A stretch of 64,000 bases of DNA, taken from the NCBI GenBank assembly GCA_010909165.1, contig VJWM01000107.1, forward strand, positions 310,001 through 374,000, read 5' to 3'. Positions 1 to 64,000 of the stretch are shown here, piece after piece; position 1 is the stretch's first letter, and each line of letters starts with the position of its first letter. The position numbers were made by a program, and so were the translations under genes. Source of the stretch: Anthoceros angustus (taxonomy: Eukaryota; Plantae; Anthocerotophyta). Under the pieces are notes generated by a model. The model worked only from the letters and a program-made list of their open reading frames with translations, searched no databases and was not told the DNA's origin.

Positions 1-141
1 CGCCCGCATTCTCTCATCCATCCAGTTCCCCACCATCTCCAAAGGCTCCCGCCTCCCACATCCGTGTTCCCCACCATCTCTCAGCCCCGCCTCCCACATC
101 CGTGTTCCCCACCATCTACGTTGCCTCCAAAGATCACTTGA

Positions 142-3100
142 CGGTGATGCCCCCCTGTTTGCCACCTTTCCTCCATCTTCCTTCTCTCCACTAGTATCTA
201 TGCCTTCCTTCCTGACATGGCCTTCACCTTCCACCAGCTTTCCCTTCCCCTTCTTCCCTGCAGTCATGCACACACATCACTTAGAGCTCACATCCTACAA
301 ACACCATAATATTCATACCGGCGGAATAATGTAAGCCGGTTATGAAAAAATTGCCACCGCTTGGTACTTTTCATACAGTTACTAATTCACGACAAACGCG
401 GCTCTTCGAAAGCACCTGCGCCTGTGCCAAGCAATCATTCAGATTGGGATTTCAATTTTGTCTCCAAGTTGTTTGAAATGAGGGTGCTAAGGTGTGGATG
501 TCAAAACGCAATGCTCGCTTATAAGTAGAGTACGTCAGACATATATTCAAAATAGGCCTCATGGCCGACACATAACAACTTAGTACTGGAAGATCCGGGA
601 TGACAAGAACTCCAAAGATACCTACTACATACAAAGGTACAGAATAATAAAATGTTTTGGCCACCTAAGGAAGTTCAGGTCCAAGATTCAATCGCACACA
701 AAACCGGCTACACTATCGGAACTAAGGTCACGTTTCTAAGACGCTTTTGTCCGCCTCTCAAAGTGTCAACATCCATCATCGCCGGGCGCCATCATCTTCC
801 TTCCCGTCAACTTCAGAGGTTGAGTACCATATAGCGTCCAGTGTCTGTTGCTCCTCATCGAGAGGGTCTCCAGTCCTTTCTTTCATTCTCTTCGACCCTA
901 GGGGCACAATTTGAGCCTTCCCAATATCCTTCTCGCCACGCAAACCTCCTTGGCCTGAATTGAGATGGACCTCGACGATGCGGCTCGTGTGTCGCCTCCT
1001 CCTCCGCATCCGGCAAGATTCATCCATGTACATGTTGTGGAATGAATTCTGCACATGCATCCAATATCCATTCCCCTTCCTTGGAGAATGTCTTGATAAG
1101 CTTCATCATCAAACCTAAAGGCCGTAGGGTAGGGGCAGACAACAAGTTTGTCAAGTGAATGGTATACCAGCTTTTTCACAACAGTATGGTGGGCAATCAT
1201 CGACCGACCATCATTGAAAGTGCCCTGCAAAGCATTAGGTAACATGACAGCCCGCTGCAACTCAGAGCTTTTCTTCAGACCCCAACCGACAATGACATAC
1301 TCCACCGTATCGAACCCACCCTTGTCGTTGTTGACATTTGTCTTGTCCCACACAAATGAAACAAGTCCACGCCTCTGGCACCACTTCCGCATAGGCTCCA
1401 CACAATATGTGAATCTTCCACACCATGCATTATGATCATCCCGAAATCCTCGCATTCGTTAAGTATTGGAAGGAATGCAAAACATTACCCACTTGCCAAG
1501 CATCAAACCTTCCATCCTTAGGGCCCTTGTCGAATCCACGTGGGACATCCATCACAAGCAAAAGTACCTCCTCTTCCTCACAAAACCTCGCATATCCCGG
1601 ACATCTCGAGCATGAATCGACATCGCACTTTTTCTCCGATCAGGATGTTGAATTGCAACCGCCCTCTTCTATGTCCCTATCTGCGAGCTCCGTTGCTCAT
1701 CCTTCAAGCCCTTCCATGTGTTGACCTCATAAATAAAAGCTGAAAGTTTTCGTGGTACTTGTGAGGACTTCAATGTCTTTTGTTGCTGCACAAAAGCAGG
1801 TTGTTTGTCGATATTAATGGGAGAGGGACTTCACGGCATGCCCTCCCGCAATAGGCCTCGGGTTCGATCCGGGGGTAAGGGCGGCATGCGGCCCTCCTCG
1901 GGCTACCTCAAGATACGCACACAGGCATCGGCGCCCCAGCGAATATGGAAAATCGGGCGTGGGAAGGAGGAAGGAAGAACAGATAATATTTTAAGCGGTG
2001 AATATACATCAAGCGACTTTGACGTGAATATACGCAAACGGGTTTCGATGGGCATTGAAATGCGATTCAAGACCCTAAACACGCCGTAAGTGACACACCT
2101 AGGCGCCGCATGCCGCCTCCCTCGTGCTACCCTCAAGATAGACGCCCAACTTCCCATACAGGCCGGTGATGCCCCTGCTTGCCACCTTTCCTCCATCTTC
2201 CTTCTCCACTAGTATCTATGCCTTCCTTCGACATGGCCTTCACCTTCCACCGCCTTCCTTCCTTCTTCCCCGCAGTCATGCACACACATCACTTAGAGCT
2301 CACATCCTACAAACACCATAATATTCATACCGGAATAATGTGTTTATGAAAAATTGCCACCGCTTGGTACTTTTCATACAACATTAATTCACGACAAACG
2401 CGGCTCTTCGAAAGCACTGCTACTGTGCAAGCAATCATTGGGATTTCAATTTTGTCTCCAAGTTGTTTGAAATGAGGGTGCTAAGGTGTGGATGTCTGAA
2501 ACTGCCGCTTATAAGTAGAGTACGTCTGTCATATGTTCAAAATAGGCCTCATGGCGGACACATAACAACTTAGTAATCGAAGATCCGGATGACAAGAACT
2601 CCAAAGAGCGCTACATACAAAGGTACATACGAAAATGTTTTGGCCACCTAAGGAAGTTCGGTCCAAGATTCAATCGCACAAAACCGGCTACACTATCGGA
2701 ACTAAGGTCACGTTTCTAAAACGTTCTTTGTCTGCCTCTCCGAAAGTGTCAACATCCATCATCGGGCGTCATCATCTTCCTTCCGCCAACTTTGAGGTTG
2801 AGTACCATATAGCCCGGTCCTGCCCTCATCGAGAGGGTCTCCAGTCCTTTCTTTCATTCTCTTGACCCTAGGGGCACAATTTGAGCCTTCCCAATATCCT
2901 TCTCGCCACGCAAACCTCCTTGGCCCGAATTGAGATGGACCTCGACGATGCGGCTCGTGTGTCGGCTCCTCCTCCGCATCCGGCAAGATTATATCCATGT
3001 ACATGTGGAATGAATTCTGACATGCATCCAATATCCATTCCCTTCCTTGGAGAATGTCTTGATAAGCTTCATCATCAAACCTAAAGGCCATAGGGTAGGC

Positions 3101-4335
3101 GGACAACAAGTTTGTCAAGTGAATGGTATACTTTTTCACAACAGATGGTGGGCAATCATCGACCGACCATCATTGAAAGTGCCCTGCAAAGCATCAGGTA
3201 ACATGACAGCCCGCTGCAACTCAGAGCTTTTCTTCAGACCCCAACCGACAATGACATACTCCACCGTATCGAACCCACCCTTGTCGTTGTTGACATTTGT
3301 CTTGTCCCACACAAATGAAACAAGTCCACGCCTCTAGCACCACTTCCGCATAGGCTCCTGCACAATATGTGAATCTTCCACACCATGCATTATGATCATC
3401 CTGAAATCCTCGCATTCAGTTAAGTATTGGAAGGAATGCAAAACATTACCCACTTGCCAAGCATCAAACCTTCCATCCTTAGGGCCCTTGTCGAATCCAC
3501 GTGGGACATCCATCACAAGCAAAAAGTACCTCCTCTTCCTCACAAAACCTCGCATATCCCGGACATCTCGAGCATGAATCGACATCGCACTTTTTCTCCG
3601 ATCAGGATGTTGAATTGCAACCGCCCTCTTCTATGTCCCTATCTGCGAGCTCCGTTGCTCATCCTTCAAGCCCTTCCATGTGTTGACCTCATAAATAAAA
3701 GCTGAAAGTTTTCGTGGTACTTGTGAGGACTTCAATGTCTTTTGTTGCTGCACAAAAGCAGGTTGTTTGTCGATATTAATGGGAGAGGGACTTCACGGCA
3801 TGCCCTCCCGCAATAGGGCCTCGGGTTCGATCCGGGGGTAAGGGCGGCATGCGGCCCTCCTCGGCTACCTCAAGATACGCACACAGGCATCGGCGCCCCA
3901 AGCGGAATATGGAAAATCGGGCGTGGGAAGGAGGAAGGAAGAACAGATAATATTTTAAGCGGTGAATATACATCAAGCGACTTTGACGTGAATATACGCA
4001 AACGGGTTTCGATGGGCATTGAAATGCGATTCAAGACCCTAAACACGCCGTAAGTGACACACCTAGGCGCCGCATGCCGCCTCCCTCGTGCTACCCTCAA
4101 GATAGACGCCCAACTTCCACACGGCCGTGGCGCCCCAAGCGGAATATGGAAAATCGGGCATAGGAAGGAGGAAGGAAGAACAGATAATATTTTAAGCGGT
4201 GAATATACATCAAGCAGCTTTTGACGTGAATATACGCGAAACGGGGTTTTCGATGGGCATTGAAATGCGTATTCAGCTGCTGAAGACCCTAAACACGCCG
4301 TAAGTGACACACCTAGGCGCCGGCATGCCGGGGCC
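142..4335. repeat. ~2.0-kb tandem duplication (copies ~142-2163 and ~2164-4118, plus a partial third tail ~4127-4335) of degenerate, probably TE-derived sequence
   Basis: CGGTGATGCCCC at 142 recurs at 2164 and the following ~2 kb are collinear. Near-identical ORF fragments recur (MFWPPKEV at 652 and 2635; MGHPSQAK at 1540 and 3501). The copies differ mostly by 1-3 nt indels. The minus strand has stop-interrupted coding-like frames of no recognised family. Confidence 0.85.
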
Positions 4336-4587
4336 CAAGTCATGCCCAAACGTTACGTGCCTTGGGCGCCGCATGCCGGCATCCAAGATTCATGGCCTTT
4401 GGCAATGAATGCTGGACGTTGACAAACACCCTCCTTCTGCTGAGAAACTACCTGAACTGTAATGGCTTCTCGGACTGCTCAACATCTGTTAGACACCCTA
4501 GGCTAGTGGCTAAGAAACCACCTGAACTGTGATGGCTTCTCCGGACTGGCTATTAAAAAGAAGGAGCATGGGGGAGCATAAGGGCAT

Positions 4588-4617
4588 GAAGAAGAAGAAG
4601 AAGAAGAAGAAGAAGAA
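4588..4617. repeat. (GAA)10 microsatellite
   Basis: Read directly from sequence. Confidence 0.95.
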
Positions 4618-4834
4618 TGAGGGCATGAGGGCGCCGGCATGCCGGCGCCCTTACTTCAACATTAGTTTGTGCTTCCAATTAGTTGTGTGGAAAAAAGTTA
4701 ATGAAGTGGTAACGCCCGAAAGTTGTGAACAAGAGGCCTCGGGTTCAAGTCTTCTTTAAAGGCGCCGGCATGCCTTTAAAGGTAAACTTTCCTTGGGTTC
4801 AAGTCTTCTTTTAAGGCGTCGGCATGCCGGCGCC

Positions 4835-5412
4835 CTTTAAAGGTAAACTTTCCCTATTGTGTAGGCTTTAAAGGTAAGCTTTTCCTATTGTGTACAGAAT
4901 AGATAATGTGGATTGAAATGAGAGCACAAGAAAAGTGATAGATGATTGGTTTGGTTTAAAATTCCTTATCTGCTTTCTAAACTTTCCCTAACTTTCCTAT
5001 TGTGTAGGCTTTAAAGGTAAGCTTTTCCTATTGTGTATGAATAGATAATGTGGATTGAAATGAGAGCAAAAGTGATAGATGATTGGTTTGGTTTAAAATT
5101 CCTTATCTGCTTTTCCTATTGTGTAGGCTTTAAGGTAAGCTTTTCCTATTGTGTGTAGGCTTTAAAGGTAAGCTTTTCCTATTGTGTACAGAATAGATAA
5201 TGTGGATTGAAATGAGAGCACAGTAAAAGTGATAGATGATTGGTTTGGTTTAAAATTCCCTTATCTGTTTTCCCGTAAACTTTCCCTATTGTGTAGGCTT
5301 TAAAGGTAAGCTTTTCCTATTGTGTACAGAATAGATAATGTGGATTGAAATGAGAGCACAGTAAAAGTGATAGATGATTGGTTTGGTTTAAAATTCCCTT
5401 ATCTGTTTTCCC
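4835..5412. repeat. ~135-bp tandem satellite, about 4 copies
   Basis: The unit TAAACTTTCCCTATTGTGTAGGCTTTAAAGGTAAGCTTTTCCTATTGTGTACAGAATAGATAATGTGGATTGAAATGAGAGC...GGTTTAAAATTCCTTATCTG starts near 4844, 4978, 5111 and 5275. Confidence 0.9.
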
Positions 5413-6997
5413 TTTGATAGCACTAATCCATGAAGAAGGTGGGACTCGACAAGTACAAAACACACACCACACGCATGCAAACGGCAATTGCATTCCATGA
5501 TTTCGGGAAGATGGAAACAGGGACTCTCACCGCTGCATGTTGAATTTCCATTGTCATCTCCAATACTTATTACACCCCCCTCAAAACCGTTTTTCCAAAA
5601 CCATATACCCTTTATGTACTGAATGAATAGCAAAAGGCCTATCCCGTGGCCTCTTCGCTGCCACCAATAGAGTGTCATGTATGGGCATCATTTCAAGGTA
5701 AATGTGTGCCTACCGAGGCTGTATATCCCTTTTTCAGCCCAACTCATGGCATGTTCCCGGCTTCCTACACACACAGCAACCGTACTTTTAAAACATTTTT
5801 TGTGGAAAATGGCAGGAACAGGCGTTTCGTGCCCACGTTCCCGCCGGTTACCAGTATCTTCATTGGAAAAGTCGCTTCCTGTTTATTCCGACGGTATGAA
5901 TATTATGGTATTTACATATCACCACGTCGCACCAACCAGTCAACTCCTCATTCTCCACCCAACCTCCAGACAACCGCTCACACCATGTACACTCCACCAC
6001 GCCCATGCAGCAAGACAACACGGCAATGACGCTGCCTAGTGGCTTACGCCAACCGCTCCATCAATTCTCCAATTTCGTGTAGTGGCAATGTAGTGATGTC
6101 CGTCTCCACCTCATCATCCGCCATCTCCACATCTCGCCTTGCTCGCGCTTTCCCCATCATTCACGCCACGTGTCCTTCTCCTCACCGTCCTCTTGACCAT
6201 CATATGCACGCTCCTTGGCCCGCCTCCGCAACCACCTCCTCCGAGACCGCCCACCCTGTGGCAGCAGCCTCCCTCCACAGGCATCCTCCTCCCACGTTGT
6301 TGGGGTTGTCCATCGCCACCCAACAAGGTCCACAAGACCAATGGCCTCTCTCGCCACCACACTGGCCTCTTGGGCAGCACCACCATGCTCCTCCAATCAC
6401 CACAGTCCTCTTTCTCCGGACTCACGCCAAATTCCTCCTCCCCTCCGGATGTCACGGCCCTGGCAGATGCCTCCTCTGAAAGTTTTGGATTCTCTCCTGC
6501 AGCAAACAACTCCAGCGTTAGCTTCCCACCTACTAGAGACACCCACTCCCCTTGCGGCCGCTTTCTCTCAGCATCGTCCTCCTCTTTGGCAGTAGACTCC
6601 ACTGTTGTTGGAAGTTGCTCCTCCAAAGACCAATGGCCTCTCTCGCCGCCCGCCCACGATGATCATCCATCCTCTCCACTTCAGTCGAATCCGCATTCTC
6701 CACCTCACTTGCCGTGCTAGGACCATCCTTCGCCGTGCTTCCATCCAAGCGTTGTGCCGCTTTGTCCGGCACCAGCGCCAGGTCTCGTTGCTCTTGGCCA
6801 TTTTCCCGGCTTCCAGCACTCTCACTATCGACCGTAGCGCAAACGGCTGTCGATGAGCCCCCCCTCCTCTCCTACTTCCGAGCCAGCCACCTTTTGGGCA
6901 CCGACATCCAAGGCACGGATGGTCGGGATTTGTTGCAGGCTTTAGCGAACAGCCTCAGCCAAATATTCAAAGTCAACGTCCCAAACCAGGGGTGTCG

Positions 6998-7153
6998 GGT
7001 GAAGAAGGGGACTACGTGGCATGCCATGCCAATCGGCTCCTTGCCTTGCCATGCCACCTTCCCCGCTACTGCGGTTTGTAATCGTCGGTGAAGAAGGGGA
7101 CTACGTGGCATGCCATGCCAACTGGCTCCTTGCCTTGCCATGCCACCTTCCCC
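6998..7153. repeat. ~67-bp direct repeat, two copies (6998-7064, 7087-7153)
   Basis: GGTGAAGAAGGGGACTACGTGGCATGCCATGCCAA..GGCTCCTTGCCTTGCCATGCCACCTTCCCC occurs twice. Confidence 0.9.
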
Positions 7154-7220
7154 GCGCGCTACTTCGTGTTTGTGCACTTTCGTGCACAAACACGAAACCT
7201 TCCTTGTCCACGTATGCCAT

Positions 7221-10200
7221 CACTACTAGGAAAAGTATACTTTTACTAATTGCAGTTTTACAACAGGGGTGCATTTTACCACGACTGCCCATTTTACTAC
7301 GTCAATTGAAGGCACCGTTTCAAGTCCATGTATTATTTTCAAGTATAGCCTCGAATTTACTAAACCTCATTCCAACTTTACTAGGCTTGTTTTGCCAAAG
7401 GCGCAACGGTGACGTGGCAAAAACAAAATGGATTTTACTACGGGCACTTGTTACTTACAATGTAGCTTATGGACGTTACAACGATGGCATGTTTGTTTAC
7501 TACGGGCCATCAATTTACTACGTGACTTTCTCCATTACAACGGGTTCTTTTACAACATGCCAATGGTATTTTACAACATCCCATAGTTTACTACACACCG
7601 TAGGGTTTTCAACAAGACCCTTTACGACTAGACACCGTCGTTTACAACAAAGACTAATTTAGAATGGGTTTTGATGATAACCCACATCTTTTACCCTAAA
7701 AGAAAAAAGTAGAGGTAACTGGGTGTACATCGATTCTGACTTGGGCTAGGCCGACCCTAAACGAGAACAAGCGGGACATGCTGAAAAATCCTCCATATGC
7801 ATCCACATCCCTATGCATCCATATTTTCTTCAAAGACAACGCTTTTCCACGTGGTCCCGACAACCACTTTATTGTCATACAAAAAGTTTGAATTAGTTTG
7901 GGTGACACAAGGGTAAAGGGATCATCTTGAACTCGTAGAAGGATAACAAGATCTAGGGTTCACTATGTGCATTCCAGAATTGTCCTTCTTCAATCCCTTG
8001 TTGTGATCATTTGCATCCTCATAAACTAGTTTGAACCACTTAACCTTTAAAAAATTTACAACCCAAAGTCAACCTTTAAAATTTTCTGCACTATTCCCAC
8101 ATATGGCCGAGGAGAAGTATGGCCGAGGATTAGGGTTTGGGTCAAATTAACCTTGGCCTTCGAAAATCGAGTTGAATATGTCGGATGAGGGTTAGGGTTT
8201 GGTTAAAGTAACCTTGGGCTTCGGATTCGCATGGAATATGCTAGCTTGAGGTCTAGGGTTCGGGTAAAGTCCTATTATCACCGATATCCAAGGAAGAAGA
8301 AGGCTATAAATGCAATGATAATGTGCTAATTCACCAAGCCATATCCAGGGTTTGAGCTCCATTCCCACCAGAGCAAAAACATCATGCAAAAACACGCACT
8401 GGCGAGTGCTGCGAAATTCCTGCTCAACCTAATGGCGGGAAGTCCTGACTATGAGTCATTTCCGCCGGCGTTTCACACCGCGGTCAAGGGAGAGACGCTG
8501 TACAAGTGTATGGAAAACCCTTCGTCTCGTATCATGACTCAGAGAGGCAAGCCCGCACCAGAATCGCTGACGCCAGCCATGGCCGCCACGCTAAACCCTG
8601 GAGATGGAGATGGAGGCAGCTAGTCGTCGAAGTCGCGCCAAGGAGAGTGCCTGCAGCTATCTTAGAAACTCAAGTGCTTTCGTTGTTCCAGCCAGATTTG
8701 GGCTCAAGGGTTGCAAGGATTGATGTTTCTGTGTCCCGCTGCAGTGCCAGGTGCGACTTACCCGACTCCAAGCTGCCTGGTGCAGGCAGCCCATCAACAA
8801 AGTCGTTCCCACGACTCCTAGAAACCTGCACGTGAGCAGATTTCATGTCACTTCGACGACTAACTGCGAGATCTGAGTGCGTCTGGGCTTAGAGCAGGTG
8901 GCTACGCACCCACAGCAAGGCACCACCTCCCCGCCTCACTAGCCGCAGCAGCGTTGCAGCCACAGCAACGCTGATCCAACAAGTTTGGGGTTTCCAACCT
9001 TCCAGGGGTCATAGCGCCCGCGTTACAGGTCGGTTGCCGTTGATTCTTATACCAAACTGCTCGCCTTGATGAGGCGAGTCTAATGGTATACTGTGTGTCC
9101 AATTTGGAGCCCTATCCAGGGACTGATTGCGTTTGAAAGTTTCGAACAGCAGGGTTTTGCTCTTGCTGCATTTGCTTTGATTTTCAATCTGGCATCGCGA
9201 GTGAGCGAGGCCGTGTGCTACAAGCTTTGCATGTGAGCTGGAGTTTTGCTGTGCTGTGTTTCTCAATCCTAGGGCAGACATAGGGGACCGAGGTGCTGCC
9301 GCATGATCAAAGCAGTTGAACTTTCTATTTTGTGCTAGGGAGGAGGGTGCCATGAAGAGGGTGAAGGATACAGGTAGCAATACCTACACATGCTTTGGCC
9401 ATGGGGGCAGCGTGGTTTTCTGGATAGGTTCAGAGGAAAGTTTGGGAGGGAGCCAACCGTGGATGAGATCAGAGCTGTTGGTATAGTTCACGGAAATTGG
9501 CTGGCGAAGCTGCGAGCGTTTTGGATGAATTCCAAAATCACAAGTCCTGCTTTGGGTCCACAGGTTAACTCACCGAGGGGGATTGACACTGCTATTAACG
9601 TGTGAAACCAGTTGGTTGAGGCAGGTTACCCAACCGATGAATGTGATACCCAATCATGGGGCTTGGCTTATAAAGTTGAAAGAGTTTTGGATGCAGTCTG
9701 GAACTAGAACTCCAGCTTTGGGTCTGCAAGTGGACTCAAAGGGGCAGAAGGACAAGGCGATTAATGTGTGGACCTTGTTGAAGGATGCAGGCTATTCCAT
9801 CAAGGAGTGCGATGAGAAGGTCATGGAGGCCATCCTAAAGCAGAATGTCATAGATGACGGTGGATGGTGGGGCATTATCTTCCCGCAAAGTTGCAAGACA
9901 AGCTGAGGATGCTTGAGCATGATTCTGGTTAGGTCGTTGTCCAGGACTATTGTGTCTATTTTGTGATAGCCTGAAGTTCTGTGAACTTGAACTGATTTAA
10001 GTTCGTGGTTCTCTTTTGCAGGTGGCAAACCTTTGGGGCACGGTCTTTGAGTTGAGGTGCTGGGTGGAGAAAATTCTTAGATGCCCGTGTAGCATGTAGG
10101 GGGCTGGGAGTCTAATATATTGTAGGATGTAGGTGCAATCCCGAATTCGGTACCCCATAACCCACACACCCGCCTAGCACTCCTTCATTTTACTACAACA

Positions 10201-10721
10201 GAGTGCACTTTACTACAGCAATATAAATCCGTATTTACTTTACTACGGTCCTGATTACATCAGATTTTTACTACGCGCCTTATTTTGCAGCCAGGTGTTT
10301 TACAACGGCCCGTTATAACTACAGTTCACTGATTAACCTAACCATGGTTACATAACTATGGTTTATAAACTACTGTTATTTAACTTCAGTTAATAAACTT
10401 GAGTTAATTCACATTGGTTACTTAACCATATTTTATTAACCACGATTACAATTGTTGTAAATGCCGTTGTAGATCACTGTAGTAATTGTTGTTGTAAAGT
10501 GAACTGTAGTTAAACCCTAACTGATGTACGGTCAACTCCGTAAAGTATATCGTATGTATATCACATACGAATACGGTATATAGCCATGGTATACGGTGTG
10601 AAGACATTACCACGGAAATTAACGCTATGTGTTTACAACGGGCATTTTACTACAGGTGTAGTAATTCTGTAGTAATATCCGTAGTAAATTCCGTTGTAAA
10701 GGACACGTTTTCCTAGTAGTG
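7221..10721. mobile_element. Non-autonomous CACTA (En/Spm) DNA transposon, 3,501 bp
   Basis: Left TIR CACTACTAGGAAAA (7221-7234) and right TIR TTTTCCTAGTAGTG (10708-10721) form a perfect 14-bp inverted pair. 3-bp TSD CAT at 7218-7220 and 10722-10724. Dense subterminal TTTACTAC/TTTACAAC motifs, with inverted GTAGTAAA/GTTGTAAA near the right end. No intact transposase ORF. Confidence 0.95.
9390..9906 (+). pseudogene. Broken ORF inside the CACTA element, possibly a TnpA-like remnant
   Basis: Frames 9390-9605 and 9583-9906 encode a duplicated ~55-aa module. FRGKFGREPTVDEI loosely resembles GREPT motifs of En/Spm-associated proteins (recalled, unverified). It has an in-frame TGA and a frameshift. 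Confidence 0.4.
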
Positions 10722-13700
10722 CATTCCTCCATGCATGCCATATATAGTCCCCAGTTTTTTATGACCATTTCGTGACCCAAAAACAAGTGTTTGCAATGCG
10801 ATTTCTGAGTGGCCGATGACCAAGGAAGTGCCATGCCATGACAAGGTCATGGCCATCTTACAACCGCCATGAACCAAGGACAATGGTTCCCTTTCTCTCA
10901 AATAAAATTCTCCCTCCACCATGGTCCAAGGAAGGTGGGTGCAAGCCATTAGAATAATTGAAAACTCATGGCATGGAAGAAAACATGCCACGTCAAGGTC
11001 GTTTGAACGATGACGCTACTGCTCCATGCTTTTGAATAATCTATATCAACATCTACACCATTGTGCAAGGACGGTGGTGGCACGTGAGAGCCATTCAAGC
11101 AAACTAAATGCCCCTTTCATTATGCCATGAATGAAGGACCGTCTATGTGAATTTGCCATATATGCCAATTCCGTTCTCCTAGATAATGATGTCCATCGCT
11201 CGAGACTCCCATTCGCTCTCCACCAATCATGCGTCACATGGCGTAACGATAATGTATTCACGCCTCGGCACCATGCTAGGGTGACGGCTCGACGTCACTA
11301 TGGCCGCACCGCCGCAAAGGATTTCCAGCCCTTAGGAGACATGAAAACAAACTTCGGCCTCTATGGCGTGGCGCATTTCACACTCATTGCATTTACCAAA
11401 GAATCCATCATTGGTCGACGCCATCAAACCCGCCATGTTTGGTTTGTCACATGTAAGGAATAGTTGAAATTCAAGATCCTCTCATCCGCAACCCGATGTG
11501 GCTGGGCACAAGTGGCAGAAGGTGGTGGTCCGCTTTAAATGTCACCACCTTGCCCATCGCTTCACGCTACTACCTTTCTCTTGGTCATCCTCGCAGCTGC
11601 GGGCGAGCCTGTCTTCGTGAAACATGCCACTGCGGGCGCTCCCTGCTACCTTATGCCATGTATGATGGACATGTTGACGATGTCGAGCTAGCTTCCGGAA
11701 ACCTAAATGGGCGTGGAGTGGTAGTTCGCACCACGAGGCGTGTGTTCATGTCTCCATCTTGGTGCACAACTAGAAATCATTGATGGCCATCAAGGATCCT
11801 TTGCAAAGGTTGGAGGCGGTGTCACCGCCTCATGGCGTGGAGAGCTGTCATCGTGGCTATCCTCGGGGACTTGCCATTCGGTGGCGAGGTGGTTCCTTCC
11901 ACATGGTGCGGGCATGGTGTTCTGGTGACCACACACGGTATGGCTGGGGGGTTCGGTTGTGAGGCGCTGGATGTGAACACTTTTTTTTTGGCCCTGTTCG
12001 CCTACCTACAAGTCCATGCGTGCAGCCGAAAATGTTTGTGGAATCCGCATAAGTCAAAACCGCCACCTTCCGCTGCCTGACCTGTGTCTGTTTGTGGATC
12101 ATTGCAGAAGTGTGTGCACATTATTGTTGCTCGGTGGTGGTTCCTTCCACATGGTGCGGGCATGGTGTTCTGGTGACCACACACGGTATGGCTGGGGGGT
12201 TCGGCTGTGAGGCGCCGGATGTGAACACTTTTTTTTTGGCCCTGTTCGCCTACCTACAAGTCCATGCCTGCAGGCTAAAGTGTTTGTGGAATCCGCATAA
12301 GTCGAAACCGCCACCTTCCGCTGCCTGACCTGTGTCTGTTTGTGGATCATTGCATAAGTGTGTGCACATTATTGTTGCCTGGTGGTGGAAACCGACGATG
12401 GCCATTAAGGACAAGGGCTGCAATTCCCTGTCAATGACGATGGCCATCGAGGATGATGGATGGGAGGTTGCTCTCCCCTCGTCGGCCATCAAGGACCTGG
12501 TATGGAGGGCCGTCGTCCCTTGGCTCTTGCCGTCTCTGGGGCACGGCAGTCGTCGTGTGAGCAGGGACGGTTTATACCTCACAATGTGGGGACATATGCT
12601 TACCGTAATTAAACATTGGGATGGGAAAGTCCTTCATCCTTGATCACTACTTGTACTTCCCATGTCACGCAATAAAACTCGATGACTGTCTTGTCTGGCG
12701 GAATGGATGGGTATGGTTTGGTGCCCGTCCATACCGCTGACCGACATGACAAGTCACCCTTGCGCACGCTACTCGAGTCACGCGTCTGAAAGTGGAATAA
12801 ATCATGTATGGTGATTGGTTTGCAGGTTATAGTCTATTGTCTCCTCCCTCCGGATGCACAAGGCAATCTTTGGTCGGAAGACGATGATTAATGGGCGATT
12901 GAGAGCGGCGCCATGTGGGCAATATAATACATCATGAGTAACGACAACAGAACCAATGGGACATGAAACTTGCTCCCAAGTCCGCAAGGTTGTGGTCGAA
13001 AATTGTTCGATTATGGGCAAGTAGCATGTGCACTCAGTCCCGCCAAGAGGAGTAAATGACAACCACCGGGCCTTTGCAAACAAAGCTTTTTCAAAATAGC
13101 AGCCTTGAATTCGGCTGGACTCATGGCATGGCACCTTTCACGAGAGGGAAGCCATTGCCTTGATGGCACGAAGGTGGTGGACAACCGTCTGGGGATGGGG
13201 AGTATGGCGAGGTGAAGCTTGCTAGAGTCACGTATGAAGGCGCGAACACCATAGCGACGGCGTCGCACGATGCACCGTATGGGTGGGGAGGATAAGGGAG
13301 CCAAATGGCCTCGGGCTATCTCGCTCATCCACCGCCCCAGGGGCGGTCTCCATTTAGACATCGGCGACGTGGAGAAGCGGCCTCCTCGTCGAAGACGGTC
13401 AGCGAGAGGTAAGAGGCGAGGGGCGACATGGCTGCCGAACCCAGACTTGATTTTGACGACTTTGAGACGTGGAACCTCCCAGCCCCGACGGATGCGGAGT
13501 TGGAGCACTGCGTGCAGGAATTGAAGGAAATAGATGAAGAGCTATTTCTGTTGGATGAGGTGGGTTTTCGCAGACTCGCGTTAACGGCAAGTGACGCTGG
13601 CAAAGTGTGCACACAATCTGAAGTTTGCAGGCCAGATGAGTGGGCATGGTGGACAAACGGGTAACACAGGTGCACCTGGCATGCTGGCATGCGTTCAAGC

Positions 13701-15400
13701 TTGGAGACAAGGGAAGGCAACCTTCGAGGGACGGGCGGTGGCAAGGATTGCTAGAAGGGAAAGGGTGGAAATCGTGAAAGGCGATAGTGGGGTTCTGCCC
13801 GAGTTCCTTCAGAGTAAGATAGGGAGTGTATGAAAAGATCCTAGAGGTTCGGCTATTGCAAGGAGAACAAGGAAATGACCATTTTGCTTAACGACATTGA
13901 ATTGAAGATGGATCCGATATGGTGGCCTTTCCGAGACGACGGAAGGAAGGGGTGGCAGGCAACGATGGTGCACGAGGTGGTGACATGGACGACGAGAGGC
14001 TATCAAGGAATGCAGATGGCGCGGAAGGGGGCTTGGGAGGAAGGAGGCCAGAGGGGGCGAGGGACAACGGGACTTTGAATGGGGGGAAAGGCGACGATGA
14101 ACAAGGAGCGGGAAGTGGAGACGGCGAGGCGCAGTCTTGAGGAAGCATGCAGGAGGGAGGCAGCAGAGGGGGGAACCGAGTGACAGTGTGGACATGTGGA
14201 CGATATTGTGGTGCCCGCGACACCACGATCGCCTAGGGTTGGTGGAAGCGCATGCCCGGATTGGGGTCAATGGAGGGCAACGAGGGTGTCGTGGGCAGCA
14301 AGCAAATAATGGAAAAGAGGTGGAGGGTGCCCGAGACCGCCAGTGACGGCCATGTATGGGAGGGTGGAGGCCTGGGATCGATGGAGTGACGACGCCGATG
14401 GAGGCGGAACAAGGTGTGTGGAGGCGGAGTCGGGTGGTGGAGCACGGAGGGGCAATCAACTGTCACTGTGAAGAAACACACTTGTGTGCACTATGGACAG
14501 CCAAAAATCGCAGGGGACTAGGAGGAGCGGGTGGCGGAGGACGACAAGAGTGGATCACCCAGCAGCCATGGTGGGCGGGGGCAAAAGGCGTGAACATGAG
14601 GCGATGTCGAGGGGAGAGAGAATGAAGGAGGACTAAGAGGGCAACATGCAGGTGCAGTTGATATCAACAAAGGCCAATGCATGATGGAGGCCGGGGGACA
14701 GACGGGGACGCAGAGAACATGGACGCAGCAGGAGGCAGGTCAAGAGGACGATGTGCCTAATTTCGTGCAGACACATACCTTGCAGCCTCGGATGCCGAGA
14801 GCATGGACTGCATAGTGGAGCCCTTGAGGCAACGCCACTGTGATAAAGGGTGGAGGCCGAAAGAGGAAAACGGGAGGAGGAGTAGAGGAGGCAGGAGGGA
14901 GGCAGGAGGGAGGCAGGAGGGAGGCAACGCCACTGTGAAGAAGGAGGACGGAAGAGGAAAATGTCCAGCAAGAAGGGCGTAAGAAAAGAGGAGGGACCGG
15001 AGGGAAGGTAAGGCAAATGGACAGCTGGGAAACCCATTAACGCTGGATAACTCATGACGCCATGCTGGTTTGTATGTGCAATGTGCCTAAGGCGGAGGGA
15101 AGCGGAGGAAGTGGCAAAGCTTGCACGCCAAACGCAAGTGGAGGGGAAGAAGAAAATTGCGAATCGAACGGGAGGGCGGAAGTTTCCTGTAGGTGCATAC
15201 GATGACGAGTAGGAAGTGCCTTACATGGAGGCAGAAAAGCATAAGCCAGCGCATACCAAATCTCCTCCGCACAGCACAATCTTGTAGGGGCATAACCTCA
15301 CAGTGATGCGTCACAATAAGGTGATAGGTGGGGACAATATCTTCTTGGGCGCCATGGCAGGAAGCCGATGGCTATTGTTGACGTGGGAAGGACAAACCGC
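10722..15400. mobile_element. Degenerate repeat/TE-like sequence of unidentified family
   Basis: No credible spliced gene. Short ORFs are interrupted by stops (e.g. 13428-13664 acidic fragment), there are internal tandem duplications and GA-rich low complexity, and it is continuous with 5.4-7.2 kb once the CACTA is removed. Confidence 0.35.
11888..12388. repeat. ~248-bp tandem duplication, two copies
   Basis: GGTGGTTCCTTCCACATGGTGCGGGCATGG starts at 11888 and 12136. The copies are near-identical through TTATTGTTGC. Confidence 0.9.
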
Positions 15401-17885
15401 AAGCCAGCATGCTATAAAGTAGGGGTATAAGGGCCGCTATTTACACGTATAGTAAATACAAAGTATCGTATCATGAATATGTATGTACATTATGTACACA
15501 TGTATGTAATATACAAACTTATTTTATATGAAATTGAATACGCCGTATAGCACTTAGAATAATACATTACATTTATCACCGTAGACTACATGCATAGTAC
15601 AAGGATGTATTGATACGTATTTGTATATGGTCGTATTGAAGGGCGTATCGGTGGTAACTACCAAGTAAAACGTGGTATTTCAAAGGGCAAAAGTAAAAGG
15701 GCAATGGTGGATGGGGAGGAGGTTCGGTACCAAGCCTCCAAAAGTGTTACAAGACCTCTCTTGTAACACTTTAGATGTTGCATGCAATTTTGAGAGAGGG
15801 CAAAACCACCTCTCACTTCATCTTAACATAATTGCAACACCATTGCAACATGATTGCAACAACAGCCGTGGTATGGTTTCCAAGCCAAAGTGTAACAAGG
15901 GGCCAAAAAGTGTTACATGACCCCAAAATTGCAACATGAGTGTTACATCCAGGGGTCCAAATCTTAACATAAAGTGTAACATAGGGTGCCCATTTTTAGT
16001 AGGGATATGTGAAATGACTACCGCTATTATTACGACACAAGCAGTGTCGCGAGAGAGAACTCACACAAAAGAGTCTAGCACAGGTCTAGTGATGAAGTGT
16101 TTGAGTACGCTTACGATGTTTTATCCCCTCATCCTTCCTTGAATCGTCGTGATGTCATCCCATGTATTAGAGGCATTGGATCGTCTTGGGTGAGTTTCAA
16201 AAGCACGAGATCAACTAGCTCTTCAGGCTAAGTGGCGGGGTGAAGTGTGTGGATGACTAGGTAGCACCCTTTGACGTACAACGTCTATAAGGGCTTGTGT
16301 GTGATCTATCCTTAAGAGATGGTGGGCTATTTGAATTGTTGTATTTGGTGTGCGTGTTATGTTTTAATTGCATTCTTCCTTCTACAACCGAGGGGTCTTC
16401 TCTTGTGAGACTCTAAACACCATACCATCTTTGAATATTCAGCATCCAATACTCAACTCCTTCCCAAGGGGAGCTGGTTTTTTATGAGAGTTTTTAACTC
16501 ATAAATTAAATCATAATTTCAAAATATATTGTTAAAGACTTTTGCATAACTTTCACCACAAAAAGGAGACTTTTACATACTCTTAAGAGTTCCATGGGTA
16601 AACATTTACGTATGTATGTACAAACATGTCTCCAAGTTCTCCTTAGATATCATAAAATTATGTTAGCTTTATTATTATATCAATGTTCTAATCAATACCA
16701 TATTAGAAAAGTGAGAAATACGGCGCCACCATAAATGCGGTAGCAGACGCGGACAAAACGGCATTGAATTGGTACCGAAGGGAGCCCGGAGACGGGGTCG
16801 TCGAGGCACGAGGACCACAAACGGGGGTGTGCGGCTCGGGGCGTGACGGAATGTGATGATGGGAGGAAAGGGGTTGTGGTGCTGGGCTGGCCACATAAGT
16901 GGGTCCGTTAGGGCCTGGGGAAGCCCGCATGATTGCGGTGGTGTGTAGAAGAAAAGCGGGCGACCTGAAGAGTGGGGAGTCTGGAGCGTCGAGACCCACC
17001 GTCGGCTTCGGCGTCCGGCGGCCGGCGTCCGGCGTCCGGCAGGAGCAGGTGCGTATGTACATTATGTACACATGTATGTAGTCTTCCCTGCCCTCTCCGG
17101 CCCCGCGGGTGGGCCGGGTTTGGACCCGGGACCCCCCGGAGCCCGGAGCCCGGAGCCCGGGGGCCGGAGGCCGGAACCCGGAGCCCGGAGTTCGAATCGC
17201 GAATCGCGAGTCGCAGAGCAGCAGATGAGGCAGAACCGCGCCAAAGCGGGCACGCCTAGCGAACAGCCCGCCACCGGCAGTGCGCCTCACTGCGCGCTCG
17301 CTTCCTTCGTTGTTGCTGCTCGCGGGCAGGGAACGGGAGGAGTCGGCCGTGTCCGCGACTCGCTCGTGCTGGGCTCGCGCTGGCCGCAGGATCGGGCCGC
17401 GAAGGCCGCGCTGTCCGCGATGCCCGCGATGCTCGCGCCGCGCTGAGCCCTGCCAGCTCGAGCTCACGATGCGGCAGGACTGGAGCTCTGGGCTGGAGCT
17501 GCCGCGGCGGGAGGGATAGCGACCTACCTTAGCTAGGGCTGCTCCCGCGTCTTGGATTGCGGCAGAAGGCCCTGCCACCTTCTTGCGCGGATGCGCTGCC
17601 CGCTGCCGCATTTGCGTGCGCAATTTGGCCGCCGCGGCTTCAATGCGCGCGCTGCCGGGAGGTAGATCGGCGGCGTGCGTCTCGGCCCCGGCCCGCAGCT
17701 GCCGTGCTGCTGCCGTGCTAGGGTGATGGTGGGAAGGAGGACGCGGGGCGCGGCGGCCGCCATGGAGTGCAGATCTTTGCGCAGGGGTGGCTGGAGGGAC
17801 TGAGTGCTCTGCTGCTGCGGTTTGCGGTTTGGGGTTTGGGGAAGGGGGTTAGAAGGAGGGGGAGGGGGAGGGGGAAGGGGAACAC

Positions 17886-19039
17886 ATGGCACCAGGAAGC
17901 ACTTGTCACGAAATTCCCAAATCACCTGTGAGGGACGATGACAGCCCGCCCGGGGTGTCGGATACCGAGAGCACCATCACCACGGAGCGGGCGGAGAGGA
18001 CTCCCAAATCGGCATCGGCTCCCTCGGCGCCGGGGAAGGCTGGCCTTACGCCCGCCAGCAGCGTGCACGAGCTGCTGGAGTGTCCTGTGTGCACCAATTC
18101 CATGTACCCGCCTATACATCAGGTCGGTGGTGAGGGTTGGGATGTGGATGAGTATGAGGATGCTCATGTGCTGATGCTGGATGTGGGACTGATGTGGAGT
18201 ACGTGTGTGTGTGCAGTGTCCTAATGGCCACACCCTGTGCTCGAGCTGCAAGTCGAGGGTGCACAACCGGTGCCCCACCTGCAGATATGAGCTGGGGAAC
18301 ATTAGATGCCTGGCGCTGGAGAAGGTGGCAGAGTCGCTGGAGCTGCCCTGCAGGTATCAGAGCCTGGGCTGCCCGGATATTTTCCCCTATTACAGCAAGC
18401 TGAAGCATGAAGCCCAGTGCACGTTCCGGCCGTATAATTGTCCCTACGCTGGATCCGAGTGTTCCGTGACGGGGGATATTGCGTCCTTGGTGGCGCATTT
18501 GAGGGATGAGCACAAGGTGGATATGCACAACGGCTGCACTTTCAATCACCGCTATGTCAAGTCCAATCCTCAGGAGGTGGAAAATGCCACCTGGATGCTG
18601 ACTGTGAGTATCAAGCGAGCAGCGCACTGGTTTTTGTGTTTTTGTGAAGTTCGTCTCGTCAGGTGTTGGTGGCGGTAGGGTTTCTGATGATGGTGTCTCA
18701 TCTCCGTCTCGCATGCAGGTGTTCAACTGCTTCGGCCAGCATTTCTGTCTGCACTTTGAAGCCTTCCAGCTCGGGATGGCTCCGGTCTACATGGCATTTC
18801 TACGGTTTATGGGCGATGACAACGAAGCCAAGAACTTCAGCTACAGCCTGGAGGTCGGAGCCAACGGCAGGAAGCTCAGTTGGCAGGGCGTGCCCAGGAG
18901 CATTCGAGACAGCCACAGGAAAGTCCGGGACAGCCACGACGGGCTCATAATTCAGAGAAACATGGCTCTCTTCTTCTCAGGTGGGGATCGGAAGGAGCTG
19001 AAGCTAAGGGTGACCGGACGCATATGGAAAGAGCAATAG
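17886..19039 (+). CDS. SINAT: SINA/SINAT-family RING E3 ubiquitin ligase, 3 exons, ~314 aa
   Basis: Exons 17886-18122, 18217-18603, 18719-19039 with GT-AG introns, all phase 0. RING CPVCTNSMYPPIHQCPNGHTLCSSCKSRVHNRCPTCR, SIAH zinc fingers, and substrate-binding domain ending LKLRVTGRIWKEQ. Confidence 0.96.
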
Positions 19040-20124
19040 CAGGGCGGTGGCATGGACGCAAGAGCAGAAGCCAGAAGCAGCAGGTGTGACCATATCCGTA
19101 CGAAGGCTCGCCCCCCTCATCTCATTTTGGATGTCAGTTAGTGACAGATCCAGTGACTTGTTTTGCATGCAGCAATGAATGTGAGGAGCGCATGCAATTG
19201 CCCTACGTCTGTTCACCGCGTCATTGTCATTTTCACCTTCCTTCCCTTCTCTTGGGCTGGGAGTCGAATGTGTATACATATTTGTTAGGAAAGCTGCAGG
19301 TTGGGAGAGTTTCCACAGAAGGTGTTACTTGAATGTGTATCTTGCAGCGTGCTTGTCGGGTCGAATAGGGGCAACTTCAGATTCACACAAGACGAACAGA
19401 ACACAACAAAACAGGTGAAGCTTGCTCGCTTTACCACTTGTCAGCGATGGAATGGAATCGGACGATCACAAGGCCAGAGCTATGACTTTATCGGGGTAAT
19501 AAACTTACCACACTTTTCCTCCAGCGCTTTGTGTGGTGAGAGAAGGAGCAGTCCTATTATTGTGCCGCTCCTGGCGATGCCTGCGATGCAGAGATGATAA
19601 AAGACTGACAGCGCGGGGGTCCACTCCTCTGCCGCTTCCAGAAACCGTCCAGAAGCGATGCGGAAAGGGCAATGGGTTGCGCTGGAAGGTGGCTGGATCT
19701 TGTCTGATTCACGTGACCGGCGCTCCGCAACAGCTGTGAGGTAGCTGGTGCCTACAGGGCACGCATGCCTGCGAATTCTCGTCTCACGGAGAACGACTCC
19801 TCCTCTGTGTGTACACCTCTCCTGTAGGCTCTCCATGGCTTTCGCTCGGTGCATACCACGCTGCGGTACATGTACAGACTGCTCCGTTCTGCCCCGCCTT
19901 GCCTTGTTGACTCCTCTCCCGACCCCACTGTCCTTATAATAATCTGGTCAAAAGATTGCGTTTGCATCCGTCCTGTGTAGCCTGATTGTTATACAGTGCA
20001 AGGATCTCGAGATGTATGTGACTCTCTTCTTCATTCTGTTATTTCAACACAGACAATTGGGTTTCACGTCCTACACCTCACATGCTCGGCATGACCCATG
20101 TACACATTGAAGTGCTGGAAGATT

Positions 20125-22207
20125 CTACCGAAACAGACGCAGTGGAATGGTTTCTGTCGCCACCTGCAGGAACAAGAGAGAGGGAATCGAACTCAGTCAG
20201 TTCTTCTCCGTGGATTGGAGAAAGAAACCCAAGTTGCTCTGAGATGAAATGGAAGATGAACAGTGAACGTACCCATTGTCTGGTTAACTGGACGTCGATC
20301 TGGGAAGAATGTTTTGCAAGGGCAGAATCGAATGTGACCACGATTGACATCTCGAACTCCAAGGAAAATGATCTGCAGTTGTTGGGAAGGGAAGGAAAGC
20401 TTCCGTTCAGACAAGTTTGAAAGCAGAAACGAGGATGCAACCAGTTCCTGGAGCTACGTCATACCCTGCAGACAGGGTCGGACAGGTGAATAGTCGGGGC
20501 AGCACTATGTGGATCGGCATCACTAAGCCTCGACAGACATCCCCATCTGCAATCTGTGATATGGAGAACAACGCACAAGAGATGAGAGAAGGATGCAAGC
20601 ATGCCACAGTTGTGTACCAGTGAGGTGTAGGCATGGGGAGAGCCTTACTTGAGTGGTTTGAATCTCTGAGCTCTCTGTAGCCATACGCTCACCGGCTGCA
20701 ACAGACTCGATGCGGATAAGTTGTATGTCGATAGATAGGATTGGCACTGCTGAGTGTTCAACTCTTAGCTCTCCGGAAACAGGTTCTGTGAGCAGACACT
20801 GGGTAGCGATGTTGCCACTGATCCGAAATCCTCCTGTTCACATTGGTTAATGCAGCATTCAGAATGCTTGCAACCAAGATTTCTTGCGTGGGTCGAGTGT
20901 GTGACAAGGATGGAGCATGGTTGCCCACCTGCACGAATGGCTGGTAGAAGAGAGTGATGCTGAGTGTCCTGAGTGATGATGAACGTCACAGACTCTGATG
21001 GCATTGAGCGAGGCACCTTTTCTGCAGCCGAAACAAAGGAGCAGTGGAGCCATTAGGCAGGGAAGGTATCTAGGTGTGAGACATTTGGCAGGGAAAAGAT
21101 GAGTCCGTTTATCTAACCTTTTCGCCCTTCGACAATGAACTCTGCACTTGCAGAAAGAGCCTTTTGAAGATATCCCCTTAGCACTTCCGCCGTGATCGTA
21201 TACTGGAAAATAAACCCAAGTGTGGCAACCATGGAAGTTGGCAGTTGGGCCAACTTGCAGGAATGTATGCTCAAGCACTATCTGCTCTTCAACAGCAAAA
21301 TGCACCATCACAAGCTGGCTTGCTGAGTTTCGAGTTGGACCTGAATGTTTACATATGCACCGTGGTATGTCTCATACAGGGTCTCAGCGATAACACCCTT
21401 GGGCTGGTCCAACGAGATGTGAAAAGGGAGCTGCACTTCCATCAAAACAGTTTCTTTGGTAGCAAGGAACCACCTAATATGCGTCCTTATAGAACATCAG
21501 TGAGAAAGGCTTGAAAGTATTTGGAACCTCCACTCTTCCAACGGGTAACTTCCCGGCTGGAGTGATGTCAATAGTCTTGTTCCTGCAAACCCCAAAACAG
21601 TTTCCCGAGAGGCTTCAGCGAAAGACTTCTTTGATCCACCAATTCCATATCATATGGACGAAGCATTAGCACTCACATGAGCTGAATAGGCTTCACGGAA
21701 TTGTACAGAGCTTCGAAAACTCCCACTGATCTTGCACTCAACTGGCAGAAGCACAGCCAGACGAGATGAACCCTCTTGTCAGGGGTTCTTCAGGTAGCAG
21801 CGACATACTTCAAAGTTTCCTCACTGCTATACCTGCAGCATGATGGTGCCAACGGCAGAGAGCCTGATGCCCTGATGCGAGAGACTGCTCGGGGATGTAA
21901 TAACAATTATGCCATCTACCACATCCTGCACACAGCACGACAAGCTCAAAACGCAGCAACAACCCACAACAACCACGTAACCTTTCCAGGACTGTTCGAG
22001 CAATTTTCAAAATCCCTGCTAAATTGGCAACCTCCTTTCCAGGCCTCGAGCAATTTTCACAATCCCTGCCAAACTGTTAAACCTCCGCTTTCTAGCAGGC
22101 TCATATAAACTAGCAGCAAATGAAGGCAATCTCCAGAAGGGATGGTGCGGACTCACCACCGGCCGGTAGATGCGATCTAGGCGGGTTAACTTGACATCGA
22201 CAGCCAT
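20125..22207 (-). CDS. VPS26C: VPS26C/DSCR3-like (retriever/retromer-related arrestin fold), 11 exons, 314 aa
   Basis: Phase-consistent GT-AG exons 22157-22207, 21833-21925, 21677-21741, 21528-21582, 21341-21430, 21118-21202, 20929-21021, 20649-20833, 20465-20553, 20273-20372, 20125-20163 (945 nt). Peptides MAVDVKLTRLDRIYRP, YETYHGAYVNIQY, FIITQDTQHHSLLP, IQTTQIADGDVCRG and ETIPLRLFR match plant DSCR3. Confidence 0.92.
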
Positions 22208-22894
22208 GGCTCAGGACAGCGAGTCCCTGGAGGAAAGGTGGCGGCCGTGCAAACGCCACTCACCTGTTCAGCCAACTACTCACCTGTTCAGAGACTCAAT
22301 TATGGTTAGCTGTAAGAAGAGCAAGTGAATTTTCTTACCGGAAGTCAAACGTTGACGCAAAGACACGGAGAGAGAATCGGCAGGGGCTGGATGACAAGCC
22401 TACGGGATGTGATTTGCTCCAAGAATCTTGCCTTTTCCCTGAACTGGGTCCCTCAGATCCCCTCCGATTCCACACATTCTCAGTTTGATCCAAGGCTCGG
22501 GATGCGCTTCCCTCTACCACTTGCGTGCTTCCTGTGGCTCTGCTGAATTGCTTGATTCCGGCTCTTGTTGCGTGCGTGTCAGGATGTCTGTAGGATGTGA
22601 TCGAAATCCGGCCAAGTAGCTTGCCCGAGGAGGGTCCTGTGCGAGAGAGTGGTTGGGGCAGTAGCTCGTCAAGCTTTCAAGGTCGGGCTCTTCCGTGGTA
22701 GGGGGACGGTCGAGCTCGTCATGGATATACTGTTCGTGAATTCTGTTGATCTTAGTCTCAAGCTAGGATACTTTCGGAGGTTTGTGCGATAAGGATGAAT
22801 TCCCAAGGATCGTTTGATTTGCATGAGTCATTCCTAGGAAGAACATAGTTTTGTCGTGTGAAGGTGAGCAAGGAAGCAGTTTTGCTTTCGCAAC

Positions 22895-34573: not shown

Positions 34574-37038
34574 ATGGCAGTTTCCCATGCATCCATCCTG
34601 GCACTCCCGGATTCTCGCAACGGGCGCGATCTCTTGCTTTCTTGCTCGCAGAATGAGGCGCATAATTCTTCGGTGTTGGGCTTTGAGCAGGGAAGGAATC
34701 AGAGGTTTGGAGTTGCTGTCGCGGTTAGGAGGACGCCGGAGAGCTTAGGAAGGTCTTTTCCTCGTCTGTGTGGGGGTCGAATTTTGTCGAGGAGGAATGA
34801 GGAATGCTCGCCGATGCCTTCGTCAGGATCGGGTCTGTTTCCTACAAGCTTGGTAGGATGTAGGGGGTTTTGTTCTTCACCAGAAGTACAGTGCATGGCG
34901 AGCCACGGGGATTGTGGTCGCCGTTTGCGTACAGGGGTTGGAGGACTTTCTAGGAGGTTGTGCTTGAAGCCAGCACCTTTCACTTTTAGAAGGATGTACA
35001 GGCGGCATAGTTCCCTTTCGCAATGTGGATGCAACGTTGCTCCTGCCGAGATGGCGGTAATAGTGGCTGCGGAATGGGGTCCCGTTGTGGATCAGTTGGT
35101 GTTGTGTTCGAGCATTGCTCTGGCTTTTATGGCGGGCATCGTCAGTCCAGGCGGGAGCTCTATGCGTGTGCCTTCGTTTCCCCAGCTCAAGCGCAGTATA
35201 GAGCTGCCACAAAGTAAGCAGGTGGACGTAGATGAGAAGACGAAGTCAGGGTCCTTGGATGGGTAAGCTGCCCTGCAATTTTCAAGTGTCTGCTGCTCGG
35301 CCTAAGTTTGCAGGTATCAGGGACGGGGAAATGCTGACATCGCATGAAGTGCATTGGCAGGTCAGTGAATAAGCAGATCCGAAACAGACGGAATGAGCCT
35401 GGGAAAGGTGGTTTTTGTGACGAAATCTGGAGAAAGTTTGACGCCAAGCTGGGGAAGGCTATTGACAAGCTGGGGAGTGGTGAACTTGATGAAGGTCCTG
35501 CACAGAGTCCCGTGCTAAGCTTACAGGCTATCGCCAGGGGACCTAGGTTGAGGTTGCTAAGAGCTGCTTCACGGCAACTTTGTAGTGAGGCAGGCATTGC
35601 CTTCAAACACCACGTTGAACTGTTTCATTTCTATTTTTGAGATTGCATCGGCCTAGTACTCTATTTCGTGCACAGGAATCCTGTATCGTGATGAAAGTCA
35701 TGGGGCATGCAATCTCATAAGGTGTTTTTATCGCTGGTTGCAGGTCAAGGATATTTCAGCATCGAGTGAGTCTTTGGAATCAGCAGGCTGGTCCAACTTG
35801 TGCTTGTACACCTTGTGCAGCTTAGTGATGCCTGCCTGCCGAACCTGTATCTCGCAAGAGTTGGCTTTTAGCATAGCTGACCACCAGAGTGTGCAACCAA
35901 GAGAGGCAGAGTTTGCGGCATGTAGAGCTGCTGTAGATGCAGGAATGGGCGTAGCAGATGCTCCATTTGTACTTGATTACCTTCGGAGAAAAGGGAAGGG
36001 AGACCTTTATGCGGACTTTTTATTTTTCCTGCGATTCCAGACTGTGAGGTAGATTATTTCATCCCTGCTGCCGTTGAGGTACATTGGCAGCTCAATTCTC
36101 GTGTCATTGCTGACAGTTGGTTTCCTGGTTGCATTGGAAGGTCTGGGAGCTTATGCACCTCGAAAGTTTTTGCACGATATGCTGAATACATCTTTGAGGA
36201 CTTAGTGATCTCACTGGCAGATGCAGCTGCGGAGATATATGTCAGTCGGTCCTCGTCTGATGTGATGGGAGTTGACATTGGCGACTGGCGGGCTTTACTT
36301 CGGCCTTCTCTCTCATCAACACGAGCACTTGAAAGATTTCGCAATGAGGTGCCAAGCTGAAGTGAGAGTAGCACCTGTGTGACAAAAATTGTGCCTGAAG
36401 TATTCCATCAGTGTGTATAGCAGTCTCAAGGAAATGCCCTGATTAGCTTGTGTTTCTGCAATGGGTGTCTTTGGGTAGTCCCCTAGTCTATTTTACAGGA
36501 AGATCCCTGAACAGTGTTACATCTTGACAACTTGCAGGTAGCATTGCGTGGTTGGCTTCAAAGAAATTTGGCTTGTGTGGAAGCCATGTATGAGGACCGC
36601 TTTGAGCTATGGACATTGCAAAGAGGATCAAGGAGTTTGGTGAGTAAACCAAGTAAGGAGCGGAAGAATGGTAAAGTCGGCGTGGAAGAGGATAACAGGG
36701 AACTCGTGCTCACACGCTCCAATTTGCCTGCAAGAAGAAGCAGAGAACTGAGGTCCCTATCTGGCTGGTAAGAAGATAAGACTGTGTTGTTGATGTTGAC
36801 GAACAGAACTGTGCTGTGAAGTGAACCTGACTAAACTGATTACCGAATCCACCGCTCCTGCAGGAGGTACAACTACACATTGTATCTGGAGTTTTCAGAC
36901 ATTGTGGGACCTTTGCTTCGTGCCCTTTTGACGAAGTTGGGAGACGCCATTTCCTTCCTCCTTGTAAGACTAATTGGGAGGGCACTCGGCCTCATCTATC
37001 GTGGAGTGCGGCAAAGTGTAAAGTGGTCTCCATCGTGA
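34574..37038 (+). CDS. Conserved plant plastid protein of unknown function (resembles Arabidopsis At5g48830)
   Basis: Spliced peptides after a transit-peptide-like region: VLSLQAIARGPRLRLL, FEDLVISLADAAAEIY, STRALERFRNEVAL..WLQRNL..VEAMYEDRFELW, RSRELRSLSGWRYNYTLYLEFSDI, LIGRALGLIYRGVRQSVKW. Stop at 37036-37038. Confidence 0.8.
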
Positions 37039-37549
37039 GGCGTTTTTATTGAACAGGAGTCATTGTTTACCAATCACGCTACTCAACCCTATTTTTTTGT
37101 GAAATGGACACTATAAATCACATACTGCTGCCAGGGCGCAAATGTATGCTTTCTGTCCCTCTAGAGCCTACCCTGACTGGAAAAAGAGAGGTTCTGCGGA
37201 CATGATGTAGACTAGGTTTGCGAACGTTGGACTGCAACCAACCCTTTCACTCCGGAGCACAATGTGCACATCTCTGATTGGCGACTTGTCCAATGTGGTA
37301 TCAGCAGGGGTGTACAACCAAAAGTATTTTATCTACTCACAGGTGCGAAAGAATAGCTTGTTGTCGGAACTGAATGCGATCCATTCATGGGACTGCATGT
37401 GATCGGAACTGAAATGGACCCATTCGTGGGACTAGGGCCACATCTCAAACACATGCACCTTGATCCTTCACCCGTACGGCTGTAGCAGGCATCTTCTTGT
37501 TGCAACGCGGATAGGTAGTATACAGCGGAACTTGTCTCGACGGCTGCTC

Positions 37550-40505
37550 TCAGCTAGAAGTTGTTGAAACCTGCTTGCCTAGTTCCAGCTGCCTGAATCT
37601 CCTACTCTCTTCATGGGCTATATCAAGGAGTTCTTGCAGTGTGTTTGACTTACGACTTCTTGATCGTCCGACAGCTCTTAACAGGTCCAAGAGCACAGCC
37701 CTCTCCTCTGCCAAGTCTGGATGCACAGTTCCCAGAGATTCTTCTTTCACCTGAAGAATGTACTCCAGCAATTTGATAGCCTCATCTGATCTGGAAGGAA
37801 GCACAAAACAGACAGACAGCTGGTCAGCCCACGATGAAGAGCATAGCGATATCTGCTGGTAAGGTATGGATAGTTCATGTTACATGAAAATGAGACAGAC
37901 CTGCCCAGGGCATCGTATGTGCCCGCCAGATTCGTGCATACTGCCAGAGTGTCAGAATGTTGAGGACCGCATGTTTCCTCCAGGATAGCCTTGGCCTCCT
38001 CGAAAATCTCAGCTGCATCATCGATCTCATACAGCTCCACACAAGCCAGACCCATCTGATTGAGCACAAGGCCAAGTAGGGGCTTCCTCCGTTCCCCACC
38101 CGTCCGTAGCTTAACAACAGCACTCTTGAAAGCATTCAGGGCCTCCACGTGTTTGCCTATATCGTAATACATCACCCCCATTTGCGCCAGAATACCTGCA
38201 GCAGCACTCTGCTGTCCAGGGGCAGTATCCAAAACGTGTAATGCTTTTTGAAGCAAATGCAAAGCCTGCTCCCGCTCATTGATAGCTTCATAGATTGCTC
38301 CCACCTCTGTTAGACCAGCTGCAATGTCATCTTGGCCAATACTGACTCCATTTTTGCCATATATCTTGAGAGCATTTTCACCATAACTCTTGGCTTCCCG
38401 CGATTTCCCTGTTTTCAAGTAAAGCTCTGCTAGGCTGACATAAACTGCAGCAATTGTGGGATCGCTTTCTCCTTTTATAGACTTGAGCACAGTCAGTGCC
38501 TTTTGATAGGAAGAAACTGCCTCGTCGTACCGTCCCAGCGCTAGGTATGTGTCACCTATTGTGTTGTCAACACTAGCAGCCTCTGCATCTTCACCACTAA
38601 CTAGCAGCGTGGCACTCGCCATCTCCAGATGCTCTAGGGCTTTCTCATAGTCGCCTTTCTCACTGCATATCAGCGCCATGAGCCTCCTATCAGCTGCCTG
38701 TTCCACAGAAGCTGGTGGATTGTCCGAGCCGTGTGTCCTCAGAACTTGTTCACACAGCTGTTCTGCTTCATCAAACTGCATAGCCTGCACAGCCAAGCTT
38801 TGCATGTCATCCTACACATTCAAGCATCATTCATACTAGCTTTGCAAAATGCATCACCCTCTGCCAGCCAGCCATCCAGCCAGACATGGAACAGCTGCAA
38901 TGCACCATGATTGAAAGTGAAAATGCAGGACTAGTGGAAGCACGACGTTACCTGCAAATGTGCTTCGGCCACATAGCGGCAAGTTTCCCCGAACCGAGGA
39001 TCTGAGTCGCCAAGTGCTTCCTTTTGCAGTCGCAAAGCTTCATGATATGCTTGCACTGCATCCTGATAGTTTCCAGTTAGCGCATAGGTGTCACCAAGCT
39101 GCATGTGCCCAGCAAACAGAGCCAAAGAGTGCTCCAACCCTTGCTCCAGATCAGGTACAGTGAGAGAGCGCTCCAAAACCGGAATGGCCTCCTCATACTC
39201 CCCCAGCCGGCAGTGCAGAGCTGCCAGAATGTGCAAGCTGAGAACCAAGTCCAGGCTTCCTTTCCCCTCGGCCTTGCTCTGGAAGTATTTGACAGCATAT
39301 CTGGCATACTCCCTGGCTTTCTGCGGACCTTCACCCGTGGCATGGTAAGATTTTGCAAGCCTGAGTAGGGTAGGACCGATGTTGGGCGAGTCCGGCGTTA
39401 GAGCATCATCCCCGTCCTTCATATACGCCTCTACTAGTGCGAGCTTCACCCTTGAGCTCTTTGTTGGCGACTCCGCTTCCGTCTTCGGTTCATCCTCACT
39501 TCCCGGACTGTTGCCAGCGCTCCCATTGCCTTTGGCGGAGAAGAGGCGAGTCTTGGGTGTCTTGGGAGTCCTGGGAGACAGGCCGCTCTTTTTGGTAGGA
39601 GACTGAATTCGCAGGCTGGTCTTCGGAGTGAGCTTCCCTGGACTGAGCTTGTTGGGAGTGGACGTGTGTGAAGTGGTCTTCTCCGGGGTGTTTTGCTGAG
39701 ACGATGCCTTGCTGCCTTTCGGCGAAGGCGTGGAAGCCTTGTCTCCTGGGCTCTGCTGAGCACCAACCTTGGCGAGACCGAGTCTGTGATTCACGACGCC
39801 CTTCTCTGAAGTTTTCTGATCAACCTGAGACGCGCTTTTGCTCGGATTCCTCTCCTGAGCATTCTTCTCCGGATCCCGGGGGCTAAGCTCCGACGCTGTT
39901 TTCCTTGAGGGCCTGCGAGAAGGAGTGGTGTCTACAGTAGCCGAGTCGGGAACAAGCCCATCGTTTGCAGCCTTGTCCAGTGTCCTCTTTCCCGATTCCG
40001 GGGTAAGCGGCCCTTTGTCTTGCGAGGACTTGGCCGAGGGGAGCTTGGGGGATTTCTTGTCTGGCGTCTTCTCCGCCAACCTCTTGGGTACGGACACATT
40101 GAGGCCCCTCGGCGAGCCCTTGCCGGGGGATTTCTTGGGAGTCCTGGGACCTGCCGGCTTGCCATTCTTGTCCGCAGCAACCGGCAATTGCACATTCACG
40201 TGTGCAGATTGCAATTCCTTGGCCTCCTCCACAACCGGAGGCCGCGCTTGCTGCTCCTTCGATCCATTCTCCAGCTCCCTCATAACAGCCACCTCCTCTA
40301 CCACCTCCTCTTCGTCCAGCAATGAGGCATCCTCCTCCGCAGACACAGGAGCATCCAACCCAACTTCAGCAGCACACCCATCGGACGGCAAAGACGCGGG
40401 ATCGGTGGATCGATCCAGCGAAGCGATGATGGGAGTGGATTCAGCAGAAGCAGATTTCTTGCCCTCCTGCTCCACCGGCGCTGGCGCGGGCTGCTCGATG
40501 GCCAT
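37550..40505 (-). CDS. KLCR: Kinesin light chain-related TPR protein (KLCR/CMU family), 3 exons, ~892 aa
   Basis: Exons 38952-40505, 37901-38784, 37550-37790 (2679 nt, in frame). Long S/P/K-rich disordered N-terminus, then tandem TPRs (DNPNIGP-like SPNIGPTLLRLAK, GHMQLGDTYA, GETCRYVAEAHLQAMQFDEA, EESLGTVHPD, RSRKSNTLQELL). Confidence 0.93.
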
Positions 40506-41022
40506 CGCAGGCCGCCTGGCGGCTATCGGTGCGGAAGCGAGCTGCAGGCAAGCAGGCAGATCCAAAAGCACGAGGAATTCAGCTCCAGTAAGGCGACAGC
40601 GAGAAAAGGACGGCAGACGATCCTCCACTCTCCCCATAAAAAATGTGAGCGGACACCACGAGACGGAGGCAGTGCGGCAGCAGCACAAGCCAGGCAGGCA
40701 GGCAGCATTCTCGACTCCACTCCACCAGGGGGAAGGTACGGGACGAATTGCTTACAAGTGTGGGAGATGTCAGAACATTGTAAACCCGACAAGCAAGCCC
40801 CCGGGGGTTGCGCAGATCAAGCTCGCATCCTCAAGGTGCATGGCCACATTCCGCGGAACAGCATTAAGGGTCGGGGATGCAGCGTCGGGTGCTGTGCAGA
40901 GTGCAGTGCCCAGTGCCCACTAGTCTTGACTCTTCCTTGCTCGCTAGAGGGAAAGGTGAGGGATGCAATCTGGGATTCCAGAAGCCTGGACAAATGCGCG
41001 CGAGTGCTCTGGTGGGGACCCA

Positions 41023-41064
41023 ACACTTACACTTACACTTACACTTACACTTACACTTACACTT
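41023..41064. repeat. (ACACTT)7 microsatellite upstream of KLCR
   Basis: Read directly from sequence. Confidence 0.95.
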
Positions 41065-41890
41065 GCACACTGTCTGGAGGACCAGGGGGCAGCAGGTAGC
41101 AGGTTACAGGCATGGCTGGCAGGCTTGGCTGGCTGTGAAGCAGCAGCGGGTAGATAGGCTATCACGCCGTGTACCCACCTCCTATGCGGGCGGGAGACTG
41201 CGTTGCCTTGCATTTAATATGATGGGGGAGGACGTAGGCTTACGGAGGGCATCGTACCACGCAAGCCGCATTGCTCATTCATTACCGCAACGCCATCGCC
41301 GTTTGTGCTTGCAAAACGGTCGCTTTGGCTTTGGCACGTCTAACAACACGCATTTGAGGATGAATGAGAGTTGATGTTTACGCAAAGATGGCGCCGACAG
41401 GATGCAAAACGGGTGCGGGACACGTGGAGCGCACGGGAATCTGATGCCTTGCCCATTGTCCACTGCCCATTGCGTGCGCGCGGATGCATGCGGCAGCCGG
41501 CATATCCCCCTTTGCATGGCCAAATATTTCCAACTTTAGGCCACATGTGGCATGCATTGCATTTGCAGGCTGCGGCCCAGTCCGAATTCCGATGCTTGCC
41601 CGAGCTGCAGCCCCGAGAACTGAATTACGGAGTCGTGTGAGTCGTTCGCAGTCTCGACTTGCATTTTACCGAGGTGGGCACTGGCAGGCTGGGCAATGCG
41701 AGCATGCCAAAGGACCTTGGAAGGGAGGCAAAGCAAAAAAGGGAGAAACGTTTGTATATCCAAAAGATGCATGTACCGTGGAGATCACCTAGGATACTAC
41801 CTGGCAGTGGTCAGTCCCGTTGGGAGTCACGTTGGGGCAGCAGAGACCGTTCCTTGTCTGGGTTCTGGGTTGCCCATACGGTTTCGAGAA

Positions 41891-44800
41891 TCACCACGAA
41901 TGGGAGAACGGGAGGGACCTGTTGCGCTCTGACAAGACTTCCAACAGCTCGCAACAACGATGGGATGGCTCTTGTTCACGGGTAAGCGTTACTGTTGCAA
42001 CAGCCGGCCTACTGGGACTGTCCTCCTCTGCCCCCGACGCTGACCCACTCGCTACCCCTTGTGAAGAGTGCCGGGCTTGGACCAGGTGACGCCCCGAACT
42101 GGAGCTTCTGTCTGGAGCCGAGTATAGGACTGAATTCCACCGCCAACTTGGCTCTGGATTGTGAGCCACCAGCTTGGTTTGAGCTTTGCCCTCCCTGCCA
42201 CCGGCGTGCTGCTGGCGGCTGCTGCGTACATGCAAAGGGTGTTGTGACAAAACATGTGCTGCTCTCCCCTCAAGACGTAAGAGTCATGTGAGCCCCCTCA
42301 TTGTCTGCACCCTAATTGCCGTGCCTTCCGAGAGGGTACTGGGTACATACATACCTGCTGTAGCCCACTCGGTTGCAGAACAAGTTGAACAACCCACAGA
42401 CAAATCTGCTTGGTTTGGCAGAGCTCACATTCGTAGTAGTAGTAGGCAAGGGCAAGCAAGGGCTTGTGGGGAACCGGGGCCGAATTCCCTCGTTTGTTTC
42501 CAAGCATGGCATGGAGAAAGGATGTGACAAAGATACGTTGCCTGCAGCATTGGGAAACAGAGAGATGCCACAAGATAATATCGTCCGTGTGGCTACCTTT
42601 TCATGTGCCTACAGTTACATGCTGTAAAAGTATGATAAACTACGGTGGGCAATCGTCCCTGCCGGTGCACAAAGTTGTGAAATCTGTGGAAGGGCGAGGC
42701 AGGCAGCCTGGCTGCCAGCCTTTTCCGGTCCGGCTGCTGCTATCCTTGCCCGTGGTTTCAACTTTTACACCACCTACTATCGTTGCTTTTGGATGAATGT
42801 TTTGCTGCACGTCAGCGGCTAAACGAGAGATCTGAAGGAAGTTGGGAACTGGTGCCACCAACTCGGGCATGATGGTGGCAGCAGTCACTGGATAAAACAG
42901 AAGTTGACTACAGAACAGCAGTCCCCACACGGGGCCCTTTCTGCCTTGCTTGCAGGGTGTGCCGAGGATCCCCGAGGATGGCGTCACACTAATCTGCAAT
43001 GAGCCGGACCGCAGATCCGGCTCCAAATCACACTCAGGAGCGCCTGCTGGAGCTTTGGCTGGAACCTTGTCCTCTTCAGGCCTGGGGTGGGGAGGTGGCG
43101 TCGTCAGTCTGTACAGCCATTGACTGTTTCACGGTGCGATGGTAAGTCCTGTTGGCCCCAACTTACTCCTTCCACGGATGGGCATCAGAGATATTGTCAT
43201 CATGTCTTCCCCTTGGAGTCCTTGGAGGCAGCCAGCCATGCATGAGGTGTGTGTCGGCAGAAAGGGGAAGTTGCCCCACAAGTCAACAAAGCCCCAGCTG
43301 GAACTGGCATCCAAACTTCCCACCTGTCATCCACAATTCTGATAGCTTGTTGATGAGGCGCGCCGGCAACGAGGCCTGGCCGAAAACGCATATGAGGCTC
43401 GCTTCTAAAACGCATATGCTGTACCCATTTTCGTGGGCACTCGGGAGGGACCTGTGTCGTTGTCAGTGTGCGTATCGGATGGACGAGCTATGCAGCACCA
43501 TACAAGTGGAGAACCCGCGTGTGGGTCCAGCTGCACCTGATTCACAAGGAAATCACACCGAGCCTGGAAGGAAATCGCACCAGGCCTGGAAGGAAATCAC
43601 ACCAGGCCTGGAAGGAAATCACACCAGGCCTGGAAGGAAATCACACCAAGCCTGGAAGGAAATCACACCAAGCCTGGAAGGAAATCACACAAAGACTGGA
43701 AGGAAATCACACCAAGCCTGGAAGGAAATCACACCAAGCCTGGAAGGAAATCACACCAAGCCTGGAAGGAAACCACACCAAGCCTGGAAGGAAATCACAC
43801 CAAGACTGGAAGGAAATCACACCAAGCCTGGAAGGAAATCACACCAAGACTGGAAGGAAATCACACCAAGCCTGGAAGGAAATCACACCAAGGCTGGAAG
43901 TGAAGATGAGCATTAAATTCGTTGAGGCTGATTGTGCATGTTGAACTTGCTGAATCTGAAACGAGGGTGAATGTTGAACTTTGTTAGATGTGAACCTCGT
44001 TTCACATCCGTTGTGCTCACTAGCATCAGACGTTATCCACAACATGTACTACAGAGGGACATCCTGATATTGGGCTAGCTAGTGCATGCTTATTACTGAT
44101 CCCTTGCCATGCAACCTTGTGACGCTGAAGTAACTCACGCGTCGGTACGAATCATGACATTCTCGCGAAGAACTTGGCTTTCCCCAATTTCGATACTCCC
44201 CACCACCTTCTCAGTTGTTTGGAACACAGACCTCATGGCAATATCTGGACACCACCAATCGCCACCACGGGCTTCTTTTCCTGTTGCACACTGCTCACAG
44301 TCGGCGGGCACAGTCCAAAACGGCAGCTACCGCCCCACATCACAAGACTGGGTTTGGCAATGCCCTGCCAGGAGAGCATGATGCACGAGATCGTCCATCC
44401 AGGTTTGGGCATGCAACCAGCGTTCTATTCCTCTTATCACAAGCTTCGTGGATGCTAGCATGCATTTCCATGGTAAGCCACTTAGACCTTCTTCACGTCG
44501 GGTGGCACTTGTCATGCGGAAATCCTGTCTGCCATGACATCATGCCTAGTTGCAGATCCGCCATTGTAAACACATACAACACTGGCAAATGCACGGGTGC
44601 CAGTGCATTCCCAAACCCACGTCCTCATCACCTTCCATCCGAGTTGCGACGGGCCCATGCAAGGCAACGCAACAGACTGCAAGAAAATCTCTGAATCAGC
44701 ATCAAGAGCCTCAAGTGCAAAGCCACCACGGACAACCATATCTCGTCTTACCTGTCACAACCGCCAGCAGCCCCCTACGAAGACGAAGTCCTTCTCTCAA

Positions 44801-44970
44801 GCCAGGTCCTTGTCAAGCCTTATCACCCACACCAACACATCACAGACTCAAGGAGGTGCCCAGATGCCAGACAAGGTCGTCCATGCGCTGATCTGCGCTG
44901 ACTGCCGCTCCTTCCTGCTTCAGCTTGGAAGCATCCACGGCAATACGGTCTACCGCAGGATCCCCGCCCA
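41891..44970 (-). CDS. Putative multi-exon orphan gene of unknown function
   Basis: Six to seven consecutive AG/GT-bounded exons chain in consistent phase without stops: 43452-43530, 43324-43375, 43167-43220, ~42774-43108, 42355-42541, 41891-42221. Upstream open exon-like pieces lie at ~44136-44280, ~44370-44525 and ~44850-44970 but could not be joined with certainty. No recognised domain. Confidence 0.4.
43547..43898. repeat. 22-bp minisatellite, ~16 copies (AAGGAAATCACACCAAGCCTGG)
   Basis: Read directly. Near-identical contiguous units with no spacers; this produces the 22-aa periodic ORFs in the track. Confidence 0.97.
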
Positions 44971-45100
44971 TCGCAATAGACCTGCGCCACCACACCACAA
45001 TCTCAGCAAACACAACTCCAACACCAAAAACCCAAAAAAACCCACAAAGCCAAGAACAAACAACAATGTGGGCGAAGTTCCATTCTAACACACAATCACC

Positions 45101-46081
45101 CTACCGCTGAAACTTCCCGATAAACTCCTGCCAAGCCTCCCACCCGGCCTCGATCAAGAGCGCCGTGAAGTCACAAGGCGGCAACAACCCCAAAAATGTA
45201 TCAGGGCAGACACCAGCCCGGCAAGCCTGCACCGAACGCCGCAAAACCAGCTTCGACCTCTCCCCACCATCACAAAACGGCGTCACCGGAAACGGAGTGA
45301 GCGCCCACAACACAAACGCCACCAGCAACCTCGCCATCCTCCCATTCGCGGCCGGGAACGGGCACACGGTCACGAAATGCACATACATCAGCCCCGCCAC
45401 CTTATACAAATCCACCAACACATCCCCGGCCCCGGAATCGATCTCCTCCGCCACCACCCCCACCATCCCATTATACAAATCGCACAGCGCCTGCAACAAA
45501 CCCGGCACCAGCCCGTGCTCCGGGTGCGCCCCCTCCGGCTCCCCGGCCACAGGGCCGGTCCGCATCCGAGCCCCCTGGTCCCCGCCCAGCGTGCGGTGCA
45601 GCTCCAGCACCATGTCCGGCGTCACCGCCAGGGCCTCCCACTGCCGCTGCCCGGAACATCCCAGCCGCAGATCGTAGTGCGACTTCAGGGCACGCAAAGC
45701 CATGCCCAACCGGATCACCTCCCACTCCGCAGGCCCAGTCCCGTCGCCGCGCCCCAGCACCTCCCTGCTCCGCTCCACCGACTCCATGCCCGCGCCAGCC
45801 TCGTCCGCCGAGTTGCTGCTCACCACGAACCTGGCCACCGCGTCCGGCCAGTGGTTGTAATCCGCGAACGAAACCGCTGCCGGGCTGCGGGAGAACTTGG
45901 CCGTCCATACCGCCATGTCCTGCACCATCTGGGACGTGCTCGGCCCCCCATCCACCCTCCATTCCGGCATCTCCGTCGGCCTGAAATCCATGTGCGATCG
46001 ACACAACGCTGCCACCTCCATGCTCGCCTCGCCTGCCACTAACCTCCCTCCATAACGCCTTTCCGCGTTAAAGCAGCTCAT
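45101..46081 (-). CDS. Fic/Fido (Fic/Doc)-domain protein with non-canonical signature, single long exon; start codon uncertain
   Basis: 326-aa open frame, GC-rich. Fic-like architecture: TPDMVLELHRTL, RMRTGPV, HPEHGLVPGLLQALCDLYN, and HFVTVCPFPAANGRMARLLVAFVL aligning to HPFx(D/E)GNGRxxR. Confidence 0.8.
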   Translation of the reverse strand: MSCFNAERRYGGRLVAGEASMEVAALCRSHMDFRPTEMPEWRVDGGPSTSQMVQDMAVWTAKFSRSPAAVSFADYNHWPDAVARFVVSSNSADEAGAGMESVERSREVLGRGDGTGPAEWEVIRLGMALRALKSHYDLRLGCSGQRQWEALAVTPDMVLELHRTLGGDQGARMRTGPVAGEPEGAHPEHGLVPGLLQALCDLYNGMVGVVAEEIDSGAGDVLVDLYKVAGLMYVHFVTVCPFPAANGRMARLLVAFVLWALTPFPVTPFCDGGERSKLVLRRSVQACRAGVCPDTFLGLLPPCDFTALLIEAGWEAWQEFIGKFQR

Positions 46082-46842
46082 CGCGCTTAACAAGGGCCAT
46101 CCATCCACGCATACAGTCAAGTAAGTGGCAGGCGAAGAGACATCTCTCCTTCCTCTCCAGGTGCATCATCTGCGTATCCCGGTGTTCCCTCCTTGCTCAC
46201 GACCCAGCTTGAGCCGGAATGGGAGAATTGGGGCAGGATGGTGGAGGATCCGGCTCGCTCTACCGCTGAATCGTGGAGTTTCCGGGAGATGGATTCGAGC
46301 TCTCATGTTGCCGCGGTTAGGCTCGTATCCCTCCTTGAGGATACCCGGTGCTGTGATTACATGCGTACTGTAAGTGTGAGAATGAAGGGAACCAAATAAA
46401 ATAATAAACGACATAAGATATGGTTGTACAGCATATAATTGTATACGTACAAATCCGCGTACGTATACGGATTGGTATGCGCGTGCATTGGCGGCAGCGC
46501 CCCGGGGAGTGAACGAGTCAAAAGCGCGGGATGATGTAGAGGCCATGTTGGGACGGGGTGCTGCAACCTTCCTTTTGAAGCCTCTGGCGCGGATTGCCGG
46601 AAGTGTGGAAGGGGAGAGAACATTCGACTCTCTCACCAAAAGCAGGATCGGAATCGACCAGGGACCAGGCCTGGATGCAGGCGCGGGCGACGGAGGGAAC
46701 CCGGATGCTGCCTCTGGCGTACGCGGCTGCGGCCTGGAGCTGAGATCATCTTTGCCGCGCGGCGTTGGTGATGGAGGATGCGGCGATCTAGCTGAGCGGG
46801 GGTATCGGGAGCTGGAGCTGGAGCTGAAGGAGTCTGGCAGCC

Positions 46843-49800
46843 ATGTCGGGGAGATTAGTGGAGCTGGAGTATGACCATCCCCGGCGGGTGCGGGCGCGAG
46901 CCCACTGGGACATCCTGGTGGAGAAGAAGCTGCGAGCGTTCAGTGCGCAGACCAGGCAGAGCAGCAGCGAGTGGAAGCAGCCGATAGGCCTCGCGGCCGA
47001 GCTCCCGTCGACCATCGGGAATGCGCGCGTCGACACCGTGCTGGTTGTCGCAGACCGACTGCGGCGGTACAGTCAGCAGGTGGCTCGGATCTGTAAGTGG
47101 ATTGCGTGTGCCGCTGCTGTGGTGGATGGATTTTAGACTGGGGCCGGGGATGGAAGCCGGCCGCAGCCTGGCTTAGTGTTGTTCTGCATGTTTTGCAGTG
47201 TGTGAGTATGCTTACAGGCTCGCGCAGGAGCTGGATCCCAACAGCCAGCGCCGGGGGATGCTGCAGTTCAAGACGGGGCTCTTGTCCATCATCACGGTAC
47301 TCTTGGGAGGCTGTGGAGGCTGTCTGCTTCTGTTTGCGGGGGGACGTCCAACTGACCATGGTGAATCGGCTCTTCTGGCAGCAAAAGAAGTCCAAGAAAG
47401 AGGGGCAATCCATTGACCGCAGGCAGGATGCTATTCTCATAGCGGATTTCTATAAGGCCTACAGGAAGAAGATTGACAAGCTCGAAGCTGAGGAGGAGCA
47501 GTGGCATGAACGCTCTAATCAAGGGGACGGGGCTCCTGCAGCGTTGGTTCCTGGCCTGCTTTCTTTGCGGACATCGTGACTTGAAATTTTCAGCCCGTCC
47601 ATGCCGTTCTGCTTGTATAACAGTTTCTGGCAGATATGCAGTGTGCCAGTCGGGCCACCTGCTCCGCTTGCACCTGTTGCGACTCACTGGATTTCTATAT
47701 GTGAGCAGGGAATCGAAAAAAAGAGTTGCCAAGATTAAGGATGGGTATCAAACGTTCAGAGTTCTGAATGAGGTGCTGGATGCCCTCATCCCCAATAGGG
47801 AGGAGAAGAAAGCGCTCCTTGACGAGCAACAGGTATCTTTGCTGCTGCTGAGCATTCAGGTCTGTGCAATGCTCTGTGCTTGTTCCAGAACAGTTGAGGT
47901 CTATCTCGCTTCATATTTTCTTCTTGGGGTCGCTGGTCACAAATACCTTGTCCCAGGGAGAAGGTCAGGAGAGGATAGACATAGAGAGCGATGCAGCTAA
48001 AGCTTCAGAGTACAAGCCATACAATATTCTGCCTTTGGAGACACCAAATGCGACTCATCTCTTTGAATTCCTGCCTCAGGTGATTTGACTTCTGCCAATT
48101 TCTGCTCACCTTGGCCGAGCATGTTGTGATGCTCATTGTAGCAGGAAAACGAAGCCTGCTTGTGAAAACAAGGGACTCCGTTTTTGCAGGTTAAAGGAGC
48201 TCAGTCTGCGCTGTATCTGGAGGATGGGGATCGGGATCGGCGTTGGGATCGGCAGCAGGATCGTTTGCCTGCACTTCCACGCACTGTTCCCCGTCCCAAT
48301 CAACGGTCTGAAGATATGCTGGATCTTCTGCAGTATATTTTTGGTTTCCAGGTACCTTCGGATCCCACAGCGTGCTGTTTGCATCCATGCTGTTGTATCT
48401 CGTTTGCTGACTTGGTAAAGCATTTAGAATGTAGGTTGTCTTGTAGGTTACTCATGAGCATGACCCGTAACTGCTCCATTCTGCTTCTTGACAGAAAGAC
48501 AATGTGAATAACCAGCGGGAACATCTCATACTCTTGCTTGCCAACACTCATGCTCGTGTTTCACATCCGGATGGTGGGGTGAGCCTGCTACATTCTCCTT
48601 TATTTTTCGAAAATTATTCTTGTCTGCAGCACACAACTCCAACTAGGAGACTTTTCAAGGCCTTGCCGAGACAGTAACTCACTAACTTTGGACATTGGTA
48701 CCCTCTCACTGATGCCTGTCTCTGTGATCGAGCAGGCAAATGATCTTGCAGTTCACCGTTTGCATGATAAGGTCTTACAGAACTACCAGAAATGGTGCAC
48801 CTATTTGAGGAAGGAATCTGCATGCAGAAGGTATGTTGTGAAAAATAATTTTTCCTCTTTATGGGAGTTGCAGACAGGCCTGGGCTACATGAATATGCTA
48901 CCACTAGTGAGTTGTATTCTCAGCCTGGAGGGCTGTCTTCTCCTTTTCAACCTCAACAAATCAGCTAAGGATCTCTGATTCCTGCATGGGAAGGATGATG
49001 GATACTCATCTAATCATGTGCTGCTTCTGGGATGATGCAGGGGGAATTCTGTGCAGGTCAAGCTCCTTTTGACGGCCCTTTACTTACTGATATGGGGTGA
49101 AGCAGGAAATATTCGATTCCTACCTGAGTGTCTCTGTTACATATTTCACAATGTAAGGAATGGCCACAATTTCTTTGGTGCCAAATCTCATGAACTGAGG
49201 AACATCCACAGGCTTTGACACAATGGTTGAGGTGGGGCTTTTCCAGATGGCTTTTGAGCTGCTCCAGCAGTTAGATAACACTGTAGCAGTTCATGCGAGC
49301 GGAGTTGGTGATGGAGATCACGAGTTTCTTGACCAAGTTATAAAGCCTTTATATGGCGTAGTTGCTGCAGTAAGTAACTTTATACTATTTTCTGAAGTGG
49401 TTTTGGTTTCAGTGCGACACTTTTCAGGCATGTGCAGTGCTAAGGTGTGGCCAATGTTTGTTTATGAGTTGATGGATTGTCTCCCAGGAAGCTAAGTATG
49501 GGAAGGGCAAGAGCCACACAGAATGGAGGAATTATGATGATCTCAATGAGTATTTCTGGTTGGTGTACACATGCGTTTGGGCCCATAAGCATTGAAATAT
49601 CATTGACTTCTTACATTCCTGGTTCCTTACGTTCTCCGATAGTTGAAGAACTTGCTTTTAAAGTAATGCACTGACTGTCTGACTCATCATCTCTTGCTAG
49701 GTCGGATCACTGCTTTTCACTTGGATGGCCAATGTCATTGAATAACCCTTTTTTTACGAAGCCTTCCGAAGTATGATGCTGCAGCTCTGTTGTGATGGTG

Positions 49801-52800
49801 TAATATTGTGACTGCCCGATCTGTCATATGAACAGCTCGTTTGTCTGCTGGATTTTCTAGTTTTATGTGTATTGTACTTCTCGCTTGCAGGAATCTGGTT
49901 GGAGGTGGGGTGGACAGAGGGGAAGGATGGGTAAAACTTTGTTTGTGGAGCACAGGACCGGACTTCACATCTATCATAGCTTCCACCGGCTTTGGATTTT
50001 CTTCCTAATCATGTTGCAGGTAGGTCTTAGGTGAATCATTTACGCTGCAACTGTTGTCACAGCTGGTGCTGTGTGCTCATACAAGTCATCATTGCAGATC
50101 TTAGCGTTAATTGCTTTTACCAGCAAGCTTCATGGTTGGCACCGAGCCAGACTAATTTTGAGCTGTGGGCCAACATACTTGTCATTGAAGCTCATTCAGT
50201 GTATGTATGTGAGGTGTTGTTCTGGCGGCTTCCTTAAAATCTTCTGTAGTTTAATGTATGAGTCCTGGTCAGAGTGCACTGTTGGATCTACCTGTTGGTT
50301 CCTGGTTGGGCTCATTGAATTCTTTCTGAAAATTTATGTTGCAGCTGTTCTTGATGTGCTTCTGATGTTTGGAGCGTACAAGAGCACTCGAGGTCAAAAT
50401 GTGGCAAGGGTGTGTGTGCGATTTCTTTGGTTTCTGGCGTTATCAACTGCCATCATATTTGTCTATGTGTATGTATTCCAGTTCACTACTTACGTGCCCT
50501 TCTTTACATTGTACTTAATTTGGATTTACTGTCTTCCGTGTTTTTGAGAAAATGTTGGTTTCTTACTGTGATGGGTCATTCTTCTGTTGCCAGGAAGGTG
50601 ATGAGTGAAGCGAATCTCAACAAGACCTCGGCACTTTTCAATATCTACATCCTTATCATTGGAGTGTATACTGCTGAAGTGGTGGCTGTTGAGTTCATCT
50701 CCCGCATCTCAGCACTTCGCCTTCAAGTAGACAAAATTGAGACCTGGGGCATCATACGCTTCATCAGCTGGGTTCATCAGGTGGTCCTTAGAAAATGCCG
50801 CCCTCTTATTCTACTGGAGTTGAAAGCTTGTCTGGAGGATACTGAGCATCTTAGGAGTAGAGATTTTTTTGAGAGCTGACAGCATTTGGTGCAGGAACGA
50901 TTCTATGTTGGAAGAGGCATGTACGAGACAACCAAGGATTTTATCATGTATGTCTTTGTTGTCAGCCAATGGTTTCCTGGCGATGTTGTTACAAATTTGT
51001 TAACAACTTCCTTCTTGCTAACATTAGATTCACTCTGGAACAGCTATGCTGGATTCTGGTTTGTCATATTGGCTGCCAAGTTTTCCTTCAGCTATTTCTT
51101 CCAGGTATATGTTTTGCTTAGCTGACAGTGTTTCACTTTTGTGCGGGAAGGGTTCTACCCCATGAATGTTCAACCAAAACGTAACCTGAATGTTCAACCA
51201 GATTAAACCTTTGGTGAATCCGACTAAGGTCATATATGACAAAAGGATTCTAGAATACAACTGGTACTCCTTCATCTCAAAAAGTAAGCAAATCCTGACT
51301 TTCTGGATGTTGTGTATGTTGTGTGATCAGCTCTTGTAGGTTCTTGTTTCTGAAAAAGTAAGAACCTCCTGACTTCAGAGTCAGGGGTTGTTGTTGATTC
51401 TGAGACCAATAGCTCTACTCTGCCCTTTTCTTGTCCTGCAGATAACCACAATACGTGGACTTTGGTATCACTGTGGGGACCAGTTGTTCTGGTATGACCT
51501 TTTCAGCTCTCTTGGAACTGCTTCTTTCAGGCCGTTTGATTAAAATATCTTTTCATTCTATCTATTGCGTTCAGGTTGATCTCACCACTTCGAAGTGCGT
51601 TGACTGTTTCTGGTGCAGATCTACTTTCTAGACACACAAGTGTGGTACACTGTTTTCTCAGCCATTTGGGGTGGTGTTGATGGAGCAATCATGCATCTTG
51701 GAGAGGTGTGTGTCAGCTTCTCTTCTTACAAGTTCTACATTAGGCGTCTCTTTTACCTGCTGTGATCGATCTCTTGTGATTTGTGAGTTCCAATCACCCT
51801 GTGAGTGGTCTGCATCTGTCTCTTCAGATCCGTTCACTCAATATGCTCCGCAATCGGTTTCGCTCTTTCCCTGAGGAATTTGTCAAAAAATTAGTTCCTG
51901 CTGCAATAAGGACACAGATGTGAGACACTGAAGACTGTAGAGCTCATTTTGTCTCCTCTATGAAAGTGTGGACGCTTCTGTTTATTTCTTTGACTTTGCA
52001 AGACCTGATATTGAACTAGTGAAAGTGGTTTGATGATCATGCAGAACTTCAGGTGCACAGGTAACTTCAAGAGTGGTGCATATTTCACTTGCTTGCAAAT
52101 GCTTTTGCGCAAAACAAAGAATTTAGTGATGGTTCTCATGATGGACTAGGGAGTTTGGTTATCTGCATGCCGAGACCCAAAGTGATTTGGAACATATTGT
52201 GCTGCTAGGAGTCACCCATCCTTTCTCTCCTGCCAATTCCCTTATAGGTCATGAATAGATGGTGTAGTAGTTATTTGGGAGTATGAGTCATTCTCTGCTC
52301 CTTAATCTGCCGGTTGTGTCGCATCAATTTGCACAGAGTGGGAGATCCGATGCTCAGAGGTTTGCTCCCATCTGGAACGAGATCATCAGGAACCTCCGAG
52401 ATGAGGACTACATAAGCAACAGGTGAAAGTTTGCCACCTCTACTGACTCTCATCGTTCTCTTCCAAGGGCTTTAACATCCCTGCTTCAGACGAGTAGTGT
52501 ATTGTGTGTTAGATCATTTTGTGATAAAATGCTGTCATGTCTGTGTCTTCCCTCCTACTTGTCTATGTAGGGAGAGAGACCTGCTCTTGATGCCCAAGAA
52601 TATTGGGAGCTTGCAAGAGGTGCAGTGGCCCTTATTTCTCCTCGCCAACAAGGTGAGCACCACCATCACCAGATTGAATTTCTCATCTACGCATATGGGT
52701 CCTTGAAATTGGAATTTTCATGCAGATTGCACTGGCGAGCAATCTGAGTGGTGAGCATAGAGGTTCACAACAAGAGCTTGAAAGGGAAATATCACATGAC

Positions 52801-55800
52801 CAGTACATGTTAGCTGCGGTGAGCGAAGCTTATGCAAGTGTACGGCAAATGCTGCAGAGATTGGTGCAAGATCCCGTTGAGCAAACCTGGTGCAGTACTT
52901 CTTTTCCTAAAACTTATTTTGGAAGAGCAATTGGATGCAAAACTATTAGCATACGTTCAAGGTAGTTTGGCAAGGCTATGTAGTGGTAAGCTGCTGCACC
53001 ATGGAGCTCAGGCTTTTTCCACGTTGTATGGGCAGGGTGCTGAATGTATTTCAACTGATTGACGAAGCCAAGGCAAATTCAGCTCTGGTTGGTGATCTTA
53101 ATTTGAAGAAACTTGGCGGTCCAGATGGGCTTGTTTCAAGATTGGGAGTCCTGACAAAGAATCTGATGGATCTGGAGGGCATTTCAGTCCGTATTGCCAA
53201 CCTTTTGACCTTAGTCTTTATGTTGCATAATGGTGAGGCAGCTGGTGGTTAATTTGATTTTGGTTACTCTAGGATGAAGATATACCCAGGAAGCACAATG
53301 AGATCACAAAGACGCTCGCGAAAATCTTTGAGAATGTTATGCAGGATGTGTTCGGACATCAGCTCAGGTGGTGTTCAATCTTTCTTTAAGCTACAGTCCT
53401 TTTCCATGGTGGGTCCTTTGGGTTGTGTCTTATCACCGCGTTCTGTATCCATTCCAGAGAGAAATTTCTCAGCTCTGATATTATGAGGAGAGCTAGGGAG
53501 GAACCAGAGCTGCTGTTCTCAAATATCAACTGGCTGTCAACGCCTGAAAAGGTTGGACAAAACTGATTCTGTACATAATCAAGCTCTTTTGGCTGATTGT
53601 GGGGTTTGATGGCAGCATGAAGAGATGGTAAGGCTCTATCTACTATTGAGTATCAAGGTTTCTGCTTCGAGTGTACCAAGGAATGATGAAGCTCGGCGGC
53701 GCCTCGAGTTCTTCTCCAACTCTCTTTTCATGGACATGCCTGCAACACCATCACTCCAAAAGATGTTCTCGTTTAGTGTACTGACTCCTTACTATGAAGA
53801 AGACGTAATGTTCAGCTATGCTGCACTGAACAAGCCTAATGAAGATGGCATCACAATACTTTTCTACCTTCAAAAGATATTTCCAGGTAACGAACTGCAT
53901 CCTTTTATGTAGGGCCCACATATGCAGTTTCAACTGAGCATGTCCTGATGTTCCTCCATTCGAACCCAGAAAGCCCTAGTCGTGGGTGAGGTTACTTGTA
54001 ATGTGCAATAACTTTGGTTTTGGTTGTCTGTGTAGATGAGTGGAATAATTACTTGGAGAGGGTGTTCCCCAAGCAGTCGCTGAAACATGCTGATCGGGAG
54101 AAATATTTTGCGGATCATGTAAACTTGCACAGGAAGAACTCAAGGGACACGAGGGAAAAAGTGGACACTCATGATGAAGGCCCAATTCTGCAGCTCCGCC
54201 TCTGGGCTTCCTACAGAGGCCAAACATTGGCACGAACTGGTATAGATGAGGCATATCTTAACAAATTCCTTTATCCACTGTCTGCTTGTGTATCCTTGTT
54301 TGGACCTGAGGTACAGTTCAGTGTTGCACTCACCTTGCTATCTGTCCGCAGTGCGTGGGATGATGTATTACAGGAGTGCTTTAATGCTCTTGAGTCAACT
54401 CGAAGATGCACCAGCTCGAGGTACCTAGCTTTTATCACAAGTCTGATGAGTTGTTATCAATCTTATCAGCTTTTGAAACTGTTGCGGGGTGCTACAGATG
54501 AAGAGGCTGGAATTAGGCCAGCCTTGGGAACCATGCCCCCTTCACTTAGAGCACAGTCTGTGGCAGACATGAAGTTTTCATATGTTGTGAGTTGCCAGAT
54601 TTATGGGTCGTTGAAGAAAAGTTCAGACCCTGCTAAGCTGCAGAAAGCTGCTGACATTGGCTATCTTCTGAGATCGTAAGTAGGATAGTGCCATTCTGTT
54701 GTTGTTTCATATCTAGCATATTTGGAACAGTGTCCAGTATTCTCTTGCTACTTTGCTACTGTTTGTGTGAATGATGTTGTGTATATGGATCCTTTTAGCT
54801 CTGATATGCTGAGCAATTTGATGACCTTTACCTTGTGCGCAGCCACGAGGGATTGAGAGTGGCCTACATCCATTCTGAAGAGAAAACAGTTGATAATAGA
54901 CCGACCAAGATGTTCTTCTCAAAGCTGGTTAAAGCAGATGCTGTAGGGGAGCAGGTATAAGTCGGTTCAACCATGTCAAGCTATTTTCGGGGCATTTGGA
55001 GAACAAGGTGTTTCTGACCTCTACCAAGGTTCGTTTGCCAGGAGATCTATTCAATCAAACTGCCAGGAGACCCACTGCTTGGAGAAGGGAAACCTGAAAA
55101 TCAGAATCATGCCATTGTATTTACAAGAGGAGATGCTATACAAACGATTGATATGAACCAGGTAACGTAGACATGTTCATGGAGGTTGATGTTTTGCTCT
55201 ATTGTAGCAGGTCAATGGATGTGTGGCATGTTATTTTGCAGGATAATTATTTTGAAGAGACTGTGAAGATGAGGAATCTTCTACAGGAGTTTGATGTGCA
55301 GCATGGGTTACGTAAACCATCAATTCTGGGTGTCCGTGAGCATGTATTTACTGGAAGGTTAGTGTCTCTTGCTTCATGTCGATGCTGTATGACTGTCATG
55401 CCGGCCTATTGGTTGTTCAAGCAGGTCTCTCTGCACATGACTGAGTGGGCTCCTCATCTTCATTGCTGGCAACAGCGTCTTTGCCAGCTGCCTGACGATG
55501 TCCAGCTGTTTCCAGTGTCTCTTCGCTCGGATGGTTTATGTCTAATCAAGAAACAAGTTTTGTGACTTTAGGGCAGAGAGTGTTGGCCAAACCTCTGAGG
55601 TGAGCTCACAGCTTTAGGTGAGGTTGGAATGCGAAGTTGAAAGAAGGAAAAGGCTAACTGAATTTTCCTGGTGCAGAGTACGGATGCATTACGGTCATCC
55701 AGATGTATTTGACAGGATATTCCATATCAGCAGAGGTGGAATAAGCAAAGCGTCAAAAGTCATCAATATAAGTGAAGATATCTATGCAGGTGCTCACATA

Positions 55801-58583
55801 ATTATCGAGTTGGATGTTGACCAGTTTCAAATTCAGAGGCACATTATTTTACCTGTATGTCGATTTTTAAAATTTGCAGTTTTTAATTTGTAGGCTTCAA
55901 TTCCACTTTAAGGCAGGGTAATGTGACACATCACGAGTACATCCAGGTCAGTGGCTAGTGGCTTCCGAACTTGGAGCAACAGCATTTTCAAACTTTGTGT
56001 GCCGAAAAGATTTCTCACCTTTTAATGTTGCAGGTTGGCAAGGGACGTGATGTGGGGTTGAATCAGATTGCAATTTTTGAGGGGAAGGTTGCAGGCGGAA
56101 ATGGTGAACAAGTCCTGAGCAGAGATATCTATCGCCTGGGCCAGCTTTTTGACCCCTTTAGAATGTTGTCGTTCTTCTATACTTCTGTTGGGTTTTACAT
56201 TTGTACTATGGTGATTCTACGATACCCTCCATGATTTTAAGTCTATCTTGTTTGTGCTTGAGAGAAGCACATTTAGGGGAAGGGCCTGACTTTTGAAAAT
56301 TAATTGTCATGTCAGATGACCGTTCTTACTGTTTATGTTTTCCTCTATGGCAAAGTATACCTGGTGAGCTGCTGCTTTTCTCTTGTTTGGAAGGGTAGGA
56401 CCTCACTTTTGCATTATTCTTTCACGCTTTTTTCAATATGTTTGGTTAAATTTGTGTCAGGCATTGTCTGGAGTGGAAACTAGTCTTTCAGAAGAGGAAA
56501 CCAACAATAAAGCTCTACAGACTGCCCTTAATACGCAGTTTCTGTTCCAAATTGGTGTCTTCACTGCCGTTCCGATGATCATGGGCACCATTCTTGAGCT
56601 GGGTGTCTTGAAAGTACTTGCTGCATTCCCCATGCTACCCTTGACACAGTATGTCGAACTTATTAGCAACTTTCGTTGCTTACATTCTGTGGCTGTGGCT
56701 TTTGGCAGGCTTTTACCGGTTTTGTGACAATGCAGCTTCAAGCTGCATCTGTGTTTTTCACTTTCTCTCTGGGAACCAGAACCCACTACTTTGGCAGAAC
56801 TATTCTTCATGGAGGTGCCAAGGCATGAACTTCTTGCCTTTACTAGTGGTTGCTATGCAAGTCCTTGAATTTCACAATTGTCGTTCGAGTGTTTGCTTTG
56901 TCAAAAATCGAATTGGATCACTGCAGTATCGAAGCACTGGAAGAGGATTTGTTGTGCAGCATATCTCATTTGTTGAAAACTACAGATTGTTTTCCCGTAG
57001 TCACTTTGTCAAAGGGTATGTCCTGCTGAATGAGTTGTTTCAGTAACTCGGGTCATGATTGCTTTGCTCTCATGTTGCATAAACAGTCTTATGCCTTCTA
57101 CTGACGTGGTACCTGGATTTGCCAGGCTGGAGGTTGCACTCCTCTTGATAGTGTATGCTGCATACGGCTCTAGTAAAGGAACCGTTAGCTACATACTCCT
57201 CACATTCAGCAGTTGGTTCCTTGCCCTTTCCTGGCTTTACGCACCCTTCCTCTTCAACCCATCTGGATTCGAGTGGCAAAAGTAAGATTCAGTTGTTGTT
57301 GAACTGAGTCAGTAGCTGTTGTCCTTTTTCTTGTGGCTGAGGACTGACATGTGCGGTCGACTGTTGTGCAGAGCGGTGGAGGACTTTGACAACTGGAGCA
57401 ATTGGATCTTCTACAAAGGCGGCGTAGGGGTTAGCGCTAATGAAAGCTGGGAAGCATGGTGGGAAGATGAGATTGTGAGTTGGTGTCTAAGAGACCCATT
57501 TCTTGTATTTCTTTCCTTGTATGTTTGGATCGGATGATTCCTGCTATTCTCGTGTAACTCCGCGGACATGTCTACCAGTCGCACATCACGACATTCCTAG
57601 GTCGAGTTTTGGAGATCATCTTAAGCTTGCGTTTCCTCATCTTTCAATACGGTGTAGTGTATTCATTGAACGTAACAGGAACTGATAATAAACTCAATGT
57701 AAGTTCTTGTTTTAACTGCAAGGGAACTTGAGGGTTTATGTTAATTTAGCGGCTGTCTTCTTACGAGAATGGTGGCTGTAGGTGTACGGGATATCCTGGT
57801 TGGCATTGGCTGGTCTGCTGGTGCTGTTTAAGGTATGTGTTTGCTCCTTCTTTTGCGTCATCAGGTGTATCTCTATGAGTCTGACTTAGTTGTAGTTGTG
57901 GGGGTTGAGCTGTTAACACCTCTTCTCTTGTCGTGTGATTCTGAAGGGCTTTACGATCAGCCAGAGAGCAGCGGCTAGATACCAATTGCTTCTTCGGTTT
58001 GCCCAAGCCCTTGTATTCGTTGGCGCCCTGATCACGCTAGTTTTGCTTATTGCTTTAACACCCCTTACCCTCTCCGACGTATTTGCTGCCTCTCTTGCGG
58101 TTCTTCCAACGGGGTGGGCTGTTTTGTCGGTGAGTTTGTGTTCCGTGGCTACGCTTTCACAGATTTTGTTGTTTTTAGCGTAAGGAAATAGACATTTTGC
58201 GTAGGTGATAGTTAATCCATTATGTTTCTTTACAGATGTGCGTGGCAATCAAGCCAGTGGTTAAACGATTGGGTTTGTGGAAGACGGTACGGTCTTTGGC
58301 ACGGTCTTATGACGCGTTATTCGGGATGTTGATATTTGTGCCGATTGCAGTTCTATCGTGGTTCCCATTTGTTTCCACCTTCCAAACCCGTCTGGTGTTC
58401 AACCAAGCCTTCAGCCGCGGTCTTGAGATATCCCTTATTCTAAGTGGGAAGCAGGAGGAAGAATCGGAGCAGAGGAGGGAACGAGTTGTCTGCCAAGGGT
58501 GTCAGCCAGAGATAGTTGGGCAGAATAGGGTAGTTTGCTTCAAGTGCAAGAATGTGTTGGGGCAAGGCAAGAAGGAAGATTGA
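46843..58583 (+). CDS. CALS: Callose synthase (1,3-beta-glucan synthase, GT48), GSL8/GSL10-like clade, multi-exon
   Basis: Ordered exon peptides LCEYAYRLAQELDPNS..LQFKTGL, LLIWGEAGNIRFLPECLCYIFH, EARRRLEFFSNSLFMDMP, FSVLTPYYEEDV, LRLWASYRGQTLART, GEGKPENQNHAIVFTRG, LGVREHVFTG, RMHYGHPDVFDR, GKGRDVGLNQI, NPSGFEWQK and QTRLVFNQAFSRGLEIS. Not every exon boundary was resolved. Confidence 0.96.
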
Positions 58584-58727
58584 CACGGCTGGGCGACTCA
58601 TTATTTTTTTGCGTAGTACTTCGACTCATTACTTTATACGTAACACCTAATTTTCTGAGCTCATATTGTGATGGGTGTTATCTGTGATATGGGATCCCGG
58701 AGTCTCAACTTGGTAAGTAGGAGAGAG

Positions 58728-59020
58728 GACTCCAGCGGTAGTGCGGATGTGGCCGAGTCTCGTCTCTCCAGCTCGCTTATGCCCGAGATGGGGACAGGGC
58801 GGCCGAGCTTGAGAGCAGCTGTGTTCCGAAGCCCTTGCTTGCACGCTGTACAAGTTTTGTCCAGAGGGATGACTCCAGAGGTAGTGCGACAGGCAGGCAG
58901 ATGTGACCGAGCCTCGTCTCTCCAGCTCGCTTATCCCCGAGATGGGGACAGGGCGGCCGAGCTTGAGAGCAGCTGTGTTCCGAATCCCTTGCTTGCACGC
59001 TGTACAAGTTGTAGTCCAGA
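58728..59020. repeat. ~145-bp tandem duplication, two copies
   Basis: GACTCCAG.GGTAGTGCG...CTCGTCTCTCCAGCTCGCTTAT.CCCGAGATGGGGACAGGGCGGCCGAGCTTGAGAGCAGC...GTACAAGTT starts at 58728 and 58871. Confidence 0.9.
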
Positions 59021-59595
59021 AATGTGGCATTTTAGGTGGTCCAGTTTTGAAGAAAAGTGTGTCCCTCACGCCCAATCAAATTGAACGCCTGTGAAGTTGT
59101 TGTCGGCGTACGTTTCTCGTCTGGCGCCCTGCGAAGACGCGAGCGCAGTGTGACCAACCCCCGTACCAACACCAACTTCCCGCGGCCCGCGCTTGCACCG
59201 ACGTCGCACTCCATAAGCGAGGGCCGGGCCGGGCCGGCGATGGCATCACACACAAATCCTCTCCTACCGCAACTTGCAAAGTGCAAGAAGCCTCACCATC
59301 TTGCCTGCCTAGCACCGGGAGGCGGGAGTGGGGAGTCGGGAGCCGGGAATCGGGAATCGGGAATCGCGAATCGGGAATCGAGATTGCCACTTGCAACATA
59401 AAGTACCTCGGGAGCCGGGGTCTGGAGCGGAGCTCTGTCATGTCATGCCATGCCATGCGAGCACGCGAGGGATTTGATATCATTCGAAGATACTAATTAT
59501 ACACCAAGTTCCAATTTCCAGATACGTACTCCTCCTGCAGCCAAATGAGCGATGAGCGGACACACAAGTTGCCGACGCCACTACTCACAAGTACG

Positions 59596-59694
59596 AGCCC
59601 AAGCCCAAGCCCAAGCCCAAGCCCAAGCCCAAGCCCAAGCCCAAGCCCAAGCCCAAGCCCAAGCCCAAGCCCAAGCCCAAGCCCAAGCCCAAGC
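59596..59694. repeat. (AAGCCC)~16 hexanucleotide microsatellite
   Basis: Read directly from sequence. Confidence 0.97.
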
Positions 59695-60619
59695 AGGGTA
59701 TGTACATACATACATACGTCAAAGCCGCCCTTGGATGCGTTGGTCCGTAACGCATCCGACAGATGGCGCAGGCTGCAGACTACCTCGATAGGGATACGGA
59801 TAGGGATAGGGATAGGGACACACACCGTATGTATACCCGACCCCCTTTATCGCATCGCCCGCACTATCTGTCCAGCCAAGTACATACATACATTGTACAT
59901 ATGTACCCAAAGGACTTCCTTCTCCTGCTCCCTTTTACTCCTTACAGTGCGGTACATACATATGTACGTAGCACCCGTCCCGGCGTGGCCCTGCCGTGCC
60001 GGAGTCAAACTCACACATAATAACCCGGCCGGAAGCGGGCAGCGGGCAGTTGGAGTGGTAGTCTACAAGCCACTCTCATAGCCTCCTTTCCCGGCCCCGC
60101 AACTCTCAAGTCAAAAGTAACCCAACCCAACCCAACCCACATCCCTCATTCCTGCTCCTCCTCCTGCTCCTGCAAGCAACCGTGAGCAGCATGCAAGCTG
60201 TCGAGCAAGTCAGTCCAACCACACGCCCAAGCCGCACCCTCTTCACATGATACGTCAAGGTATGGGAAGAGTTAAAGAGATCAGAACTGGCAGCCGTGTG
60301 TTGGAGGCGGCCCCAACTTCAAGTTTATTCAAAACAGTCTCTCGCTGAATGCCCAATGCCCGATGCCCATTGCCCAATGCCATGTGCCCACCCCAGGAGT
60401 CCAGGACCTACATGTAGTCTGGTCTGGTCTACACACATCCCGATCAGTGGTCAGTGACTCTCACACGCCTGCGCCGCAGCCCTGCAGCCCCGCATCCCCG
60501 CAGCCCCGCAGCCCCTCTACTGGCCCAACTTCCACGTGGGTGCAGCGCGGCTCGGGCCCCGCCTCGATACAAGATACAACGTGAAGGAGAATCCCGGCAT
60601 GCGCATGCACCTCACCAGC

Positions 60620-60722
<103 letters not shown>

Positions 60723-61761
60723 TGCTTTCTTCATTCTGTTCCACAAGTAATTTGTGCTTAGGTTTGGCACCCAAGTCAAGCTTGGTGCATATGTATTGTA
60801 GCTAGCTAGCTAGCAGCGCATGTGGACAGCATCCAGCCCCCACAAGGCGCCTAAACCTGTATGTGGTAATCATGTACGCTACTCTAATCTTGCATGAGCC
60901 ACGGCTCCCGGATCCCTTCCTAAAAACCTAACAGTGTAGCTTATGTGTGTGACTGACTATTCAGCCGGCTGCCGGCACGCATACCAGTGGGCAAAACTCC
61001 AACCCGCCAACACTCCCGGAACCGAACCCAATTAGCCGCCTGCTAATTGCGACGGGCTGTGACTGTCGAGAGGAAGTCGAGGGTCAAAGGACACGCAGTG
61101 GGCCAGACCGCACCCGCCGCACTCTTCACTCCGCACTTGGTCTCCGCGGTGAAAAACGCATGGGAGAAATCCATTGGAACGGCGATCTTGCCAGGAACAT
61201 ACGAGACTCCAAAGCAACTTCCCTTTCCCGCGGGCGGCTTTCGGGGAAGGGAGGCCAGGCGCCAGGCGCCAGGCGCCAGGCCACTACCTCTATATATGTT
61301 TTACGGAGAGGGGCCCTCTGCAGGTTGCCTCTTGTAACTTGTGCATTTGCCCGCATCTCAGATTGGCATTCCTTCTTGCTTGCTGCCTTCTCTCTTCCGC
61401 GCGCCCTGCCTGCCGTCGGCGCTCCCCTCTCGCCGTTGCCCCTTCGCATTCCGGAAGGCTGTTCCACAGGCTTCTCCTCTCTGCGGTGCCTCGCTCCCGT
61501 GCCCCCGCTGCCTTTTGTGGCTTGTGGGATGCGCTTTGCGCGGCTGCGCCGCAGCGTGTAATGTTCGGACCTTTATTCCACTCCTCCGTCTTCGACTTGG
61601 AGCGGAAGCGGAAGCGGATGCGGAAGTGCAAGCTGAAGCTAACTTGTGAGGGCTGGAGGTTTGAGCCGCTCTCCGCTCGCCGAGCGGCAGCGTGGTGACG
61701 GTGGAAGTGAGGTACCGGTGCGGTGCGGTGCTGTGCTGTGATCTCAGTGTCACTCTGCAAA

Positions 61762-62262
61762 ATGTATGCGACGGAGGGAAGCAGCGCGGCCGGGAGTAAG
61801 GTAGGCAAGGTTGCCCGCCTCCTCAGAGCGGTGCGCAGGCTGGCGCGGAAGGAGCGTTTGGCGCAGGACGCCGCCTCCCTCTGCCACTCCCGCCCCTCTG
61901 CCGGCAGCGCGAGTCATCTGGACACGGCCAGTTCCGATTCCGAATTGGACGATGACTGGGACATGGACTGCGCGCCGGACGACGTCCCCGCGGGCTGCCT
62001 TGCGGTCTATGTCGGGGAGCAGGAGAAGCGGTTTGTCATTCCCGCGGCTTACCTGCGCCACACCTTGTTCCGGGCCTTGCTGGACAAGTCTGTGGAGGAG
62101 TTCGGCTACAATCAGCAAGGGGGACTGCATATTCCCTGCCAGGACCTAATCTTCGAGCACTTGCTGCTGCTAATCAGCAGCGGGGACCCCGCGTCGGAGT
62201 CTATGGGATTGTCCGACCTCCTTCATTTCTCCACGGACAGCGAGGGAGACCTGTCTGCATGA
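61762..62262 (+). CDS. SAUR: SAUR (small auxin-up RNA) family protein, intronless, 166 aa
   Basis: DVPAGCLAVYVGEQEKRFVIPAAYLRHTLFRALLDKSVEEFGYNQQGGLHIPC is the SAUR core. ATG at 61762. Confidence 0.95.
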   Translation: MYATEGSSAAGSKVGKVARLLRAVRRLARKERLAQDAASLCHSRPSAGSASHLDTASSDSELDDDWDMDCAPDDVPAGCLAVYVGEQEKRFVIPAAYLRHTLFRALLDKSVEEFGYNQQGGLHIPCQDLIFEHLLLLISSGDPASESMGLSDLLHFSTDSEGDLSA

Positions 62263-63564
62263 TCCGCTGCCCGGCCTTTTGGACGCTCTAATTTTCGGGG
62301 GAGGCTTCAAGCTCCATGCCTCCTTCCCCCGCTCCCTTGGTGTTGCTCTTCACCGTGGCTCCTGGCTGCCCCGCATCCCTAGCTCCTCTTTCTGGATTGA
62401 CACTGCAACGGCTCAGAGGGAGTCGGGAAACGAACCATGGCTTTGCGCTGCTGGCTCCCGGTGAACACATCTCATCTGACAGGAGAGTCGAGTGACGTAG
62501 AGTTCGTCTCGTGACAAGACCAATCCGGTCATCGGAGTCGCTCTGTTGTCAACTGTAAATACAAATTCTTTCTGCTTAGCCAGGCAGAAATTCTTTCTGC
62601 CTGGCATTCGGCCTTACCACCCTTCTCTTCACCACAAGAGTCAGCTGTCACATGCTGCACTTCCGCAGGAAGGTTAGGTACGTAGTACGCAAAGTTCAGA
62701 TATTTTTCAAGCTAGTAGTCCGGTCCACATGTTCCAGATAATGGTGCTCCTGTCTGGCAATGCTTCATTTCCTGCTGCTCTTCCTCCTCCTCTGGACAGC
62801 TTTTCTCCGATCCTCATTGGATCTGGCACTCGGGATTATGAATTACGGTTTCGAAGCCTCCCTGTTTGGAGTTGAAAAAGGAGGACAGCTCGAAGTGCAC
62901 CAGGCCTGCCCTGGAAATGTCTAGAATAGTTCCACTCCTCTTGAAGCACGAAACTAATCGGTGTTTATCTACCGTGCTCTTAAATTGTGCCAGCGATGGT
63001 TTCATGTGGCCACCCCTTGAGAATTTCGGTGACAATCTCGCCGCGAGAGTGGCGACCACGACGACTGCCGTGAGCGATGTGCAAGGCAGGACAAAATTCA
63101 GAGCCAGTCCGCAACTTCCTCGCTCCATTTTTTTGGCAACCAGACGTGCGATGCCCCGCTCCTGTGTACTCCTAACTCGTGCTCGTGCGGGCAGTAAGCT
63201 GCAGGTAGCGGAACCGCGTTTGTGCCAGCGTGCATATATACATATATGTGCTATCTTTTGTTTGGACTACGTTAGAGTGACACTGGTTTTGTGCACTCAC
63301 TCTCATGGCCTAATGGACCTGGATTCGGAAGCCTACATATGTACCTGTTTCACGTGGTGAAGGTAAGATCTTGGACCTGTCAAGTTGCGTGGAAAAAAGA
63401 AACCTAAATATCCTGACGACGAAAAAAACATGAAATCTAAAACTCGTGAGAAACCCAGCCAAAATTAATGATTAATCGCATCTGCAGTTTCTCTCGTTGC
63501 ACCAATCATCGCCAAGTTTTTATCACTAGCAAAGGTGATCATAAGGATAATATGGAGATAATAT

Positions 63565-63745
63565 GAAGAGATCGGCAATCTCATCTACCCCGAGCAGCCG
63601 ATGGGGAACAACCCACTAAAGGGCCGTAGGCCATGGGGGGCTAGCCCCCACAAATGTCAATCTCGTAGCTACCTACTGCTCAAAGTATGTCGTGGTCTGA
63701 GATAGTGATGCGGCATCATCGGCGCCGGTCGTAGGTAGGCCTTTT
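63565..63745 (-). mobile_element. Diverged copy of the 3' end of the CRE-like element found at 29340-29485
   Basis: GGGGAACAACCCACTAAAGGGCC...CACAAATGTCAATCTCGTAGCTACCTACTGCTCAAAGTATGTCGTGGTCTGAGATA matches the reverse complement of 29375-29455. TCATCGGCGCCGGTCGTAGGTAGGCCTTT matches 29340-29368 in direct orientation. Confidence 0.75.
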
Positions 63746-64000
63746 GCCGCTGGTTGCCATCCTGTTTAGAGGTGATCTCACCATCCGGGATGCCACCGAA
63801 CCTAGGAATGAATGTAGGAAGTGCTTTAATCCCAGATTGACGGAGTGTGTTTTTAGGGAAATTCAATAGAATACCTTTCCGCGCACCTTGCATCCAAAAC
63901 TTCTGCTAATATAGGGAACATCCCCTCCGCATTCCCTATCCAACAAGCTCACATTTGCCATTTATGGAAGTTTGTACCACTAGGAGTGCCGAAAGCAAAG

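Follow-up and report, generated by a model that had tools for sequence, protein, structure and literature searches.

A land-plant Fic-fold gene with a degenerate catalytic loop, expressed and apparently maintained as a pseudoenzyme

The stretch of Anthoceros angustus DNA analysed here (64,000 nt; hereafter the window) carries on its minus strand, at 45101-46120, an uninterrupted open reading frame of 339 codons whose first ATG lies at 46081. An earlier note on this DNA had read 45101-46081 as a Fic/Fido gene that was intact, long, intronless and very GC-rich. The intact frame, its length and its composition all stand (the CDS is 65% GC and 81% GC3, with 47-62% GC3 in neighbouring ORFs), but the gene is not intronless: it is a nuclear plant locus with two coding exons. 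The only orthologue that we found, P0001 (347 aa, 52-55% identical to the window protein and its sole match in a word-index protein search), has a tail that extends past the TAG closing the 45101-46081 frame and matches window sequence farther downstream. From this match we predicted an intron and a second coding exon, and the intron was then seen in spliced contigs. Coding exon 1 spans 45105..46021, as defined by the ORF, the Pfam Fic match and the spliced contigs that cover it; intron 1 (123 nt, GT..AG, 46% GC) spans 44982..45104; and coding exon 2 spans 44840..44981, with its codons at 44981-44843 and a TGA stop at 44840-44842. The TAG at 45101-45103, which the earlier note took for the stop, lies inside intron 1, and the CDS continues to 44840. 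Exon 2 encodes a 46-residue C-terminal tail ending in LGTSLSL, a C-terminus common to the window protein and P0001.

Splicing is seen directly in transcripts. A 2263-nt contig from organism A (X1, record 1) extends over 44300..46323, with ~437 nt more below 44300. It skips intron 1 exactly, together with a 75-nt GT..AG intron in the 3'UTR (44677..44751) that begins 88 nt downstream of the stop. Contigs from two runs of organism B (X11 and X18, 90-95% identical) skip the same 123-nt intron, and a DNA contig of run X2 retains it and is colinear with the window. The Fic gene is therefore transcribed and spliced in two species. In the orthologue, comparison of a genomic contig (L005, protein P0152) with the cDNA contig (L001) shows that the ..QR|S.. 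junction is interrupted there too, by an intron of 90 nt, so the intron predates the split of the two lineages. A further sequence grouped with P0001 in its 90% cluster, P0151, was rejected as a relative; it is an unrelated bacterial NfeD fragment and a clustering artefact.

Translation probably starts at the ATG at 46021 (352 aa) or at 45991 (342 aa). The ATG at 46081 is in frame and upstream (it would give 372 aa) but is not conserved, whereas the ten codons upstream of P0001's MDF start are: the window reads 'ASMEVAALCRSHMDF' after the ATG at 46021, and the upstream frame of P0001 reads 'ASMDWAALCRVHMDF'. This conservation points to 46021 or 45991 as the start. Several short uORFs lie in the 5' leader (46323 to 46022). 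Additional 5' coding exons are not seen in the transcript contig, and the ORF is preceded by an in-frame stop, so that the product is a stand-alone Fic domain protein.

The surroundings fit a plant nuclear genome: the Fic gene lies in a window that also holds a multi-exon glucan (callose) synthase gene and TPR genes around it, and among the runs listed at least 23, from nine studies, hold at least part of the window stretch. The contig with the orthologue (P0001/P0152) carries an intron-split plastid-type sigma factor. Neighbours, runs and orthologue contig are all consistent with a resident plant nuclear gene and not a contaminant. The earlier note had judged the gene against angiosperm genomes; the host is a land plant, probably a hornwort. 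Synteny is absent between the window and the orthologue contig (plastid sigma factor, ankyrin genes). Within the window the Fic gene is single-copy and no terminal repeats were found flanking it, and a mobile-element carrier was rejected on these two grounds.

Several lines of evidence agree on the fold. Pfam Fic (PF02661) matches residues 153-258 with E 2e-6 and 29 bits, above the gathering score of 24 bits, and is the only Pfam domain found, with no transmembrane or TPR part; NCBIfam gave sub-threshold hints alone. The AlphaFold2 model is all-helical, with eleven helices, and reaches pLDDT 94.3 and pTM 0.93; its input held 79 aligned relatives, and this confidence partly reflects the alignment of the canonical family. 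A Foldseek search of the PDB returned 43 chains at E <= 1e-3, and all those listed are Fic proteins (TM 0.6-0.74), headed by BT_2513 (3CUC), C. elegans Fic-1 and human FICD. A profile of the family, built from the relatives, aligned over nearly its full length to BT_2513 (1e-21) and to FICD (2e-20). Finally, a profile built from the window protein and P0001 was run with HMMER exhaustively against 1.84 billion representatives; it retrieved 299 relatives at E <= 1e-3, six of them at E <= 1e-30, a number which shows that the resemblance to Fic is not due to chance. Matches to this profile cover positions 1-305, with E 2e-53 to P0002 and 1e-46 to P0003; P0003 is carried by assembly GCA_030012885.1. 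The Fic/Fido identity given in the earlier note is thus borne out, and the locus is predicted to encode a stand-alone Fic/Fido-fold protein of ~342-352 residues.

We next compared the window protein with the known kinds of Fic protein. The relatives include a stand-alone eukaryotic subfamily, represented by proteins of Apatococcus, Mastigamoeba and Asterias that have the same architecture and length as the window protein. These proteins share with it an N-terminal FxPTExPxWR block, the SN..E.G position, TPFPVT and LIEAGWxxW. Full-length homology, these shared blocks and the tree placement described below all put the window protein in this subfamily, which by its S-N-x-x-E-G block on the inhibitory helix is class-II-like as judged from sequence. 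In the window protein itself the class II pattern (S/T)xxxE(G/N) is degraded: the segment can be aligned and reads SNSADE, with Asp in place of Glu and Glu in place of the following Gly or Asn. The catalytically competent signature HPFx(D/E)GNGRxxR, with its His, is absent from the window protein, as is the transmembrane anchor, TPR repeat and Fic domain arrangement of FICD/HYPE. The Doc motif HxFx(D/N)(A/G)NKR does not describe it either, as there is no His and Gly replaces Lys before the Arg; there are no Doc structures among its best structural matches.

In all the Fic enzymes that have been studied, catalysis relies on the motif His as base, and the Mg ion is held by the acidic residue. 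In FICD, His363 is needed for both AMPylation and deAMPylation, and Glu234 for deAMPylation, while in canonical Fic enzymes generally the flap and Tyr156 position target and nucleotide. These elements are altered in the window protein. The signature loop, canonically HPFx[D/E]GNGRxxR, is CPFPAANGRMAR at 45329..45364 on the minus strand (C-P-F-P-A-A-N-G-R-M-A-R): the catalytic His has become Cys210 (TGC at 45362-45364), the Mg-binding Asp/Glu has become Ala, and the first Gly has become Ala. P211, F212, N216, G217 (the second Gly), R218 and R221 are kept. The three replacements were reported in the earlier note, along with the two or more base changes that separate His from Cys and the retention of NGR and the second Arg, and can be read directly from the loop. 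The inhibitory-helix position is read as SNSADE at 45800..45817 (minus strand) within FVVSSNSADEAG at 45794-45829. Family and profile alignments set it against 'SNHLEG' of BT_2513 and 'TVAIEG' (Glu234) of FICD, in agreement with the earlier proposal of Asp at the position of the inhibitory Glu. That Glu is present in 91% of family sequences and is kept in P0001. Two further changes are common to the window protein and P0001: residue 156, Tyr in 96% of the family, is His (45524..45526, minus strand), and the target-binding flap, DQGARMRTG at 45554..45580 (minus strand), differs from the family. The exact nature of the flap change depends on the alignment: of two that differ, one adds a residue between Gly and Arg-Thr and the other replaces the Gly.

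Loss of the motif His is rare in this family. The motif can be recognised in 131 of the best 150 relatives (out of 299), and 129 of these carry the His in a canonical HPFxDGNGRxxR; the two exceptions are P0001, which has Lys, and one 59-residue fragment. A more distant member, P0090, has Leu at this position. In the P0001 loop, His is replaced by Lys (codon AAA), Asp by Val and the second Gly by Ser. Both proteins have thus lost His210, Asp214 and Tyr156, and they arrived at different residues at position 210, each by two substitutions from the ancestral codon (CAY to TGC for Cys, CAY to AAA for Lys). The different end residues indicate that the ancestral constraint on the position was lifted by about the time of the split, or earlier, and that no common new catalytic residue became fixed there. 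Both proteins keep N216, R218 and R221, which hardly vary, if at all, across the family, along with Pro211, Phe212, D171, N174, the PF and N-x-R..R elements of the loop, TPFPVT and LIEAGWxxW. A catalytic loop that lost its residues along separate paths in the two lineages, within an otherwise conserved protein, fits a pseudoenzyme and not a conserved Cys nucleophile. The check proposed in the earlier note, conservation of the Cys across orthologues, came out negative for P0001/P0152, which has Lys.

To estimate how the gene is evolving, we compared it at two distances. At short range, the listed differences from organism B reach 45332, short of the Cys codon at 45362-45364, and leave out those near piece ends; within them codons 220-296, part of the Fic domain, hold seven synonymous and one non-synonymous change (a count that rests on these eight), and the C-terminal tail holds two synonymous and five non-synonymous changes. 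The CDS indels relative to organism B, of 6 nt and 3 nt, are in-frame. At long range, Nei-Gojobori dN/dS against the P0001 cDNA was 0.17 overall, falling to 0.12 in the core and rising to 0.41 in the tail, values that are approximate because dS is saturated (>2). The tail thus evolves faster than the Fic domain. At least three genomes or transcriptomes carry an intact reading frame. The synonymous excess, the in-frame indels and the conserved splicing all argue against a decaying pseudogene, and indicate that the Fic-fold gene is kept under purifying selection. The earlier note had named two outcomes that would count against it: close orthologues that all keep the His beside a copy with relaxed selection or no expression, or a fold that is not Fic. 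What we find is an orthologue that has itself lost the His, an expressed gene with a constrained domain, and a Fic fold.

In a tree of the family the window protein pairs with P0001 at 100% support, and the stem that leads to the two is long, at 1.05 substitutions per site. The pair sits inside a 10-member clade (SH-aLRT 97) of canonical proteins, beside an Apatococcus group (SH-aLRT 93). The member from the trebouxiophyte green alga Apatococcus lobatus is P0004 (KAK9844657.1, 'Fido domain-containing protein'), and the other members come from metagenomic or eukaryote-like contigs. A word-index search confined to the C-terminal block that is specific to this clade, taken from the algal protein, returned that protein and P0005 alone. 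Elsewhere the family includes Mastigamoeba balamuthi EP00727_P014767, starfish (Asterias rubens) XP_033641541.1 and Atlas clusters dominated by Ascomycota and by Mollusca. These sequence relationships place the gene in a eukaryotic Fic subfamily with a patchy distribution. The long stem fits accelerated change after loss of catalysis, followed by renewed constraint.

No experimentally characterised member of the stand-alone subfamily was found in the literature searched or among the database names seen. Its subfamily relatives carry the canonical HPFxDGNGRxxR and Tyr156, whereas the window protein and P0001 have neither the His, the Asp nor Tyr156, and have the altered flap. Human FICD/HYPE and C. 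elegans Fic-1 are class II Fic proteins that AMPylate and deAMPylate BiP. They match the window protein at TM ~0.64 (by query), in addition to the FICD profile score given above, but at 16-20% identity (16-18% for FICD), and the window protein is without their transmembrane and TPR regions. The equivalents of FICD His363, Asp367 and Glu234, on which its AMPylation and deAMPylation depend, are all replaced, and the window protein is not a FICD orthologue. Among solved structures the best match in both sequence and structure is BT_2513 of Bacteroides thetaiotaomicron (TM 0.74 by target), which aligns over nearly the whole length, including its SNHLEGN segment. BT_2513 is a bacterial Fic domain protein of unassigned function, and it differs in having the canonical HPFEDGNGR and in being 19% identical. 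Degenerate motifs occur in other Fic proteins. In Bartonella BepC the motif of the FIC domain is non-canonical, and the biological effect known for this domain is non-catalytic: it binds and relocalises GEF-H1, independently of that motif (PMC7842960), a precedent for action through binding. BepC differs from the window protein in that the catalytic His is kept and the acidic position alone is changed (to Lys). BepC is, moreover, an effector that bacteria secrete and that has OB and BID domains, related to the window protein at the level of the fold only. AvrB, a Pseudomonas syringae effector of the Fido superfamily, resembles the window protein in having no canonical catalytic motif. AvrB is without the whole motif, however, whereas the window protein keeps P-F..N-G-R..R, and the best structural matches of the window protein are canonical Fic structures and not AvrB.

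What does such a protein do? We lean, at somewhat better than even chance, towards a non-catalytic binding role for the conserved Fic scaffold, with AMP transfer lost. The protein descends from a canonical eukaryotic Fic subfamily (HPFxDGNGRxxR). Its catalytic His and Mg-binding Asp are gone, together with other active-site features, and it most likely can neither transfer nor remove AMP. The conserved scaffold would bind a partner protein, as a regulator, adaptor or decoy. Loss of AMPylation activity is most likely, given the dependence of Fic enzymes on the motif His. Binding is favoured on the strength of the conserved scaffold and of several lineage-specific surfaces conserved with it, and by analogy with BepC. 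Of the possibilities raised in the earlier note, a pseudoenzyme is accordingly the one that best suits a loop that has decayed differently in P0001 on a constrained scaffold.

The residues kept in the window protein loop, N216, G217, R218 and R221, may nevertheless serve ligand binding or an unusual reaction. If the protein were a ligand-sensing or 'reader' pseudoenzyme, its Asn-Gly-Arg...Arg anion hole would bind a nucleotide, a phosphate metabolite or an AMPylated or phosphorylated side chain, and its function would depend on the pocket and not on a separate protein-binding surface. Such a role would suit the near-invariance of N216, R218 and R221 and their retention, with P211 and F212, in both His-less proteins, and degenerate FIC pockets have been proposed to bind AMPylated targets in Bartonella (PMC8401265). 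We nonetheless consider it unlikely: each lineage has lost one loop Gly (the first, to Ala, in the window protein; the second, to Ser, in P0001), in Bep8 a residue with a side chain in place of the second Gly is reported to prevent triphosphate binding (PMC8401265), and the Mg-binding acid is gone in both, so that the pocket is not conserved as a unit. A nucleotide-binding mode common to the His-less pair is likewise doubtful on sequence grounds. Somewhat less probable again is an enzyme with new chemistry, for example a Cys nucleophile acting through a thiol-linked intermediate, or an AvrB-like glycosyl transfer. The need for two substitutions to turn His into Cys, within a frame under purifying selection, speaks for such an enzyme, and variant motifs are used by Doc and AnkX (PMC8401265). 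AvrB itself, for a long time regarded as an inactive Fido protein, has since proved to be a rhamnosyltransferase (PMC10866546), so that a Fido fold without the canonical motif can be active. A selected catalytic residue would, however, be expected to be common to orthologues, and P0001 has Lys (AAA) in place of the Cys and differs at three further loop positions; the flap and Tyr156 are altered as well. The Cys nucleophile suggested in the earlier note is weakened in consequence. We would similarly give little credence to the broader proposal that in a land-plant lineage a Fic AMP transferase was turned either into a thiol-based or otherwise unconventional enzyme of the Anthoceros-type lineage, with Cys210 at the site of the catalytic base and Asn-Gly-Arg..Arg kept, or into a reader of nucleotidylated or phosphorylated proteins.

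Finally, the gene could be an expressed relic, transcribed, functionless and decaying, possibly the remnant of an old horizontal transfer. The lost catalytic residues and the fast-evolving C-terminal tail would suit a relic, and in the databases searched almost no other land plant has the family; a leader crowded with uORFs and an intron in the 3'UTR, 88 nt past the stop, would be expected to lower protein output through NMD. We regard this as improbable, since the frame has stayed intact in those three or more genomes and transcriptomes despite divergence that saturates dS, omega is ~0.12 in the domain with the seven-to-one excess of listed synonymous changes in the sister species, the indels are in-frame alone, and the intron position and splice sites are conserved.

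A 2025 review places eukaryotic FIC proteins in metazoans and states that they are absent from plants and fungi (PMC12409994). Contrary to that review, a land plant holds a resident, intron-bearing and expressed Fic-fold gene. Neither the main text of the hornwort genome paper nor that of the bryophyte pangenome paper mentions Fic or Fido, and in the literature searched no paper had 'Fic domain' together with 'hornwort'. Degenerate Fic domains were known before, from the Beps and AvrB; what is new is a plant Fic pseudoenzyme, as we read it, and an uncharacterised eukaryotic stand-alone subfamily scattered across a green alga, an amoebozoan, an echinoderm and fungal and mollusc clusters. The plant copies amount to a natural experiment in pseudoenzyme evolution, with a shared loss of His and Asp, different replacements and a constrained scaffold. 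A binding partner, if found, would show what role a Fic scaffold can have without catalysis and might hint at the targets of the canonical algal and protist enzymes. Should the new-enzyme or reader alternative prove true, the protein would be the first functional Fic-derived signalling component to be described in plants, and would come with an unrecognised, widely scattered eukaryotic subfamily distinct from FICD.

As to where the gene came from, a bacterial donor was not supported: the best of 185,579 prokaryotic species reached 24-35% identity over part of the core, and a recent bacterial origin is unlikely. A giant-virus route, considered since P0002 lies among Bro-N and KilA-N genes, was not supported either, as a scan of viral contigs gave one weak 27% match. 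A scan of metagenome contigs with the two His-less proteins returned no match. The gene may be an old green-lineage gene that was lost from nearly all other land plants, or may have passed from an alga to a hornwort. On either account hornworts gain one more lineage-restricted gene of non-bacterial affinity among their unusual acquisitions or retentions. The high GC3 of the CDS fits an alga-to-hornwort transfer, if weakly.

P0090, a 401-aa protein from an ENA metagenome, carries Leu at the position of the catalytic His (motif LPFKEGNGRMAQ). As P0090 belongs to the wider family and lies outside the hornwort-type pair (the window Fic protein, with Cys at this position, and its orthologue P0001, with Lys), the catalytic His has been lost more than once within the subfamily of stand-alone Fic proteins. 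The closest canonical relative is P0002, whose gene occupies positions 8001-8897 on the metagenome contigs L002 / L003, one of which is 3.1 Mb long. Genes with Bro-N and KilA-N domains flank it, and the ORFs of this region are short and match no known family. The arrangement could reflect a viral insertion within a eukaryotic genome; a scan of viral contigs gave no support for a viral reservoir for the Fic clade of P0002.

The Fic mRNA, encoded on the minus strand, has a leader (46022-46323) with ~7 upstream ATGs that start short uORFs, and a spliced 75-nt intron in its 3'UTR (44677-44751), starting 88 nt 3' of the stop codon. Both a 3'UTR intron and a uORF-rich leader are typical of mRNAs under nonsense-mediated decay or translational control. 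The Fic transcript contig reaches ~437 nt below 44300, and at or slightly past its 3' end we observed a tandem array of ~16 copies of a 22-nt unit (43546-43900; consensus AAGGAAATCACACCAAGCCTGG, 95% matches). The array overlaps a plus-strand ORF of 254 codons (43152-43916), for which no family match was found.

The minus strand, which carries the Fic gene, also holds two neighbouring ORFs of 352 and 585 codons (37747-40688) some 4 kb further downstream. Both are rich in TPR_12/TPR_10 repeats resembling those of kinesin light chain / NPHP3; in the 585-codon ORF, residues 1-430 gave no Pfam match. This adjacency is perhaps noteworthy because metazoan FICD joins TPR repeats and a Fic domain in one protein, and it may be a coincidence. 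On the other side of the gene, a second contig from sequencing run X1 (2643 nt), separate from the Fic transcript and of the other strand sense, matches 46549-46700 and beyond. It starts ~230 nt upstream of the Fic transcript 5' end, and a transcribed neighbour gene is therefore close by. Further along, a multi-exon glucan (callose) synthase gene spans 48000-58600 on the plus strand, one of its exon ORFs (54014-54676) matching Pfam Glucan_synthase (E 5e-9).
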